Positions 1-64,000 of a stretch of DNA of 64,000 bases are shown piece after piece. This stretch comes from Promethearchaeota archaeon (GTDB lineage: Archaea > Asgardarchaeota > Lokiarchaeia > Sigyniarchaeales > SOKP01), in NCBI GenBank assembly GCA_016839705.1, contig JAEOTR010000017.1:55396-119395 (forward strand), written 5' to 3'. Under the pieces are notes generated by a model. The model was given only the letters and a program-made list of their open reading frames with translations, was not told the DNA's origin and did not search any database. The translations under genes and the position numbers were made by a program. Position 1 is the stretch's first letter, and the number at the start of each line of letters is the position of its first letter.

Positions 1-31
1 CGATGGTAGTGAATAATCCTTCTTTATCCAT
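1..31 (-). CDS. Possible 5' end of a gene running off the left edge (MDKEGLFTTI...)
   Basis: ATG at 31 on the minus strand, open to the window edge; only 10 codons visible. Confidence 0.3.
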   Translation of the reverse strand, partial: MDKEGLFTTI

Positions 32-110
32 AGTACTTATAAAAGTTTATAGAATTTAAACATAGATTAGACAGTTATGCAGTATCTGCATAGAATATGC
101 TTAGAAAGAA

Positions 111-2126
111 TTAAGTATAAAATCTTTTATTATCAAAATTCCTACTATTTTGTTTAATTATTTCTAATTCTTCTAAACTTTGCTGTAAGTTTTGTATCTT
201 ATTATCAATTAAGTAAATCTCTTTATTCAAATTTCTATAAGTTCTAAAATAATCACTCTCTGAGATAGATCCTTGATCAAATTTTGTTTCAAGTTTCTTC
301 AATGTAGCTTTAAGACTATATCGTTCTTTTTCAAATTCAAGCATTTGTTTTTGTTTTTCTTTATCTAATTTAAATAAGTTTCTTTTATATCCATATGATT
401 GCTGTGCTGATGAATTTGATAAGTCGAATAAATCTGATAAGTGATTTTTGTTGAATTCTTGAAAAGATTTATCATTAAACAGGTTTTGAATTCCAATATT
501 AGAAGCTTGTGGATAAATTCCCTGAGCTTGCTCTAAGTTTCTTGTTAGAAGATCTCTTTCATCCGCGTTTAGTAAAAGATCATTTTTATTATTAATAGCT
601 TGAGGGATGTAATTTTGATACCTATTTGGGTCGCAAATATTTTGCGGGAAAAATTTACTTTGGCTAGGGGGAGGCATTTGATATTGATTTCCATGATTTA
701 TAGGATTATTCAAACCTTGAGGATGTTGAACCTGAGTAGGTTGATAGTAAGTAGGATTTTGATAATAAGGATTTTGCATTCTGGGTTGGTTTAGTCCATT
801 TTGCCCTATATGTGGATTTTGATAAAGCATGCTTTGTTGATAATTTTGAGGTACCAGATTTTGGATTTGGTTATGATTACCATAAGCATGTTGTGGTTGA
901 AATTTATTAAAATTAACTTTTTCATAACTCTCATTATACTGGCATTTTAGGCTAAAAAAAGAATTAATACTTTCTTCAATGAAATTGGTTAAGGAGTTTA
1001 AATCAATATCAATTTTCTTTAGATTTGAAGCTGATTTACTGTCATATACCGTAGTCTCATCAAATGTTCTTGCTAATAGAATATATTCGATAACTCTAGA
1101 GATTGATTTATGGGGTAAGGTGAATTCATATTTACCATACTCAAATTCTAGGTAAAGTTTTTTGAATACTTTTCCTTTATCTTTAATTCTTATTAGATCA
1201 CGAACAGGAGCTTTGAAAGTCAGAGCTTTTTTCTTTTTTCTTACACCATACTCATGAACAAAAGATAGATCTAAATTGGTAATAAATAAAAGCCCTTTAT
1301 CCTTCTTAAATTTCTCTTCTATATTTAATCCATTTGTTAATTTAGCGTAAATTGCATATACCGGCTTTTCTTTTTCTGCTAGGTTCAAAAAATTCTTATA
1401 AGTTGAAAAATAAAGACTGATTTTTTCAATGAATTTTAGATTATCCTCAAATGATTTGACGCTACTCTTAAAGGTTGTCACATTATTTAATACGAATTCA
1501 TTTATCGAATTATAACTTCTTAATAAATTATCAAACAAGTTTTCTATGATTATTAAATTGGAATTAGGTTGTTTATAAATATCAAAAAAATATTCTTTAT
1601 ATAAGACCATCTGATGAAAATGTGCATTAATTTTGTCAAATAAGGTATTCTGGACATATATGAATAATTTAAAAAGAGCTAGTAAATCAGATTCCATTTT
1701 AGGGAAATGATAACATCTAATAGGGGGATTTCTTGCTTTTTCAATTTCTTGTTGAAGACTAAATAATTTATTGAGAACTTCTCTTAAGGGATTAATAAAA
1801 GCACGAGAGTTTTTAATTAATTCTAAAAATTCTTTCTCTAATTCTTCCTTTTTTTCATATATGTTTATAACTTTATGAGAACCACATTTTGGGCATGATT
1901 TTAAAAGTTGGTTTGTTTTAATGATGTTCTCCTTTCCACATTCTCCACACACTTTTCTCTTATCAGAATCAGAATTCTCAATATTTTTTGAATTGCAATC
2001 TTGACATGTATAGAATTCAACTTTTTTTTCATGTAAACAATCAGAGCAACAACTAACACCACATTCTTCACAATAATAAGTTAATTTCACATACCTTTGA
2101 CAAAATCGGCAGACTTGTTCTGACAT
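111..2126 (-). CDS. Multidomain protein: Cys-rich Zn-binding N-terminus, helical/coiled-coil region, PH/GRAM-like domain, Q/N/P-rich linker, C-terminal steadiness-box/SHOCT-like coiled coil
   Basis: 671 aa; multiple CxxC pairs; KGLLFITNLDLSFVHE is a PH/GRAM-like strand pattern; LKKLETKFDQGSISESDYFRTYRNL near the C-terminus. Confidence 0.6.
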   Translation of the reverse strand: MSEQVCRFCQRYVKLTYYCEECGVSCCSDCLHEKKVEFYTCQDCNSKNIENSDSDKRKVCGECGKENIIKTNQLLKSCPKCGSHKVINIYEKKEELEKEFLELIKNSRAFINPLREVLNKLFSLQQEIEKARNPPIRCYHFPKMESDLLALFKLFIYVQNTLFDKINAHFHQMVLYKEYFFDIYKQPNSNLIIIENLFDNLLRSYNSINEFVLNNVTTFKSSVKSFEDNLKFIEKISLYFSTYKNFLNLAEKEKPVYAIYAKLTNGLNIEEKFKKDKGLLFITNLDLSFVHEYGVRKKKKALTFKAPVRDLIRIKDKGKVFKKLYLEFEYGKYEFTLPHKSISRVIEYILLARTFDETTVYDSKSASNLKKIDIDLNSLTNFIEESINSFFSLKCQYNESYEKVNFNKFQPQHAYGNHNQIQNLVPQNYQQSMLYQNPHIGQNGLNQPRMQNPYYQNPTYYQPTQVQHPQGLNNPINHGNQYQMPPPSQSKFFPQNICDPNRYQNYIPQAINNKNDLLLNADERDLLTRNLEQAQGIYPQASNIGIQNLFNDKSFQEFNKNHLSDLFDLSNSSAQQSYGYKRNLFKLDKEKQKQMLEFEKERYSLKATLKKLETKFDQGSISESDYFRTYRNLNKEIYLIDNKIQNLQQSLEELEIIKQNSRNFDNKRFYT

Positions 2127-2332
2127 TTTTAAAAACTAAACCCAACCTAATAAATTCAAAATTCTCTACAAATCGCTTTATCAAAATTAGTACAAAACCC
2201 AAAATACAAAAAAGAATATATTATTCAAGTATCATGTAATATCTGGATATCTTAAAAAATATCACGAAGCTACTTAAATGTCTATTTTATAAAATTTATA
2301 TTAATAAAGGAGTAATTTATTTAATAATTGGA

Positions 2333-2626
2333 TTATTTAACTATGATTACTTTTTTCCCAAGGGCTTGACCGGGTACTCCAGCCTTTTTAAAATGAGCTC
2401 TAACCGCACCATGATTTCCATGAGCACGAGTAACTGTACCCTTGAGTTCTTTGCCAGTTGAGCTTTTCCAAACAACTTTTCTACCGATAAGCTTATTTGC
2501 CTCTTTTCGGGTATTTATCCTAGAAAAAACTACTATACAATGTTTCTGGTGTACCGTGTGACGACCTCGTTTGTAATTTGAGATAATCCCCTCCATACCC
2601 AAAACATCTAATTTACTCAATGACAT
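2333..2626 (-). CDS. rpl35ae: 50S ribosomal protein L35Ae
   Basis: GIISNYKRGRH, LIGRKVVW, HGNHGAVRAHF, GVPGQALG motifs; start may be ATG 2626 or 2596. Confidence 0.92.
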   Translation of the reverse strand: MSLSKLDVLGMEGIISNYKRGRHTVHQKHCIVVFSRINTRKEANKLIGRKVVWKSSTGKELKGTVTRAHGNHGAVRAHFKKAGVPGQALGKKVIIVK

Positions 2627-2714
2627 AGTCAAAAACTTAATAAAAGATTTTAGTGAAATAAATTAATAGATGAAATACTCTTAAACTATTAAGTTTTATT
2701 AATATTTTTTTGGT

Positions 2715-3947
2715 CTACTTAAGATAGTTTAATGCTGTTAGCGCATAAATTTTAGTTAAATTGATAAGATCTTCAACATACACAAATTCATCAACAGAAT
2801 GGATGTTATTATCTCCTCGAATAGTACCAATTAAAATTGTCTCAATTCCTTTCTGATGAAAAAATGTGGCATCTGTTGTCGGTAAAATAATCTTAAATTC
2901 TCTTTCTTCGTTGTAAATAGTTTTATATACATCCTTAACAATTAGTGCAAAATCTGAGTTTATATCGGTTATTTCTGGCTCGATGTAAATAGGGATTTGT
3001 ACTCTTATATCTAAATCAGGATCTTTTTTCTTTAAATCTTCAATAAATTTTAAGATCCTTGACTTCAATGCTGCCATATCTTGTTCAGGTATTGTATTTA
3101 TTAAGCAGTGTAAAACACATTTATCAGGTACAGAATTAACAGAGACTCCCCCTTCCATTAATGTAAGGTTAACACTACTAATTTTAGACGGCATATCTGG
3201 ATGAATAGGATATTTGGTTTCTTTATATTTTAATTCTTCCTGTAACTCCATTAAGAAATTCATAATTGGAAGCATTTTGTTAATTGCATTGATTCCTGAA
3301 TATTTATTGCGATTAGGAGACGGCAAATCTGGCCACCCTTGTGCATGTCTACGTATTCCTTTAATTATAAAACTTATCTGAAATGTCCCTGCTCGATAAG
3401 CAACGGGGTAATCGCATAAAGAATCACCTATTAAACATGCATCTCCCTTTACTAATCCTTTATTAACTATATAATCCGCTCCGAGTATACCTCCAATCTC
3501 TTCATTTATTACCGCCGTTACAAATAATTTTCCATTAAAATTAAATCCAGAATCTTGTAAAGCTTTCACAGCATATATTTCAGCAGCAATACACGACTTA
3601 TCATCACATGCACCTCTTCCATATATCTTATTATCTATTTTTTCCCCACCATAAGGATTTTTCGTCCAGCCATTAAAAGGGGCATCCGTATCAAGGTGAG
3701 CATAGAAAATTAAACTGGGCCCCGTTTCATTCCCAATCTCGCCAATCACATTATTTTTCTTCCTTTGAGTTTTTATTCCAACTTCTAACATTTTAGATTC
3801 TATAAATTTTGAGATTTCCCTATATTTACCTGGTGGAACTTCCGACGGCATTTTTACTAAATTTTGAAGAAACTCTACAATTTCTTCTCTCATGTTTTCA
3901 ATTTTCTCGATTACTATTTTTTCTTCTGGTATCAAAATTCGTATCAA
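2715..3947 (-). CDS. M20 family metallopeptidase/deacylase (ArgE/DapE-like)
   Basis: AHLDT, YGRGACDDKS, NEEIGG, IHSVDE metal-binding motifs. Confidence 0.9.
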   Translation of the reverse strand: MIRILIPEEKIVIEKIENMREEIVEFLQNLVKMPSEVPPGKYREISKFIESKMLEVGIKTQRKKNNVIGEIGNETGPSLIFYAHLDTDAPFNGWTKNPYGGEKIDNKIYGRGACDDKSCIAAEIYAVKALQDSGFNFNGKLFVTAVINEEIGGILGADYIVNKGLVKGDACLIGDSLCDYPVAYRAGTFQISFIIKGIRRHAQGWPDLPSPNRNKYSGINAINKMLPIMNFLMELQEELKYKETKYPIHPDMPSKISSVNLTLMEGGVSVNSVPDKCVLHCLINTIPEQDMAALKSRILKFIEDLKKKDPDLDIRVQIPIYIEPEITDINSDFALIVKDVYKTIYNEEREFKIILPTTDATFFHQKGIETILIGTIRGDNNIHSVDEFVYVEDLINLTKIYALTALNYLK

Positions 3948-4061
3948 CTAATCTTTTTATAAATATAATTTAGGAAAATATGATCGAAACTTAAGTTTAA
4001 TTATTATGTATTTATTCTTCTGTTTATTCATTGTTACAAAGTTAATTGTAGTAAGTACCTT

Positions 4062-4436
4062 TTATATTGCTGCTATTGCATCTATTTCAACTAAAGCAGT
4101 TGACATTGGACAAGTTGCTTCAACTGTACTTCTTGTGGGAAAGATTTCATTAACTCCGTTTTCTTCAAAAAATTCTTTATATGCTTGATTCATATTTACA
4201 AAATCATCCATATTTTTAAGAAAAACGCTTATCTTAACAATATTTGATACTTTTGCTCCGGATGCACTTAAGATTGATTTTATCTTTTCAAGAACAGAAA
4301 ATGTTTGTTCTCTTATCCCCTTTTTTTCTGGATTAGGAACTTGACCTGAAATAAAAATAAGATTACCCGCTTTTATCCCAAGGCTATAGGGACCAGCTTT
4401 AGGGGATCCCGTGTCAATCATTTCTATATTAACCAT
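4062..4436 (-). CDS. RidA/YjgF family enamine/imine deaminase
   Basis: GPYS, FISGQ, FPTRSTV, LVEIDAIA; AGGTGA upstream favours ATG 4436. Confidence 0.92.
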   Translation of the reverse strand: MVNIEMIDTGSPKAGPYSLGIKAGNLIFISGQVPNPEKKGIREQTFSVLEKIKSILSASGAKVSNIVKISVFLKNMDDFVNMNQAYKEFFEENGVNEIFPTRSTVEATCPMSTALVEIDAIAAI

Positions 4437-4677
4437 ATCTATAATCACCTTTGTTTAATTTAATAGTTTGCAGACATTAATAAAATTATCAATTTTACTT
4501 TCATTAGTTTTTAATATCTTTATCATAAATATTTGTTTATTGTCGTATTTGAATCAAACTAATCAACTTTTAATTAAGTTTTAATAAAATTCTTTTTTTA
4601 ATGACTTAGATTAAACAATTATAGCTCTTTAATAAAATCTTGATTACTAACTGTGCCATAAAAAGAATTGAAGCACT

Positions 4678-6477
4678 GTGAATAAGGAAAAAGATAAAAT
4701 TTGGATATTCACATTTGAATATGCGGGGATTGTTAAAGTCGGAGGTTTAGGAGAAGTCCCTGCAAATCAGGCTAAACACATTAATAAAGATTATGAAATA
4801 ACTGTTTTTATTCCTTCTCATGGTCAACTTAATAATCTTAGGGAGATACACGATTGGGAGAAATTATCATTTAATTGTGTAGGGCAAATAAATCCATCAA
4901 TTTTAGGATTAAGTGATCCTATTAGTTATTATCATATTTCCTTTTACAAATCTAAAATTAATAATGTAAATATCGTTTTATTAGTTGGTGAAAATTATTT
5001 TGCAAGCAAATTTCTAGATGATAGTGCTGTATATAATCCAGATACTCTCAATGGAAAGATTTGTCTTTTTAGTATTGGGATGCGATCTTTAGTAAGTCAT
5101 ATGATTGAAGATCAAAAAGAAAATGTACCAGATATCATCCATTTACATGATTATCATGCGGTAATCCCTTTTATTGGCATAAAACAGGAACTGATCAACA
5201 ATGGTTTAGACGTACACTCTCTAATTACCATACATCTACTCACTTGGCCGAGACACAGCATCGAATTCTATTATGGGTGTGGAATTGATAAAACCCCAAT
5301 TAAAATATTGTTAGAAAATGGTTATAAGTTGTTTTCTATAGATGAAATCTTCAATTTATGTAAAACATCAAGTAGTTATGATGAAATAAATCAACCTCCG
5401 ACTGTAGAAAAAATTGGTGCGGTCATTTGTGATTTAGTCACAACTGTAAGCCAATCTTATCTTATATCTGATATAATTCTAAATTGTGGCAACCATTTAA
5501 TTGAATTTAAGTCTGATTTTTTATGGGATGGATGTGATTGGGATTATGATGAGATTAAATTAGAAGTTTTAAGAAAACATGGAGAAGATATGCATAAAGT
5601 TTTAGACATTCCTCATGAGATAGATTTAACATTTTCAGATATGAAACGATACCTTTTAACTCACAAGATTGCTCATTTGGCCAGAAGTCCCTTAATCAGG
5701 TCAGAAAAAGTTCTTAAAGTAATAAGTGAAATATCGAATGGAAACCAGTTTATCAAAAATGGGAATATCAAAGCATTTAATGAACCTGGGCCATTAGTTA
5801 TTACTACAGGAAGAATATCACATCAAAAAGGATTCGAAACTATTTTTGAAGCCATCCCAGAGGTAATTCAAGCAATACCTACTGCGAAGTTTTTATTTAT
5901 GATTTTACCAACGGATTATAGTTTAGAAGAAATCAAATCTTACTCTCATATAGTAAAAAGATATCCAGATAATCTGAGAATTATCTTCGGGGTAGCAAAG
6001 GACATATTTTATTTGGCTCATATCTCTGCAGATGTCTACTGTGCTTTATCAAGATGGGAACCATTTGGTATTATCGCTTTGGAAGCGATGGCTTCAAAGC
6101 TTCCAATTATTGCTACGCGTGTAGGGGGCTTTCAAGAGACAATAATCGATATCAGAAATTCCCCTGAAATAGGTACGGGTATTTTAATTGATAAAGATAA
6201 TCCTTCTCAATTTGCCAATGCCTTGATTTCTCTTTTTTTGTTGTCAGAGATTGCCAAAAAGGCAAAATTGAAAGAATCTATTTATGAAACGGAAGTATTA
6301 AATTTAGTTAATCAAATACCTGACGAAATTATTAAATCGTTAGTTTTACTCGATCCTGACGTGTATCAAAAGATTAAAGAAAACTGCTATAAAAGAGTAG
6401 AAAATAACTTTAGGTGGAGCATCGTATCGAAAAAATTGAGAGAACTATATACTAGAATAAGAGATTTAGATAAATAG
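4678..6477 (+). CDS. glgA: Glycogen/starch synthase (GT5)
   Basis: KVGGLGEV, IHLHDYH, TGRISHQKG, SRWEPFG motifs. Confidence 0.85.
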   Translation: MNKEKDKIWIFTFEYAGIVKVGGLGEVPANQAKHINKDYEITVFIPSHGQLNNLREIHDWEKLSFNCVGQINPSILGLSDPISYYHISFYKSKINNVNIVLLVGENYFASKFLDDSAVYNPDTLNGKICLFSIGMRSLVSHMIEDQKENVPDIIHLHDYHAVIPFIGIKQELINNGLDVHSLITIHLLTWPRHSIEFYYGCGIDKTPIKILLENGYKLFSIDEIFNLCKTSSSYDEINQPPTVEKIGAVICDLVTTVSQSYLISDIILNCGNHLIEFKSDFLWDGCDWDYDEIKLEVLRKHGEDMHKVLDIPHEIDLTFSDMKRYLLTHKIAHLARSPLIRSEKVLKVISEISNGNQFIKNGNIKAFNEPGPLVITTGRISHQKGFETIFEAIPEVIQAIPTAKFLFMILPTDYSLEEIKSYSHIVKRYPDNLRIIFGVAKDIFYLAHISADVYCALSRWEPFGIIALEAMASKLPIIATRVGGFQETIIDIRNSPEIGTGILIDKDNPSQFANALISLFLLSEIAKKAKLKESIYETEVLNLVNQIPDEIIKSLVLLDPDVYQKIKENCYKRVENNFRWSIVSKKLRELYTRIRDLDK

Positions 6478-6488
6478 GAGAACATAAT

Positions 6489-7670
6489 TTGACACTTTCG
6501 AAACGATCTGTAATTCTTATTCTATTCTCTATTTTAGTTTTAAACACTGCGGGAATAGGATTAGTTACATATTTACCAAAGTATTTATTATACTTAGGTA
6601 TAGAAAATCCCGTTATCCAATTAGTAATGACTATTTTTCCATTAACTTTATTTGTATTTCCACCAATTTTAGGAAAGCTTTCTGATAAATTTCAGAATAG
6701 GATTCTTTTTATAATTATTGGAGCTTTAGGGATTGTTTTATCATTTGTGTTGTTTCTATTTACTCAAAATTTATTCCTAATTATAGCATTATCACTATTA
6801 TATGGTTTTTTTGGAGCTGCTTTTCGAATTATTTTCACTCTCTATGCCGAATTAGTAGATAATGATACGAGATATATCTCTTATTACAATGCCGTAAGCA
6901 CATGCGGATGGTTTTTGGGAAGCCAGTTAGGAGGAATTTTTATTGATGTATATGGGATTCAAAATATCTTCTTATTTCTAATTTTATTTTCAACAATAAA
7001 TCTAGGCTCCATTCTTCTCATAAAGGAGAATAGAACTTTAATTTTAAGTCATTATGATAATAAAACTAATGAATCCCGTAACAACATAAATGAAGTAAAA
7101 ACAATTTCAATTTCGGTATATCTTGGATTATTTTTCAGAAATTTCGGCATAAAGCCAATCATGGTTGTTCTCTCAATAATTATGGGTTTTCATATTTCCA
7201 GTGATACACAAGTAGGATTTTTAATAGGTTTAAATTTCTTAATTCAAGTTGCCTTAATGCTATTAATAGGACATATTATTTCAGAAAAAAATGAAAAATT
7301 GATACTTATCCTCGGATATTTTTTTAGCACAATCGCAATATTAGGATATATTTTTTCAAATAGTTTTTTCAGCTTTTTAATATCCCAGATTTTTATTGCG
7401 TTCAGTTATTCAATGTTTTGGTCTGCTACCGTTATGTATATCGCACAAAATTCTACCCCAAAAAATAAAGGTCGATATATGGGATATGCAAACTCAAGCA
7501 CTTTTTCTGGTGGCTTTTTAGGAGGACTCCTATTTAGTTATCTATTAGTGGTGTTTAATTCAAATTATTATAGTGCAATGTATTTTATGATTATATTTCC
7601 CGTACTTTCTTCTATAAGTATATTATTGAAGTTTAAACAACATTCAAAGCCAAAACTAATTAATAAATAA
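6489..7670 (+). CDS. MFS transporter
   Basis: About 12 hydrophobic segments; motif A GKLSDKFQNR. Confidence 0.88.
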   Translation: MTLSKRSVILILFSILVLNTAGIGLVTYLPKYLLYLGIENPVIQLVMTIFPLTLFVFPPILGKLSDKFQNRILFIIIGALGIVLSFVLFLFTQNLFLIIALSLLYGFFGAAFRIIFTLYAELVDNDTRYISYYNAVSTCGWFLGSQLGGIFIDVYGIQNIFLFLILFSTINLGSILLIKENRTLILSHYDNKTNESRNNINEVKTISISVYLGLFFRNFGIKPIMVVLSIIMGFHISSDTQVGFLIGLNFLIQVALMLLIGHIISEKNEKLILILGYFFSTIAILGYIFSNSFFSFLISQIFIAFSYSMFWSATVMYIAQNSTPKNKGRYMGYANSSTFSGGFLGGLLFSYLLVVFNSNYYSAMYFMIIFPVLSSISILLKFKQHSKPKLINK

Positions 7671-7714
7671 AAAATTTGGGATTTATAATTTTAATCCACA
7701 TCAAATTGATTAAA

Positions 7715-8896
7715 TTGGTTTTATTAAAAAGATCTGTTATTTTAATTTTAATCTCGGCATTTATTATTTTTTTAGCAGCTTGGATGGTTATGGCGTTTTT
7801 ACCTCAATATCTTCAAGTATTAGGTACTCCAGGTCCGATTATACAAATAATAATAACAATTTTCCTCTCTACATTATTCATATTCCCATATATTTTAGGT
7901 AAGTACTCAGATAAAATCCAGAATCGAAAGTATTTTATAATAATTGGAACTGCGGGTATGATTTTAACTCCATTTCTATTACTATTTACAACAAATTTAA
8001 TCCTAATCACTATAATATTATTTTTTTTTGGAATGTTTGCATCTACTTCTTCGATTATATTTACATTATATTCAGAGTTAGTTCAAAATAATTCCAAATG
8101 GATATCTTACTATAATGCCCTAACAGCTTTGGGATGGTTTGTGGGAGCGCAAATAGCAGGTGTATTTATCGAGATTTATGGGTTTAATCTTGTATTTTTA
8201 CTTTCTTTAATTGGTATGGTGATAGGTATGATATTTGTTGTTTTTATTAAGGAAGATAGGCAAATTATCGTGAATTCTGCGAAAGAGAATAGAATAATAG
8301 ATGTGAATAATTCTCAAAATGATGAACTTTTAGTATCTAAATCAATTTATTATGGTGTATTTTTTAGAAGTTTTGGAATTCAACCAATTTTGGCTGTGCT
8401 TGTGGTAATCATGGGTTTTCATTTAAATAGTGATATAGAAATGGGATTTTTACTTGGGTTAAACCCCCTACTACAATTTTTTCTTATGATTTTATTGGGA
8501 AGGTTAATAACTGACAAAAATTTTAAGCTTTTTATGTTTAGCGGTTATCTATTAAGCATTTTGGTCATTTTGGGATTTCTTCTCGCCGCAGATTTCTGGG
8601 GTTTTTTATTATCTCAATTTCTAGTAGCATTTAGCTTCTCAGTATATTGGATGACAACACTGACTTATATTTCAAAAAACACAACTCCTCAAAATAAAGG
8701 ATTGTATATAGGTTATGTAAATACTAGTGCATTTGCGGGAAATGCAATTGGTGGTTTGTTTTTAGGTTTGTTATTAATTTTCGTTAATTCAGATTATTAT
8801 ATCGCTATGTATTTCATGATAGGTTTTCCTATAATAGCATCAATACTCATTCTATTAGGTAGAAAAAAGTTATTTACTATCCCAAAAAGGATTTAA
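7715..8896 (+). CDS. MFS transporter, tandem paralog of the upstream gene
   Basis: GKYSDKIQNR; colinear with the preceding MFS; TTG 7715 aligns with the paralog start; 3' end overlaps the convergent XPD gene by 27 nt. Confidence 0.85.
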   Translation: MVLLKRSVILILISAFIIFLAAWMVMAFLPQYLQVLGTPGPIIQIIITIFLSTLFIFPYILGKYSDKIQNRKYFIIIGTAGMILTPFLLLFTTNLILITIILFFFGMFASTSSIIFTLYSELVQNNSKWISYYNALTALGWFVGAQIAGVFIEIYGFNLVFLLSLIGMVIGMIFVVFIKEDRQIIVNSAKENRIIDVNNSQNDELLVSKSIYYGVFFRSFGIQPILAVLVVIMGFHLNSDIEMGFLLGLNPLLQFFLMILLGRLITDKNFKLFMFSGYLLSILVILGFLLAADFWGFLLSQFLVAFSFSVYWMTTLTYISKNTTPQNKGLYIGYVNTSAFAGNAIGGLFLGLLLIFVNSDYYIAMYFMIGFPIIASILILLGRKKLFTIPKRI

Positions 8897-10837
8897 GGTT
8901 TGAATCAGAGCGTTGGGTTTATCAGGAATAATTTCTATTTCATCTCTTATCCACTCAGAAATCCATTTATTTTTAGCTTTAAAACGACTATCAAGAAATA
9001 TTATCGCTCCTTTATCCGTAATTTTTCGTATTGGTCTACCAGAAGCTTGATTTGCTCTTTGAACTGCGGGATATAAGTAGGCAAAGTTCCACCCTTGTCG
9101 ATAAAAAACTTTATCATAATATTTAATTTTTGCATTAACTCGTGGAGTAGGTAAATGATAAGGGAAGCCAGCAATGACCACAGAGTTCATGTGATTTCCC
9201 GGATAATCTTCCCCCTCTGAATTTCTCCCCCCACATACACCAAGTAAAACCGCACCTCCATTTGAGGACATTGTTTTAAATTGATCAACCATTGCATTGT
9301 TCTCGGAAGCTGATAATCCAGGAGCTTCTTTAAAAAAGCTCTTGTTGTTTCTTTCTACAATTTTATCTATCCCATTAGAAAGAAGTCCTTTAAGTATTTG
9401 ATATGAGGCACAAAAGATACCAACGTTCGCAGGCGTACAAGCCAATACTTCATTGATTTTATTAATTATTTTCTCAAACATTTCAGGAGTTCTATTTTCG
9501 CGCTTAGTATCTACTCCCTCAACAATAACAGCCTTAATATTTTTCTTTTGGAAAGGAGAATTTGCAATTATTTCATTGAAACTTTTACCACTCTCATTTA
9601 ATCCCATTAGATTTTTATACACAAAAGAGTTTACTGTCCCAGAAAGATTTAAGGAAGTATAAACTGATTTTAAGATAGGAATTACGATTTCTCTTGGATC
9701 TAAAGCCACAATCTCTAAAGAAATTGATTTTTTTCCTTTAACTAGCTTAACTGTAAAACAGAAAAAATAATTTTCGAGGTTGTATGTTTTTAGCCATTTT
9801 AACCAAAACTCAGAGAAGGAACCTAAGAAATCTCTTGAAATTTTCCCATCTGAGATTTTCTCATCATGCACTGAAATACTGAATTCCTGCATTTCTTCAA
9901 TTAAATTCTTAAATTCATTTAAATCACTAAAATCTAATTCTTTAAAAAGGAGTTTTAAATATTGAATTGGATCCAGTGCTTGCTCCCCTAAATATAATTT
10001 ATTTTTTTTCTCATCGAAGTGATCTAATAAAGTACTCACAAATCTTTGCATCGATCGTGGTGATCTATACATTTCTAGGTCCTTCAAACATAATCTCAAT
10101 GAATATGGTGTTATTCTATTAGAATTCACTTCTGTTGCTACGTCAATTATATTATGACATTCATCGAGAACTAAAATACAATTTTTAAGTTCTTGATCAA
10201 CAAATTGTAAAAAAAGATCTCGAATGAAGGGATTGAATATCCATTGATAATTACAAATAATCACTCTCATTTCTTTTAATAAAAATTTACATAAAAAATA
10301 AGGACAGATTTTCTCATCCTTACAAAATCCTATTAGTTCCTCAGCATCAATTGGTTTGTTGAATATCTCTGGGGCAATTTTTATTGGATTCTCTACTTTT
10401 CCTTTTTTTTTTATTAAGGTTAAAAAGTGAGAACAATTTCTGTTTTGCCTTAAATCTTTACAAACTGACATAGACTCTTTTGGATTCAATTTTAGGCTTA
10501 ATAAAGTATGATTAAGGCACATTTCATTTCTCCCTCTAATTGAAACTCCATTTAGTTTCAATCCAAGGTTATCACTCTCCAATTTTTGTGAGATTTTTAT
10601 TAGTTCTTTAATAACCCTTCTATTTTGAGAGTGTGTACGGCACATGTAAATGATTTTTAAATTTTTCTCAAATGCTAAAGACAGTAGTCCACTTAAGGCA
10701 ATAATTGTTTTTCCAGCACCATTCGGTGCTACTAATAAAATATTTTTCCTTGATTTTGAGTCTACCTCAATTTGTTTGATAATTTTTTCTTGTTCTCTTC
10801 TAAATTGATCGTACGGAAAAAAAGATAAGTAATTTAT
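8870..10837 (-). CDS. xpd: XPD/Rad3-family Fe-S DNA helicase (probable ATA start, 64 codons upstream of the track ATG)
   Basis: In-frame upstream FPYDQFRREQ (Q motif) and APNGAGKT (Walker A); RTHSQ, Fe-S cysteines, LDECHN, SGT, SEGED, QASGRPIR. Confidence 0.9.
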   Translation of the reverse strand: MNYLSFFPYDQFRREQEKIIKQIEVDSKSRKNILLVAPNGAGKTIIALSGLLSLAFEKNLKIIYMCRTHSQNRRVIKELIKISQKLESDNLGLKLNGVSIRGRNEMCLNHTLLSLKLNPKESMSVCKDLRQNRNCSHFLTLIKKKGKVENPIKIAPEIFNKPIDAEELIGFCKDEKICPYFLCKFLLKEMRVIICNYQWIFNPFIRDLFLQFVDQELKNCILVLDECHNIIDVATEVNSNRITPYSLRLCLKDLEMYRSPRSMQRFVSTLLDHFDEKKNKLYLGEQALDPIQYLKLLFKELDFSDLNEFKNLIEEMQEFSISVHDEKISDGKISRDFLGSFSEFWLKWLKTYNLENYFFCFTVKLVKGKKSISLEIVALDPREIVIPILKSVYTSLNLSGTVNSFVYKNLMGLNESGKSFNEIIANSPFQKKNIKAVIVEGVDTKRENRTPEMFEKIINKINEVLACTPANVGIFCASYQILKGLLSNGIDKIVERNNKSFFKEAPGLSASENNAMVDQFKTMSSNGGAVLLGVCGGRNSEGEDYPGNHMNSVVIAGFPYHLPTPRVNAKIKYYDKVFYRQGWNFAYLYPAVQRANQASGRPIRKITDKGAIIFLDSRFKAKNKWISEWIRDEIEIIPDKPNALIQTLNPFWDSK

Positions 10838-10935
10838 TTTCTACACCTAAATTCTAATTAACTAAGCGTTGCATTTTTAAATATTTTTAAATTTTATATT
10901 GCCAAAGGGTATAAAAATTTATTCAATTATCGATA

Positions 10936-12366
10936 TTAATCGTGTAATACTGGTTTTCTAGCAGCTAGAACCGCATCCAAACGTTTAATTGGAGTATTAT
11001 GAGGAGAGGTTTTTAGTGTATTTGGATCTGATTCTGCTTCATAGTATATTTTATCCATTACTTCAATAAAATGATCCAAAGAGGCTTTTGATTCAGTTTC
11101 AGTGGGTTCTATCATTAATGCTCCCTGAACCACTAGAGGAAAGTAAACCGTTGGGGCATATATTCCATAATCAAGCATTCTTTTAGCAACATCTTCGGTA
11201 GTTATATTATTAGGTAAATTGCGATCAGTGATAACGAATTCGTGTTGACAAGTACGCTTATATGGTAAAAAGTAATTATCTTTCAAAAGTACTCTTAAAT
11301 AATTGGCATTTAAAACGGATATCTGTCCAACTCTTTTTAATCCCTCAGCACCTAATGCTAATATATAAGCGTAAGCCCGAACTATTATCCCAAAATTTCC
11401 CCAAAACGCTTTAATTCGGCCTATAGAATTATCATTGTTTTCTTGGCAAGCTAAACCATTTTCAGTTGATATTATACATGGTCCTGGAAGATATGGGACA
11501 AGTTCATCTATCACTCCTAATGGTCCTGAACCTGGACCTCCACCTCCATGTGGTGTTGAAAAAGTTTTATGCAAATTCAGATGGACAATATCAAATCCCA
11601 TATCTCCGGGTCTACAAATACCCAATATGGGATTCAAATTTGCACCATCATAATAGCATAAACCCCCATTTTCATGAACAATTTTGGTGATTTTTTTAAT
11701 TTGCCGATCAAATATTCCTAATGTATTAGGATTCGTTAACATAATTCCTGCTACATCACCATCTGCCATAGCATATTCTAAATGATCAAGCGGTACTTCC
11801 CCAAATTTATTCGATTTTAATTCTATAATTGAGAATCCTGCCATTTTAGCTGAAGCAGGATTAGTTCCGTGAGCTGAATCGGGTACAATAATTTTATGTT
11901 TTTGAATTCCTTTTGATTCAAAAAACTTTTTTATAATCAATAATCCTGCTAATTCTCCATGCGCCCCAGCTGCAGGTTGAAGTGAAAAACCATCCATACC
12001 TGTTATTTCCCCTAATAATTTTGAGATGCCATATAATAATTCAATCGAACCATGATTTTCTTCTTGAAGGGGATGTACTTGGGAAAATCCTTTTAACCTT
12101 TCTACAACTTCATTAATTTTCGGGTTATATTTCATGGTACAAGAACCAAGAGGATATATTCCTGTATCCACACCATAATTATGTTGGCTTAACTTGACAA
12201 AATGACGAATAATTTCAATTTCTGGAATATTCGGAATAGGAATTTTTTCTCTAATTAAAGATTTAGGAAGTATTTCATTGAGATCAACGACTTCTATGTC
12301 CATATTTGGTATGTAATTACTCTGGGCTCCATTGATTCCTCTATCGAATATTAAATCAGATTTTAT
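10936..12366 (-). CDS. gcvPB: Glycine dehydrogenase (decarboxylating) subunit 2 (probable ATA start)
   Basis: YPLGSCTMKYNP, QPAAGAHGE, HLNLHKTFSTPHGGGGPG (PLP lysine); LIFDRG N-terminal motif lies upstream of the track ATG. Confidence 0.95.
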   Translation of the reverse strand: MKSDLIFDRGINGAQSNYIPNMDIEVVDLNEILPKSLIREKIPIPNIPEIEIIRHFVKLSQHNYGVDTGIYPLGSCTMKYNPKINEVVERLKGFSQVHPLQEENHGSIELLYGISKLLGEITGMDGFSLQPAAGAHGELAGLLIIKKFFESKGIQKHKIIVPDSAHGTNPASAKMAGFSIIELKSNKFGEVPLDHLEYAMADGDVAGIMLTNPNTLGIFDRQIKKITKIVHENGGLCYYDGANLNPILGICRPGDMGFDIVHLNLHKTFSTPHGGGGPGSGPLGVIDELVPYLPGPCIISTENGLACQENNDNSIGRIKAFWGNFGIIVRAYAYILALGAEGLKRVGQISVLNANYLRVLLKDNYFLPYKRTCQHEFVITDRNLPNNITTEDVAKRMLDYGIYAPTVYFPLVVQGALMIEPTETESKASLDHFIEVMDKIYYEAESDPNTLKTSPHNTPIKRLDAVLAARKPVLHD

Positions 12367-13709
12367 GATGATCTACCCTCCATATTATTTTCTAATGCCT
12401 TTTGAGCAGCAGAAATAAATCTATTGATTGAATTCTTTGAATTCATTTCAGTAACGCATACTAATGCGATATTTTGCATATCAGGATAATACTTTGAAAT
12501 TTCCAATGGAGGTAATAAATCGTGTTTCTTACACTCTACAATCAAAGAATTAATATTTGGACATTTAACTATAAACTCATTATATGTTGGTTTCTGATTT
12601 AAAATTGTGTATCCCGGAACTTTAGAGAGTTTTTGCTTGAGATAATGAACTTTTTGAAGATTTTGGAGGGCTATTTCCTTTAATCCTGTCTCACCCATTG
12701 CTAAAAGATAGGTTAATGCTGCCAATGCACATAATGCTTGATTCGTACATATATTTGAACTGGCTTTTTCACGTCGAATATGTTGTTCGCGTGCTTGTAA
12801 AGTTAAAATAAAACCTTCTCTTGAACCATTAATCTCTTTAGTTTTTCCAACCAATCTTCCGGGCATTTTTCTTAAATATTTCTGTCTTGCAGTAAATATT
12901 CCTAATCCTGGTCCTCCAAAAGAAGGATGAATCCCGAAAGATTGGCCTTCAGACACAAAAATATCAATCCCCATTGACCCAGGGGGTTTTAAAATACCCA
13001 AACAAGTTGGATCTGTCATTATTTGGATTACTAAACAACTTGGTGATACATCCTTGATATTTTTAACTAAGTCAGATATATCTTCGATATCACCAAAGAA
13101 ATTAGGACTCTGGAATAATACTGCAGCCACATCTTCGTCTAATTGGGCAATTAAAGTATTTTCTTTTGCTAGTTTGATATTAATATTTTGACCCCAACAA
13201 TAGGTTTTAACAACTTCGATATACTCTGGATGAATTCCATCAAGCAGAACTATAGTTTTTTTATTAGTAATTAGACTAGACATAACTGCTGCTTCAGCAA
13301 GGGCAGTAGAACCATCATACATGCTTGCATTAGCGACATCCATTTGAGTTAGTCGGGAGATTATCGTTTGATACTCATAAATAGCTTGCAAATATCCTTG
13401 GCTTGCTTCTGCTTGATAGGGGGTGTAGGAAGTGTAAAATTCTGATCTTGAAATTACGAAATTAACCAAAGAAGGTATGTAATGGTAATAACATCCTGCA
13501 CCTAAGAATGAATTAGAATAAATTTTGTTTTTTTTTGAAATTCCTTCCATGAGTTGTAAAAGATCAGGCTCAGATAAACCAGGAGGTAAATCTAATTTCT
13601 CTATGATTAGATCTTTCGGTATATCGTGAAAAAATTCTTCCAAACTAGAAACACCAGTTACTTTTAGCATCTCGGCAATGGTTTTATTATCCTGTGGGAC
13701 AAAATCCAT
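12363..13709 (-). CDS. gcvPA: Glycine dehydrogenase (decarboxylating) subunit 1
   Basis: FLGAGCY, YTPYQAEASQG, NASMYDG, REQHIRREKASSNICTNQAL. Confidence 0.96.
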   Translation of the reverse strand: MDFVPQDNKTIAEMLKVTGVSSLEEFFHDIPKDLIIEKLDLPPGLSEPDLLQLMEGISKKNKIYSNSFLGAGCYYHYIPSLVNFVISRSEFYTSYTPYQAEASQGYLQAIYEYQTIISRLTQMDVANASMYDGSTALAEAAVMSSLITNKKTIVLLDGIHPEYIEVVKTYCWGQNINIKLAKENTLIAQLDEDVAAVLFQSPNFFGDIEDISDLVKNIKDVSPSCLVIQIMTDPTCLGILKPPGSMGIDIFVSEGQSFGIHPSFGGPGLGIFTARQKYLRKMPGRLVGKTKEINGSREGFILTLQAREQHIRREKASSNICTNQALCALAALTYLLAMGETGLKEIALQNLQKVHYLKQKLSKVPGYTILNQKPTYNEFIVKCPNINSLIVECKKHDLLPPLEISKYYPDMQNIALVCVTEMNSKNSINRFISAAQKALENNMEGRSS

Positions 13710-13774
13710 ATGAACTATTTCAACTCAGTTGTTTACATTTAAAAATTAATTTAACGAATAAAAGAAAAAAAATA

Positions 13775-14170
13775 TTATTGTTCTTCTGATTTGACATATT
13801 CTTTATAATCTTCAACAGATATAAGTTCTTCAATTTCATTTGGATGAGAAATTTTAATCTTCATCATCCATCCACTATCATAAGGAGAATTATTTGCAAG
13901 TTCGGGATTATCAACAAGTCGCTTATTTATTTCAATAACTTCCCCAGATAGAGGCATTATTAGATCTCCTACTGCTTTCACCGATTCAATTTCACCGGCG
14001 TGACTTTCTTTTTCAAAAACCATTCCGACATCTGGGAGTTCAATAAAGACAATATCACCTAAATTATGTTGAGCGTAATCCGTTATCCCAACAACAGTAA
14101 CACTATTCTCAAATCTTACCCATTCATGAGTTGTTGTGTACATCAATTCACTTGGAAATTCATAACTCAT
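13775..14170 (-). CDS. gcvH: Glycine cleavage system H protein
   Basis: HEWV, GITDYAQ..LGDIVF, IESVKA lipoyl lysine, PY..GW. Confidence 0.96.
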   Translation of the reverse strand: MSYEFPSELMYTTTHEWVRFENSVTVVGITDYAQHNLGDIVFIELPDVGMVFEKESHAGEIESVKAVGDLIMPLSGEVIEINKRLVDNPELANNSPYDSGWMMKIKISHPNEIEELISVEDYKEYVKSEEQ

Positions 14171-14203
14171 TTTTTTTCACATTTTTCTATGATTCTTTAT
14201 TAT

Positions 14204-15301
14204 TTACACATTTCGATAAAAAGGTGTAGAAACTATGATACCCTGTACAACCTTCCCACGGATTTCAATTTCTAACTCAGTCCCAACTTCATTAAACGGA
14301 ATTTTTACCAATCCTAAACCGATAGTCTTCTTAAGTGTAGGTGAATATCCACCAGAAGTTACATATCCTATTTCATTACCGTCTTTAAAGATTTTACAAT
14401 TCTGACGAATAATACCTTTACCCCGTAAATTAAGGCCAACTAAGATTCTCTCTGTACCTTCAGATTTCTGTTTCAATAAATTTTCTTTTCCAATATACTC
14501 AACACTTTTTTTAGGTTTTACTAGCCAGTTCAATCCTGCTTCAATTGGAGTGATAGTGTCATTAATTTCGTGCCCATATAATGAATAAGCTGCTTCTAAT
14601 CTTAATGAATCTCTCGCACCTAAACCAGCAGGACTAGCTCCTGTCTTTAATAAATCATTCCAGATTTTCTCTGAATTTTCTTTATCAAAAGAAATTTCAA
14701 ATCCTCTTTCTCCTGTGTATCCCGTTCTAGCTAAAAAGATAGGTATATTGTTCAGTTTACAATGTTTGAAATAAAACCTTTTAATATCAGATAGATCAAT
14801 ATCAACAAGCGGTTGAAGTAGATCGTCTGATTTAGGCCCTTGTAATGCTAAACGACTTCGTTTTGAAGTTAGATCTTGAATTTTCACGTCTTTTCCCTTA
14901 ATATGTTCATTTAACCACTGAAAATCCTTTTGAATATTTACAGCATTTACGATTATTCTAAAAAGTTCAACATTCTCTTCATAGTAGAACAAATCATCAA
15001 CAACGGTTCCATTCTCATAGCACATGCAAGAATATTGTCCTTTAGATTCTTCCAGTAAATTTAAATCATTTACCATGATATATTGAAGAAAAGGGAATAC
15101 ATCCTTACCATTGAGTAAAAATTCTCCCATATGAGATATATCAAAAACTCCTGCGTTGGAGCGAACGTTCTCGTGTTCCTTAATTATACTCTGATATTGA
15201 ACTGGCATCAACCATCCAGAAAAGTTAACTATTCGTGCACCGAGATTTTTGTGAATCTCGTAAAGGGGTGTTCTTTTATTACCGTTTTTTTCAATATCCA
15301 C
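14204..15301 (-). CDS. gcvT: Glycine cleavage system aminomethyltransferase T
   Basis: RTPLY, GWLMPVQY, FDISHMG, RTGYTGERGFE, GLGARDSLRLEA. Confidence 0.96.
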   Translation of the reverse strand: MDIEKNGNKRTPLYEIHKNLGARIVNFSGWLMPVQYQSIIKEHENVRSNAGVFDISHMGEFLLNGKDVFPFLQYIMVNDLNLLEESKGQYSCMCYENGTVVDDLFYYEENVELFRIIVNAVNIQKDFQWLNEHIKGKDVKIQDLTSKRSRLALQGPKSDDLLQPLVDIDLSDIKRFYFKHCKLNNIPIFLARTGYTGERGFEISFDKENSEKIWNDLLKTGASPAGLGARDSLRLEAAYSLYGHEINDTITPIEAGLNWLVKPKKSVEYIGKENLLKQKSEGTERILVGLNLRGKGIIRQNCKIFKDGNEIGYVTSGGYSPTLKKTIGLGLVKIPFNEVGTELEIEIRGKVVQGIIVSTPFYRNV

Positions 15302-15503
15302 TTTATCTACCCTGTTTTTACATTATTAAATGTGCATTAGGTATCTTGTAGAATAAAATAGTATGAAAAATTTAAATTTTTAGAGTTTAGGTTATTAGGT
15401 GCCATAGCAATTAATAGAATATGATGGAACCATTAGTAATAAACTAAATCTTTTAATCATATATTCATAAAAGTTTAATTATTAGGTTGATTTTACTAAA
15501 AAA

Positions 15504-16406
15504 ATGAGCGAGGATAATAATAAGGATTTTTTTTTACCATTAAGGAATTTGTTCCAAGAAAGTTTAATTCGTGATATTATCATCTTTACTTTCATTTTTA
15601 TATTAGTGAACACACAAGGATGGGTTGATATATTTCTTCTATTATTTCCACTCGTGACTTTTGGATTTTCACTTTTCTTTAGAATAATCAATTCAAATAA
15701 ATGGAGAACCGAATTTGAAAACAGTTATATTATTTATAATCCTTTGGGCTTAGAAAAAAAACATGCAAATCGTCTAACTTTTTCTGCTCTCGTTCAATTA
15801 ATATTAATATTTTGGTTAGGTGCGGAATCCCTCTACAATCCACATTTGGTAGAAGGATATTTTATATACTTTAATTTGTTATTCTTCTTCTCATTTTCAT
15901 TTGGTTTTTTTTGGGTTTTTATTGATGTGTGGAAATATTCAAGAATAGAGATCATTTCCGATGAGGATAATAATGGAAATATCCCAAAATATAAATCTAA
16001 TAATAGAAGTAATAAAGGGAATGTAATATCTTCTCTTAATATTCAAAATGTAAGGATTATCAGTATAACTAATTTCTTAGGATTCATCATCTTAAACATT
16101 ATAAATACTATATTAACCCTCTTTATATTCTTTAATCCATCTCTAGGAATCCCCTTGATCCTTCCTGGAACTGGAAGTTTGGGCTCAGAACCTATAAAAA
16201 TATCTCTGATTTTCTACATATTACTCATAATTTCTCCTTTATTAACTGCTATTTCACTTTTTTTAAACTACCGAGACATCAATAAATTTCAAAAAGAAAA
16301 ATTAGATAAAATTATTAAATCCTTTCCACCGAATATTCAAATACAAATTATGGAAAATCTGAAGGGAATAAATGAAAAAATAAAAAAACAAATGAAAATT
16401 GAATGA
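15504..16406 (+). CDS. Hypothetical multi-pass membrane protein
   Basis: 300-aa ORF with about 6 hydrophobic segments. Confidence 0.7.
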   Translation: MSEDNNKDFFLPLRNLFQESLIRDIIIFTFIFILVNTQGWVDIFLLLFPLVTFGFSLFFRIINSNKWRTEFENSYIIYNPLGLEKKHANRLTFSALVQLILIFWLGAESLYNPHLVEGYFIYFNLLFFFSFSFGFFWVFIDVWKYSRIEIISDEDNNGNIPKYKSNNRSNKGNVISSLNIQNVRIISITNFLGFIILNIINTILTLFIFFNPSLGIPLILPGTGSLGSEPIKISLIFYILLIISPLLTAISLFLNYRDINKFQKEKLDKIIKSFPPNIQIQIMENLKGINEKIKKQMKIE

Positions 16407-16452
16407 AGAATTAAGAAAATCAAATTAAGAATTGAAAAAATGTGTAAAAAAC

Positions 16453-16986
16453 TTAATCTATAATTCCCTGTTTTTTCAAGATTAACTTTGTTAAAGTTTC
16501 AAATATCCTTTTGTTATTCTCCCCACTCTTTGAGGAAGTCTCATAAAACCGGTCAATCTTGTGTTTCTCTTTAAATTCTTGAGCTTGTGTAGTTTCTACA
16601 CTTCGACGGATATCTGCCAAATCTAACTTTTCTCCAACCAGAATAAAAACGGGATTAACTGCGTTATTCTTTACAATATTATACCATTCTTCTAAACTTT
16701 CAAAACTTGTATGACGAGTTATGTCATAACATAATAAACATCCTGTAGCCCCTCGAGCATAGTTAGGAAGAAATATTCGAAAACGCCTTTCCCCAGCAAA
16801 ATCCCAGATCTGGAGGTTAGCTGTTGTTTTCTCATCTATTTGGATATTTTCAACAGCTAAATCTGTTCCTATGGTTATTTTCTGCGGAATGAACTGCCCC
16901 GTCGATAACCTCTGCACCATAGTGCTTTTTCCGACGCCCCCGTCTCCCACAACAACTATTTTGAACAAAAGTTTACGCGATGCCAT
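16453..16986 (-). CDS. Rab-like small GTPase
   Basis: GDGGVGKS, TIG, WDFAGE, YARGA, YDIT, GEKLD, ETSSK. Confidence 0.92.
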   Translation of the reverse strand: MASRKLLFKIVVVGDGGVGKSTMVQRLSTGQFIPQKITIGTDLAVENIQIDEKTTANLQIWDFAGERRFRIFLPNYARGATGCLLCYDITRHTSFESLEEWYNIVKNNAVNPVFILVGEKLDLADIRRSVETTQAQEFKEKHKIDRFYETSSKSGENNKRIFETLTKLILKKQGIID

Positions 16987-17202
16987 TATTGTTTATTTTT
17001 GGGGAGTTTTTTTAATATATTATTATTTTCTCTGTAAAAAATTTTTCTTACATTAATTATCGAATAGACCTTTTTTATATTTAAATTACATGATAATTAC
17101 TTAAATAATGCATGAATTTGCAATTAATGAAGAATTTCGATCTTTCAACTAAGAATCTAATTTTTCAAATATAAAAAGAAATAATAATAAAAAATTAAAG
17201 GT

Positions 17203-18147
17203 TTATTCTTCCAGAATATCTTTCAGCTCATCTACATTAAGATTTAAATAGTTAGCTTTTATTAAACTTTTACCGAGAAGAGTTAAGAAATTCTTTTTAC
17301 GCTTTTTATTAAGAAATTTCTTCATTTCAGATAAATCAGGATTTGGGTCAGTAATTTCAATCAATTTTTTTTCAACAGCGCTATCAACAACTTTTTGACC
17401 TACATCAGTTCTAATTATTAAGAATGCTTCACCAGAGCCTTTTGGGGCACCCCAAGGAGAATAGGAAATGTCTGAGAATTCTCCAGAAAAATCGGTACAA
17501 TATTTACAACCAGTCATCCCTCCTGATGAACAAGCATAAGCTATCCGTAAAGATGTTCTCTCTGCTCCTGTATTGAAATCCGAAACAAGAATCTTTCCTA
17601 ATCCTTGGAAATGACAAGGATTACCAATGATTCCAATGTCACGTTTGTAATCTTTATAGGCTTGACCAATACCCGTGATTAATGGTCCTGCATTATCCAT
17701 TGTGGATTTTGGAATATATTTTTTTGCGTCTTTCGCATTATCAACTACCACTGGAAAAGCTACAGGAGGTTTTTTACTTTTTGGTTCACTTAAAACCATG
17801 TGTTTTACAACTCCCGACTCAAAAGCAGCTGAAACGAGATTGTATAATATATCATCCTTATTTTTAGATTTTACTTGGATGATGTCTTTATAAACGCCAG
17901 TACCTAGATCTATTCGTGTTTTACCAAATAATTTCTGCTCAATTTCAGATATCGGTAGAAAAGATCTTGGGCAAGCATTATAACATAATCCTACAGTTTC
18001 AGCACATTCATCTACAACATACGCTTCTCCAGTATCATGGTTAAAGTCCATATGTGGGCAAAAAGCATTACAACTTCCACAGTGAATGCATAAACCGGAA
18101 TATATTACTTCATTTTCGAGATCTTGACTTGATTTTTCAATTTTCAT
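17203..18147 (-). CDS. Coenzyme F420 hydrogenase/dehydrogenase beta-subunit (FrhB/FdhB) family protein with N-terminal ferredoxin
   Basis: CIHCGSCNAFCP, GLCYNACP, GNPCH, GCKYCTDFSGEFSDIS, IIRTDVG; ATG 18147 preferred. Confidence 0.85.
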   Translation of the reverse strand: MKIEKSSQDLENEVIYSGLCIHCGSCNAFCPHMDFNHDTGEAYVVDECAETVGLCYNACPRSFLPISEIEQKLFGKTRIDLGTGVYKDIIQVKSKNKDDILYNLVSAAFESGVVKHMVLSEPKSKKPPVAFPVVVDNAKDAKKYIPKSTMDNAGPLITGIGQAYKDYKRDIGIIGNPCHFQGLGKILVSDFNTGAERTSLRIAYACSSGGMTGCKYCTDFSGEFSDISYSPWGAPKGSGEAFLIIRTDVGQKVVDSAVEKKLIEITDPNPDLSEMKKFLNKKRKKNFLTLLGKSLIKANYLNLNVDELKDILEE

Positions 18148-18180
18148 TTGATTCTTCCATAATGTATAATATATTTTTAT

Positions 18181-18240
18181 GTGTGAAACTTCACACGATA
18201 ATTGCATAAATAGATAATTGCTTTTAATAATTGCTTTTAA
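18181..18240. promoter_or_regulatory. Inverted repeat and 13-bp tandem repeat between the divergent frhB-like and rhaA genes
   Basis: GTGTGAA-AC-TTCACAC (18181-18196); TAATTGCTTTTAA x2 (18215-18240). Confidence 0.4.
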
Positions 18241-18374
18241 TGATATTTGCTAGAAAATTAAAAAATTTTTTAGCATCTCAAAAGGTAGTAATAGATTATG
18301 GAACATATCCTATAGAAATCAATTGATGATTACACTGATATTTTAAAAATTAAGAAATATATCTAGATCTAGAA

Positions 18375-19640
18375 ATGAATGCTAAAATAGTGGACGCCTA
18401 TTCTCTGGCTTCTAAAAAATATGATGATTTGGGTGTAAATATCGAAAAAATCTTAAATAAATTAGTAGAAATCCCGATCTCAATTCATGCATGGCAAGGT
18501 GATGATGTTAGTGGCTTCGAAAGACCTAACTCAAAGTTAAATGGGGGTGGGATCATAGCTACGGGAAATTATCCTGGAAAAGCAAGTAATATAAAACAAC
18601 TCCAAATGGATTTAGATACAGCATTATCTCTAATTCCAGGTACTCATCGTGTAAATCTACATTCTTTTCATGGTGATTTTGGTGGAAAATTTGTGGAGAG
18701 AAATCTTTATACACCAGAATATTTCCAAAGCTGGATAGAATGGGCTAAGGAAAGGAATTTAAAATTAGATATGAATAGCACCCTTTTTTCTCATCCTAAA
18801 GCAGATGATGGTTTTACTTTGAGTAGTAAATCAAATGAAATCCGTCAATTTTGGATTGAACATGTTTGTAGATGTCGTGAAATAAGTGCTGAAATAGGGA
18901 AGCAGCTAAAAAGCCCCTGTATACACAATATATGGATCCCTGATGGTTTTAAAGATACACCCGTAGATAGAAAAGGATATAGAGAACTATTAAAAAATTC
19001 TTTAGATGAAATACTCCAAGAAAAATATTCTACTTCACTAATGAAAGATACGGTTGAGGGAAAACTTTTCGGTATCGGTAGTGAAGCCTTCGTAGTTGGT
19101 AGTCATGAATTTTATTTAAGTTATGCAATTACCAATCAAGTCATGTTAACTCTTGATACAGGACACTTTCACCCAACTGAATCTGTAGGAGATAAAATAT
19201 CTTCTATTCTTCCCTTTATCCCAGAATTATTAATTCATATTAGTCGTGGGATAAGATGGGATAGTGATCATGTAGTTATACTCAGTGACGAATTGATTCA
19301 ATTAATTGAAGAAATTGTAAGGAGTGATGCCATGGACAGAATTCATTTAGGATTAGATTATTTTGATGCTTCAATTAATCGTATTGGAGCTTGGGTGATT
19401 GGTACTCGGGGGGTTCAAAAGGCTTTACTATGTGCTTTGATTCAACCATGGCAGATTTTAAAGGAATTTGAAGAAAACGGACAGTACTTCCAACGACTTG
19501 CCTTTCTAGAAGAGTTAAAAACACTTCCATTTGGTTCTGTGTGGGACTATTTCTGTTTAATAAATAATGTTCCTATAGGATTTTCTTGGATTAATGAAAT
19601 TGAGAAATATGAAAAGGAAGTTTTAAGAAAAAGAAGCTGA
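18375..19640 (+). CDS. rhaA: L-rhamnose isomerase
   Basis: ISIHAWQGDDVSGFE, ATGNYPGKA, NIWIPDG, KLFGIGSE, GHFHPTE, RWDSDHVV, LDYFDASINRI. Confidence 0.95.
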   Translation: MNAKIVDAYSLASKKYDDLGVNIEKILNKLVEIPISIHAWQGDDVSGFERPNSKLNGGGIIATGNYPGKASNIKQLQMDLDTALSLIPGTHRVNLHSFHGDFGGKFVERNLYTPEYFQSWIEWAKERNLKLDMNSTLFSHPKADDGFTLSSKSNEIRQFWIEHVCRCREISAEIGKQLKSPCIHNIWIPDGFKDTPVDRKGYRELLKNSLDEILQEKYSTSLMKDTVEGKLFGIGSEAFVVGSHEFYLSYAITNQVMLTLDTGHFHPTESVGDKISSILPFIPELLIHISRGIRWDSDHVVILSDELIQLIEEIVRSDAMDRIHLGLDYFDASINRIGAWVIGTRGVQKALLCALIQPWQILKEFEENGQYFQRLAFLEELKTLPFGSVWDYFCLINNVPIGFSWINEIEKYEKEVLRKRS

Positions 19641-19650
19641 AGAAAAGAAT

Positions 19651-19941
19651 TTAACACTCTTTTTCGGTTTCATCTAGAAAACGAGAACATGTCTCATCTA
19701 GTTTTTGAATTATGCGTTCACGATCCTTCCACGTTATCCAAGTATTTCCCGATTTTTCAAAATGAAACCCATCGTATTCTTCTTTGACTTTGGCTAAAGT
19801 TTTTTTAATAAAACTCCAGGAAAAGCCCGTATCTTCAACTACTTTAGCAATAGCAACAGGATGATTGATTTGCAGTTTATTATTAAAATACTCAATAATT
19901 TTTTCGAATCCTGTTTTTGGAGTTTTTTCTATCTTTGACAT
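19651..19941 (-). CDS. Small hypothetical protein, possible winged-helix DNA-binding fold
   Basis: IAKVVEDTGFSWSFIKKTL is HTH-like, followed by a beta-hairpin pattern. Confidence 0.55.
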   Translation of the reverse strand: MSKIEKTPKTGFEKIIEYFNNKLQINHPVAIAKVVEDTGFSWSFIKKTLAKVKEEYDGFHFEKSGNTWITWKDRERIIQKLDETCSRFLDETEKEC

Positions 19942-20001
19942 ACAATAGAATTTTAATTAATATTTCTATATAAAATAGATTAATATTTATTTAAAGTGTA
20001 A

Positions 20002-21039
20002 TCAGTCATTTTCTGTAATTTCAACATCTTTCTTACCTTCTTTATGTACGATAATCGAATGGATGCCAAAAAGTAACGTAAAAAATATAAATATTATCAG
20101 TATAAACACATCTAATCTATCAACAAGAGGGACATCTAATCCCTGGAAATTAGGAAAAACTTTGGTAAATTGAGCAACTAATTTCATTAGAATTACAAAT
20201 ATTGAAATTGTTTCAGCTCTGATGATCTTTAGTTTTTTCTCTAAATACTCTATTTTATCAAAAATAGACCCTATGATATAAATAAATAGAATAAGGTCAA
20301 TTAAAAAGCTGGACCACTCAAATCCTACAGTATCGGGAAATATCGCTTCGGCAATTAAGTCTATTATGATATAGAGAATATAGAAAAAGGTTAAGACAAA
20401 AAATAATGTGATGTAAGCTGCAAACTTTTTTATTACTACTAGTCTAGTTATTACAATTATAATTAAAATAACATTAATCCAAAAAATAATCCGAAAGATA
20501 TCAGCGCTATTTCTGGCTGCTAATTGAAAATGGTTACTTAAAAAATTCCACGTAAAAATGAAAATCAAGCCTGTAAGCAGTCCAAAACTTATAAATTCAA
20601 TAATTCTTGTGTATTTGTTATACTTTTTATTTTTATAGAGTATATCATCAAATTTCGTTGAGGAATCCATACAAAGCTTGAAAGCAAAGAAGGCCGTAAG
20701 GAGTGTATTAGCTATTAAACAAACCAAGGAAAATAAAATAAGAAATCCTCTAAAAATTATTATTGTAGGTATTGAGATGGCGAAAACAATTAAAATGATG
20801 ACATAGGGCAATTTTTCAATTGACTTAAATAAAGAAATCGCAAGCAATAGAAAGTTAAATCCGGCTAATATCCCTATGAATATAAAAAGAAATTGAAAAT
20901 ATTGAGGTGCTGAAGTAAAGGTACGGCCAAATATAATTAAAAACCATGAAATGATAAAAGAAATTAAAATTAATACATAAAGAGGTTTTCTAAAAAATTC
21001 CTTTAGTCCATTTATAAAAGACATAGTATAATTAACCAT
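20002..21039 (-). CDS. Hypothetical polytopic membrane protein
   Basis: 345 aa, about 9-10 hydrophobic segments. Confidence 0.7.
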   Translation of the reverse strand: MVNYTMSFINGLKEFFRKPLYVLILISFIISWFLIIFGRTFTSAPQYFQFLFIFIGILAGFNFLLLAISLFKSIEKLPYVIILIVFAISIPTIIIFRGFLILFSLVCLIANTLLTAFFAFKLCMDSSTKFDDILYKNKKYNKYTRIIEFISFGLLTGLIFIFTWNFLSNHFQLAARNSADIFRIIFWINVILIIIVITRLVVIKKFAAYITLFFVLTFFYILYIIIDLIAEAIFPDTVGFEWSSFLIDLILFIYIIGSIFDKIEYLEKKLKIIRAETISIFVILMKLVAQFTKVFPNFQGLDVPLVDRLDVFILIIFIFFTLLFGIHSIIVHKEGKKDVEITEND

Positions 21040-21122
21040 TCACTTGTTTTAAATTACTTATGGTAAATTTTATAAAAGCTTTTTGGAATTAATAACATGA
21101 AAAAAGGTTAAAACATTCATTT

Positions 21123-22310
21123 TTATCTCCTCATCTGGAGAAATTTTCCTGTTTTTAGTAAATTACACGGTTTTACATAAGTGATATCTGAATCTTCAAC
21201 AAAATCTTCTAACAACCCAATCCATTTATTATAATTTCTTTTTCCTGGCCCAAAAGGTCCTGGTATATTCATACCCGCCATAATTGTGTCATCAATTGTT
21301 TTATACCCCTTTACAGTCCCTTCCTCTAAAAGTTTGCATCCTTCATTCAATTGGATTGCCATAAAAAGCTCAATATTAAAAAGACCGGCTTTTTTTTCTT
21401 TTGATATAATTGGTTTCCCTTGCTTCCACTCAAATAGTCCTCTCCCCGATTTTCTTCCTAGATTCCCTTGCTTGACTAGTCGCGTTAAGGTTTTTCCAGG
21501 AGAAAATTCTGGGGAAAGAACTTCTGCAAAATATTTCATAGTATTATAAACTACATCAAGTCCTAAATAATCCAATTTAGCAAAAGGTCCTATTTCTGCT
21601 ATAAAGTCTGCATCTGCATCTATCTCCTCTAGCGGAATTCCATTTTCAATCGAAAAATCAAGAAGCCATTGTAAATAAATACTTGTTGAGAGCATTAACC
21701 TATTTACAATAAAACCGGGACTTTCCTTATGAAGAACTGGTAAAAAGCGTTTTCCTTGAATTGCAGGAAATCTATTACATACTTCTCTAGTAGTATTTAC
21801 TGTATTATCTGAAGTTTCTGTTCCTCTTATAATTTCAATCAATCGAAGAACAACAATAGGAGTAAAAAAATGACATCCAATGACTTTCTCTGGCTTTCTG
21901 GATGAGGTAGCGATTCCAGTTATGCTCATAGTGGAGGTGTTTGTTGCTAATATTGTATGTTCTGGACTCAATACTCCCAATCTTTTAAAAAGATCCTGTT
22001 TAAGATCCATAATTTCAGGGATTGCCTCGATAACATAATCTGCATGAGAGACTGCTTTCTTCAGATCAGTTTCTTTTATCAGATTTTCTATCAAATTAGG
22101 ATTTGTGTAGGTGGGATTTAATAGACCTTTTTCAGCGAGATTTTTAAGGTTCTTAGTGATTTTTATTGATGCTACTTCTAAGATATCTTCAGTTAAATCA
22201 TGTAAAATCACTTTGTTAAATCCTCCCATTAATGCAACCTGGGCAATTTCATGTCCCATTGTTCCAGCTCCGACAACCGTAATTGTCTTAATATTTTCTA
22301 TATCAACCAT
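21123..22310 (-). CDS. 3-hydroxyacyl-CoA dehydrogenase
   Basis: VGAGTMG, VIEAIPE, ATNTST, GCHFF, PGFIVNR, LGRKSGRG. Confidence 0.92.
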   Translation of the reverse strand: MVDIENIKTITVVGAGTMGHEIAQVALMGGFNKVILHDLTEDILEVASIKITKNLKNLAEKGLLNPTYTNPNLIENLIKETDLKKAVSHADYVIEAIPEIMDLKQDLFKRLGVLSPEHTILATNTSTMSITGIATSSRKPEKVIGCHFFTPIVVLRLIEIIRGTETSDNTVNTTREVCNRFPAIQGKRFLPVLHKESPGFIVNRLMLSTSIYLQWLLDFSIENGIPLEEIDADADFIAEIGPFAKLDYLGLDVVYNTMKYFAEVLSPEFSPGKTLTRLVKQGNLGRKSGRGLFEWKQGKPIISKEKKAGLFNIELFMAIQLNEGCKLLEEGTVKGYKTIDDTIMAGMNIPGPFGPGKRNYNKWIGLLEDFVEDSDITYVKPCNLLKTGKFLQMRR

Positions 22311-22394
22311 AGCACAGAACCTCTTGTTTAATCCAGAATAAACTTGTCTAAGTAGGTAATTAGGATTAATAGTAAAAAAAAATTTATATCTTTA

Positions 22395-23399
22395 TTATAT
22401 TAAAATTGAAATCAAATACCACGAGAGTAGCATTGTTCCGATTCCAAGAAAAATTGATATAGGTAACCCTGGTAATATTTTATTTCTTTTTAATCCGATA
22501 ATTGTAATTCCCGTCCCAATTATTATTGCTACTGAGGTTAATATCATAACAATTAAATTGTTAGTTTGTACAAGAGCGCTTGATGTCAGCATACTATAAA
22601 AAGCTAAATCTCCAATACCGATCTCTAATTTTGAAGTGTCGTATGTAAGTTCTCCTCTTTCAATTTTATCACTGATATCTTTTTCAGAATAAGAATTTCT
22701 TTTGTCATTCGGTTCTGATACGATATCTATTAATTCCTTTATTGGACCATGTTTATATAAAACAGCAAACATATCCCAAAAGGAGATTCCTATTAAAATT
22801 GCCAGTGTAGTCCAAAGTGGCATTAAAACACCCATGGAGGCACCAATTAGAAGTCCAATATATAATACAATGAAATTTTTTACTTTAATTGATTTAGAAG
22901 TGAAATATTTGTAAATTATGAGTACAGTAAACACCACAGTAAAAAATATTAATTCAAAATCAAATAAATAGAATAATCTAGCATTACTGCTAAAAACTAA
23001 AAATAATATAACCTCCCCAAAAAACCAGGTTTGAAAAAATGCTACCATACCAAAACCAGCTCCAAATATATACATTAAGGTACTAATCCCCTTTCTTTTT
23101 ATTACAAAAATAATAATAAATGCTGAAAGAGCAGCTATTGCTGTATAGATTAATCCATTAAGTATTCCACCAACCACTCCGAATTCGCTTTCTGAGATGT
23201 AACCCCCATCTATTTGCACTCCCGCTTCAATATATGTTAAGTATGATAAAATGCCCGCAATTAAAACGACTAAAATAATTGGGATTGGATAAATTCTTCG
23301 TCTAACCCGGTAAGTTGGAAAAAAATGAGGGATAGTATCTTTTTCAACTAGAGTTTGATCATCTTCCAATTTATCTGAGTTTCCATGATTTTCTGTCAT
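22395..23399 (-). CDS. Presenilin-family intramembrane aspartyl protease
   Basis: ISFWDMFAVL..GP (first Asp), IGIGDLAFYS (GxGD), LPGLPISI (PAL variant); about 9 TM segments. Confidence 0.9.
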   Translation of the reverse strand: MTENHGNSDKLEDDQTLVEKDTIPHFFPTYRVRRRIYPIPIILVVLIAGILSYLTYIEAGVQIDGGYISESEFGVVGGILNGLIYTAIAALSAFIIIFVIKRKGISTLMYIFGAGFGMVAFFQTWFFGEVILFLVFSSNARLFYLFDFELIFFTVVFTVLIIYKYFTSKSIKVKNFIVLYIGLLIGASMGVLMPLWTTLAILIGISFWDMFAVLYKHGPIKELIDIVSEPNDKRNSYSEKDISDKIERGELTYDTSKLEIGIGDLAFYSMLTSSALVQTNNLIVMILTSVAIIIGTGITIIGLKRNKILPGLPISIFLGIGTMLLSWYLISILI

Positions 23400-23545
23400 G
23401 ATTTTAAATGTGGTTCTACATAATTTTGGTAATTTATTTTATAATATAATTAATGATTTAAATACCTATTAATAATGAATTTAGACTCATTTAATATTAA
23501 TAGAATACTTATTATAGATAATTTAAATAAAATCTACCGTGATTT

Positions 23546-24292
23546 ATGTCTAAATTCCATAAGATCGAGCATAAAATCAGGAAAAATATTAGGAAATTAA
23601 AGAAATTTGTAACAAGAATTGGCATCTCTTATCCAGAAGCAATCGAATTACTCAACGACGCCCCCGAAAAGCTGGTTTTACCCTGCCATTTGGGAATTTT
23701 TTTTTATGGTGACTTTAATTCTAAATTATTTGAGCAAATTGAGTTTTTCTTAAATGATATTTATGATTCATTCTTTTTCGAAATTAGAAATTTGGGTTGG
23801 TTTAGTTTCTCAAAAGAACTTTATCCGAGAGGTATAAAAAAAGAATTTAAAGAACTAAGAAAATCTAATAGCAAAATAAGTATTCATCCCACAAATAAAT
23901 TTTATCAATTGCTAATAGATAAAAGAATTGAAGAAAATCTCGGTATGATAATTGCTCTTACAGATCTTCCAATTTATTCAAGTAATGATATAAATATATT
24001 ATTTTTATTTGGGGAAACTAATTTAAAACATCGAACGAGTATAGTTTCTACACTAAAGTTAAAAGAAAGTTTTTACTCTAGAAAACATAATCAAGACCTT
24101 TTTTTTCAGAGATTAATTAAAGAGATTATTCATGAGATTGGTCATATTATATTGGATTCAAATCATTGCAGTGAGAATTCTTGCGTCATGAGATACTCTG
24201 AAACTATTGAAGAAATTGATGAAAAAACATACAAATTCTGCTCAACTTGCCAAAGAAAACTAGATGATGTAAGAAAGTTATTTAATTTCTAA
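23546..24292 (+). CDS. Archaemetzincin-like zinc metalloprotease
   Basis: HEIGH..., HC...CVM (Met-turn), D.K...FC..C. Confidence 0.82.
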   Translation: MSKFHKIEHKIRKNIRKLKKFVTRIGISYPEAIELLNDAPEKLVLPCHLGIFFYGDFNSKLFEQIEFFLNDIYDSFFFEIRNLGWFSFSKELYPRGIKKEFKELRKSNSKISIHPTNKFYQLLIDKRIEENLGMIIALTDLPIYSSNDINILFLFGETNLKHRTSIVSTLKLKESFYSRKHNQDLFFQRLIKEIIHEIGHIILDSNHCSENSCVMRYSETIEEIDEKTYKFCSTCQRKLDDVRKLFNF

Positions 24293-24304
24293 AGAGGATA
24301 AAAA

Positions 24305-25555
24305 TCAAAATTTAACAGTTGGTAATTTATTTATAAATTCTTTCACTAACTTAACTCTTTCCTTCCTTTCTTTTTTGTAATATCTAAGAGGATAAAGTTC
24401 ATTAATAAGAAACTTATAAAGATCTACCCAAATTTTTGCAATAGAGCTAATCCGATAACTCTCAGCAACTTTTCTTGCATTATTTCCCATTTCTATTCGA
24501 AGATCATCATCTTTGAGTAATTTTACAGTTTTTTCCTGGAAATCGCTTAAATCATTACTCAAATATCCCGTATGTCCATGTCTAATTACATCTGAAATTC
24601 CAATACTGTTAGCACCTATGCATGGGGTCCCCTGCGCCATACTTTCTAGTAAAACCAACCCTTCCGCTTCAATCCAAGACCAAAGACAAGAAATATCGGC
24701 AGTATTGTAGAGTTTTAGCAAATCAATAAAAGGCACTTTTCCCAAATATGATACAAAATCACTATAATCCTTCTTTTTAATCAACTTTAAGACATGCGAT
24801 GTTGATGGTCCATCACTCCCAACCAGAACTAAATGTGAGTTTGGTACTTCTTTGTGGATTTTTTTAAATGATTTGATAATACTTAGTTGATGTTTCTCGG
24901 GAGAAAGTCTTGAAGCGTAAAGTAGAATCTTTTTATTATCCAAATTATATTTTTCTCGTATTCCGTTTTCCCTTACATCGGTATAATAACTATCATTAAT
25001 TCCATTTGAAAGACAGATAATTGGTTCCTTAAATCGCTGTTTTCTGAGTAAATTTTTCTTAGATTTTGTTGGTACGGAAACGAGGTCATATTTATCTAAG
25101 ATATGTCTTTCATATCGCCAAACCCAATCCATTCTTGATAATAATTTGCCTACAACAGGAATATATTGTGAAGTGTAAAATGAAAGAGGTGAATTATGGG
25201 TACCGCACATTGGAATTCCAATATATTTAGCCCAATTAATAGCCATTGAACCAAAACTAGCATGGGTGTGGATATGTGCTATATCCAGATAATCATGCTT
25301 ACAAAAAAAATACCTATGTATGGGAACACTGAGAACGAAACCAGTTTTGGGTGAAATTTTTGCACCAAGAAAGTTATGTAAACAGAGGTTTTTAGGTTTG
25401 TTATTTGTTCTTTGAATGCCAGGAGCATAAACATGAACATTATGGTCAGTGTTTTCTGCGATTGATTCTGCAAGATTTCTACATGCAATAGCTGTACCAT
25501 TAACTTGTGAGTACATACTAGTGAAAAATCCAATATCCAACTTCTGCTTTACCAT
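24305..25555 (-). CDS. Glycosyltransferase family 4
   Basis: QVNG, HIHT, SRLSPEK, EAEGLVLLESMAQGTP. Confidence 0.9.
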   Translation of the reverse strand: MVKQKLDIGFFTSMYSQVNGTAIACRNLAESIAENTDHNVHVYAPGIQRTNNKPKNLCLHNFLGAKISPKTGFVLSVPIHRYFFCKHDYLDIAHIHTHASFGSMAINWAKYIGIPMCGTHNSPLSFYTSQYIPVVGKLLSRMDWVWRYERHILDKYDLVSVPTKSKKNLLRKQRFKEPIICLSNGINDSYYTDVRENGIREKYNLDNKKILLYASRLSPEKHQLSIIKSFKKIHKEVPNSHLVLVGSDGPSTSHVLKLIKKKDYSDFVSYLGKVPFIDLLKLYNTADISCLWSWIEAEGLVLLESMAQGTPCIGANSIGISDVIRHGHTGYLSNDLSDFQEKTVKLLKDDDLRIEMGNNARKVAESYRISSIAKIWVDLYKFLINELYPLRYYKKERKERVKLVKEFINKLPTVKF

Positions 25556-26039
25556 AGTGATTAAGAGAGGATAAATTTATAAACTACATAACTTAGTTTT
25601 TTGTTTAAATATACTTTAATAAAATACTCGTTTATATAAATAATTGATTATTAAAAAAAACACCAATTTTTAATAAAGCGATTAATTTACTTCTTTTATT
25701 AAATAGAAGGAATCTCAGATTTAATTTTTCTATTTGGGTTATAGTTTTTTGCTTTTTGGTCTCAATAAAGTCGATATTCTTAGATTAGGATCAATTATTT
25801 AATAAGAAGATCTACTATTCCTCTAATATAATTTAATTAAACATTAAGTTTTTATCCGTTTGAGTTAGTTGGTTTGTTTGGGATTAAGATATCATTCTGG
25901 TATTTGCAGATCTAAAAATAATCATTAATAAGGTTGAGGTTTATCAAAAATAATTTATTTATTTTCATTTTTTTACAATGAATATTTAATAAAAAAGTAA
26001 ATGATAAAATTTTTTTGTTTTAAAAGTTATATCTTAATT

Positions 26040-26222
26040 ATGGATTCAAAAGAAGAGAAAAAAATAATTGAAGAGATCCTAAATCAAAGGAAATTATCAT
26101 ATTCAATAGAAATACTAGATGTTCAAGGAGATAAGTATACTGTTCGCAACAACTTTGGTTCTACGATTGTGTTTAGAAAAATAGACAATTCTTATTTGTT
26201 AGAAGACGAAATAAATAGATAA
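26040..26222 (+). CDS. Small hypothetical protein
   Basis: 60-aa ORF from ATG 26040 with protein-like composition. Confidence 0.55.
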   Translation: MDSKEEKKIIEEILNQRKLSYSIEILDVQGDKYTVRNNFGSTIVFRKIDNSYLLEDEINR

Positions 26223-26499
26223 ATTATTTGGTTGTAGGGGTATTTTATTTTTTATTTAAATGTAGTTATTTTTTACTTTAGTTAAGAATTTAAGATAAAA
26301 ATTTTATACATACATTAAAGAGAAATAAATAAAAATAATAATTAGTTGATTCAAAATTCGAAGAAGAGGAGTAAGTACAGAGAATACAGAGAATAAAATC
26401 ATTGAAAAATTTCGAGCAGTAATCGATGATAATAATTCAGTTTCATTTTATAATAAAAAAAAGAGATCCGTATGTGTCATCAGAAGAGACTTAGCAAAA

Positions 26500-27489
26500 A
26501 TGTATGAAATTGAAGTAGAAGCCTCAGAAGCTCCAGTTTTAAATAAGATATTAAACGATCCTGAACCATATGAAAGCTCTATGGCAGATGTAAAAATTCT
26601 TGAAGAGGAAATATTTCCAATAAACGAGGCATTCCAGAAAGTTTTTGGTGTGGACAAAGAATTTAAATTGAACTCTATAAAATTAGCTATTGGTAGCAAT
26701 TATAATGATTATGTCACTATTGGGGAAAACGACTTAATTCGCTTTGATGTAAAGCCCACACTTACAGGATTAAATACATTTATTGAAGAAAATAAAGAAA
26801 GTATTCTAGGTTTTTTAGACTGTGAATATGTTAGTGAAGAAGGAAATGTTTTCTATTTAAATTGTAGCAAGAAAAATGTTTCTGAAAATATATTTTCCAT
26901 TAAGTTATTAATTCTTGCATCAATGCAACAGAGAGGTTTTTTCCTTCAACAAGAGCATAAGTATTATGGTTTACAACTCTATATTGTTATAGAATCAAGA
27001 CACCCAAATGAAAACAAATTACTTGAATTTCTAAAAGAATTGGGATTTGATTGGGAGTTAATATTCTTTCGAAGGGAATTAGCTATTCATGATTGGACTG
27101 AAATTGAATGTGAGAAAAATTCTGAAAATCTTAAAAGTTTTCTACGAACAAAATATGAAACATTGAATTACTTTGATGTAAATAATATCCTTCGTTTAGT
27201 TGTTAAGAACCAATTACCTTTTAAAGTAGCTGATAAAATGGCATCTTTATTGTATAAAATGAAAAATGAAAGAGTTTCTCGATTTCAAGATCGTCGATAT
27301 CAAGAAAATGCATATCAAGAAGAACAAGTTCAGCAAGATGAGTACTCAATTACTCTTAAAAAAGCTGAAGTTGCTGCTTCTGCTAAACTTGCCTGTGCCT
27401 ATTTAGGAATACAAAAGAAAATTAACTTTGATAGAGATATCTCTATCGAGGAAATTTCGAAGTATGAAGATGAATTAACAAATATATAG
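26500..27489 (+). CDS. Hypothetical protein
   Basis: 329-aa ORF; frame stays open upstream to a TGA at 26347. Confidence 0.7.
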   Translation: MYEIEVEASEAPVLNKILNDPEPYESSMADVKILEEEIFPINEAFQKVFGVDKEFKLNSIKLAIGSNYNDYVTIGENDLIRFDVKPTLTGLNTFIEENKESILGFLDCEYVSEEGNVFYLNCSKKNVSENIFSIKLLILASMQQRGFFLQQEHKYYGLQLYIVIESRHPNENKLLEFLKELGFDWELIFFRRELAIHDWTEIECEKNSENLKSFLRTKYETLNYFDVNNILRLVVKNQLPFKVADKMASLLYKMKNERVSRFQDRRYQENAYQEEQVQQDEYSITLKKAEVAASAKLACAYLGIQKKINFDRDISIEEISKYEDELTNI

Positions 27490-27541
27490 TGTTTTTTAAA
27501 ATCTTCAATTTTAAAAAAAAAAAGAAATTTCCTATTTTTTT

Positions 27542-28537
27542 CTATTCTAATCCATAAGATTGCTTTAATAAAGAATGATTTAGTTTTCCAACAGTTATAC
27601 TTTTTCCAGTTATGGTATTAGTAACTGTATATTTTGCAGGAGCAAATAAGCCTGGATCAATGTCGTAAAAGTTATAATTTGCTTCTTTAAACGTTTCTAT
27701 AAAGGGTTTTCCATAACTGGAAGATGTGTTAGCTGGAGCTTTCTTAATAAGTTCAAATAATTCCCCCTCTTTTTCTTTTTCAACCTCAATTGTATAATAC
27801 GTCATCCCCGCGGCACTAATAGAATCATTTGTGCGACCCATCGCTCCTAAATCATCTTTAGCAATTGGTGCGATTGTTGTGGTTCCAAAACCATCCTTTA
27901 TTATATCAATCGGAAATTTTATTTCATGTAATTTATGGATTCCAGTTTCTACAATTCTGGCAGCCACTTGAATAGAGCCAGTTAAACACGCTGTTGGGGC
28001 ACAAACAGCATAAGTCTTGTTTGTATCAACTCCACATTTTTCTGCCACAAACTCCATTACTTCTTCATTTGGTAATTTGGAGGTTTCAAAAACGATAACA
28101 GCATATTCTGAATTATCAGAATAGTTAATTTCATCAAAAAGTTTCTCGACTCTGCTTTTGGCTCGAGCGGGTCCCGAACCTAATGATTGAAAAATTACTT
28201 TTTTTTTCAATTCCCCATTTTTTTCTACTTCCTTTTTCAATTTTACACTCCATCCTGCTAATTGAGAAGCCATACATGATATTAACGGTTCTGAAGTATA
28301 GACATTAACGCTTGGTATGAAATTATTATCTAAGTTATAATGTGAAAATCTAATAGTCCCTAAACCGCCCATACATATTTCTCCAACTAGTTTTCCGCCT
28401 ATCCATGAAGCTCTTGTTAGATCCAGAACAATGGAGTTATTGCCTAGGGTATGAACCCCAACATTATAAATCTCTTTATGATTAATTATTTTTTCGACAA
28501 TATTTTTAGCAAGTTCGTTAATTTGTACATGATGCAC
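27542..28537 (-). CDS. mch: Methenyltetrahydromethanopterin cyclohydrolase
   Basis: EICMGGLG, CMASQLAGW, GSGPARA, GSIQVAARIVE, AMGRTND, DPGLFAPA. Confidence 0.95.
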   Translation of the reverse strand: MHHVQINELAKNIVEKIINHKEIYNVGVHTLGNNSIVLDLTRASWIGGKLVGEICMGGLGTIRFSHYNLDNNFIPSVNVYTSEPLISCMASQLAGWSVKLKKEVEKNGELKKKVIFQSLGSGPARAKSRVEKLFDEINYSDNSEYAVIVFETSKLPNEEVMEFVAEKCGVDTNKTYAVCAPTACLTGSIQVAARIVETGIHKLHEIKFPIDIIKDGFGTTTIAPIAKDDLGAMGRTNDSISAAGMTYYTIEVEKEKEGELFELIKKAPANTSSSYGKPFIETFKEANYNFYDIDPGLFAPAKYTVTNTITGKSITVGKLNHSLLKQSYGLE

Positions 28538-28661
28538 TTATTTTCACCTTGTTAAATTTACTTTTTTAATTGAGTATTTATTATTATTTTGATATTTTAT
28601 TTTATTATAGTATAGTATATTTTCAATTTTGAATTTATGATTATTTTATTTTATCAAAAAA

Positions 28662-30182
28662 ATGAATGATGAAAATAGCAAATTAGAAAAATTGAATGTT
28701 GATCTTAGAAGGATTAAACATTCATTTTTAAGCTATGTTAAGAATTTAAAAGCTCCTATTCAGGTATATACTCATCTAGATGCTGATGGTATTAGCTCAG
28801 GAGCCATTCTTGGTAAAATGTTATATCGAGAAAACATTCCCTTTCAAATTACTGTACTAAGACAATTAGAAAGAAGGGAAATTGAAAAAATTTCAGATAA
28901 ACTTAAGGATTATAATAATTACTTAATCTTTTCTGATTTTGGAAGTGGTCAATATCAAGAATTACAATCAGAATTGATTCAAAATAGCAATAGCAAGGAC
29001 TTCTTAATTTTAGACCATCATATTCCTCAGAATGTTTCTTCAAAAGAAGATCTTAATTTAATTGAAGAAATCCATGAACTAACAAAAGAGTGGCATATTA
29101 ATCCTTATTTTTTTGGGATTGACGGAAGTTTAGAAATTTCTGGTGCGGGTTTATCTTATTTTTTTGCTAAATGTGTAAATCCCGAAAACATAGATTTATC
29201 TCCCATTGCTTTAATTGGAGCTGTCGGAGACATCCAAAATCAAGGATTAAATAAATCATTTCTCGGAGTAAACAAATTGATTTTAGAAGATGCTATGAAC
29301 TCTGGAAATATTGAAGTTGTAAATGACTTAAATTTTTCAACATTAAAGCCACTAAATGAAGCAATTGCCTATTCAAAAGAAATTAATCTGCCGGGGTTAT
29401 CTAAAGATGTAAATAGAACATTGATTTTTTTAAAGACTAAAGGAATTCTAATGGAAAATTCTGAAGGTAAGGTGAAAACATTGAATGAATTAGATCAAGA
29501 TGAAAAACAAAAGATTTCCTCAGCAATTATTGAATATGCCTCTATAAAGCTAGATCTAGAACCTAAAAAAATCATAAAAAAATTAGTTGTGAATAGATAT
29601 CTCTTAAAAAATGAGTTGATTGGCTCAGAAATTCATGATATTAAAGAGTTTTCCAATCTTCTAAATGCTTGTGGTCGGACTCATAATGCCTCCTTAGGGA
29701 TTGCAATTGCAATGGGAGATAGAAAGGATATTTATCAGCAATCTAAGGATGTGTTAAACTTATACAGAAAATCACTAGTTGAAAGCCTTTCTTGGATTGA
29801 AACCAATGATAAAATCCAACATAAAGAATCAATACAATATTTTTTTGGAGAAGATGTAATACCTGAAAGTATTATAGGTACAATAACTTCTATACTAATT
29901 TTTGAACATGGTAAGGGAGTTGATATTTCAAAACCCATATTTGGATTAGCTAAAAGAAACGATGAGAACGTATATAAGGTTTCAGCAAGAGCGCATGAAA
30001 AAATAGTTAAAGAAGGGGTAAACCTTTCAATAGTCATTAGAAAGGCAAGTAATCTTTCTAATATTGATAGCTTAGGTGGCGGACACCCTCCCGCAGCAGG
30101 AACAAAGATTCCTATTGATAAAGTAGATGAATTTCTAGAAAATTGTAACAAAATAACTCGAAATCAATTACAGAAGGATTAA
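28662..30182 (+). CDS. DHH-family phosphoesterase, RecJ/Cdc45-like
   Basis: HLDADG, SDFG, LDHH, GAVGD, LNACGR, GGGHPPAAG. Confidence 0.9.
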   Translation: MNDENSKLEKLNVDLRRIKHSFLSYVKNLKAPIQVYTHLDADGISSGAILGKMLYRENIPFQITVLRQLERREIEKISDKLKDYNNYLIFSDFGSGQYQELQSELIQNSNSKDFLILDHHIPQNVSSKEDLNLIEEIHELTKEWHINPYFFGIDGSLEISGAGLSYFFAKCVNPENIDLSPIALIGAVGDIQNQGLNKSFLGVNKLILEDAMNSGNIEVVNDLNFSTLKPLNEAIAYSKEINLPGLSKDVNRTLIFLKTKGILMENSEGKVKTLNELDQDEKQKISSAIIEYASIKLDLEPKKIIKKLVVNRYLLKNELIGSEIHDIKEFSNLLNACGRTHNASLGIAIAMGDRKDIYQQSKDVLNLYRKSLVESLSWIETNDKIQHKESIQYFFGEDVIPESIIGTITSILIFEHGKGVDISKPIFGLAKRNDENVYKVSARAHEKIVKEGVNLSIVIRKASNLSNIDSLGGGHPPAAGTKIPIDKVDEFLENCNKITRNQLQKD

Positions 30183-30221
30183 TTTCACATTCTGTTAATC
30201 AAACTGATAAAAGAGATAAAC

Positions 30222-31529
30222 TTAAATGTGATACACCTCTCCCGTTTCAGGAGCTACTGAATTGTAATTTTTAGAAGTTAATTCACTTGCTAAACTAGTT
30301 GTTGATTTATTATCTCCATGGATACAGAAAATGTCCTTATTTGATTTCCTTTCAAAATTCAATTTTTGAATATAACTATGTATATTTTCGTTATCAGAAT
30401 GACTTGAGAAGTCAAAATACTTATAATCACACAATGCTTCGATATGTAAATCCACAGATTTATTTCGATTTCTTTTCAATTCTTTAAATTCAAAAAAACC
30501 ATTATCTATTAATGCTCTTCCCGGTGACCCTTCAACTTGATACCCTACCAGATAAACTGCCGATGTGGTATCAGTTAATATCGATGGGATATAGTCAAGA
30601 GCAGCACCCCCTTTTAACATACCAGATGGTGATATTATTACCCCATTAGATTGTTTAGCATTATGTCTTATTTTCCGTGTTGATACAAACTGTGCTTTTC
30701 GTATAGCTCTTCTAAATAATTTAATATTTCTTATGAAATCAGGGAAATCTAAATATATTGTGGAAATTTTTCTGGCTAAACCGTCAATAAATATTTTTCC
30801 TTTAAAATTATATTTCTCTAATATTAGTAATGCTTCCTGGGAACGGGCAACACCAAACGCAGGTATTAATACTGTACCTCCATTATCTATGATATTTGTA
30901 ATTTTCTCTACAAATTCTATCTCAAGCTGTTCTCGAGGAGGATGCTTCCTAAGGGCATAGGTGGATTCCATAATTAAGGCATCAATTTCAGGGATTTCGG
31001 TTGGATTTGCAGGATTAATCAAATTAGTTGTTTGAGTATTTATATCTCCTGTATATAGAATCTTTTTGTTATCTACTTCAAGCAAAATAGAGACACTTCC
31101 TGGAATGTGACCCGCATCCATAAAAGTTATATAAAAATCATCCTCTATTCTCTGACGTGTTTTATTTTTAAGAAAATATGAATTTTGTCGTAAATAATCT
31201 AATTCCCTATATCCAAAAGGATAGGGATAATTTGAGATCTTTATCATATCCCTAATTAAAACTTCTGCTATCGCAAGGGATATTGAATTTGTAAAGAAAG
31301 GAACTGTTTCAGTCTTGTATAAAAAAGGTAATCCCCCTGAATGATCGATATGACTATGAGTTAATGCTATAGCCTTAAGATTATTGATGTGAGCTTTGTG
31401 TGGTAATCTATCTTCTCCATTAAATCCTATACCATAATCTAAAATGCATTGAGCTCCACTCTTCGATTCTACTAATATTCCAGAACGTCCTATTTCCCTA
31501 CAACTTCCTAAGAATGAGATCTTAACCAT
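30222..31529 (-). CDS. MBL-fold beta-CASP ribonuclease
   Basis: THSHIDH, AGHIPGS, YTGD, ESTY, FSSHSD; ATG 31529 preferred. Confidence 0.9.
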   Translation of the reverse strand: MVKISFLGSCREIGRSGILVESKSGAQCILDYGIGFNGEDRLPHKAHINNLKAIALTHSHIDHSGGLPFLYKTETVPFFTNSISLAIAEVLIRDMIKISNYPYPFGYRELDYLRQNSYFLKNKTRQRIEDDFYITFMDAGHIPGSVSILLEVDNKKILYTGDINTQTTNLINPANPTEIPEIDALIMESTYALRKHPPREQLEIEFVEKITNIIDNGGTVLIPAFGVARSQEALLILEKYNFKGKIFIDGLARKISTIYLDFPDFIRNIKLFRRAIRKAQFVSTRKIRHNAKQSNGVIISPSGMLKGGAALDYIPSILTDTTSAVYLVGYQVEGSPGRALIDNGFFEFKELKRNRNKSVDLHIEALCDYKYFDFSSHSDNENIHSYIQKLNFERKSNKDIFCIHGDNKSTTSLASELTSKNYNSVAPETGEVYHI

Positions 31530-31681
31530 AATAGCTTTAAAAATTATAAAATATCTTAATTTTAAAAACAATTAAATGAATATCAATTTTTTTATAAAAT
31601 TTCAATTGTTGATTTAATTCTTTAAATTTACACGGTTTATTTTTGTATTTAGGTAAAAAAAGGTTAGGTGAAAAAGAGAAG

Positions 31682-32431
31682 TTATTTTATTTTAGTTATA
31701 GTTTTTGTCAATAAGGCGATTACATTATTTACATTTTTACCAAAAATTTCTAGAATTTCTTCCCATGTAACCGGTTCTTCATCTTCTTTCCAACAGTCAT
31801 AATCTGTGGACATTGCAATCGCAGCATAGGGGATGCCAGCTTCATTCGCTAAAATTGTTTCGGGAGTTATACTCATATTTATCACGTCTGCACCCCATAT
31901 TCTAAACATTTTTGATTCAGCTCGAGTAGAAAATCTTGGACCTTCAATAGTAACCACTGTTCCTGTTTTATGATACTTAAGACTTAATTCGTTTGCAGTT
32001 TCAATAAGAATTTCTCTTAATTCTTTAGAATAAGGATCTGCCATTGGAGTATGTTTCATATCCCCAGGAGCAAATTCTTCAAAAAAAGATATTTTTCGGA
32101 ATCGAGTAAAATCTATAAACTGATCAAGGATAACGAGATCGCCTCTTTCGATCTCTTCTCTTAAACTTCCACATGCTGTTGTTGCAAGAATATGGGAACA
32201 CCCTTGATCTTTTAATGCTTGTATATTAGCTCTATAATTTATTTGCGTTGGGGGGATTGTATGCTCTCTTCCATGCCTAGCTAAGAGGATAACCTCAACA
32301 TCATTAATCTTTCCTAGTTTTAAAGGAGAACTAGGCTTTCCATAAGGAGTGTCAACTGCTATATCTTTAGCATCCTTTAAAATTTCCGGATCATCCAATC
32401 CAGAGCCACCAATAATACCTATTTTAACCAT
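31682..32431 (-). CDS. mtnP: S-methyl-5'-thioadenosine phosphorylase
   Basis: [33 protein letters not shown]. Confidence 0.93.
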
Positions 32432-32584
32432 AACTATTCAACAATTTAGAGTTTTTAACTTATAAAATTTAAAATTTAATAAATTATTTTTTAAAAAACA
32501 TACCCAATACTGCTAAATATTAAAAAGTTTTAACTTAATATTGATTAGTGCAAAATATATCTCTAAATTTTAATTGATGGTTTT

Positions 32585-33583
32585 ATGAAAAAAAACAAAG
32601 TGCTCGTACTTGGATCATTGGCTTTTGACTATATTATGAGTTTTAAAGAGAATTTCATTAATGCTGTGTCGATCGACCATGATAAAGAAGAATATCAAAG
32701 TACTGTCACTGCTGATAGTCGTCATAAATTTTTTGGTGGAACCGCTGGTAATATTGCTTATAATCTAGGATTACTCAATATAGCAGAAGTTTCTCTGTTT
32801 GGATCTGTTGGAAACGATTTTGAAACATTGGGATATAAAGACCATATCAAAAAGTTTAGAAATATAAACCTTAAAGTCGATAAGTACGATGAACTTTTCA
32901 CTGCAGCTTGTTACATCGTGAATGATATTAAATCTAATCAAATGATTATTTTTCATGGTGGAGCTTTAGATAGGTGTACAGATATCGACTTAACTGCAAA
33001 AATCTCAAATCCAGAAGAGTTCATTTACGCAATAAATTCAACACAAAGTGTAGAAGCTATGACGAATTTTACTATTCAATTAAATAAATTAAATATTCCC
33101 TCGATATTTGATCCTGGCCAAGTTACACCTCTTTTCCAGAGAAAAAATCTAAATGATATTCTAAAAAAATCAAATATTTTGATAGGGAATAATCATGAGA
33201 TAAAACAAATTAAAAATAAATCAGGATTATCTGAAGAAACTATACTTGAATATGTTAAAGCAATTATTACTACAAAAGGATCTGAGGGTTCGGAGTTAAC
33301 CTATAAAGATCAAAATAAAACAATATATAAAACACAAATTCCTATTGCAACCCCTATAAAAGTTGAAGATACTACTGGGGCGGGAGATGGATATCGGGCA
33401 GGAATACTCACAGGTTTAGTGCTTAATATGACATTGTTAGATTCCTGTAGATTAGGTGCTATTATTGGCTCATTTGTAGTTGAAACTATAGGAGCTCAAA
33501 CACAAAATTTTAATGTTGAGCAAGTTAGAAAGAGGTTTTTTACTACATTTGGTTATACTCCTACTGAATTGGAAAATGTATAA
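32585..33583 (+). CDS. PfkB-family nucleoside (adenosine) kinase
   Basis: GSLAFD, GGTAGNIAY, FDPGQ, DTTGAGDGYRAG; flanked by purine salvage genes. Confidence 0.85.
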   Translation: MKKNKVLVLGSLAFDYIMSFKENFINAVSIDHDKEEYQSTVTADSRHKFFGGTAGNIAYNLGLLNIAEVSLFGSVGNDFETLGYKDHIKKFRNINLKVDKYDELFTAACYIVNDIKSNQMIIFHGGALDRCTDIDLTAKISNPEEFIYAINSTQSVEAMTNFTIQLNKLNIPSIFDPGQVTPLFQRKNLNDILKKSNILIGNNHEIKQIKNKSGLSEETILEYVKAIITTKGSEGSELTYKDQNKTIYKTQIPIATPIKVEDTTGAGDGYRAGILTGLVLNMTLLDSCRLGAIIGSFVVETIGAQTQNFNVEQVRKRFFTTFGYTPTELENV

Positions 33584-33629
33584 AAAAAAAGGAAGTTCTA
33601 TTAATTGGTTTTTTAAGTATAAATAATCT

Positions 33630-34157
33630 TTATTCTTCAACAGGAATTTTAATTAGGGAAAGAACATTATAGCCGTCTAATTTATCTCTTCCGTGTAAAC
33701 TTCCTGTTAATTCTATTACAAAAGCAACACCGTTAACTACTCCCCCTGCTTTTTCAACCAAAGTACATGCCGCTTTTGCTGTACCACCAGTTGCTAATAA
33801 ATCATCAAAAACTAATACTTTTTCTCCTTTTTCAATTGCATCTTTATGCATTTCAATGGTGTCTGTACCATATTCTAGTTCATAAGTTTCACTCAACGTC
33901 TCAGCAGGTAATTTTCCAGGTTTTCTAATTAAAACAAATCCTGCCCCTAATTTGTATGCGATTACTCCCCCCCAAATATACCCTCTTGCTTCAATTGCTG
34001 TAACTTTAGATATCCCCCTATCTTTAAACTGATTTATTATATTGTCGCAAGATTCTTTAAATGGTGCATGAATCTTAGCTAAAGTGGTAATATCTTTAAA
34101 TTGAATTCCTTTAATTGGAAAATCAGGAACATTACGTATATATTTTAAAAGATCCAT
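33630..34157 (-). CDS. apt: Adenine phosphoribosyltransferase
   Basis: PDFP..GIQFKDIT, EARG, RKPGKLP, YELEYG, DDLLATGGT. Confidence 0.96.
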   Translation of the reverse strand: MDLLKYIRNVPDFPIKGIQFKDITTLAKIHAPFKESCDNIINQFKDRGISKVTAIEARGYIWGGVIAYKLGAGFVLIRKPGKLPAETLSETYELEYGTDTIEMHKDAIEKGEKVLVFDDLLATGGTAKAACTLVEKAGGVVNGVAFVIELTGSLHGRDKLDGYNVLSLIKIPVEE

Positions 34158-34408
34158 TTTTTTCTTAAACCTTTAAATTTTTTTTTTTTGTATATTTTCA
34201 TTTAAATTATACTAAATTAAAAATTATGTTTAATTGAATTAAATCATCATTAGATCTTTTTACTCATATACTAAATTCTCTTTTTAAGAATTAGAAAAAA
34301 TTAAATAAAGAAAAAATTATAAAGATTATATAAAATCAATTAATTTAATAGAAAATAATATTAAATTATTAATCTCTTAATTAAAATCCAAAACTAACAC
34401 ACACAACG

Positions 34409-35365
34409 ATGAAAGTTCTTCTATTTGGACCTGCAGGTGCAGGTAAAACAAGTTTGATGAGGACAACTTGCTTAGGATATAACTTTATGAAAGTTCTTAA
34501 TTTAAAACCAACCAAGGGTGTTTCTAGAGAAAATTTCATTTTCCGAGGCATCTTAGAACTTTCTCTATGGGATTTAGGCGGGCAAGAAAGATATATAGAG
34601 CGTTACTTTTCAGAATCTCAACGTGAATTGATATTTTCAGAGGTAACAACAGCTGTTTTTATGGTTGATTCTGCAGTTGTAGAGGAGAGTGTTCGTGAGA
34701 TCTTCGATAACTTCTTAAAATATTTATTTGAATTTTCCCCAAAAATCGATCGTGCATACGTGTTGTTAAACAAGATTGATTTGCATGATTCAAATGAAGA
34801 CAAATATTATGAAATTTTATCTAAAGGATTAAATGGGAACTATAAAGATAAAATTTCATTTACACCTGTTTCTGTAAAGGAAGGGAGTGCCCAACATAGA
34901 CTAATTGAGATTTTAGATTTTGAAATCCAAAAGAATACTCTATCAATGCAACGTTTAGGAAAGATTCGACATCTATTAGATGAATTGAAAATTTATACTT
35001 TATCTGAATATATTCTATTTAATCAACCCGATGGTTTAATAATTGCTTCTACTTTTGGTAAATTCGAATCAAAACCTTTACAATTTATGAAATTTGAGAT
35101 TGGAACTTTAGATTCTAATATATACAGCATTTATCAGCAAATTATGGAGTTCCAGAATGTAACCAACCTTTCACCTTTAACTCTATCCACTGTTGTTTAT
35201 GAATCAGAGGAATGTTGGATATTGGTGAAAGAAATCATTAATGGTGCAGTTTTAATGGCAGTGACAAGAAATAAACAACCTGAAGTGTTTTCCAGCGTAA
35301 TGAATGCTCTTACGGGGGAAATTTTTGAAAATTTAAAGATCTATTTAAAATCTTCTGAGATTTAG
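34409..35365 (+). CDS. Rag/Gtr-like GTPase with C-terminal roadblock-like domain
   Basis: KVLLFGPAGAGKTS, LWDLGGQERYIERYF.SQRELIF, LNKID; C-terminal DGLIIAS...CWILVKE...AVLMAV. Confidence 0.85.
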   Translation: MKVLLFGPAGAGKTSLMRTTCLGYNFMKVLNLKPTKGVSRENFIFRGILELSLWDLGGQERYIERYFSESQRELIFSEVTTAVFMVDSAVVEESVREIFDNFLKYLFEFSPKIDRAYVLLNKIDLHDSNEDKYYEILSKGLNGNYKDKISFTPVSVKEGSAQHRLIEILDFEIQKNTLSMQRLGKIRHLLDELKIYTLSEYILFNQPDGLIIASTFGKFESKPLQFMKFEIGTLDSNIYSIYQQIMEFQNVTNLSPLTLSTVVYESEECWILVKEIINGAVLMAVTRNKQPEVFSSVMNALTGEIFENLKIYLKSSEI

Positions 35366-35418
35366 AAAAAAAAATAGAGATACAAAGAAAATTACTAATT
35401 TTCTCTTATATTTATTAA

Positions 35419-36255
35419 TTATTGTTCTTTATCATGAAGACCAATTTTAGTTAAGAAATGCTGTTTTGCATGATGAGGTCTTCTAACTACGGTATCATTA
35501 TATTTTTCAATTTCTCTAGCTTCATCACACATTAATGCTGCAGTTCTCATCATTTCATGGGCAGCAGCTAATAAAGGCATATACTCAGATCGCTCTTTCA
35601 ATTGAAAACAAGCTTTCCCTGTAACATTAGATACTGATGCTGCTAGTTCAAAAGCAGCAATAGCCTTAGCTTTTGCATAAGGATTAGAAAATTTAGCAGC
35701 TTCTGTTGCGATGTTCGAATCAATAAGAACTTGAGGTAATGTTGGTGATCTACCTTCGAGCATGTCAAGAATAACTTTATTTAATTCCTCAGCAATAACC
35801 TGAAGTGCTCCAGTGATCGCAAGAACCTTTAATAAATCGGAATTGAATATACTCATCTCAACTATGTCAAGAAAAGGTCTACGTGCCCCAATCATACTGT
35901 CACAATTTACCAAAAGATAACCCATGTTCTTTTCTTTTATTTCATCTACAGCCTTTTTAGCAGGAGCATCAGAAATTATAATTGTAGGAATACTACCCGC
36001 CATTTCTCGTGCAGATTTTGGTCCGGGCAAAGCGGCATTAGGACTTGACATTATTATCAATTCAGGTCCCCATTTTAACAAATCTTCCATCGTGTTAGTA
36101 CACATCTCTGGAGGGTGCATTTTTGCTCCTGAGGTAACTTCATGTACATTGATTCTAGTAGCTTCAGCGCGCTCATCCATTAAAAAAGCCAACAATAGTG
36201 ATGATCCTATAGTACCATTCTTCAAAATTCCAATCTTAAGTACTTTTTCGCTCAT
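35419..36255 (-). CDS. mtd: F420-dependent methylenetetrahydromethanopterin dehydrogenase
   Basis: DERA, SGAKM, SPNAALPGP, MIGARR.FLD..EM, NPYAKAKA, AAHEMMR. Confidence 0.95.
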   Translation of the reverse strand: MSEKVLKIGILKNGTIGSSLLLAFLMDERAEATRINVHEVTSGAKMHPPEMCTNTMEDLLKWGPELIIMSSPNAALPGPKSAREMAGSIPTIIISDAPAKKAVDEIKEKNMGYLLVNCDSMIGARRPFLDIVEMSIFNSDLLKVLAITGALQVIAEELNKVILDMLEGRSPTLPQVLIDSNIATEAAKFSNPYAKAKAIAAFELAASVSNVTGKACFQLKERSEYMPLLAAAHEMMRTAALMCDEAREIEKYNDTVVRRPHHAKQHFLTKIGLHDKEQ

Positions 36256-36426
36256 TTTATACAACTCTATTAAATATATTTGATTTAAAATTAAAGAATT
36301 AATACCTTACAATTTTTCAATGTTTTTATTTTTTTTTTAAAATTTTATATTAAATAGAACGCTATAAGTTAATACGAACTATAAAAATTTCTTATAAAAA
36401 TAACAATTGAAAGGAGTTAAATTAAA

Positions 36427-37338
36427 ATGGAATTAAATGGTGTAGAAATTGAAGACACATTCTGTGAAGCCTTTGGAGGATTCTTCACACGAATATTAAT
36501 AACAGCAAAAAATGAAAAATGGGCAAGAATAGCAGCACAGATCTCAACAGGATATGGAACCTCAACCATCCATTGTGATGCGGAAGCGGGAATAGATGTT
36601 TTAATCCCATCAGAAAAAACTCCAGATAACCGTCCAGGAATTGTTGTTATGTTCTTCAAAACGAAAAAAGATGAGATGAGCAATGTAGTTATGAATCGGT
36701 TAGGGCAATGTGTCCTGACCTGTCCTACAACTGCTTGTTTTGATGCATTAGGAGGTTCACTAGTTCCCGATAAAGAATTTGAAATAAAAATTGGGGCAAA
36801 TCTGAAGTTTTTCGGTGATGGATTTCAAGAAAAAATTGAAGGGAAATTCCCTTTTGAAGCATGGAAAATCCCTGTAATGGATGGTGAATTTGTAGTTCAA
36901 AGTGTGGCAAAAGTAGGGAAAGGAATTGCAGGAGGTAATTTCTTAATTATTGGAAGTGATCAAGATTCTACTTTAGAGGCAGCTGAGAAATCAATTGAAG
37001 CTATAAGCGATATTCCTAACGTAATCGCACCATTCCCTGGCGGGATAGCGCGTTCTGGGTCAAAAGTCGGCTCGAAATATAGTTTCCTTAATGCTAGTAC
37101 TAACGATCCTCTTTGTCCCACTTTAAGAGATAATATTGAAAATTCTGAATTAAGGGAAGGAGATAATTGTGTTTATGAGATTATTTTAGATGGAGCTTCT
37201 GAAGAATCAATAAAAGCCGCAATGAAATTAGGAATTGAAGCAGCAGTAAAAGTACCTGGAATAAATCGAATTTCAGCAGGGAACTATGGAGGAAAACTTG
37301 GTAAATTTCAATACAGTCTTCATGACGTTTTAAAATGA
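36427..37338 (+). CDS. ftr: Formylmethanofuran:tetrahydromethanopterin formyltransferase
   Basis: IEDTFCEAF, CDAEAG, GQCVLTCPTTA, FFGDG, SGSKVGSKY, SAGNYGGKLG. Confidence 0.96.
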   Translation: MELNGVEIEDTFCEAFGGFFTRILITAKNEKWARIAAQISTGYGTSTIHCDAEAGIDVLIPSEKTPDNRPGIVVMFFKTKKDEMSNVVMNRLGQCVLTCPTTACFDALGGSLVPDKEFEIKIGANLKFFGDGFQEKIEGKFPFEAWKIPVMDGEFVVQSVAKVGKGIAGGNFLIIGSDQDSTLEAAEKSIEAISDIPNVIAPFPGGIARSGSKVGSKYSFLNASTNDPLCPTLRDNIENSELREGDNCVYEIILDGASEESIKAAMKLGIEAAVKVPGINRISAGNYGGKLGKFQYSLHDVLK

Positions 37339-37367
37339 AAAATACGGAAAGACTCTATTAGTATTAT

Positions 37368-39041
37368 TTATAATTTTCTTTTTATTTTACGTTTTGGAGC
37401 GGGTTCTTTTTCTGGTTTTATATCTTCAACTTCTTTCTCTGGTATTTTTGTAACTGATTCCTTTTTTTGTTGCTTCTTTATTGAAGTTTTTTCTTTAGGA
37501 GGAGTAACTTTAGTTTCAGCGAATTTTGATTTATAGTGCCTATATGCAAGTCCAACACCAACGAGAATTCCGATAAACGCACCAATAATGAAAAGTACCC
37601 ACGGTAGAAAATTAGTAAGAATATCGGGGATAATCCTTATTGATTGAGGTGCAAAATCGTAATCACTAATAAGGCTAATAGTTGCCCCATCAGAATCAGT
37701 AACATAAATATACACATACCAGACCCCCGTTATTAATTCAGCAGTGCGAATGGTTATTTTTGTATTAATACCCGTATAAGCTTTACTAACATTATACCAT
37801 TCATCATTTTCATCTATAAGTGCTACTCTAATATATGCAACATTTTCTACATCAGAAACATTAAACGAAAAAGTTAAATCATTTCCATAGAAAATGGATA
37901 TTGCTTCATCCATTGATTTCCCGTTAATTTCATAGCTGTGAATTTCCGGAAAATTATTTTTTACTGTAATAAATTTAAGAAAAGAGCTGATACCACCATT
38001 CTGATCTTCTGCGTTAATGGTAATGCGATATTTTCCAGTTGGTCTCTCCGCAGGAACTGAAAATAATTTAGTGAAATTATTCTCACTATTAAAGTCGATA
38101 GATGTGGTAGTAACTAAATTACCTTCTGGATCTTCAATGGTCATGCTGACATCAATATCTTCTGAAGTATTCTCTAGATCTGTTACATTTAATGAAATTT
38201 CACATTCTTCAGTTCTAAATATGTTTGATGGAGATAATCTTATTGAAGAGGTGTCTATATTTGGATTTGAATTCAACACTTTAAATGGAAAATAGGCTGC
38301 GGCTATTTGTCCAGAAGTTTTATTCGTTATGTTAAGTTTAATATAAAAAGTTTGATCAACATAATCATGAAAACTTTCATTAGTAATTTTATAAGTAAAC
38401 TGAAAAAGATTATTTTCAAGGTTAAAAATATTTTGTTGTAATGATTCGATTGTACTATCAACAATAGTAAGATTCCATTCAAATTGAGAACTATAGTTGT
38501 CCCAAACACTTAAATCTGCATAAATATCATCCCCAATGTAATATTCAGAATTATTTGTAGTTAAATAATAACAAGGAATTGTTGTAAAATTAGTAAATGT
38601 TGTATGGGCATTCTGGAGATGATTAGAACTGTTATAAAGTAAGAAACTTACGTTTTGAAAGCCCAGAGGATCATTATATAGTGGTTTATATTCATAACGG
38701 TACTCATTAGGACCCCAGTATATCATATTATAATTGTTAGTTGAGCTGTTAGTAAAGGAAATTTGCAGAAGAACATAATCAACATCAGTATAGCTAAAAG
38801 TATTAAGTGTGAAATTAATAGATTGAAATAGTCGATAAACTGTTGTTGCATTCCTAGTTATAGCCGAATAAGCTATAGGTGGACCCGTAGCTAACTTTGG
38901 ATTGTTGGGTAATGATTGATCATCTTCACCTTTAATGTTTAAAGCGAGATTATTATTAAAATGAATTAACAGAATACCAAAAAAAGTACTCATAATAATA
39001 AAAAAGATTAAAATAGTGCTGAAGTATTTTCTAACTTTCAA
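37368..39041 (-). CDS. Predicted membrane-anchored surface glycoprotein with Ig/cadherin-like beta domains
   Basis: N-terminal signal anchor; beta-rich units (VTDLE, GKYRITINAED, VYVTDSDG); C-terminal TM and Lys/Glu/Pro-rich tail; many NxS/T sequons. Confidence 0.7.
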   Translation of the reverse strand: MKVRKYFSTILIFFIIMSTFFGILLIHFNNNLALNIKGEDDQSLPNNPKLATGPPIAYSAITRNATTVYRLFQSINFTLNTFSYTDVDYVLLQISFTNSSTNNYNMIYWGPNEYRYEYKPLYNDPLGFQNVSFLLYNSSNHLQNAHTTFTNFTTIPCYYLTTNNSEYYIGDDIYADLSVWDNYSSQFEWNLTIVDSTIESLQQNIFNLENNLFQFTYKITNESFHDYVDQTFYIKLNITNKTSGQIAAAYFPFKVLNSNPNIDTSSIRLSPSNIFRTEECEISLNVTDLENTSEDIDVSMTIEDPEGNLVTTTSIDFNSENNFTKLFSVPAERPTGKYRITINAEDQNGGISSFLKFITVKNNFPEIHSYEINGKSMDEAISIFYGNDLTFSFNVSDVENVAYIRVALIDENDEWYNVSKAYTGINTKITIRTAELITGVWYVYIYVTDSDGATISLISDYDFAPQSIRIIPDILTNFLPWVLFIIGAFIGILVGVGLAYRHYKSKFAETKVTPPKEKTSIKKQQKKESVTKIPEKEVEDIKPEKEPAPKRKIKRKL

Positions 39042-39047
39042 AAATTC

Positions 39048-41837
39048 TCATCTTCTCAATTTTTTATGTTTTATCTCTTTACTTAAAAAATATAAAATAA
39101 TGCCAATTGGGATGACACTCGGTAATAGATAGAATATCATTAAATTAAATGTTGATAGTTCTAAAACCACTTCAAAGTAAAACCGTGCAATTTCACCATT
39201 TTCACTATTCTTTAAGACTATTCGATATGTTTTTGTCCCAAATTCATATGGATTATTTGTAGGGATGAAATTCTTCGTAATCCAGTTCTTTCCTGGACTC
39301 AACTGGTCAATATTTGCTTGAACGTCTTTCCCATTAATGGATAGCGAAAAGCTTTCGAAAACATTTTTATTATTTTGGATTATGATTATTAAAGAAGCGG
39401 ATGCTCCTTGTGGAATCTGATCTGGGAAGAAAATGCTGATGATTTCAAACTCCGGTATTATATCAATTATTAATTCTTCAGTATAATACACTGTAGCATT
39501 TTGAAGAATATTCATTTCGATTCTAATTGTATCATTTTTAAGATCCTCTAGAGTTTTAAGATAATAAGAAACGGACTTAGTCTCGTCTTGATTAATAGTT
39601 TCCTCTTGAATAAATGTTTCAATTGTATTTTCTAATAATCCACTAAAACTAATATTTAATGATTGAGTTGCATTAGGTAAGAAATTAATTAGATCTAAAG
39701 AAACTAGTATATCTTGATCACTCACAACTTTACTTTGATAAATTAGGTGTTTATAATTAAATGAGTAACCTATTTCTATTAGCTTTATTATGCTCAAATA
39801 TGTTACATTACCTCTCTTAAAGTTAAAAGTAATTTCACTAGGGCCAAGACCGACACCAAACTTTGCAGTAAGATCAAAACTCACATTTAATTCGATTGAT
39901 GCTGTAAAATTGAGTTCCTGTGAGGGATATTCTATTATATCTACACCTTCTAAAGAAGCAGTTAATGTTAAATCATCAATCCTAGTGTAATTCAGTAAGA
40001 TTGTTACATTTATAATCTGTCCCTGAAAAAGTATATCAGGTAACCCTTCAATTTTCTCATTTATTAAACCTGATATAATATTGAAACGTGCAAGAGTTTC
40101 AGCCATATTGAAATAAGTTTTATTTGCCCAGATATAAATATAATAACCATTTCCTATTGGTACAGATTCTTCTATTGGGTGTATGAGAGTATGTGATGCT
40201 TCAGGAGCTTTAGTTTGGTTCTCAAATTGATATAAAAAGGTACTATTTGGGTATTTAAACAAGTATTTAATATCGGCATCAATAATATCATAACTAACAG
40301 TAAACGGTACATAGGAATCATTCCCAGGATTGTAATATTGATTTTCTTTAAGAAATGAATAAGTTGAGGTGAGATTCATGACATCTTGGGCAAAAATATA
40401 ATTAGGAATTATTTCAGTTACGTTATACTCAGATTTTAAAAATGTACTACTAAAAATTTCTGATGCCTTTAAATAGGACTTTTGAAGGTATAAATTAGAG
40501 TTAAGATTTTTAGTACTGTTTGTGAGAGAAAAATCATAGGAATTATTCACACCATCATAAAAACCATTTTCTATTGACTCGAAAATTTCAACAGCTCTAT
40601 CATAATATGTGAAATTTCCTGTAGATTCGAACAATTTTAAACAGGCTTCTAGCATTAGAGCGTTAGCTCTAAGATCATGACTACTATCGAATAATATCCA
40701 TGCAGGTCTACCGATGTTATAATATAACTTGTTAAAGTCATCCCATAAATGACCATCAATACTTATACTATTGTATAGTTCAATAGCTCTTAATAAATAA
40801 GGGGAATTGCTTTCCTTTCCTGTTTCAATCCAAAATTCTAATAATGTAATAATTGCTAGGGCATTCACATCCAGATGATAATTTTTTTGTCCACTTGTCA
40901 GAGTGCTCCAGTCTTCATCCGCAAAACAATAATAGGCTTTATCTATAGTATCCCACATATTAGAGTCCATTGAAATCATAGTTTGATTTGCTAAAAAGTA
41001 GGAGAGAATTTTATCGGATTCATCTAAACCTAATTGAGAATATGTACGATGAATTAGTAAGTTTGCTAATATACTAAAAAAGTTGCTTTCAGAATATTTA
41101 TCAGATGTGGAATTATGGTGGGCAAATCCTTTATTAGTGCTATCCCAAAATTCAGAGGAACTTATCAAATCAAACATTTCCTCAATTAATTCGTATGGTT
41201 TCTGTCCCTCTATGGAGAGATCGTCGATGTTTTCACCAATATTGTCAATTAACAGAAAAATTGGCAAAAGATTATCAATTAAATATCGATCAGAATTTTC
41301 TACTAATGCCGTAGTATTGTCTACAGATTTCACAAACCCATACTGAAATTGCTCACTAGTATCTTCATACCATAACGGAGTTGACTTTAACTTTAAATAT
41401 GTATCAAAAATTTCAGTTTGATCAAGCTCTGATTTCAGTAATGTATTATAAATTAATAAATTATCCTCTGAGTAAATCGTATCATCCGTGATTAATCCAT
41501 TTATATCTCCATACCTAAAATAAGTAGAGATATCTGGGTCCAGACTAGATATATAATTATTCTCGAAAAAGATACGTACCATATCTAAGTTTTTAGTGTA
41601 AGGATTATGAAGCATTGAAGTATCCGTAGCAACTTCAAGACTATTTCGATCGTAATTAAAGATAATTTCATCTATACCATCATTTTCTTCAGAAATATTT
41701 AATTGGTTTGCAGAATCACTAATATTTAAAATACTTATAGTAAAGATAAAAATAAAGAAAATCACGAATAAGCTTTTCACAATCTGCTCTTTACGTCTTT
41801 TTTTCCTTACTATAGTGTGAAAGTTGGAAAAGCTCAT
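39048..41837 (-). CDS. Large membrane-anchored surface protein: six-hairpin glycosidase-like alpha barrel plus Ig-like domains
   Basis: Repeated WD...Y/F units, DVNALAI, ANALMLEACLKLFESTGNFTYYDRA; C-terminal TM with basic tail. Confidence 0.65.
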   Translation of the reverse strand: MSFSNFHTIVRKKRRKEQIVKSLFVIFFIFIFTISILNISDSANQLNISEENDGIDEIIFNYDRNSLEVATDTSMLHNPYTKNLDMVRIFFENNYISSLDPDISTYFRYGDINGLITDDTIYSEDNLLIYNTLLKSELDQTEIFDTYLKLKSTPLWYEDTSEQFQYGFVKSVDNTTALVENSDRYLIDNLLPIFLLIDNIGENIDDLSIEGQKPYELIEEMFDLISSSEFWDSTNKGFAHHNSTSDKYSESNFFSILANLLIHRTYSQLGLDESDKILSYFLANQTMISMDSNMWDTIDKAYYCFADEDWSTLTSGQKNYHLDVNALAIITLLEFWIETGKESNSPYLLRAIELYNSISIDGHLWDDFNKLYYNIGRPAWILFDSSHDLRANALMLEACLKLFESTGNFTYYDRAVEIFESIENGFYDGVNNSYDFSLTNSTKNLNSNLYLQKSYLKASEIFSSTFLKSEYNVTEIIPNYIFAQDVMNLTSTYSFLKENQYYNPGNDSYVPFTVSYDIIDADIKYLFKYPNSTFLYQFENQTKAPEASHTLIHPIEESVPIGNGYYIYIWANKTYFNMAETLARFNIISGLINEKIEGLPDILFQGQIINVTILLNYTRIDDLTLTASLEGVDIIEYPSQELNFTASIELNVSFDLTAKFGVGLGPSEITFNFKRGNVTYLSIIKLIEIGYSFNYKHLIYQSKVVSDQDILVSLDLINFLPNATQSLNISFSGLLENTIETFIQEETINQDETKSVSYYLKTLEDLKNDTIRIEMNILQNATVYYTEELIIDIIPEFEIISIFFPDQIPQGASASLIIIIQNNKNVFESFSLSINGKDVQANIDQLSPGKNWITKNFIPTNNPYEFGTKTYRIVLKNSENGEIARFYFEVVLELSTFNLMIFYLLPSVIPIGIILYFLSKEIKHKKLRR

Positions 41838-41968
41838 TTTAATTTGATTGATATTAATATTTTTAACAACAGTTTAATTTTTAAATTATATTTTTAAAAA
41901 ATCCTTCTCTTTAAAATTTTTTCTGAAGAGATTAAAAAGATCATAATATCAAGCAATAAAATGAAATT

Positions 41969-43462
41969 TTATTCTATTTTTTTATTTTGTATAGTTTGAG
42001 GGAGATCTGATATGCCTATCCGTATTTGGTTCATTGAATCGCGTTCTCTAATTGTAACTGTATTATCATCTAAAGATTCATAATCTATAGTAATGCACCA
42101 TTTTGTACCTAACTCGTCCTGTCTTCTATACCTCTTTCCTATAGAACCTGCCGCATCAAAAAAAGAGCCGACACGATTTTTTAAGAGTTCTCTATGAACT
42201 TTAAGTGCTAAACTTCTAATTTTTTCTTTATTTCTCACCAATGGAAACACTGCTACGGTATTTGGGGATAAAGTTGGATGAAGTTTTAAAACTATTCTTC
42301 CCTCTTCAACATTAAAGGCAGTCTCGAGTAATGTATATACAATCCTGTCAATTCCGAAAGCGATTTCAAGAACTTGAGGCACTTCCTTAATATTAGGGTC
42401 CGAACCCATACTAATTTCGAAATTTTGTTTGGAATATTCAGCATGTCTTCTTAGATCATAATCTGTCCTGTCATGTATCCCACATATTTCGACCCATCCA
42501 AATTGCCTTGTTTTAATTTCTAAATCCCAAGCGTCGTCAGCATAATGGGCCCGTTCATTTAATGAATGTTGCCTAAACCGAATTGACTTCTCTGGTATGC
42601 CAAGTATCTTCGTTAAATAATATCCTATATAAAGACAATAAGCATATGCTGGTTTTTTAAGTATTTTATTCGAGATCGCCTCGCTGAGTGATAGAGAATT
42701 TGGGATATCAATACCATTTTCTTGTAATTTCCAGTCTAGTAATGGTAATTTGTTATTTTTTATCTCCTCATAATCATCAAATTCCATTTCTTGATGCTTA
42801 CTAATAAACATCTGGAGTTCAAATTGATCAAAGGCCCTCATCCGTAGAACTCCTTGCCTAGGAGAGATCTCATTACGGTAGGCTTTTCCATATTGGAAAA
42901 CTCTTATTGGATATTGCTTTCGAGCATCTTGATCTAATCTATTAAAGAGTAAATATGTAGTAGTAGCTGTTTCTGGACGTAAATAGGCTGTAACATTATT
43001 CCCTACAGAAGTTTTCAGCATTAAATTATACTCCTCAATTTTAGAAAAATTTGTATCGCACTTTGGGCATGTAAGTTCATGTTTCTTAATTAGCTCCTCC
43101 ATCTCATTGAATGATAAACCATCAATCATAAGATTAGGAAGATTTTCTTGAAGGAATTTATCTACCCGATATAAAGTGCTACATTTTTTACATTTTAATA
43201 CAGGATCGATAAATCGATCTAAGTGTCCGGAAGCACTCCATACAATTTCAGGCATGATTGTAGGACATTCAACCTCCCCGAATCCAAAATAACGTAATTC
43301 TCGCCTAAATAAACTAAGAATGTTATTTTTAAGTGTCATTCCCGCTGGACCATAGGAATAAAAACCCGCCAAACCACCATAAATTTCCGGAGAAGGTCCC
43401 CATATAAATCCCCTTCTCTTCACCAATGAATTAAAAGTATCAATAGTATCGTCAACTTTCAT
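41969..43462 (-). CDS. glyS: Glycine--tRNA ligase (archaeal/eukaryotic alpha2 type)
   Basis: EIYGG, WSASGH, YLRPETA, RNEISPRQG, ERAHYA, SIGKRYRRQDE. Confidence 0.96.
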   Translation of the reverse strand: MKVDDTIDTFNSLVKRRGFIWGPSPEIYGGLAGFYSYGPAGMTLKNNILSLFRRELRYFGFGEVECPTIMPEIVWSASGHLDRFIDPVLKCKKCSTLYRVDKFLQENLPNLMIDGLSFNEMEELIKKHELTCPKCDTNFSKIEEYNLMLKTSVGNNVTAYLRPETATTTYLLFNRLDQDARKQYPIRVFQYGKAYRNEISPRQGVLRMRAFDQFELQMFISKHQEMEFDDYEEIKNNKLPLLDWKLQENGIDIPNSLSLSEAISNKILKKPAYAYCLYIGYYLTKILGIPEKSIRFRQHSLNERAHYADDAWDLEIKTRQFGWVEICGIHDRTDYDLRRHAEYSKQNFEISMGSDPNIKEVPQVLEIAFGIDRIVYTLLETAFNVEEGRIVLKLHPTLSPNTVAVFPLVRNKEKIRSLALKVHRELLKNRVGSFFDAAGSIGKRYRRQDELGTKWCITIDYESLDDNTVTIRERDSMNQIRIGISDLPQTIQNKKIE

Positions 43463-43591
43463 ATTGTTTATAAAAAGTATTTATATTATTTGTATTTTAA
43501 GATATTACACGAATATTAAAATAAATTTTTATAATAGGAATATAATAATATTATTATATTTTTTTTAAAGATTAAAAAAAACTGATAAATC

Positions 43592-44449
43592 ATGTTAAAT
43601 CAAAATTTCCAATATCTTGGCTTCTGGGAAGCAATAGAGATGGGTCTCTATTTTGTTATTGTAGGTTACTTTTTCCTGTTATTTTTCTACTTCCTTTTCA
43701 TACGATATAGAACTTCAAGGAAGCTGTATTGGCTATTTTTTAGTTTATTTTTTCTATTTTTTGGCATTGCACGATTATTTTTTATTATCTATTATTTCTT
43801 TGGTCCAGAATTATATGAACCCATTCCTGGAAACGGTGCTGAAGTTGTAGCATTTTTAATGCTAAATTATCGCTTAGCTACATTCTTTACTTGGATGGGG
43901 ACAGCTTGTGCTGTTGGGGTTTTAGGAATTCTCTTATTTCCTCCTGATACACAAAAAGAGAAAAATGGTGAAAAATCTTTGAAAGCTTGGTTTAAAAATA
44001 GAAAAAATATCGAATTGCTAATTCGGTTCGGTTTATTTGCTCTTCCAATTATAATCGGAATTCTCGGTTTAACATTATCAGATGGTTTATTTATGGACCC
44101 AGATTTTCCAAGTCAATATAGTATACCAGACAGTATAATTTCAATAACAATTGGATCTTGGAAGTACCCTCTGGGGAGATTTTTATTTAATTTCATTTTT
44201 ATGCCTTTGTTTCTTGCACTGATTCCTTTTATCTTTCTATATCTTGCTTGGAAAACTTTTGGAGTGTTAAGGAAATCTTATGCTTTAAATGCTATTGGTT
44301 TCCTCCTTTATTTTATCGGAGGAAGAATATTACAAGGAGCTCTCGATGTTGCTGCATTACCCCACGTAAGAGCCATAATGCCCCCTCTAATAATCCTGCT
44401 GGCGCTTCTAATTTTAGTAATTGCAAATAATTATGAACAACTCAAGTAA
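43592..44449 (+). CDS. Hypothetical membrane protein with about 7 TM helices
   Basis: Seven hydrophobic segments in 285 aa. Confidence 0.7.
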   Translation: MLNQNFQYLGFWEAIEMGLYFVIVGYFFLLFFYFLFIRYRTSRKLYWLFFSLFFLFFGIARLFFIIYYFFGPELYEPIPGNGAEVVAFLMLNYRLATFFTWMGTACAVGVLGILLFPPDTQKEKNGEKSLKAWFKNRKNIELLIRFGLFALPIIIGILGLTLSDGLFMDPDFPSQYSIPDSIISITIGSWKYPLGRFLFNFIFMPLFLALIPFIFLYLAWKTFGVLRKSYALNAIGFLLYFIGGRILQGALDVAALPHVRAIMPPLIILLALLILVIANNYEQLK

Positions 44450-44645
44450 AATAGTATTCCCCCTAATTCTTATAACAATTTTTATCTTTTTTTCTCATTT
44501 TATAGGTCGTGGTAGGAACAATAAGAAAACCAGTTTTGAAATACCTGTGTAAAAAAAGATTAATATTTTAAAACTGAATCTCTATAAATTTAATATATTG
44601 AGAATTTTTTTTTATAGATAAGAATTTTAAAGTAGGAGAAAATCA

Positions 44646-46280
44646 TTGTCAGTCCATGGAAACCAAAATCTTTTACCTTTTTTTATTAATAAAATCACAA
44701 AACGGTCAATTATTCAAGGAAACGACGAACTTACCCTTTCTTTTTACCTTTTGACAAAAGACATAGGAAATAATGAAAAGATTGTTTCATTCTCGAGACT
44801 TCTCTGGCCAATATTAAGCATACAAGGAGTCCTTAGCACACACATAATGTTAGATGGAATAGGTATTTTTAGTAAGAGTGATAAATTTTCTAACCCACCT
44901 CGTCAACCCTTAATTGGCCATATTCTAAGAAATATTGAAAATAGAACAACAGTCGAGGAATTAACTAAATTATTAGAGATTTTAACATATAGAGATATGG
45001 AAGCAGAAGAAATTGGGGAGGGTGAGGAATCTGAATACCACAGTCTCAAAATTAATGGTTTAATAAACCCTGAATTTCTTCAAACACTGATCTCGATAAT
45101 TCCATTAACTGAATACAAACCGATTATTGATTATACTGTTTTGGATCATAGTATTACTACTGAAATGGCTCTTAATATATCGGAGAATTACCGAGAAATA
45201 GTAAACACAATGAAAGGAAATGCTTATAGATGGAAGTCTCAAACGGAATTGATAGAAAAAGAGGTGGGAAAATGGCTTATAGATTTAAATGTGCAATTAA
45301 AAGATCTTGAAACACGATATTCAAGTCAGATTAATAAAGCCTCTTCAACAATTGATCCAACTCAAATTGACTACCAGATGAAATTAGAACAAGATAAAAT
45401 TGATCAATGGAGTGTTGAAGAAAAGAAAAAACTAATTGAAAGCATTTCAACATTATTCAAAACAGCCGAAAGAAGTCTTGAAGAGGTAATTAAAAGAAAC
45501 AAATTTTTTGTGAGTGGTGATTCATTAAAGAGTAGGGTATTTGAAGATATAATCCCTCAGTTTCAAAATCACTTTAATTATCTAAAAAGTGAAGGAGAAA
45601 AATATCTAGAATCACTTGAAAGTCTTAACCAGCGATTTAATGAGCAAAAAGAAAAAGCTATTCAGATAGATAATGATGCTAATACAAAAATTCAACAATT
45701 AAAAGAATCTTTGAATTTAAAATTAAAGGATAGGGATAAATTACTAACCGAATTCCAAAGTGAAAAACAAGAAAAAATTTCTGATTTAGTGATTTTAAAA
45801 GAAAAAATTGAAGAGATGTTCAATAAAATAAAGGAAATAATTGATTATAAGCATAGAGTATGCCAACAAGAAGCTCAAGAGTTAGTTAAATGGTCATTAA
45901 ATGATAATCAATCGGAAATGTTTTCTAGACCTATACAATGGATATATATGCCTATTTATACAATGTTTATTGAGAATGAAGATACTATGGATGAAAATAT
46001 GAACATCCTTTTTCCAGGTTATATCACTAACAATCCCGATAATATCTATGAATTCCTTTCAGACGCAGTTTTAAACCTGAAAAATGTGTTAAATGAAAAA
46101 GTAGAAGAAAATATGGCAGTTAGATCAAATTTCGAATTTTCTTCCGAGAATAAGAACTTGATGAAAGATTCAAGCCTTCAAAAAAGAATCCAATTAGGTC
46201 TTTCAAAGTTAAAAGAGAAATCACTCATCAACGAAAATATCGAGAGAAAAATCCGAGAAAACCTCAATTTATTACAATAA
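44646..46280 (+). CDS. Hypothetical long coiled-coil protein
   Basis: 544 aa; E/K/Q/L-rich central region with globular-looking ends. Confidence 0.7.
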   Translation: MSVHGNQNLLPFFINKITKRSIIQGNDELTLSFYLLTKDIGNNEKIVSFSRLLWPILSIQGVLSTHIMLDGIGIFSKSDKFSNPPRQPLIGHILRNIENRTTVEELTKLLEILTYRDMEAEEIGEGEESEYHSLKINGLINPEFLQTLISIIPLTEYKPIIDYTVLDHSITTEMALNISENYREIVNTMKGNAYRWKSQTELIEKEVGKWLIDLNVQLKDLETRYSSQINKASSTIDPTQIDYQMKLEQDKIDQWSVEEKKKLIESISTLFKTAERSLEEVIKRNKFFVSGDSLKSRVFEDIIPQFQNHFNYLKSEGEKYLESLESLNQRFNEQKEKAIQIDNDANTKIQQLKESLNLKLKDRDKLLTEFQSEKQEKISDLVILKEKIEEMFNKIKEIIDYKHRVCQQEAQELVKWSLNDNQSEMFSRPIQWIYMPIYTMFIENEDTMDENMNILFPGYITNNPDNIYEFLSDAVLNLKNVLNEKVEENMAVRSNFEFSSENKNLMKDSSLQKRIQLGLSKLKEKSLINENIERKIRENLNLLQ

Positions 46281-46296
46281 TTATTAGGTTTTTATT

Positions 46297-46986
46297 ATGT
46301 CAAGTTCTAATTGGGAAAATAAATCAAAACTAAATCTTAAAAAGAGAAGAATTAGAGCTTTTTTTCTATCTATAGAGAAGAAGAAAAAGAAAAAAGAAGT
46401 AGTTGATGAACCCACTGAGGAGATATATGAAGATGGAATGGTTTATATCCAAATGAGACTTCCAGTAGATAAAATCACCAAAAATTTTGAAGATAAATTA
46501 AAAGAGAAAATTGAATACAATATAATTAAAGCAATAATTCGAGAAGCAAAAAAAGATGACCTTGATTCTTTAAAAAAAATCTACAATCGAGCGTGGTTAA
46601 CAAGTAATACTCCTTTTCGACCAATAACAAAAACTGATTTATTAACAATCCTTGAATATCCTAATACTGTTTTCCTCATCGCAAAAGTTTATGGTATTGA
46701 TGCTGCCTTTGTTCTTCTTGATTTTGAGGGAGAAAACAAGGAATTTGCGGTAATTGCTGCATTAGCTGTTATCCCAAGATTTCAAAGACGAGGTTTAGGA
46801 AAAATTTTAGGTGTTTACGTATGGAATTTCTTAAAACAAAACTATAACAATGTTAAAGAAATTAGAGCTGAAGTTTATAAAGATAATGAAGTTTCATATG
46901 CGTTTATCAAAGGAATTGGTTTTGAGGAATTTGAAAGAAGAGTCTACAAAAAAGAAGATTTTGAAATTGAAAATAATAGTCGATAG
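46297..46986 (+). CDS. GNAT family N-acetyltransferase
   Basis: LAVIPRFQRRGLGK acetyl-CoA motif; N..SYAF...IGF. Confidence 0.88.
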   Translation: MSSSNWENKSKLNLKKRRIRAFFLSIEKKKKKKEVVDEPTEEIYEDGMVYIQMRLPVDKITKNFEDKLKEKIEYNIIKAIIREAKKDDLDSLKKIYNRAWLTSNTPFRPITKTDLLTILEYPNTVFLIAKVYGIDAAFVLLDFEGENKEFAVIAALAVIPRFQRRGLGKILGVYVWNFLKQNYNNVKEIRAEVYKDNEVSYAFIKGIGFEEFERRVYKKEDFEIENNSR

Positions 46987-46999
46987 AAGCGATAGAGTT

Positions 47000-48445
47000 T
47001 TAATAGTCAAATACATCATTTTCATTTTTTAGAGATTTTATTTTTTCATCAATCAATCTGAATATTTTCTCATCTTGAAGATCTTTATAATAATCTTTAG
47101 CTCTTTCTAGATTTAATAAAGCTATGTCAGGCATTTGTTTAGAAATATAAAGATCTCCTAGTTTAATAAGAATGTCTGCAGACTCTTTAATGTAATTTAG
47201 GTCCTCATAAATTTCTAAAGAGTCCTCAAAATACTTAATCGAATTAAATTTATCTAATTTAGAATTCAAAATAATTGAACCAATTATAAATTTAATTTCA
47301 GCACATTTCTTCCTATCCCCATATTTATAGTAAATTTCAAGACTCAAATTATAATATTCAATTGCTTTATCATCGTTTTCATTAATACTATACATCTCTG
47401 CTAAACTTTCTAATACATTTCCTTCATAAATATTATCATTTATACTGAATATTCTTATAGCATTAAGACTTTTAATTAAACAGTTTTCTGCTTCGAATAA
47501 TTTTCCCCAACGTAAATATAATTTTCCAAGATAAAGATAACATTCCCACTCTAATGTTGAACGTATATAAATAGTAGTAGTATCTTTTACACTTTCAATT
47601 AAATTATTAGCAGCCTTTAAATGTTGGAAAGCAAGATCAAAATCTTCACCTTTCAAAAAATATAGTTTGCCATACTTAATTTCATTTGTTATAGCTCCAT
47701 AGATATCGTCATTTTTCTTGAAGAATTCTGCGTTTTTAGACAAAATTCTTCCCACTCTATCAAAATCTCTTAATATATATAGGACTTCGACTAAATTACT
47801 TGAAGTTTTTACCTCCTCAAATATTAAGTTTTCTCGCTTACTCAATTCAAGAGCTTCTTGATAATATTCATAAGAATGCTCCAAATCCTTAATTAGATAA
47901 TATATATTGCCAAGGTTATTTAAAACCTTGATAGTTCTTTGATTATCATTTACTTCTTTAAGAATTTCAAGAGATCTATTAAAATGGTAAATTGCTTGAT
48001 CAAAAAAACCATTATCTTCCTGAATTAATCCAATTTCATTATGACAAATAGCTATATTGAAGAGATCATCTTCATTTTCAAAATTTTTTAGAGCTATTTC
48101 GAGGTTTTTTAAAGCATTTTGCAAATCTCTCAATTTATAATACAAACTTGATTTTTCTAGGAATAAAGAACCTGGGATCTTATCTCCTAAAATTTCTTTT
48201 CTCTCTAAGATTTCATCAATTTCCTGAATTTTGTGTTCTATCTGTTCATCCTTAATAATAACTTCTTCATAGTAGTCTTCATCTTCTTCTCCCAAATTTG
48301 GAAGTAAAAACTCAGTTTCACCATGACCAGTTCTTAAACTCCCATATGCTACAGTCCTGAGATTAGATATCAACGGTTTATTACAATTTGGACAATAAGG
48401 ATAATCATCCTCAATTATAACATTACAATAAGGGCAATTTTTCAT
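47000..48445 (-). CDS. TPR protein with N-terminal zinc ribbon
   Basis: CPYC..CPNC; repeated TPR-like units such as NNLGNIYYL...YQEALEL. Confidence 0.85.
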   Translation of the reverse strand: MKNCPYCNVIIEDDYPYCPNCNKPLISNLRTVAYGSLRTGHGETEFLLPNLGEEDEDYYEEVIIKDEQIEHKIQEIDEILERKEILGDKIPGSLFLEKSSLYYKLRDLQNALKNLEIALKNFENEDDLFNIAICHNEIGLIQEDNGFFDQAIYHFNRSLEILKEVNDNQRTIKVLNNLGNIYYLIKDLEHSYEYYQEALELSKRENLIFEEVKTSSNLVEVLYILRDFDRVGRILSKNAEFFKKNDDIYGAITNEIKYGKLYFLKGEDFDLAFQHLKAANNLIESVKDTTTIYIRSTLEWECYLYLGKLYLRWGKLFEAENCLIKSLNAIRIFSINDNIYEGNVLESLAEMYSINENDDKAIEYYNLSLEIYYKYGDRKKCAEIKFIIGSIILNSKLDKFNSIKYFEDSLEIYEDLNYIKESADILIKLGDLYISKQMPDIALLNLERAKDYYKDLQDEKIFRLIDEKIKSLKNENDVFDY

Positions 48446-48682
48446 GGATGCTAAAATTAAATCTAATTTCTTATGAAAATCTTTTAGTAAAAAGAGAAAA
48501 TTACTGTATTTATAATTATTTAGTAGCCTTTAATTCTGTTTTATAGCATTTTACTTATAAAATAAATAATACATAAATATTCCTTCTAGTCAAGATTCTG
48601 TGACTCCTATGAATTACTATGAAAAGAAATAAAAAAGAGCCTTTTTTTCTTTATTAAAAACAATCATAGGAAGTGAAAATTA

Positions 48683-48835
48683 GTGGACATTAAACTTTTT
48701 AAAAAGACTTATCCTTTTATTTGTGGCTCTTGTAGAGAGTTTTCTCATACAATGCATGAATATTGTGATAAATGTGGAGATGTAAATTCCTTAAGAAAGG
48801 CTGGGAAAGGAGATTATAAAAAGCATCAAAATTAA
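48683..48835 (+). CDS. 50-aa zinc-ribbon microprotein (below the ORF-track cutoff)
   Basis: GTG start; MDIKLFKKTYPFICGSCREFSHTMHEYCDKCGDVNSLRKAGKGDYKKHQN with CxxC-x10-CxxCG. Confidence 0.7.
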   Translation: MDIKLFKKTYPFICGSCREFSHTMHEYCDKCGDVNSLRKAGKGDYKKHQN

Positions 48836-49012
48836 ATTGAGTAGTTCATCTACAATTTATTTAGTCTTAAAAATCATAACTTGGGTTAGTTGGTAGGAAA
48901 AAACTCAGTTGTGTTATAGCTTTTTTTTTAAATCAATCTTAGATACTTTTAAAACAATGGGTCATAATCTATTATATAAAAATTGAAAATTATTATGAAG
49001 AGTGTGTAAAAA

Positions 49013-49786
49013 ATGAGTGAACAGGTTATAACGCAATCAAACAATGGTGTTTTTCACATAATTTTTAATCGTTCAGAGAAGAGGAATGCTCTTACAAGAG
49101 CTATGTATGCGGCATTTGCTGAAGGTATAGATAAGGCTGAAAAGGATCCAAATATCAGAGTAATTTTAATTTATGGCAATGGAAAGTGTTTTTGCGCGGG
49201 AAATGACTTGAAAGATTTTCAAGATCTGGAATGGGGTATTGGTTCTGCTAGACCTTCATTGAGTTGGACAGATATGATCCTTTCTGCAAAAAAGCCAATA
49301 ATTGCTGCCGTTCATGGATATGCAATTGGTGTCGGTGTAACTATGTTGTTACACTTCGATTTAGTCTATGCTAGTAGTAGTTGTAGATTTCAGTTTCCGT
49401 TTGTAAACCTAGGCTTGGTACCAGAATTTGGTTCAACATTTAACTTACCCACCTTGATAGGATACCAAAGAGCTGCAGAGTTGTTCTTTTTTGGAGATTG
49501 GTTTACTGCTGAAGAAGCCGAGAAAATGGGAATGATAAATAAAACTTTTTCAGAAAACGAATGGAAAGATAAAGTTATCTTATTAGCTGAAAAACTTGCT
49601 GAACAACCACCAAATGCATTAAGAAAAACAAAGGAGTTAATTAAAAAACATTACTTAAGAAATCTTAAAAAATTGATGCCAGAAGAAGGCGCAGAATTCT
49701 CTAGAAGTCAAAAATCCCCAGAAGCTCAAGAAGCCTTTAAAGCTTTTTTTGAACGTCGAAAACCTGACTTTTCAAAATTCATATAA
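49013..49786 (+). CDS. Enoyl-CoA hydratase/isomerase (crotonase) family
   Basis: FCAGNDL, KPIIAAVHGYAIGVG, LGLVPEFG, AFFERRKPDF. Confidence 0.92.
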   Translation: MSEQVITQSNNGVFHIIFNRSEKRNALTRAMYAAFAEGIDKAEKDPNIRVILIYGNGKCFCAGNDLKDFQDLEWGIGSARPSLSWTDMILSAKKPIIAAVHGYAIGVGVTMLLHFDLVYASSSCRFQFPFVNLGLVPEFGSTFNLPTLIGYQRAAELFFFGDWFTAEEAEKMGMINKTFSENEWKDKVILLAEKLAEQPPNALRKTKELIKKHYLRNLKKLMPEEGAEFSRSQKSPEAQEAFKAFFERRKPDFSKFI

Positions 49787-49791
49787 ATACA

Positions 49792-50709
49792 TTAGTTCTG
49801 AGTTTCTTCATATTTTCTTAATTCTTCAAGAATATGTTTATCTTGTAAACCAAGTGATTGTAATAAGACACGCAATTGAATTATTGCATTTTCTGCCTTA
49901 ATTTGTTTTGCAATATGTAATGCTCTAATAAATTGATTCTTGGCCTCTTTTTTTTCACCTAGATAGAAATAACTTTCTCCTAAATAGCTTAAACCCTTTA
50001 AGATTAACTCTGAGTAATTAGAATGAATTGCTCTTTTTGTTCCTTTTTTAAAATACTTTAATGCTTCTTCTATGTTATCATTTTTCTTTTGAAGAATTCC
50101 TAAGTTAAAATATGAAGTAATGATTCCTTTATTATCATGAAGCTCTTTAAAAGCCTTCAATGATTTTATATATAATTCAAAAAGAATATCCCATTGTTCA
50201 GTATACTCATGAATGTAAATCAGATTCCCAAGGCAGTCCAAAAGGTTATAAATATCGTCATAGTCTGAACAAATTGCGCTACAATCTAAAAAGACATCGC
50301 AAGCATCATCTAACTTATTTAACTTAATATAATTATTACCTATTCCTTTCAAGCAAGTAATCTGTTCTTGAAATTGATTTAATTCTTTATAAATGTTAAA
50401 GGCATTTTTGTAGAAGTCAATAGATTTAGCAAAATCGCCTTTTTCAAAAAATAAAATACCTAAGACCCCATAAACTGCTGCCTGACCTAATCTATCCTTA
50501 AGTTTTTTGAAATGAACAAGACATGTCATATAATTACTTTCTGACTCTTCATATCTTTCTAATTGTAATTGTATTAGAGCTATATCGCTTAGTTCCTTTA
50601 TATAATTTGAATTTTTCCCTATTTGTTCTAAACTTCTTAAATTTTCTAATTTATCTGCTAAAATTTGATTTAATTCTTCTTCGGTTAACCCTCTCTCGTT
50701 TCCAGTCAT
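49792..50709 (-). CDS. TPR protein
   Basis: Tandem TPR-like units; ATG 50709 avoids overlap with the neighbouring gene. Confidence 0.82.
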   Translation of the reverse strand: MTGNERGLTEEELNQILADKLENLRSLEQIGKNSNYIKELSDIALIQLQLERYEESESNYMTCLVHFKKLKDRLGQAAVYGVLGILFFEKGDFAKSIDFYKNAFNIYKELNQFQEQITCLKGIGNNYIKLNKLDDACDVFLDCSAICSDYDDIYNLLDCLGNLIYIHEYTEQWDILFELYIKSLKAFKELHDNKGIITSYFNLGILQKKNDNIEEALKYFKKGTKRAIHSNYSELILKGLSYLGESYFYLGEKKEAKNQFIRALHIAKQIKAENAIIQLRVLLQSLGLQDKHILEELRKYEETQN

Positions 50710-50749
50710 AAGAAAAAAATAGAAATTATTTTGTGCGAAGCTAAATAGA

Positions 50750-51184
50750 TTATAATAATTTTTCCAGTATTTCTGCTGAGGATTTGACGAAATCAGGACA
50801 TAGGGTTTTAAATAAATTATTCTCATATCCATGTCTCATACCATCAGGAGTGCTAATATCACAATCAAGCAATTTATTACACTTAGTTGATCCATTTACT
50901 CTTATAAAATCATCCATATATTTTCTCACTAAACCATATGTTTTTTCTTTAGATTCCATGTCTCCTATTTTAAAACTTCCATATTTTAATCCAATAATCA
51001 TTATTGCTCCCGACACGGCACCACACGTGTCCCCTAAACGTCCCATGCCACCTCCAAAACCTGTAGCAATTTTTAAAGCTAATTCTCTATCTAACCCGAA
51101 TTCTGGACAATAAGAAGCAAGAATTGACTGACTACAAGAAAAACCCTCAGCAAAATAAGAAACTGCTTTTTTTACCCTCGACAT
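50750..51184 (-). CDS. C-GCAxxG-C-C family putative redox protein
   Basis: FSCSQS, GFGGGMG...TCGAVSGA, GSTKC..LL, LC..FV. Confidence 0.88.
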   Translation of the reverse strand: MSRVKKAVSYFAEGFSCSQSILASYCPEFGLDRELALKIATGFGGGMGRLGDTCGAVSGAIMIIGLKYGSFKIGDMESKEKTYGLVRKYMDDFIRVNGSTKCNKLLDCDISTPDGMRHGYENNLFKTLCPDFVKSSAEILEKLL

Positions 51185-51294
51185 TTTATAAGTCTGTCCC
51201 TTTATTATAAATTATTGCTCAAATCTATAAGAGTTATAAAATTTCATTACTATTATATATTTAGAGAATCAATTTACTATTTTTTCAGCCGAAA

Positions 51295-52419
51295 TTGGTA
51301 ATCATTTTGAAAGTAAAAGCACGATTATTTGATAAATTAGAGGATAAGAAAGTAAAATGTCATGTATGTGCCAATGAATGTACAATCCTTCCCAACAAAG
51401 TAGGTATATGTAGAACAAGAAAGAATTTTGATGGAGAATTATATAGCTTAATCTATGGTTCATTGATCTCGTCTGGTAGTCTCGATCCAATTGAAAAGAA
51501 ACCTCTTTATAATTTCTGGCCAGGAGCTACAGCTTATTCGATTGCATCAATTGGGTGTTCTTTTAAGTGCCAAAATTGCCAAAACTGGTCTATTAGCCAA
51601 GCAAATCCAACAGATAACGGAAAAAATGGTTTTTATAAACTTGAGGGATACGAGGGTCGTGGAATGTCATTAGTTGAAATGTCACCCGAACAATTAGTGA
51701 AAAAAGTCATCAAAAGTGGAGCTAAAACCCTGGCATATACTTATAATGAACCGCTTATTTGGCATGAGTGGATATTAGATACAACTAAACTGCTTAAAGA
51801 AAAAAATATAAAGACTATTTTGGTAACGAATGGATATTCTACTTCTGAGGCGACGAAAGAGTTGATTGAAGTAGGAATTGACGCCGCAAACATTGATATT
51901 AAGGCAATGTCAGATGATTTCTATAAGAAAATATGCGGAGTTAAGTCAGTTCAACCTGTTTTGGATACTGCTAAACGATTTAAAACTAATGGCATTCATA
52001 TTGAAATCACTAATCTAATTATACCGGATTTAAATGATAGTAGGGAAGATCTTCAGAAATTATGTAAATGGATTGTAGAAAATCTCGGAAAGAATACTCC
52101 TGTTCATTTTTCTGCTTATCACCCTGATTTTAAAATGCCTTCAATGAAGCGTACTCCTTATGAAACATTAGATATGGCTTATAACATAGCTAAAGAAAAT
52201 GGTTTATACTTCCCATATGTAGGAAACATAAGTCATGAGGAGGGAAGCAATACTTATTGCCCAAATTGTCATCATTTACTAATGGGAAGAAGAGGATATA
52301 GTTTCAAAAAAATTGATGTGACTGATGATAAAAAATGTCCTAAATGCGCTTATAAATTGAGTGATGATCTTATTGGTGAGATAAATAAACACCCTTCACA
52401 AAGATTTAGCTTCTTATAA
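51295..52419 (+). CDS. amrS: AmmeMemoRadiSam-system radical SAM enzyme
   Basis: CHVC...GICRTR, DPIEKKPL, GCSFKCQNCQNW, AYTYNEP, NTYCPNC. Confidence 0.88.
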   Translation: MVIILKVKARLFDKLEDKKVKCHVCANECTILPNKVGICRTRKNFDGELYSLIYGSLISSGSLDPIEKKPLYNFWPGATAYSIASIGCSFKCQNCQNWSISQANPTDNGKNGFYKLEGYEGRGMSLVEMSPEQLVKKVIKSGAKTLAYTYNEPLIWHEWILDTTKLLKEKNIKTILVTNGYSTSEATKELIEVGIDAANIDIKAMSDDFYKKICGVKSVQPVLDTAKRFKTNGIHIEITNLIIPDLNDSREDLQKLCKWIVENLGKNTPVHFSAYHPDFKMPSMKRTPYETLDMAYNIAKENGLYFPYVGNISHEEGSNTYCPNCHHLLMGRRGYSFKKIDVTDDKKCPKCAYKLSDDLIGEINKHPSQRFSFL

Positions 52420-52448
52420 TTATAAAAAATTAAAAAAAATTTAGGTTG

Positions 52449-53126
52449 TTAAAAATAACCGGAAATTGAAACCCCGACCGCTAGTAATAAAAATCCTTGA
52501 ATAAAGCAAAAAACAACAAATATAACAGCTAAGGGTGGCCAAGAAATTGCTTTTGAAATGGTCATAAAGGCTTTTGTATAAAACTTTGCTGTGAGAGCGA
52601 CTATTGCGAAGACTATTATAAATATAATTGCCAGCAATATTTTTGGATTAACAAAGACTGCAATAACATCAACAAGTTGTTGGGGGATTGCAAAAGCTAA
52701 AATAACTACTACTAGAGAAGCAGCTAAAACACCAATTAGACTTGCAAGTGGTAGATCATTAGCGGGTTTAACAAAAGTTAAGATGCCAAACACAATGAGT
52801 AAAATTGAAGTAAAAAGATTACGAGCATTTTCAGTTGTAGTCGCATAAGCTACTGAAGGAGGAATGTCAAACATTAATCCTGAAAAACCAGAAATTAAAC
52901 CTAATAACCCTACAATGAAACCTATATAAGTTAATCCTTTTAAGAACTTTGTTACATCAAATTCTTTATCCCAATCTTCTACTTTTCTTCTTTTAAATGA
53001 CTTTCTCCGTTTTGTTTCGTATGCAGCATAGACTAGCCACATAATCCCCAAAATTAACAGGAACCAGCCTCCGAGTTTCCCTAGCGGTTTTAATATATTT
53101 TCTGTAAAGTCAAATTGAAATATCAA
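52449..53126 (-). CDS. Hypothetical membrane protein
   Basis: About 6 hydrophobic segments. Confidence 0.7.
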   Translation of the reverse strand: MIFQFDFTENILKPLGKLGGWFLLILGIMWLVYAAYETKRRKSFKRRKVEDWDKEFDVTKFLKGLTYIGFIVGLLGLISGFSGLMFDIPPSVAYATTTENARNLFTSILLIVFGILTFVKPANDLPLASLIGVLAASLVVVILAFAIPQQLVDVIAVFVNPKILLAIIFIIVFAIVALTAKFYTKAFMTISKAISWPPLAVIFVVFCFIQGFLLLAVGVSISGYF

Positions 53127-53235
53127 TTATTTTCACTCTTAAATGTAAATTTAGATTTGTTATTATATTGTTTAAACATACTTAAAAATATATTTCAAAG
53201 GGAGTCCAATGATTAAATTTTGGGAATTTAATTTT

Positions 53236-53352
53236 TTATTTGATGAATAAAACAGAATTCTTGATATAATCTAAATAGACTCTAATTTCCTCTTCTTTTT
53301 TATGTTCACTCCAAGAATATTCCTTAGCCATTAATTCAGCAACTTCTTTCAT
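53236..53352 (-). pseudogene. Orphan 3' fragment of a glycerol-3-phosphate dehydrogenase gene
   Basis: MKEVAELMAKEYSWSEHKKEEEIRVYLDYIKNSVLFIK* is 22/38 identical, ungapped, to the last 38 aa of the glpD at 55977, with the stop at the same position. Confidence 0.88.
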
Positions 53353-53543
53353 ATCATTTAGCAGAGATTCCCATTGTCTCACTGTTGGCAACACCCTTAT
53401 ATCTGTTTGATCCCGCAGATACTCTAGACAAGATTCACCAGGACAGTCTTGAACCTATTACTCGAGCGGTCATTCGAATCGTGAATGGGTTAAAAGACTA
53501 TACTGCCCAAGGATTGCGAGGCCTGGTTCGGAAAAAGGAATAA
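53352..53543 (+). pseudogene. GC-rich 3' fragment of a probable M28-type peptidase gene
   Basis: YHLAEIPIVSLLATPLYLFDPADTLDKIHQDSLEPITRAVIRIV...* with no ATG/GTG/TTG between the upstream TAG (53325) and the fragment start; about 46% GC by hand count. Confidence 0.55.
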
Positions 53544-53558
53544 TTAGCGAGATTCCAT
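53358..53558. repeat. Degenerate direct repeat bracketing the GC-rich fragment
   Basis: TTAGCAGAGATTCCCAT (53358-53374) and TTAGC-GAGATTCC-AT (53544-53558). Confidence 0.5.
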
Positions 53559-53769
53559 GAATAGAATTAGTAATTTTCTTATTAACTTTTCTAACATAAG
53601 AAAATTAATAATATTAATATATAAAATTTCTTGGTTATAACCCTATTTTTTAGAATTATTTTTTTAACTATAATTTTTTTTGTATCTTGTAAAATTTTAG
53701 TATTTCAGAGCTTATAAACCTTATTTTTGATTTTCGAGAATTTGAGAAAGCGAAAGAAAACCCAATATA

Positions 53770-53838
53770 CTAACAAAAAAAGTTAGATTATCTATGAAAA
53801 CTAACAAAACTAACAATAAGAAAATTACAAATCTAACA
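53770..53838. promoter_or_regulatory. Clustered CTAACA motifs upstream of the LAGLIDADG gene
   Basis: CTAACA at 53770, 53801, 53810 and 53833, plus inverted GTTAG at 53782. Confidence 0.4.
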
Positions 53839-53907
53839 CTCCGATGGGATATTTAGCCGACTTAAATCTGAGAATTTTGGACAGATTTTTATGGTGACTT
53901 TAAAGAA

Positions 53908-55881
53908 ATGGGTAAAAAAGAAAGGATTTTAGAATTGATTAAAGAATTCGATGGATTAACTTATAATAAAATAATAGATTTGTATAATGAGAGATTTAAG
54001 TCAAGCTCTATTACTAAAGAAACGGGTTATGTTTTCTTATCAAGATTAATAGAAAGCGATTTAGTTACTTCTGAGCCTAAAGATGATGTAAAAGGAAAAT
54101 GCTATTTCTATAAACCTACTCCAAAAGCATTAAATCAAGATGAGATAGTTTCTAATTTAGCAGAATACGTAAATTCTGAAGAGAAGAACAGATTTCTTAG
54201 CAATCGTAAAAATATCTATGTTGTACCTACTAAATGGGTTAAAGTTAAAACTTCAGTACTAAATCAGATTAGAGAAATCTTGAGAGATCGAAATATTAGA
54301 GTCAAGGAAATTAATAAAATTATTGGTCAAGATTTTTCCAAAATATCTAAAGGTCGTCGCATGAAAGAACAGATTTTTTTTAAATTGAATAATTTAGTTG
54401 GAGACAATACATTAAAAAAAATATTTAACCAAGACTTTATACCTCATGATGTTTATATTGGACAAGACAAATATATACCAATAGAAAGAACCGAAATATC
54501 AGCAGAATTTATATCAATAATGCTCGGAGATGGACATCTCGATAAAGACGGAAGTAGTACATCTATTGCACTCAATATTATTGATGACCCTGATTATGTT
54601 AAATATGTTAAAAACGAGATTATTGATAAATTATTCAAAAAAAATTCTATTTTTGTTGAATATTTCGATTACAAGGCTTCTCCAAAATCTGTTGTACTTA
54701 TTTCAAAAAGAAAGTCGGTACATTATGCAATTTATGAATTAGGAAAATCAGTTCAAAAGAAAGGACTTATTCCAGGAAATAAAGTTAAAAATGAAGTAGA
54801 CGTTCCTGATTGGGTTTATTTTGATAAAGCTGAAAACAAGAATTTTTTAATTTCTTCTTTGAGAGGTTTGTTTGATACTGATGGAAGTATTTCTGTTACT
54901 AAGAAGAGAAATACTCTAAACTTAGCATTTTCGAATAGTTCTTTACCTCTTTGTAAAGATTTCATTCATATGTGTTCAATTTTAGGTATAAAGACTGGAA
55001 ATATCATTAAATCGATTAAAGAAAATGGAAATACGGAATATAAAGTTCATATTTCAAGTAAGTCTCAAATTCAGAAATTTTTTAATAAGATAAAGCCTCA
55101 AAAAATAACTGAAGGAAAAAGACGAATTTTTTTAGGATGCCAATTGATCTATCTAAGTTTAGGTAAAGATATAGTAGAATTAATGAAACAAAAAATTAGT
55201 AGATGGAAGAGGAAAAATAATGAAATGATGTTTAAGTATACCAAAAAAAATGCAGATCTACTAAAAGTTTGGTGTGAAACTGAATTTTTAAGAAATAATA
55301 TTAAAAACATATTTGGATATCCTTTCCTAGAAAAGATCACAGATAAAATGATTGATAAAGCAATTTCAGAAGCTTTAGTATATCGATACACTACCTATGA
55401 AAGTGAGAAAGCAAAATTTTATGTTTATTTATATAAAAAGTTAGGAAATCTTTCTAGGATAAGAGAATATTTAAGGGATATTGGTAATAATGTTATTCCA
55501 GATAAGGCGACAATAAAGAAGTATATAATACAATATTTGGGAGAACAAAAAGTGATTGGTTCTAATAATTTTTTTGAGAGAAATAAAATCACAAGTATTA
55601 CTCTTTACGAGGGTACTAATCAAATTAATTCTTTTCCAAGAAAACTGAGAAATATTATATGTGGTGTCTTGTATGATAAACTTCTTAATTTTTCTGTTAA
55701 CGTTAAGAACTCTTTAATAATTGAACAGTTAAAGGCATATTTCATAAATAATGAAATTCTTCTAATGAATTGGCTTTTAGATCAGAAAAAAAATCCTAAC
55801 TTCTCTCAAGCTTTAACGTCTTATTTTAATGATCTTCTTTTTTTAATTAAAGAGATTTTAAACCAGCTTAGTATTAATTAA
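53908..55881 (+). CDS. Free-standing double-motif LAGLIDADG endonuclease-family protein with N-terminal wHTH/HTH domains and a C-terminal extension
   Basis: AEFISIMLGDG and SLRGLFDTDG motifs, FSNSS; no intein splice-junction residues; LTYNKII...LSRLIESDLV winged helix. Confidence 0.85.
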   Translation: MGKKERILELIKEFDGLTYNKIIDLYNERFKSSSITKETGYVFLSRLIESDLVTSEPKDDVKGKCYFYKPTPKALNQDEIVSNLAEYVNSEEKNRFLSNRKNIYVVPTKWVKVKTSVLNQIREILRDRNIRVKEINKIIGQDFSKISKGRRMKEQIFFKLNNLVGDNTLKKIFNQDFIPHDVYIGQDKYIPIERTEISAEFISIMLGDGHLDKDGSSTSIALNIIDDPDYVKYVKNEIIDKLFKKNSIFVEYFDYKASPKSVVLISKRKSVHYAIYELGKSVQKKGLIPGNKVKNEVDVPDWVYFDKAENKNFLISSLRGLFDTDGSISVTKKRNTLNLAFSNSSLPLCKDFIHMCSILGIKTGNIIKSIKENGNTEYKVHISSKSQIQKFFNKIKPQKITEGKRRIFLGCQLIYLSLGKDIVELMKQKISRWKRKNNEMMFKYTKKNADLLKVWCETEFLRNNIKNIFGYPFLEKITDKMIDKAISEALVYRYTTYESEKAKFYVYLYKKLGNLSRIREYLRDIGNNVIPDKATIKKYIIQYLGEQKVIGSNNFFERNKITSITLYEGTNQINSFPRKLRNIICGVLYDKLLNFSVNVKNSLIIEQLKAYFINNEILLMNWLLDQKKNPNFSQALTSYFNDLLFLIKEILNQLSIN

Positions 55882-55976
55882 CATGTTAGTATTCAATCGT
55901 TATCAAAAATAAAAGAAATTCCTTTTAAGTATAGTGTAATTCGAGAAATTTTGAATTATTTAATTTCAGTTATTAT

Positions 55977-57662
55977 TTAAAGTAGAAATTCAAATGTTTT
56001 CTTATTATAATCAAGGTAAGTTTCGATTTCCTGATTCTTTTTATCCTCAGTCCAAGAGTATTCCTTTGTCATAAGTTCTGCTACTTTTTTTGCAGATTCA
56101 AGCACGAAACTCGGAGCTATCCAAAGAGACATCTCAGTTCGACGGCAAAAAACATCAATCAGATGTGGTGTTAATTCGTTTCTTAGACAATAAATTACCT
56201 CAGCTTTAATGAAATTATTTTCAGCAAGAATTTTTTCCTTTAGAGTTTCATCTTCTTTTATAATTTCTAGAATTTTCAATGCACCCTTACCATATTGTTG
56301 ATATAAATGGTCAGCAACATCACTTTCTAGTTTTATCAGTGAATTTTCTAATGATTGTAGCCAATCTTGTTTATCCAAGCTGATTACATAACGTTGTTTA
56401 GAAAAATTCTCATCTCTTTTGATATTCAGATATAAACCTTTTCCAGCTATTTCTTTAAATAAATCTTCCGCCATACTTCGAAATGCTGTTAATTTCCCCC
56501 CTGTTATTGTTACCAATCCATCTTTTGAGAAAAAAATAATATGTTTTCGGGAGATTTCACTTTCAGTTTTACCTTTCTGCATAACTAACGGTCTAATACC
56601 TGCATAAGTTGAGAGAATATTATCATAACCTAGTTCAGCGTTAGGAAAATAATGTTTTACAGATTCTATTAAATAATCAGCATCTTCTTTTTTGCAAAAA
56701 GGAGTTGCTAAATCACCTTGATAATCTGTATCTGTAGTACCGATTATAGTGAAATCTTTATCTCGTGGTAATACAAAAAAAGCTCTTTCATCAGAAATGG
56801 AACGAATTATAGTGGCCATATTGTTTTTAATGTGTTCCCTTCTATATTGTAAATGAACTCCTTTTGTAGGGCGTATAAGTGGCTTAGGAATATCTTCAGG
56901 ATAATTTTCGATTAGTGAGTCGGTCCAAATCCCGGTAGCATTTATTACCAGAACTCCTTGTACTTCAAAACTGTTACCATTTTCTAAATCCTTACATTTT
57001 ACTCCTATTATCTTATCATCATCTTTAATGTATCCGGAGATTTTACAGTAGCTAATAATATCAGCACCTCTGATTACCGCCTCCTTAAGCGTTTCAATAG
57101 TTAATCTAGCATCATCAACATTATTATCGTAATATACCGCGCCACCTTTATTTCCCTCCTTAATAAATTCTGGTTCAAGTTTGACAACTTCCTCCGGGGA
57201 ATACCATTGATGGTTTTTGTAATTTTTAAACTCAGATTTATCTTCACCTAAAAAATCGTATATTTTACAAGCTCCAATTATATCTCGCTTTTTATATTTC
57301 CCTTCCTCTAGTGCAACGAATAAAAATGGGATGGGTCTTACTAAATGGGGGATATGCATCCTCATCCAATTTCTCTCTGTTGTAGATTCTCGTACTAAAT
57401 CCATATCACCATGGCTTAAATATCGTATACCCCCATGTGCGAGCTTTGAACTCCGTGATGATGTCCCTGCAGCAAAGTCTTGCATTTCGATACAAGCAAC
57501 TTTTAATCCTCTTAACGTTGCCTCCCTTGCAATTCCTGCCCCAGTAATTCCTGCACCTATTATTATAATATCGTATTGATTGTTTTGTAACCTTTTAATA
57601 ATAATATCGCGATGTTTATAATTCCATTTTTGATCAAATAACTTCTCAACTAATTCTGTCAT
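55977..57662 (-). CDS. glpD: FAD-dependent glycerol-3-phosphate dehydrogenase/oxidase
   Basis: IGAGITG, GTSSRSSKLAHGGIRYL, DDARL, RPTKGVH, GTTD, GGKLT, RRT; start ATG 57662 or TTG 57671. Confidence 0.93.
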   Translation of the reverse strand: MTELVEKLFDQKWNYKHRDIIIKRLQNNQYDIIIIGAGITGAGIAREATLRGLKVACIEMQDFAAGTSSRSSKLAHGGIRYLSHGDMDLVRESTTERNWMRMHIPHLVRPIPFLFVALEEGKYKKRDIIGACKIYDFLGEDKSEFKNYKNHQWYSPEEVVKLEPEFIKEGNKGGAVYYDNNVDDARLTIETLKEAVIRGADIISYCKISGYIKDDDKIIGVKCKDLENGNSFEVQGVLVINATGIWTDSLIENYPEDIPKPLIRPTKGVHLQYRREHIKNNMATIIRSISDERAFFVLPRDKDFTIIGTTDTDYQGDLATPFCKKEDADYLIESVKHYFPNAELGYDNILSTYAGIRPLVMQKGKTESEISRKHIIFFSKDGLVTITGGKLTAFRSMAEDLFKEIAGKGLYLNIKRDENFSKQRYVISLDKQDWLQSLENSLIKLESDVADHLYQQYGKGALKILEIIKEDETLKEKILAENNFIKAEVIYCLRNELTPHLIDVFCRRTEMSLWIAPSFVLESAKKVAELMTKEYSWTEDKKNQEIETYLDYNKKTFEFLL

Positions 57663-57839
57663 TTCTATCAAATTTTTAAAGTGATTGTTTTTTAATTAAA
57701 GTTATTTTGATTTTAATTTTCTCAAATGTGAATAATCAATTTTTTAAATCCTATTAAGTCGTTATCATCACTGGTGTATTATCTAAGTTTCGAATGGATG
57801 TACTAATTAATATAACGAAATTATGAACCTTCTTATTTC

Positions 57840-58814
57840 TTAGGCTTCTAATAATTTATGTAGGATAAGAGGCATCGAATAGATATCGTAATAATTATGT
57901 TCAATACATTCTTTTATTAATCCAACATATCTGTTTGGATTCTTTTGATATTTTTTGTAGCATGTGGGAACCATAGTACTTGGAAGTTCATTTTCTCTTC
58001 TCATGTTTAATAATTGTTCTTCAATATTTGTGAGAGTATATCTCTCAAACAATCCCCTAAATCTTCGTCGGCAAATCTGATAAAGATCTATATGATGATA
58101 TTTTGTATTACTTATTTCATAGGGAGTCTCTCCTTCAGATATCATGGGATTTTTATCAAAAAAGTAAAGTAATCGATTAGCAATAAAGGGAATATCAAAA
58201 TGTTTTCCGTTATAAGTTATAAAGCATTTAAATTTAGGGAGAATAATATTTTTTAAATGCTCACAAATAGCAATTTCCTCTTCTAAACCTCGAGCAAATA
58301 GAAGATGGATCTCATACTTCTTATCAATAAAATACCCCACACCTACAATAATAATGGCATTATCATATAAACCAAGTGTTTCGATATCAAGAAATAGTAA
58401 ATCCTCAAGGTTGAAACAAAAGCTTACATCTAAATCATCAACATATTTATTCTTTTTAAGATTTTCATAGTCTTTTTCTTTAATTGATTTCAAAATATTA
58501 TTTGCAGAGTCTCTATATCTTAAGTTTAGAAATCTTAAGTCTTTTAACGTTCTTATTCCTCTACCTTTTAATCTATTTTCTATAAAATCACCTATATAGT
58601 GAACTGTTTTTAGGTTATTCAATAGTTTTCTTCTGGTATGATTAAGTTTTAAATCACTCGGTATATTATCTTCTTGCCAAACGAATTCTATGAATTCACC
58701 CATCCTATTTCTAACAACTCTATGGTTTTCTTTGTACAGTTCTTCTAATTTTTTACCCCTATATTGCTGTACTAGCTGGGTGATATCAAAGCCTTGAGAG
58801 TTGTAAGAAGCCAT
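57840..58814 (-). CDS. YprB-like RNase H-fold exonuclease domain protein
   Basis: FLDIETLG, TYNGKHFDIPF, HHIDLY, HN..D. Confidence 0.85.
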   Translation of the reverse strand: MASYNSQGFDITQLVQQYRGKKLEELYKENHRVVRNRMGEFIEFVWQEDNIPSDLKLNHTRRKLLNNLKTVHYIGDFIENRLKGRGIRTLKDLRFLNLRYRDSANNILKSIKEKDYENLKKNKYVDDLDVSFCFNLEDLLFLDIETLGLYDNAIIIVGVGYFIDKKYEIHLLFARGLEEEIAICEHLKNIILPKFKCFITYNGKHFDIPFIANRLLYFFDKNPMISEGETPYEISNTKYHHIDLYQICRRRFRGLFERYTLTNIEEQLLNMRRENELPSTMVPTCYKKYQKNPNRYVGLIKECIEHNYYDIYSMPLILHKLLEA

Positions 58815-58941
58815 TATCTATAATTAAAAGCTCAAAATATTTAATAACTTATTCTCTTAAGATTTATAATAATACTAAAACAGAATAAGAAAAAAAGAGT
58901 ATCAAACAATTGAAAAAGGTAGTAATAATACACATTATTTT

Positions 58942-60276
58942 TTAATAATCGATCTTTGGGATAATATCCTCTACTTCCCCGCGTGTAGGTTTATATTTAA
59001 AGAATCTTCTTGACTCGCTATCCTCTAAAACATAGTTAGAACCTCCTCCGTGAAGCATGCAATAAGGATCTAACAACCCAATTTCATTCGCATATTGACG
59101 AGTAAACCCGCGTCCCCCTAGAGTTCTAAAACAATGAATCGCGCTCTCAAAACCTAGTTCTGTTGAGCTAATTTTCAATCCCATTGCATTAGCTGCCATT
59201 AATTTAGAATCAGCTAATTCTGGATGTTCATCCATTTGTCGAGAATATTGAATTAATGCTGATAACATTAAATTCAATTCTCTAATTTTTTGAGAAATTG
59301 GAAAGCGAATAACTTGGTATTGATGGAGCCTTTTTTCAAATTGCATACGTTGAAGAGCGTAAGCATGAGAATAGAGTAATTTTTTCATCGCATCCCCAAG
59401 TGCTTCCGCACTAATAACTAGTCTTTCTTCAGTTAATTGGTGAAAAGCGATATCAAGACCATGACCGTGAAGTAAATTTTCCTTTGGAAGTTCTACTCTG
59501 TCAAAAATTAGTCGGCTTACAAATGCATCAGTCATCCCATAGGTACTTATCCGTGTACTTCTAAAGTCTTTTAACTGTTGGTGTTCGGTATCAACCACTA
59601 CAGCTGCTAACTGTCCATTATCCAATCGTCCATATAAAATTATATAGTCGGCAATCATTCCATTAGTAATAAACAATTTCTTACCTTTTGCAATTAATTT
59701 GTTGTCTTTTTCATGTAATCTGAGTTCCATACTAAATATGTCCGAACCCGCATTAAATTCTGTCATCGCAGAAGCACCAATTTCACCATTTTGAGCAACG
59801 GGGACTAAAAATTTGTCTTTTTGAACACTATCAGAAGCATAATTTACGGGATTACAATATAACGTACCGCCTGCTAAACGCCCCATATCAATGCTATAAT
59901 TCCCCGCAATATATCTCTCACTGTAATCGCTCCATCTACCACCACAAATAGCAAATGCTATAAGAGCATTACGAGTGATCCTTCCAACTTCGAAATCTTC
60001 AGTATTAAGAATTGTAGAGTAATATCCTTTATCCGATAGTTTCTTCATGATCCCTATAACAATTTCTTTCTTTCTATCCTGAGTTGGTTCTTCAACAAAG
60101 TAATTCAAATCCTCTAATTTTCTTAATTCAGGATCGAGTTCTTTTTCCATAAAATCATAAAGATCAGCTAAAAATTCCTTTTCCTTGGCGTTTAAAATTG
60201 GATTGCTTAATAAGTCTAGCTCAGGAACATATCTTATAATTTCAATTGGTTTAAATTCTGTAATTCTTGTATCCAT
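58942..60276 (-). CDS. Acyl-CoA dehydrogenase family protein
   Basis: AMTEFNAGSD, GKKLFITNG, ERL, RMQFEK, LGGRGF. Confidence 0.9.
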   Translation of the reverse strand: MDTRITEFKPIEIIRYVPELDLLSNPILNAKEKEFLADLYDFMEKELDPELRKLEDLNYFVEEPTQDRKKEIVIGIMKKLSDKGYYSTILNTEDFEVGRITRNALIAFAICGGRWSDYSERYIAGNYSIDMGRLAGGTLYCNPVNYASDSVQKDKFLVPVAQNGEIGASAMTEFNAGSDIFSMELRLHEKDNKLIAKGKKLFITNGMIADYIILYGRLDNGQLAAVVVDTEHQQLKDFRSTRISTYGMTDAFVSRLIFDRVELPKENLLHGHGLDIAFHQLTEERLVISAEALGDAMKKLLYSHAYALQRMQFEKRLHQYQVIRFPISQKIRELNLMLSALIQYSRQMDEHPELADSKLMAANAMGLKISSTELGFESAIHCFRTLGGRGFTRQYANEIGLLDPYCMLHGGGSNYVLEDSESRRFFKYKPTRGEVEDIIPKIDY

Positions 60277-60354
60277 AATTTATCATCAATAGTATGTAAA
60301 ATTATAAAATTTTTACAATATTATTTAAAAATGAATTTTAAATAAAGATTTACC

Positions 60355-60382
60355 TTGATGAGTAGTCCTTTTTATTCATCAA
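60355..60382. promoter_or_regulatory. Inverted repeat in the divergent acyl-CoA dehydrogenase/thiolase intergenic region
   Basis: TTGATGAGTA-N8-TATTCATCAA (9/10 match). Confidence 0.4.
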
Positions 60383-60567
60383 CTTAATTTATGTTAAGGA
60401 AGTTTATTCTGGTATGCCCATGATATGTGAAATAGGATTTTTTTCCCACTTCTCATTTAATTAGTAATATTTTAATCGAAATAAAACATAACAATAAAAT
60501 ATTAAATTTAATAGAAAACTAAATTCTAAATAAAAATAGACGTGAAATTCTAAAAAGTGATTTTTAT

Positions 60568-61989
60568 ATGATTAAATTTAGCGATAAACAATTAAAAATC
60601 CCTAAATTAATGCGACCAGTTTATTTAGTTACAGTTGGAATGTCAAAATTTGACAGAGCATTCCCAGAAACTCGAACTGAAGAATTATGCGTGCAAGCAT
60701 TAACAGCAGCAGCAGATTTTGTTAATATGACCCCCTCTGAATTAAAACAATACATTCATACCTGCTATTATGGTCATTTTGCTGATCATTTTGGAGATCA
60801 ATTGCTAGGTGAATCTGTAATACATGATAGGCTTGGTTTAGATCCTTTGGGAAATATTGGAGTAAAAACAGGAGGAGCTACGGGAGGTTCTACTATGTGG
60901 GAAGCTGTTAAAGCAGTTGCTTCTGGATATAGTGATTGTGCTCTTGCTTTAGGATGGGAGAGAATGGACGAAGTACCAACTGATGAAGGAAACCACCTTA
61001 TTTCTTGTGCAGCGGATAAAGATTGGGAAACACCTCTGGGGCATATTTACACGGGATATTATGCTGTGATGGCTCAAAGATATTGGAAAGTTTTTGGAAA
61101 AGAAGAAGAGTCATTTCGGAGAACTATGGCAGAAATAGCTGTTAAAAATCGGGGATATGCAAGGATGAATCCTCATGCGCAGGGACCAATGAAGATAACA
61201 GTAGATGATGTCATCAATTCTCCTATTGTTGCATATCCACTTAGGGTTTTAGATTGTTGTTTGATGAGTGTTGGTTCTGCTTGTGGAATAGTCTGCGATG
61301 AAAAAACAGCATACCAAATAACTGATAAGCCTTTAAGGATTTATATTGCTGCGGGAAGTCATACCCTAAGAGTTGCAGATCGTCGTAACATGAAAATACC
61401 TCTTTTACCTAATGAAACATTGAGTCAGTATGATGATTTAGGAAAAAGATTTCCCGGTGGTGACCGTTATCCTGGATTTTCAAGCTTCTTGGCAGCACGG
61501 ATGTCAGCTTATTATGCCTATAATATGTCTGGAGTCGTTGATCCAAGTGAAGATCTTGATGTAGTTGAGCTTCATGATGCTTTTACTATAAGTGATATTC
61601 AAACTTATGAAGATATAGGGATTAGACCTTATGGAGAAGGAAGAGATTACATTGAGACCGGAGATGCATATGTAATTAATCCGAATACTAAAAAGCCAGG
61701 GAAATTACCCAGCAACCCATGTGGTGGTTTAATTGGATGTATGCATGCCGTAGGAGCAACTGGTCTTATGCAAATAGCGGAGATTGGGTACCACATTTGG
61801 AATCGATGGGATGAAATTCATGAACCTAAAGAAAAATGGGAAGCTTTTAAGCGAGAAAAACCTAAGGATTGGACAAGTTTGCAAGTAAAAGGAGCTAAAC
61901 GTGGTTTAGCAATTAGTCATGCCGGTGTTGGTTCTCACGTTACTTGTACGATTCTAATGGATCCAAATAATTTAATAAAGGAGGATTAG
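60568..61989 (+). CDS. Thiolase-superfamily protein (archaeal/SCP2-like type) apparently lacking the nucleophilic Cys
   Basis: AVKN, VELHDAF, NPCGGL..HAVGATG; KTGGATGG at the usual CASG position. Confidence 0.88.
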   Translation: MIKFSDKQLKIPKLMRPVYLVTVGMSKFDRAFPETRTEELCVQALTAAADFVNMTPSELKQYIHTCYYGHFADHFGDQLLGESVIHDRLGLDPLGNIGVKTGGATGGSTMWEAVKAVASGYSDCALALGWERMDEVPTDEGNHLISCAADKDWETPLGHIYTGYYAVMAQRYWKVFGKEEESFRRTMAEIAVKNRGYARMNPHAQGPMKITVDDVINSPIVAYPLRVLDCCLMSVGSACGIVCDEKTAYQITDKPLRIYIAAGSHTLRVADRRNMKIPLLPNETLSQYDDLGKRFPGGDRYPGFSSFLAARMSAYYAYNMSGVVDPSEDLDVVELHDAFTISDIQTYEDIGIRPYGEGRDYIETGDAYVINPNTKKPGKLPSNPCGGLIGCMHAVGATGLMQIAEIGYHIWNRWDEIHEPKEKWEAFKREKPKDWTSLQVKGAKRGLAISHAGVGSHVTCTILMDPNNLIKED

Positions 61990-61993
61990 AAAA

Positions 61994-62593
61994 ATGCCAA
62001 AAAAAGAAGAAGAAAAAGGATTTGTTGATGTTGTTAATGGTAGATACAAACCAAGAGGAGTATTTCACATCCCAGAAGCGAACCAGCCAATATTTAATAA
62101 GGATACAGGAAAATTAGCGGGTATTATTAATCCAAGAGATATGACTTATATGCACTCCTATGGGGGAGAAGCACCGTTTTTCGAGAATCTAAGTAAAGGT
62201 AAACTTATGGCCACCAGATGTGACAATGATAAATGTGAAGCGGAAGGTTCGGTTTTTATACCCTTTCGAATATATTGTCCAGATTGCCTAAGAAAAGCTA
62301 CAATAATAGATATGACAAAAACTGCCAAAGATACAGCAATTATTCATTCTTTTATAATAACTCATCGATCTGGAGCTTTTAACTCACTAAAAATTCCTAT
62401 AAAGTTTATTAATATCGAATTCGATACCGTAGTTACAATTTTAATGAGTTATCTTTCAGTTGGTGAACCTGAAATTGGAAAGCGTGTAATTCCCATTTTT
62501 AGAACAAAAAATCCTACTTATACTATTACAGATTTATCTTTTGTAATTGAAGGTACTATGGAATCTGAGCTTCCAGAAGGCTTTACATTTTAA
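61994..62593 (+). CDS. DUF35 Zn-ribbon/OB-fold thiolase partner
   Basis: FFENL..GKL.ATRC...C, YCPDC, OB-fold C-terminus; 4 nt downstream of the thiolase. Confidence 0.88.
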   Translation: MPKKEEEKGFVDVVNGRYKPRGVFHIPEANQPIFNKDTGKLAGIINPRDMTYMHSYGGEAPFFENLSKGKLMATRCDNDKCEAEGSVFIPFRIYCPDCLRKATIIDMTKTAKDTAIIHSFIITHRSGAFNSLKIPIKFINIEFDTVVTILMSYLSVGEPEIGKRVIPIFRTKNPTYTITDLSFVIEGTMESELPEGFTF

Positions 62594-62625
62594 TTATGTA
62601 AATCTTTTTTTTTATTTTTATTTTA
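62594..62625 (+). terminator. T-rich archaeal-type terminator
   Basis: Long T tract just after the DUF35 stop codon. Confidence 0.4.
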
Positions 62626-62701
62626 TATCAGCACAATTTCTATTATTTATATCAAAAAATGAAAAAGTAAAATAAAAAAGGAAAGAAATTGGTTTCAAAT
62701 G

Positions 62702-63577
62702 TTATTGAAGCAAATTAAAAATTTTACGAGTTTCGTCTGGAGTTGCTACTTCTCTTCCCGCAAGTTTTGCTACTTTTGCGGCCCACTCTACTTGCTCCCA
62801 TGATCCTTTTGCTAGTCGTCCACTAGGAACGCGAATATTGTCTTCTAATCCTACACGAATATGTCCTCCCATAGCTGCTGCACATAAACCAGCTCTAAAT
62901 TGATCCTTTGCTACTCCACATACACTCCATGAAGAACCAGAAGGTATCAAATTAAGAAATCCTGCTAAACTCTGATAAGAAAAAGGGACACCACCTAAAG
63001 TTCCAAATACGAATTGGAAATGGAGGGGCTTCTCAAACAAATCTTCTTGTTTATTGAGAAATAGAATGTTATATAATCCTCCAAAATCATATACTTCTAA
63101 TTCTGGTTTTGTTTTAGCTTTTTTCATTGCTTCAGCAAGAGTCTGGATGGTAAGGAAAGTGTTTCTGAATACTCCATCTGCATTTGCTACAACTTTTCCC
63201 GTTTTAAAATCACCAATGCTGAAATTCATCGAATTTGTGTTCAATGAAGCAATTAGAGGTTTAAAAGTTTGAGTTGGAGCAACTCTTTGCTCAAGTGTAA
63301 TTCCTACTGAGCTTGTTATATTTATTATAATCTCTGGAGCTTTCTCATTAATATTATCTATTACTGCTTTTATTTGATCTAAATCAGGAGTAGGCCATCC
63401 TGTTTTTTTATCTCTTGCGTGGATATGAACTGTTGATGCCCCAGCATCAAAACACTTTTTTGCTTCAACTCCAAACTCTTCTGGAGTGTAAGGAACTGCC
63501 GGATTTTGTTCTTTTGTCGTCGCGGATCCAACTAGAGCAACACTTATTACTAACTTATTTGATAAATCTTCTGTCAT
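62702..63577 (-). CDS. Beta-keto acid cleavage enzyme (3-keto-5-aminohexanoate cleavage/DUF849 family)
   Basis: NPAVPYTPEE, VHIHAR, KPELEVYD, GGHIRVGLEDN, GREVATP. Confidence 0.92.
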   Translation of the reverse strand: MTEDLSNKLVISVALVGSATTKEQNPAVPYTPEEFGVEAKKCFDAGASTVHIHARDKKTGWPTPDLDQIKAVIDNINEKAPEIIINITSSVGITLEQRVAPTQTFKPLIASLNTNSMNFSIGDFKTGKVVANADGVFRNTFLTIQTLAEAMKKAKTKPELEVYDFGGLYNILFLNKQEDLFEKPLHFQFVFGTLGGVPFSYQSLAGFLNLIPSGSSWSVCGVAKDQFRAGLCAAAMGGHIRVGLEDNIRVPSGRLAKGSWEQVEWAAKVAKLAGREVATPDETRKIFNLLQ

Positions 63578-63673
63578 AATCAAATCACATAAACAACTAA
63601 TGTAATAATATTACTACAAATAATATTTCTTACTAATATTTTACTTAATGAAGATAAAAATATTTCTCTTATT

Positions 63674-64000
63674 TTATTTAGCGTAGTTTTTCTGAATAAC
63701 ATTTCTTATAGTTTCAATGCTGTATTGAATATCATCCTCTTGAATCCCATAATGAGTTACAAAACGTATTTTCTTATTACTAATACTAAAGGCTAATATC
63801 CCTGCTCTTCCTAATTCTGTGATTATTTTGGATATATCTAGTTTGTTTAAATACTCAATTATTACAATATTCGTATCAGGTTCATGTACTTTTATTAGCG
63901 AATCCAGATTTTTTAGGCCATCGGCGAGTAATTTGGCATTTTTGTGATCTTCTTCTAACCTTTTAATCCATTTTGGTTCGAGTGCTACTAAACCAAAAGA
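63674..64000 (-). CDS. ltaE: Low-specificity L-threonine aldolase, C-terminal part (5' end outside the window)
   Basis: RLEEDHKNAKLLADGL, PDTNIV, IRFVTHYGI; TAA at 63674-63676. Confidence 0.8.
   Translation of the reverse strand, partial: SFGLVALEPKWIKRLEEDHKNAKLLADGLKNLDSLIKVHEPDTNIVIIEYLNKLDISKIITELGRAGILAFSISNKKIRFVTHYGIQEDDIQYSIETIRNVIQKNYAK

Follow-up and report, generated by a model that had tools for sequence, protein, structure and literature searches.

In E. coli, the integrase-driven elements e14 and phage 21 supply a replacement 3' end at icd, and the old end is displaced behind the element. In the mitochondrion of Allomyces macrogynus, an endonuclease gene is said to lie between an intact atp6 and a duplicated C-terminal fragment. 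C-terminal duplications of atp6 and cob with mobile endonuclease ORFs have been described in Endoconidiophora mitochondria (PMC6279837), and the WHO elements of Torulaspora and Lachancea yeasts reside at FBA1 (Coughlan et al. 2020, PMC7282813; Osborne et al. 2026, bioRxiv 10.64898/2026.08.13.744650). Free-standing homing endonucleases capable of intronless homing are known from T4-like phages (PMC2988022), and free-standing LAGLIDADG genes from the glycosylation islands of Haloferax (PMC5867893). The end-replacing strategy has already been shown in yeasts and fungal mitochondria; a search of the literature on Asgard and other archaea, outside of which most subscription papers fell, recovered no such element, and no case on an archaeal chromosome was found in the searchable literature.

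The window analyzed here is a stretch of 64,000 nucleotides from a Promethearchaeota archaeon, and its glpD locus is probably an archaeal counterpart of the WHO homing elements in an Asgard chromosome, with cleavage inferred in the absence of any assay. The original prediction had named fungal atp6 as an example; the architecture, an endonuclease gene with an intact gene on one side and a duplicate of its C-terminal part on the other, is indeed the same, but the closest characterised system is the WHO element, and the fungal mitochondrial ORFs differ in being organellar, usually short and without cargo genes. As in WHO elements, a two-motif LAGLIDADG gene of the intein type is transcribed apart from the host gene (WHO genes are sometimes inverted), involves no splicing, and is flanked on one side by a full-length but chimeric host gene and on the other by a 3' fragment starting at the presumed cut; the trees of host-gene body and end are discordant, and occupied and empty alleles coexist. 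Unlike WHO elements, it is found on an archaeal chromosome, where meiosis is not known to bring alleles into contact; neither a zinc finger nor a Hint domain was detected and there is no tandem cluster at glpD, the Asgard family has settled at many host genes, 5' ends included, and in its full form it makes up the tip of a giant protein, encoded on a cargo island that also carries an ATPase. Given the lack of a zinc finger and of tandem clusters, and a target that is glpD and not FBA1, these criteria for the yeast WHO family proper are unmet, and the likeness, irrespective of any HO/VDE ancestry, is drawn by analogy. With the T4-like phage and Haloferax genes the glpD element shares the absence of an intron or intein, immunity (inferred for glpD) via a variant allele of the neighboring gene, and flanks or even whole islands that may be co-converted, but those genes are located intergenically, their cut site is remote and no gene end is displaced, and the Haloferax ones are of the LAGLIDADG_2 type with non-coding flanks. 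Like e14 and phage 21, it supplies a replacement end and leaves the old end behind itself; unlike them, it has neither an integrase nor a shared att core, and its distal ends vary, one of them lying inside an ORF.

The intact glpD (57671-55977, minus strand, 564 aa) has its stop at 55977, as originally predicted, and is complete without splicing. Codons 1-518 (56119-57671, minus strand) are the host part of this FAD glycerol-3-phosphate dehydrogenase, with Pfam DAO and DAO_C matches, and terminate in a conserved block, RRTEMSLWI; position 56119 is the final base that it shares with empty alleles, and the 24 bp on the left side of the junction rank in the 98th percentile for conservation within glpD. 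Codons 518-564 with the stop (55977-56118, minus strand) were recognized as an element-borne replacement 3' end by their identity to the ends of other occupied loci. This foreign end, whose boundary had been put at 56093, in fact starts at 56118 in codon 518; it spans 47 codons, has WIAPS where empty alleles have WI[S/D/H]HK, and displays 86-92% nucleotide identity to the ends in three other occupied loci (G018, G077 and M232) as against at most 68% to any empty allele. Around the junction 9 of 22 bases differ between occupied and empty alleles, all on the right half, and the closest other site in the genome matches this 22-base stretch at 18 positions. The displaced resident end, or orphan (53236-53350, minus strand), has behind it the intergenic sequence and the gene known from empty alleles, the latter a 225-aa membrane-protein gene (52449-53126, minus strand) that adjoins glpD directly in empty-site relatives. 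Its reported match to the intact end, 22 of 38 residues ungapped with the same stop position, holds (76 of 117 nucleotides; none of 100,000 shuffles reached 22, the best attaining 12), whereas its reported start at 53352 does not: homology starts at 53350, and a further 27 bases are missing from the front of the orphan.

The stretch joined directly to the orphan (53352-53543, plus strand, 43% G+C), overlooked in the original prediction, contains the final 63 codons of a peptidase gene of the M28 family, with 57-71% identity to the C-terminus of ~480-aa genes in 14 genus genomes whose products match Pfam Peptidase_M28. No full copy of this gene was found in the window's assembly, and by its sequence the stub is leftover cargo. 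Hence the G+C-rich part of the spacer is not an intron or structured RNA. The remaining spacer (53544-53907) is AT-rich, with 23% G+C, and presumably serves as the promoter region of the nuclease gene; scans for bacterial sigma-70 promoters and terminators gave matches at or below chance level. An Rfam scan for group I or II introns and structured RNAs returned only two chance snoRNA matches, and a group I, group II or archaeal intron was rejected given the absence of a credible match and a glpD that needs no splicing.

The free-standing two-motif LAGLIDADG gene (53908-55881, plus strand, 657 aa) is convergent with glpD, and its predicted identity was borne out by Pfam LAGLIDADG_3 (E 5e-15). 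Both catalytic aspartates, D208 and D325, are present and these acidic motif residues are nearly invariant across the family. While a PDB sequence search with a profile of the nuclease core found no match, a fold search recovered the Tli VMA intein endonuclease, I-Tsp061I, PI-PfuI and PI-SceI, with WhiA also among the matches. Despite this intein-endonuclease-like fold, an intein-encoded (DOD) endonuclease was rejected, as the gene lies on the opposite strand to glpD and lacks splicing motifs (no Hint Pfam domain, no HN[C/S/T] motif), in agreement with the intron-less, intein-less state originally claimed. There is also no zinc-finger Pfam match, the C-terminus being helical. Values of dN/dS of 0.24-0.60 across residues 191-657 indicate that the nuclease is under purifying selection, its non-catalytic C-terminal 240 residues included. 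It is the tail of a ~1,420-aa protein, joined to a new N-terminus and 33 residues shorter at the C-terminus; this origin, too, had gone unnoticed in the prediction of a free-standing nuclease. The lineage-specific N-terminus (approximately residues 1-75; 53908-54132, plus strand) stands in place of an acidic, coiled trunk of ~815 residues present in G077 and has no relative across 53 genus genomes. It is predicted to be helical and weakly winged-helix-like, with low pLDDT and Atlas matches of just 0.81-0.83, below 0.9, such that a winged-helix identity is no more than a guess. At the other end, a CAA-to-TAA change at 55879-55881 severed the former last 32 codons (55882-55980, plus strand), through which G077, G018 and M232 read; the old nuclease stop and the glpD stop overlap in one common TTAA.

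In 31 genus relatives in Promethearchaeia, a single glpD with an orphan-type end is directly followed by the gene found behind the orphan in the window, and none has a second paralog. The inspection of such empty-site relatives, which the original prediction had proposed as a check, led us to reject its own alternative, a truncated tandem glpD paralog; we regard this, or an assembly chimera, as extremely improbable. Secondary deletion is real here, with a shortened orphan abutting the M28 stub, and bin contamination is 6.8%; against these stand the absence of any relative with a second full glpD at the locus, a resident type that corresponds to the orphan and not to the current end, and the recurrence of this layout in two other assemblies. 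The proposed check of the assembly also came out favorably: difference-free public contigs span the orphan/spacer/nuclease junctions (X1, 53186-55070; X2, 53297-53690; X3, 53186-53589) as well as the nuclease/glpD-stop junction (X1, 55093-56288; X2, 55151-56076; X3, 55354-56089). X1-X3 are three samples from one study, one of them possibly the source, and the locus is never spanned whole by one piece. In a further run, X4, contigs link 56119 to 53343-53350 via 27-34 in-frame bases, which constitutes an empty allele; contigs of both occupied and empty form are present there, though possibly from related species.

The four occupied loci (the window, G018, G077 and M232) share the same foreign end and nucleases 74-93% identical; with the foreign end as query, no occupied loci came up apart from G018 and G077. 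Separate trees of body and end, another suggested check, are in conflict: the four foreign ends form a clade (support 100/99), whereas a clade of the four bodies is rejected (AU p=1e-4), which indicates that the same end and nuclease spread into glpD alleles of different ancestry. The window's body groups with M232, beside the empty-site G027, and its orphan with the G077 orphan and G027. In G018 the body is 88% and the orphan 95% identical to an empty relative (G002 for the orphan); the body's switch from resident-like to element-like sequence lies within codons 512-518, and the orphan picks up again at codon 519 with ~3 bases lost. The G077 orphan begins 6 bases earlier than that of G018, next to unrelated element-side DNA, and G000-like tracts lie on both sides of its island (codons ~480-518; orphan and intergenic region), with a G021/G061-like next gene. 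Both switches in G018 and the orphan start in G077 fall at codon 518-519, where, as in WHO elements, the 3' fragment starts at the point of divergence, the window's orphan being 27 nt shorter. Comparison of these alleles shows insertion at a single site, codon 518-519 of glpD, with the end replaced and the old end kept; the fixed site rests on just two informative downstream junctions. The island measures 2.4, 2.7 and 12.5 kb in three genomes, with one orphan per locus and hence no tandem cluster. Neither the 12.4-kb G077 island nor the window element contains an integrase, no recombinase or transposase was found among the island ORFs, and terminal repeats at the window element do not exceed chance, leading us to reject an integrase-type island or transposon; an att-core model at glpD was likewise rejected, with at most 3 shared bases (at most GAT). 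The gene-end-replacing homing cassette of the original prediction is supported as an interpretation, but the window copy, to judge from these alignments, is not a neat fixed cassette but the reduced remnant of a larger island of variable length, with both nuclease ends altered.

In the homing mechanism that we propose, the mobile unit would comprise the replacement 3' end of glpD, the convergent LAGLIDADG gene and any cargo behind it. The nuclease is inferred to cut empty alleles at or a few bases from TGG-ATT-AGY-CAT, and the break would be repaired off an occupied allele, with the upstream side putatively pairing with the RRTEMSLWI block and copying the new end, thereby destroying the site's right half. 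On the downstream side, the break might pair with the donor's orphan, inferred to be a second homology arm, as suggested by G077, or might be joined without homology, as in G018; there is precedent for homing breaks being repaired in a one-sided manner (PMC2988022). The window copy would come from a longer island and would since have been stripped of most cargo, of the nuclease trunk and of 27 bases of the orphan, its present activity being open. If cleavage occurs as inferred, a selfish nuclease gene in the end of glpD keeps a glycerol-metabolism gene working by its own replacement ending. The predicted cut is placed within ~6 bases and natural alleles of both kinds, by inference sensitive and resistant, are known, rendering the proposal directly testable. 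As homing needs two alleles per cell, the spread from lineage to lineage suggests that the uncultured Promethearchaeia exchange DNA frequently.

Cleavage data for the nuclease are lacking, and it could instead be a passenger, with foreign DNA bearing a glpD tail having integrated by homology-facilitated illegitimate recombination and spread by allelic exchange, and RRTEMSLWI being a crossover hot spot and not a cut site. The left crossover does fall in the best-conserved block of the vicinity, glpD and its flanks form a mosaic when compared across the genus, and nuclease-free end-replacement scars are common: the window's genome has 28 duplicated-terminus matches (some spurious), nearly all without a LAGLIDADG nuclease of this family, implying that end replacement does not need the nuclease, and the related locus L103 contains two more such scars. 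We nevertheless consider the passenger scenario unlikely, as it accounts for the upstream crossover but not for two different downstream joins, in G018 and G077, within 6 bases of the same point, and leaves the near-zero loss of resident DNA at these joins unexplained. Nor does it predict how the nucleases are distributed at other genes. As the original prediction had proposed to verify, related nucleases adjoin duplicated ends, here those of nine further host-gene termini; duplicated gene ends enclose the nuclease at 7 of 42 well-flanked loci, as against 15 of 463 other ORFs (OR 6, nominal p 0.001, the loci not being independent), the duplicated gene is the direct neighbor in 9 of 11 cases, and nuclease clades follow their neighbor genes. 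No duplicated end was detectable at 66 of 77 family loci, though many contigs are short; short or diverged stubs escape this survey, and some false matches are included in it.

The relatives were found by whole-genome and alignment searches, a single-protein pattern search of genome contigs having given none, and occur in 59 of 161 genomes of the class at varying sites in many host genes, 5' ends included; AAA-ATPase, ERCC4, acyl-CoA dehydrogenase and molybdopterin-oxidoreductase genes are among these sites. At 1,420 aa the full-length form is a giant, and it neighbors a HerA/VirB4-like ATPase, which lies upstream of the giant in at least 8 loci; neither is required by simple homing. This arrangement would fit a module (membrane ATPase-like genes, the ATPase and the giant with its nuclease tip) primarily for DNA transfer, secretion or defence, or else a domesticated WhiA-like regulator, with the glpD insertion as a by-product and the window copy as a relic or regulator. 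The helical N-terminus gained by the window copy, WhiA among the fold matches and selection on the non-catalytic C-terminus are in line with it, and WhiA/DUF199 proteins are likewise free-standing, with a LAGLIDADG fold and extra helical domains. We find it quite doubtful, as the same scars are found at many sites where the nuclease is a short form that lacks trunk and ATPase, and both acidic motif residues are retained family-wide, whereas WhiA lost cleavage (PMC7282813); with its patchy distribution and many insertion sites, membership of WhiA/DUF199 itself was rejected. Such a module is nonetheless compatible with homing, as it may deliver the donor DNA.

Extending the homing reading to the whole family, we tentatively raise the possibility that a WHO-like family is radiating in Promethearchaeia, in which the giant protein, through its site-specific LAGLIDADG tip and with the aid of the HerA/VirB4-like ATPase module, inserts islands of several genes into ordinary protein-coding genes, no integrase, intron or intein being involved; every lineage would have its own target and bring a resistant copy of its 3' or 5' end. 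If so, these islands would make up a class that targets, and perhaps transmits, itself without an integrase, and some of the numerous gene-end scars in these genomes would stem from it. The Asgard counterpart, if real, would extend the strategy, by way of these relatives of eukaryotes, to prokaryotic chromosomes and to a multitude of target genes. The family offers a pool of ~75 distinct meganuclease-like cores, some with targets that can be read from the genome, cleavage again being inferred. At an AAA-ATPase site, in further support of homing, two hosts have one common element-side junction yet different resident-type orphans; the overlap there is ~20 bp, making the att-core question less clear than at glpD. 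Loci L249 and L340 contain two thiolase and two metallo-beta-lactamase stubs.

The window carries an intact glpD gene (564 aa; 57671-55977, minus strand; Pfam DAO and DAO_C), a 657-aa LAGLIDADG_3 ORF that faces it (53908-55881, plus strand) and, beyond this ORF, another glpD terminus with its end at 53236, as described in the original prediction. The two glpD ends align without gaps at 22 of 38 amino acids and 76 of 117 nucleotides, while the best of 100,000 shuffles of the comparison reached 12 residues. An assembly artefact at this locus is unlikely, because contigs from three public samples of one study span both sets of junctions without differences, confirming them, and two other assemblies also contain occupied loci.

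In 31 relatives from the genus a single glpD is followed, after ~110-150 bp, by a gene for a 225-aa membrane protein. The same gene follows the second terminus of the window (the orphan; 53236-53350, minus strand), and the intergenic DNA past the orphan is that found past glpD in these empty-site genomes. GlpD from the empty alleles reads SLWI followed by [S/D/H]HK and VSFI-like final residues, and the orphans are alike in this respect. Judged from these sequence comparisons, the orphan is the resident glpD end. The alternative that a tandem glpD paralog had been truncated by a deletion is ruled out, since a second full glpD at the locus is absent from all genomes compared and it is the orphan-type end that empty-site relatives carry. 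The region from glpD to the membrane gene (52449-57671) is strongly mosaic: in many genomes the closest relative of glpD is not that of the membrane gene. Relative G021 also has a stray glpD end of the empty type, ~52 codons long (contig C30; L032:8220-8424), on a contig unrelated to glpD and with no nuclease seen nearby.

Nucleases convergent with glpD also occur in the genomes G018 (74% identical) and G077 (89%) and on the metagenome contig L232 (M232; 91%); the stop-to-stop insert spans 2,383 bp in G018, 2,741 bp in the window's own genome (G000) and 12,498 bp in G077. At all four loci the current glpD reads APS or TPN after WI, and these ends share 81-92% identity with each other and at most 70% with any empty allele. 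The separate trees of glpD bodies and ends that had been proposed as a check conflict: the four ends form a clade with support of 100/99, whereas a clade of the four bodies is rejected (AU p=1e-4). In the body tree G000 and M232 group with G027, and G018 with G002, G004 and G025, while G077 lies elsewhere. Trees that pair each current end with the orphan from the same locus are likewise rejected (p=0.006 for G000, 6e-10 for G018).

G018 offers the cleanest case, since its empty state is closely approximated by G002 (body 88%, orphan 95% identical). Informative sites in G018 are resident-like through codon 512 and element-like from 518, and its orphan restarts at codon 519; therefore only ~3 resident bases are missing. 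This orphan is joined into the middle of the nuclease ORF, which fits the one-sided, illegitimate repair of homing breaks known from phage T4 (PMC2988022). At the same junction (L031:7060-7070) the antisense of the first orphan bases gives an in-frame ATG to the truncated nuclease ORF. The G077 orphan starts 6 bases earlier and is preceded by unrelated DNA. Resident DNA is thus retained on either side as far as a single point, which we infer to be the pattern that break repair would leave. Both tracts flanking the G077 island (codons ~480-518, and the orphan with the intergenic DNA) are G000-like, and the next gene is 82-95% like those of G021 and G061; this suggests two-sided co-conversion, though the glpD of G077 is mosaic anyway. 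Left of the junction, the adjoining 24 bp rank at the 98th percentile of glpD conservation; of the 22 bases around it, 9 differ in the occupied allele, and every one of these is on the right. In a run from another study, four contig variants join 56119 to 53343-53350 via 27-34 bases into an in-frame empty allele, and the nuclease gene is matched there too, over short stretches at 98-99%; these contigs, matched at 85% stringency, may stem from related species.

The nuclease core was modeled with confidence (pTM 0.79), and its predicted fold matches intein- and intron-encoded LAGLIDADG enzymes. The acidic motif residues D208 and D325 are nearly invariant across the family, and dN/dS over residues 191-657 of the four glpD-site copies is 0.24-0.60. 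Neither a Hint domain in the nuclease (Pfam, motif search) nor an intron RNA at the locus (Rfam) was found. Residues 72-657 of the window's copy correspond to the tail of the 1,421-aa G077 form, whose first ~800 residues comprise acidic repeats and a coiled trunk; for the 75 residues replacing this trunk in the window no relative was found. The giant gene sits in a full-length 12.4-kb island (L132:2872-15115), where it is preceded by genes for a HerA-like ATPase and a NosD-like beta-helix protein and by two unclassified ORFs, membrane-like segments being present in the first. By sequence, the window's copy is a derived one: a nonsense change cuts its last 33 residues, other copies extending to the glpD stop. 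Between it and the orphan lies what is left of an M28 peptidase gene, namely its final 63 codons. We infer a secondary deletion from within this cargo gene to 27 bases inside the orphan, which would explain the shortness of the latter. Elsewhere in this genome, a second family member survives as an 84-codon remnant (C25:74122-74385).

Profile searches of 161 genomes of the class recovered family relatives in 59, all in one family. On the proposed check of their neighborhoods, homologous nucleases do lie beside duplicated gene ends: at 11 of 77 distinct loci the nuclease separates a gene from a stub that repeats that gene's terminus. Where both flanks reach at least 1.5 kb, 7 of 42 nucleases are so enclosed versus 15 of 463 among the remaining ORFs, an OR of 6 with a nominal p of 0.001, the loci being non-independent. 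The compact layout of the window recurs at genes for a MoxR-type AAA ATPase (L103, L106), an ERCC4 nuclease (L233), a molybdopterin oxidoreductase (L237) and an acyl-CoA dehydrogenase (L386); beside thiolase (L249) and metallo-beta-lactamase (L340) genes the nuclease and its host gene are co-oriented, and at AAA_5 (L099), ERCC4 (L319) and acyltransferase (L342) genes the duplicated terminus is the 5' end. Two hosts with the AAA site have the element-side junction in common and differ in their orphans, each of which is resident-type. Nuclease clades track the neighbor gene in the tree, a pattern that simple locus descent would also give.

Several further features of these loci were noted. In at least 8 loci, at different sites, the nuclease gene has the HerA-like ATPase gene upstream of it. 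The thiolase/AAA ATPase/VWA region of L103 (886-11975) has three terminus duplications, namely the AAA start, the AAA end (around the nuclease) and the VWA start. In one nuclease clade (L100, L101, L102; 5' lengths 496, 820 and 1,131 aa) the distance from the end of the gene to etfB is 112 bp in every case, and no duplicated end was detected. In G068 a stop codon interrupts the AAA-site nuclease (L106:6973-8004), which points to decay after insertion. At L388 (2-1352), on a contig that is short and possibly chimeric, there is a copy that matches the G018 nuclease at 99% identity but lacks the first motif and is preceded by a C2H2-like short ORF. At L385 (13085-14726), the final 30 codons of a 246-aa gene, which is located downstream of a family nuclease, occur twice, and the two copies enclose a 204-aa ORF rather than the nuclease.

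In the yeast WHO elements at FBA1, an allele-specific LAGLIDADG enzyme is accompanied by a replacement 3' end, the old end serves as second homology arm, trees are discordant and there is no splicing (PMC7282813; bioRxiv 10.64898/2026.08.13.744650). The glpD locus agrees with this model point for point, cleavage and the role of the arm being inferred here. Membership in the WHO family itself is rejected, as the glpD element has no zinc finger, a different target and no cluster. Fungal mitochondria present the same scar (PMC6279837), whereas in the islands of Haloferax the free-standing LAGLIDADG genes occupy intergenic positions and have no displaced ends beside them (PMC5867893). The bioRxiv study of WHO elements does not mention archaea, and our literature search found nothing describing such a gene-end-replacing element in them. 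The feature in the window is real, and a variant of a kind already known from WHO elements. Of the gene-end-replacing homing cassette originally predicted, replacement of the glpD end, its fixed site and the spread of the element between lineages are established; that the nuclease drives homing is an inference that we regard as probable, and present activity of the window's truncated copy is not established.

Evidently the host makes gene-end scars unaided: in the window's own genome, there are 28 duplicated-terminus matches, which enclose 39 of its 2,900 ORFs, and the nuclease is missing from nearly all of them. The nuclease may exploit this route or merely ride it. Duplicated termini around nuclease-free cargo were observed on contigs C11, C25, C32, C34, C56, C73, C81 and others; on C32, at ~6.7 kb, the duplicated element is the start of a 401-aa gene that appears tyrosyl-tRNA-synthetase-like by eye.
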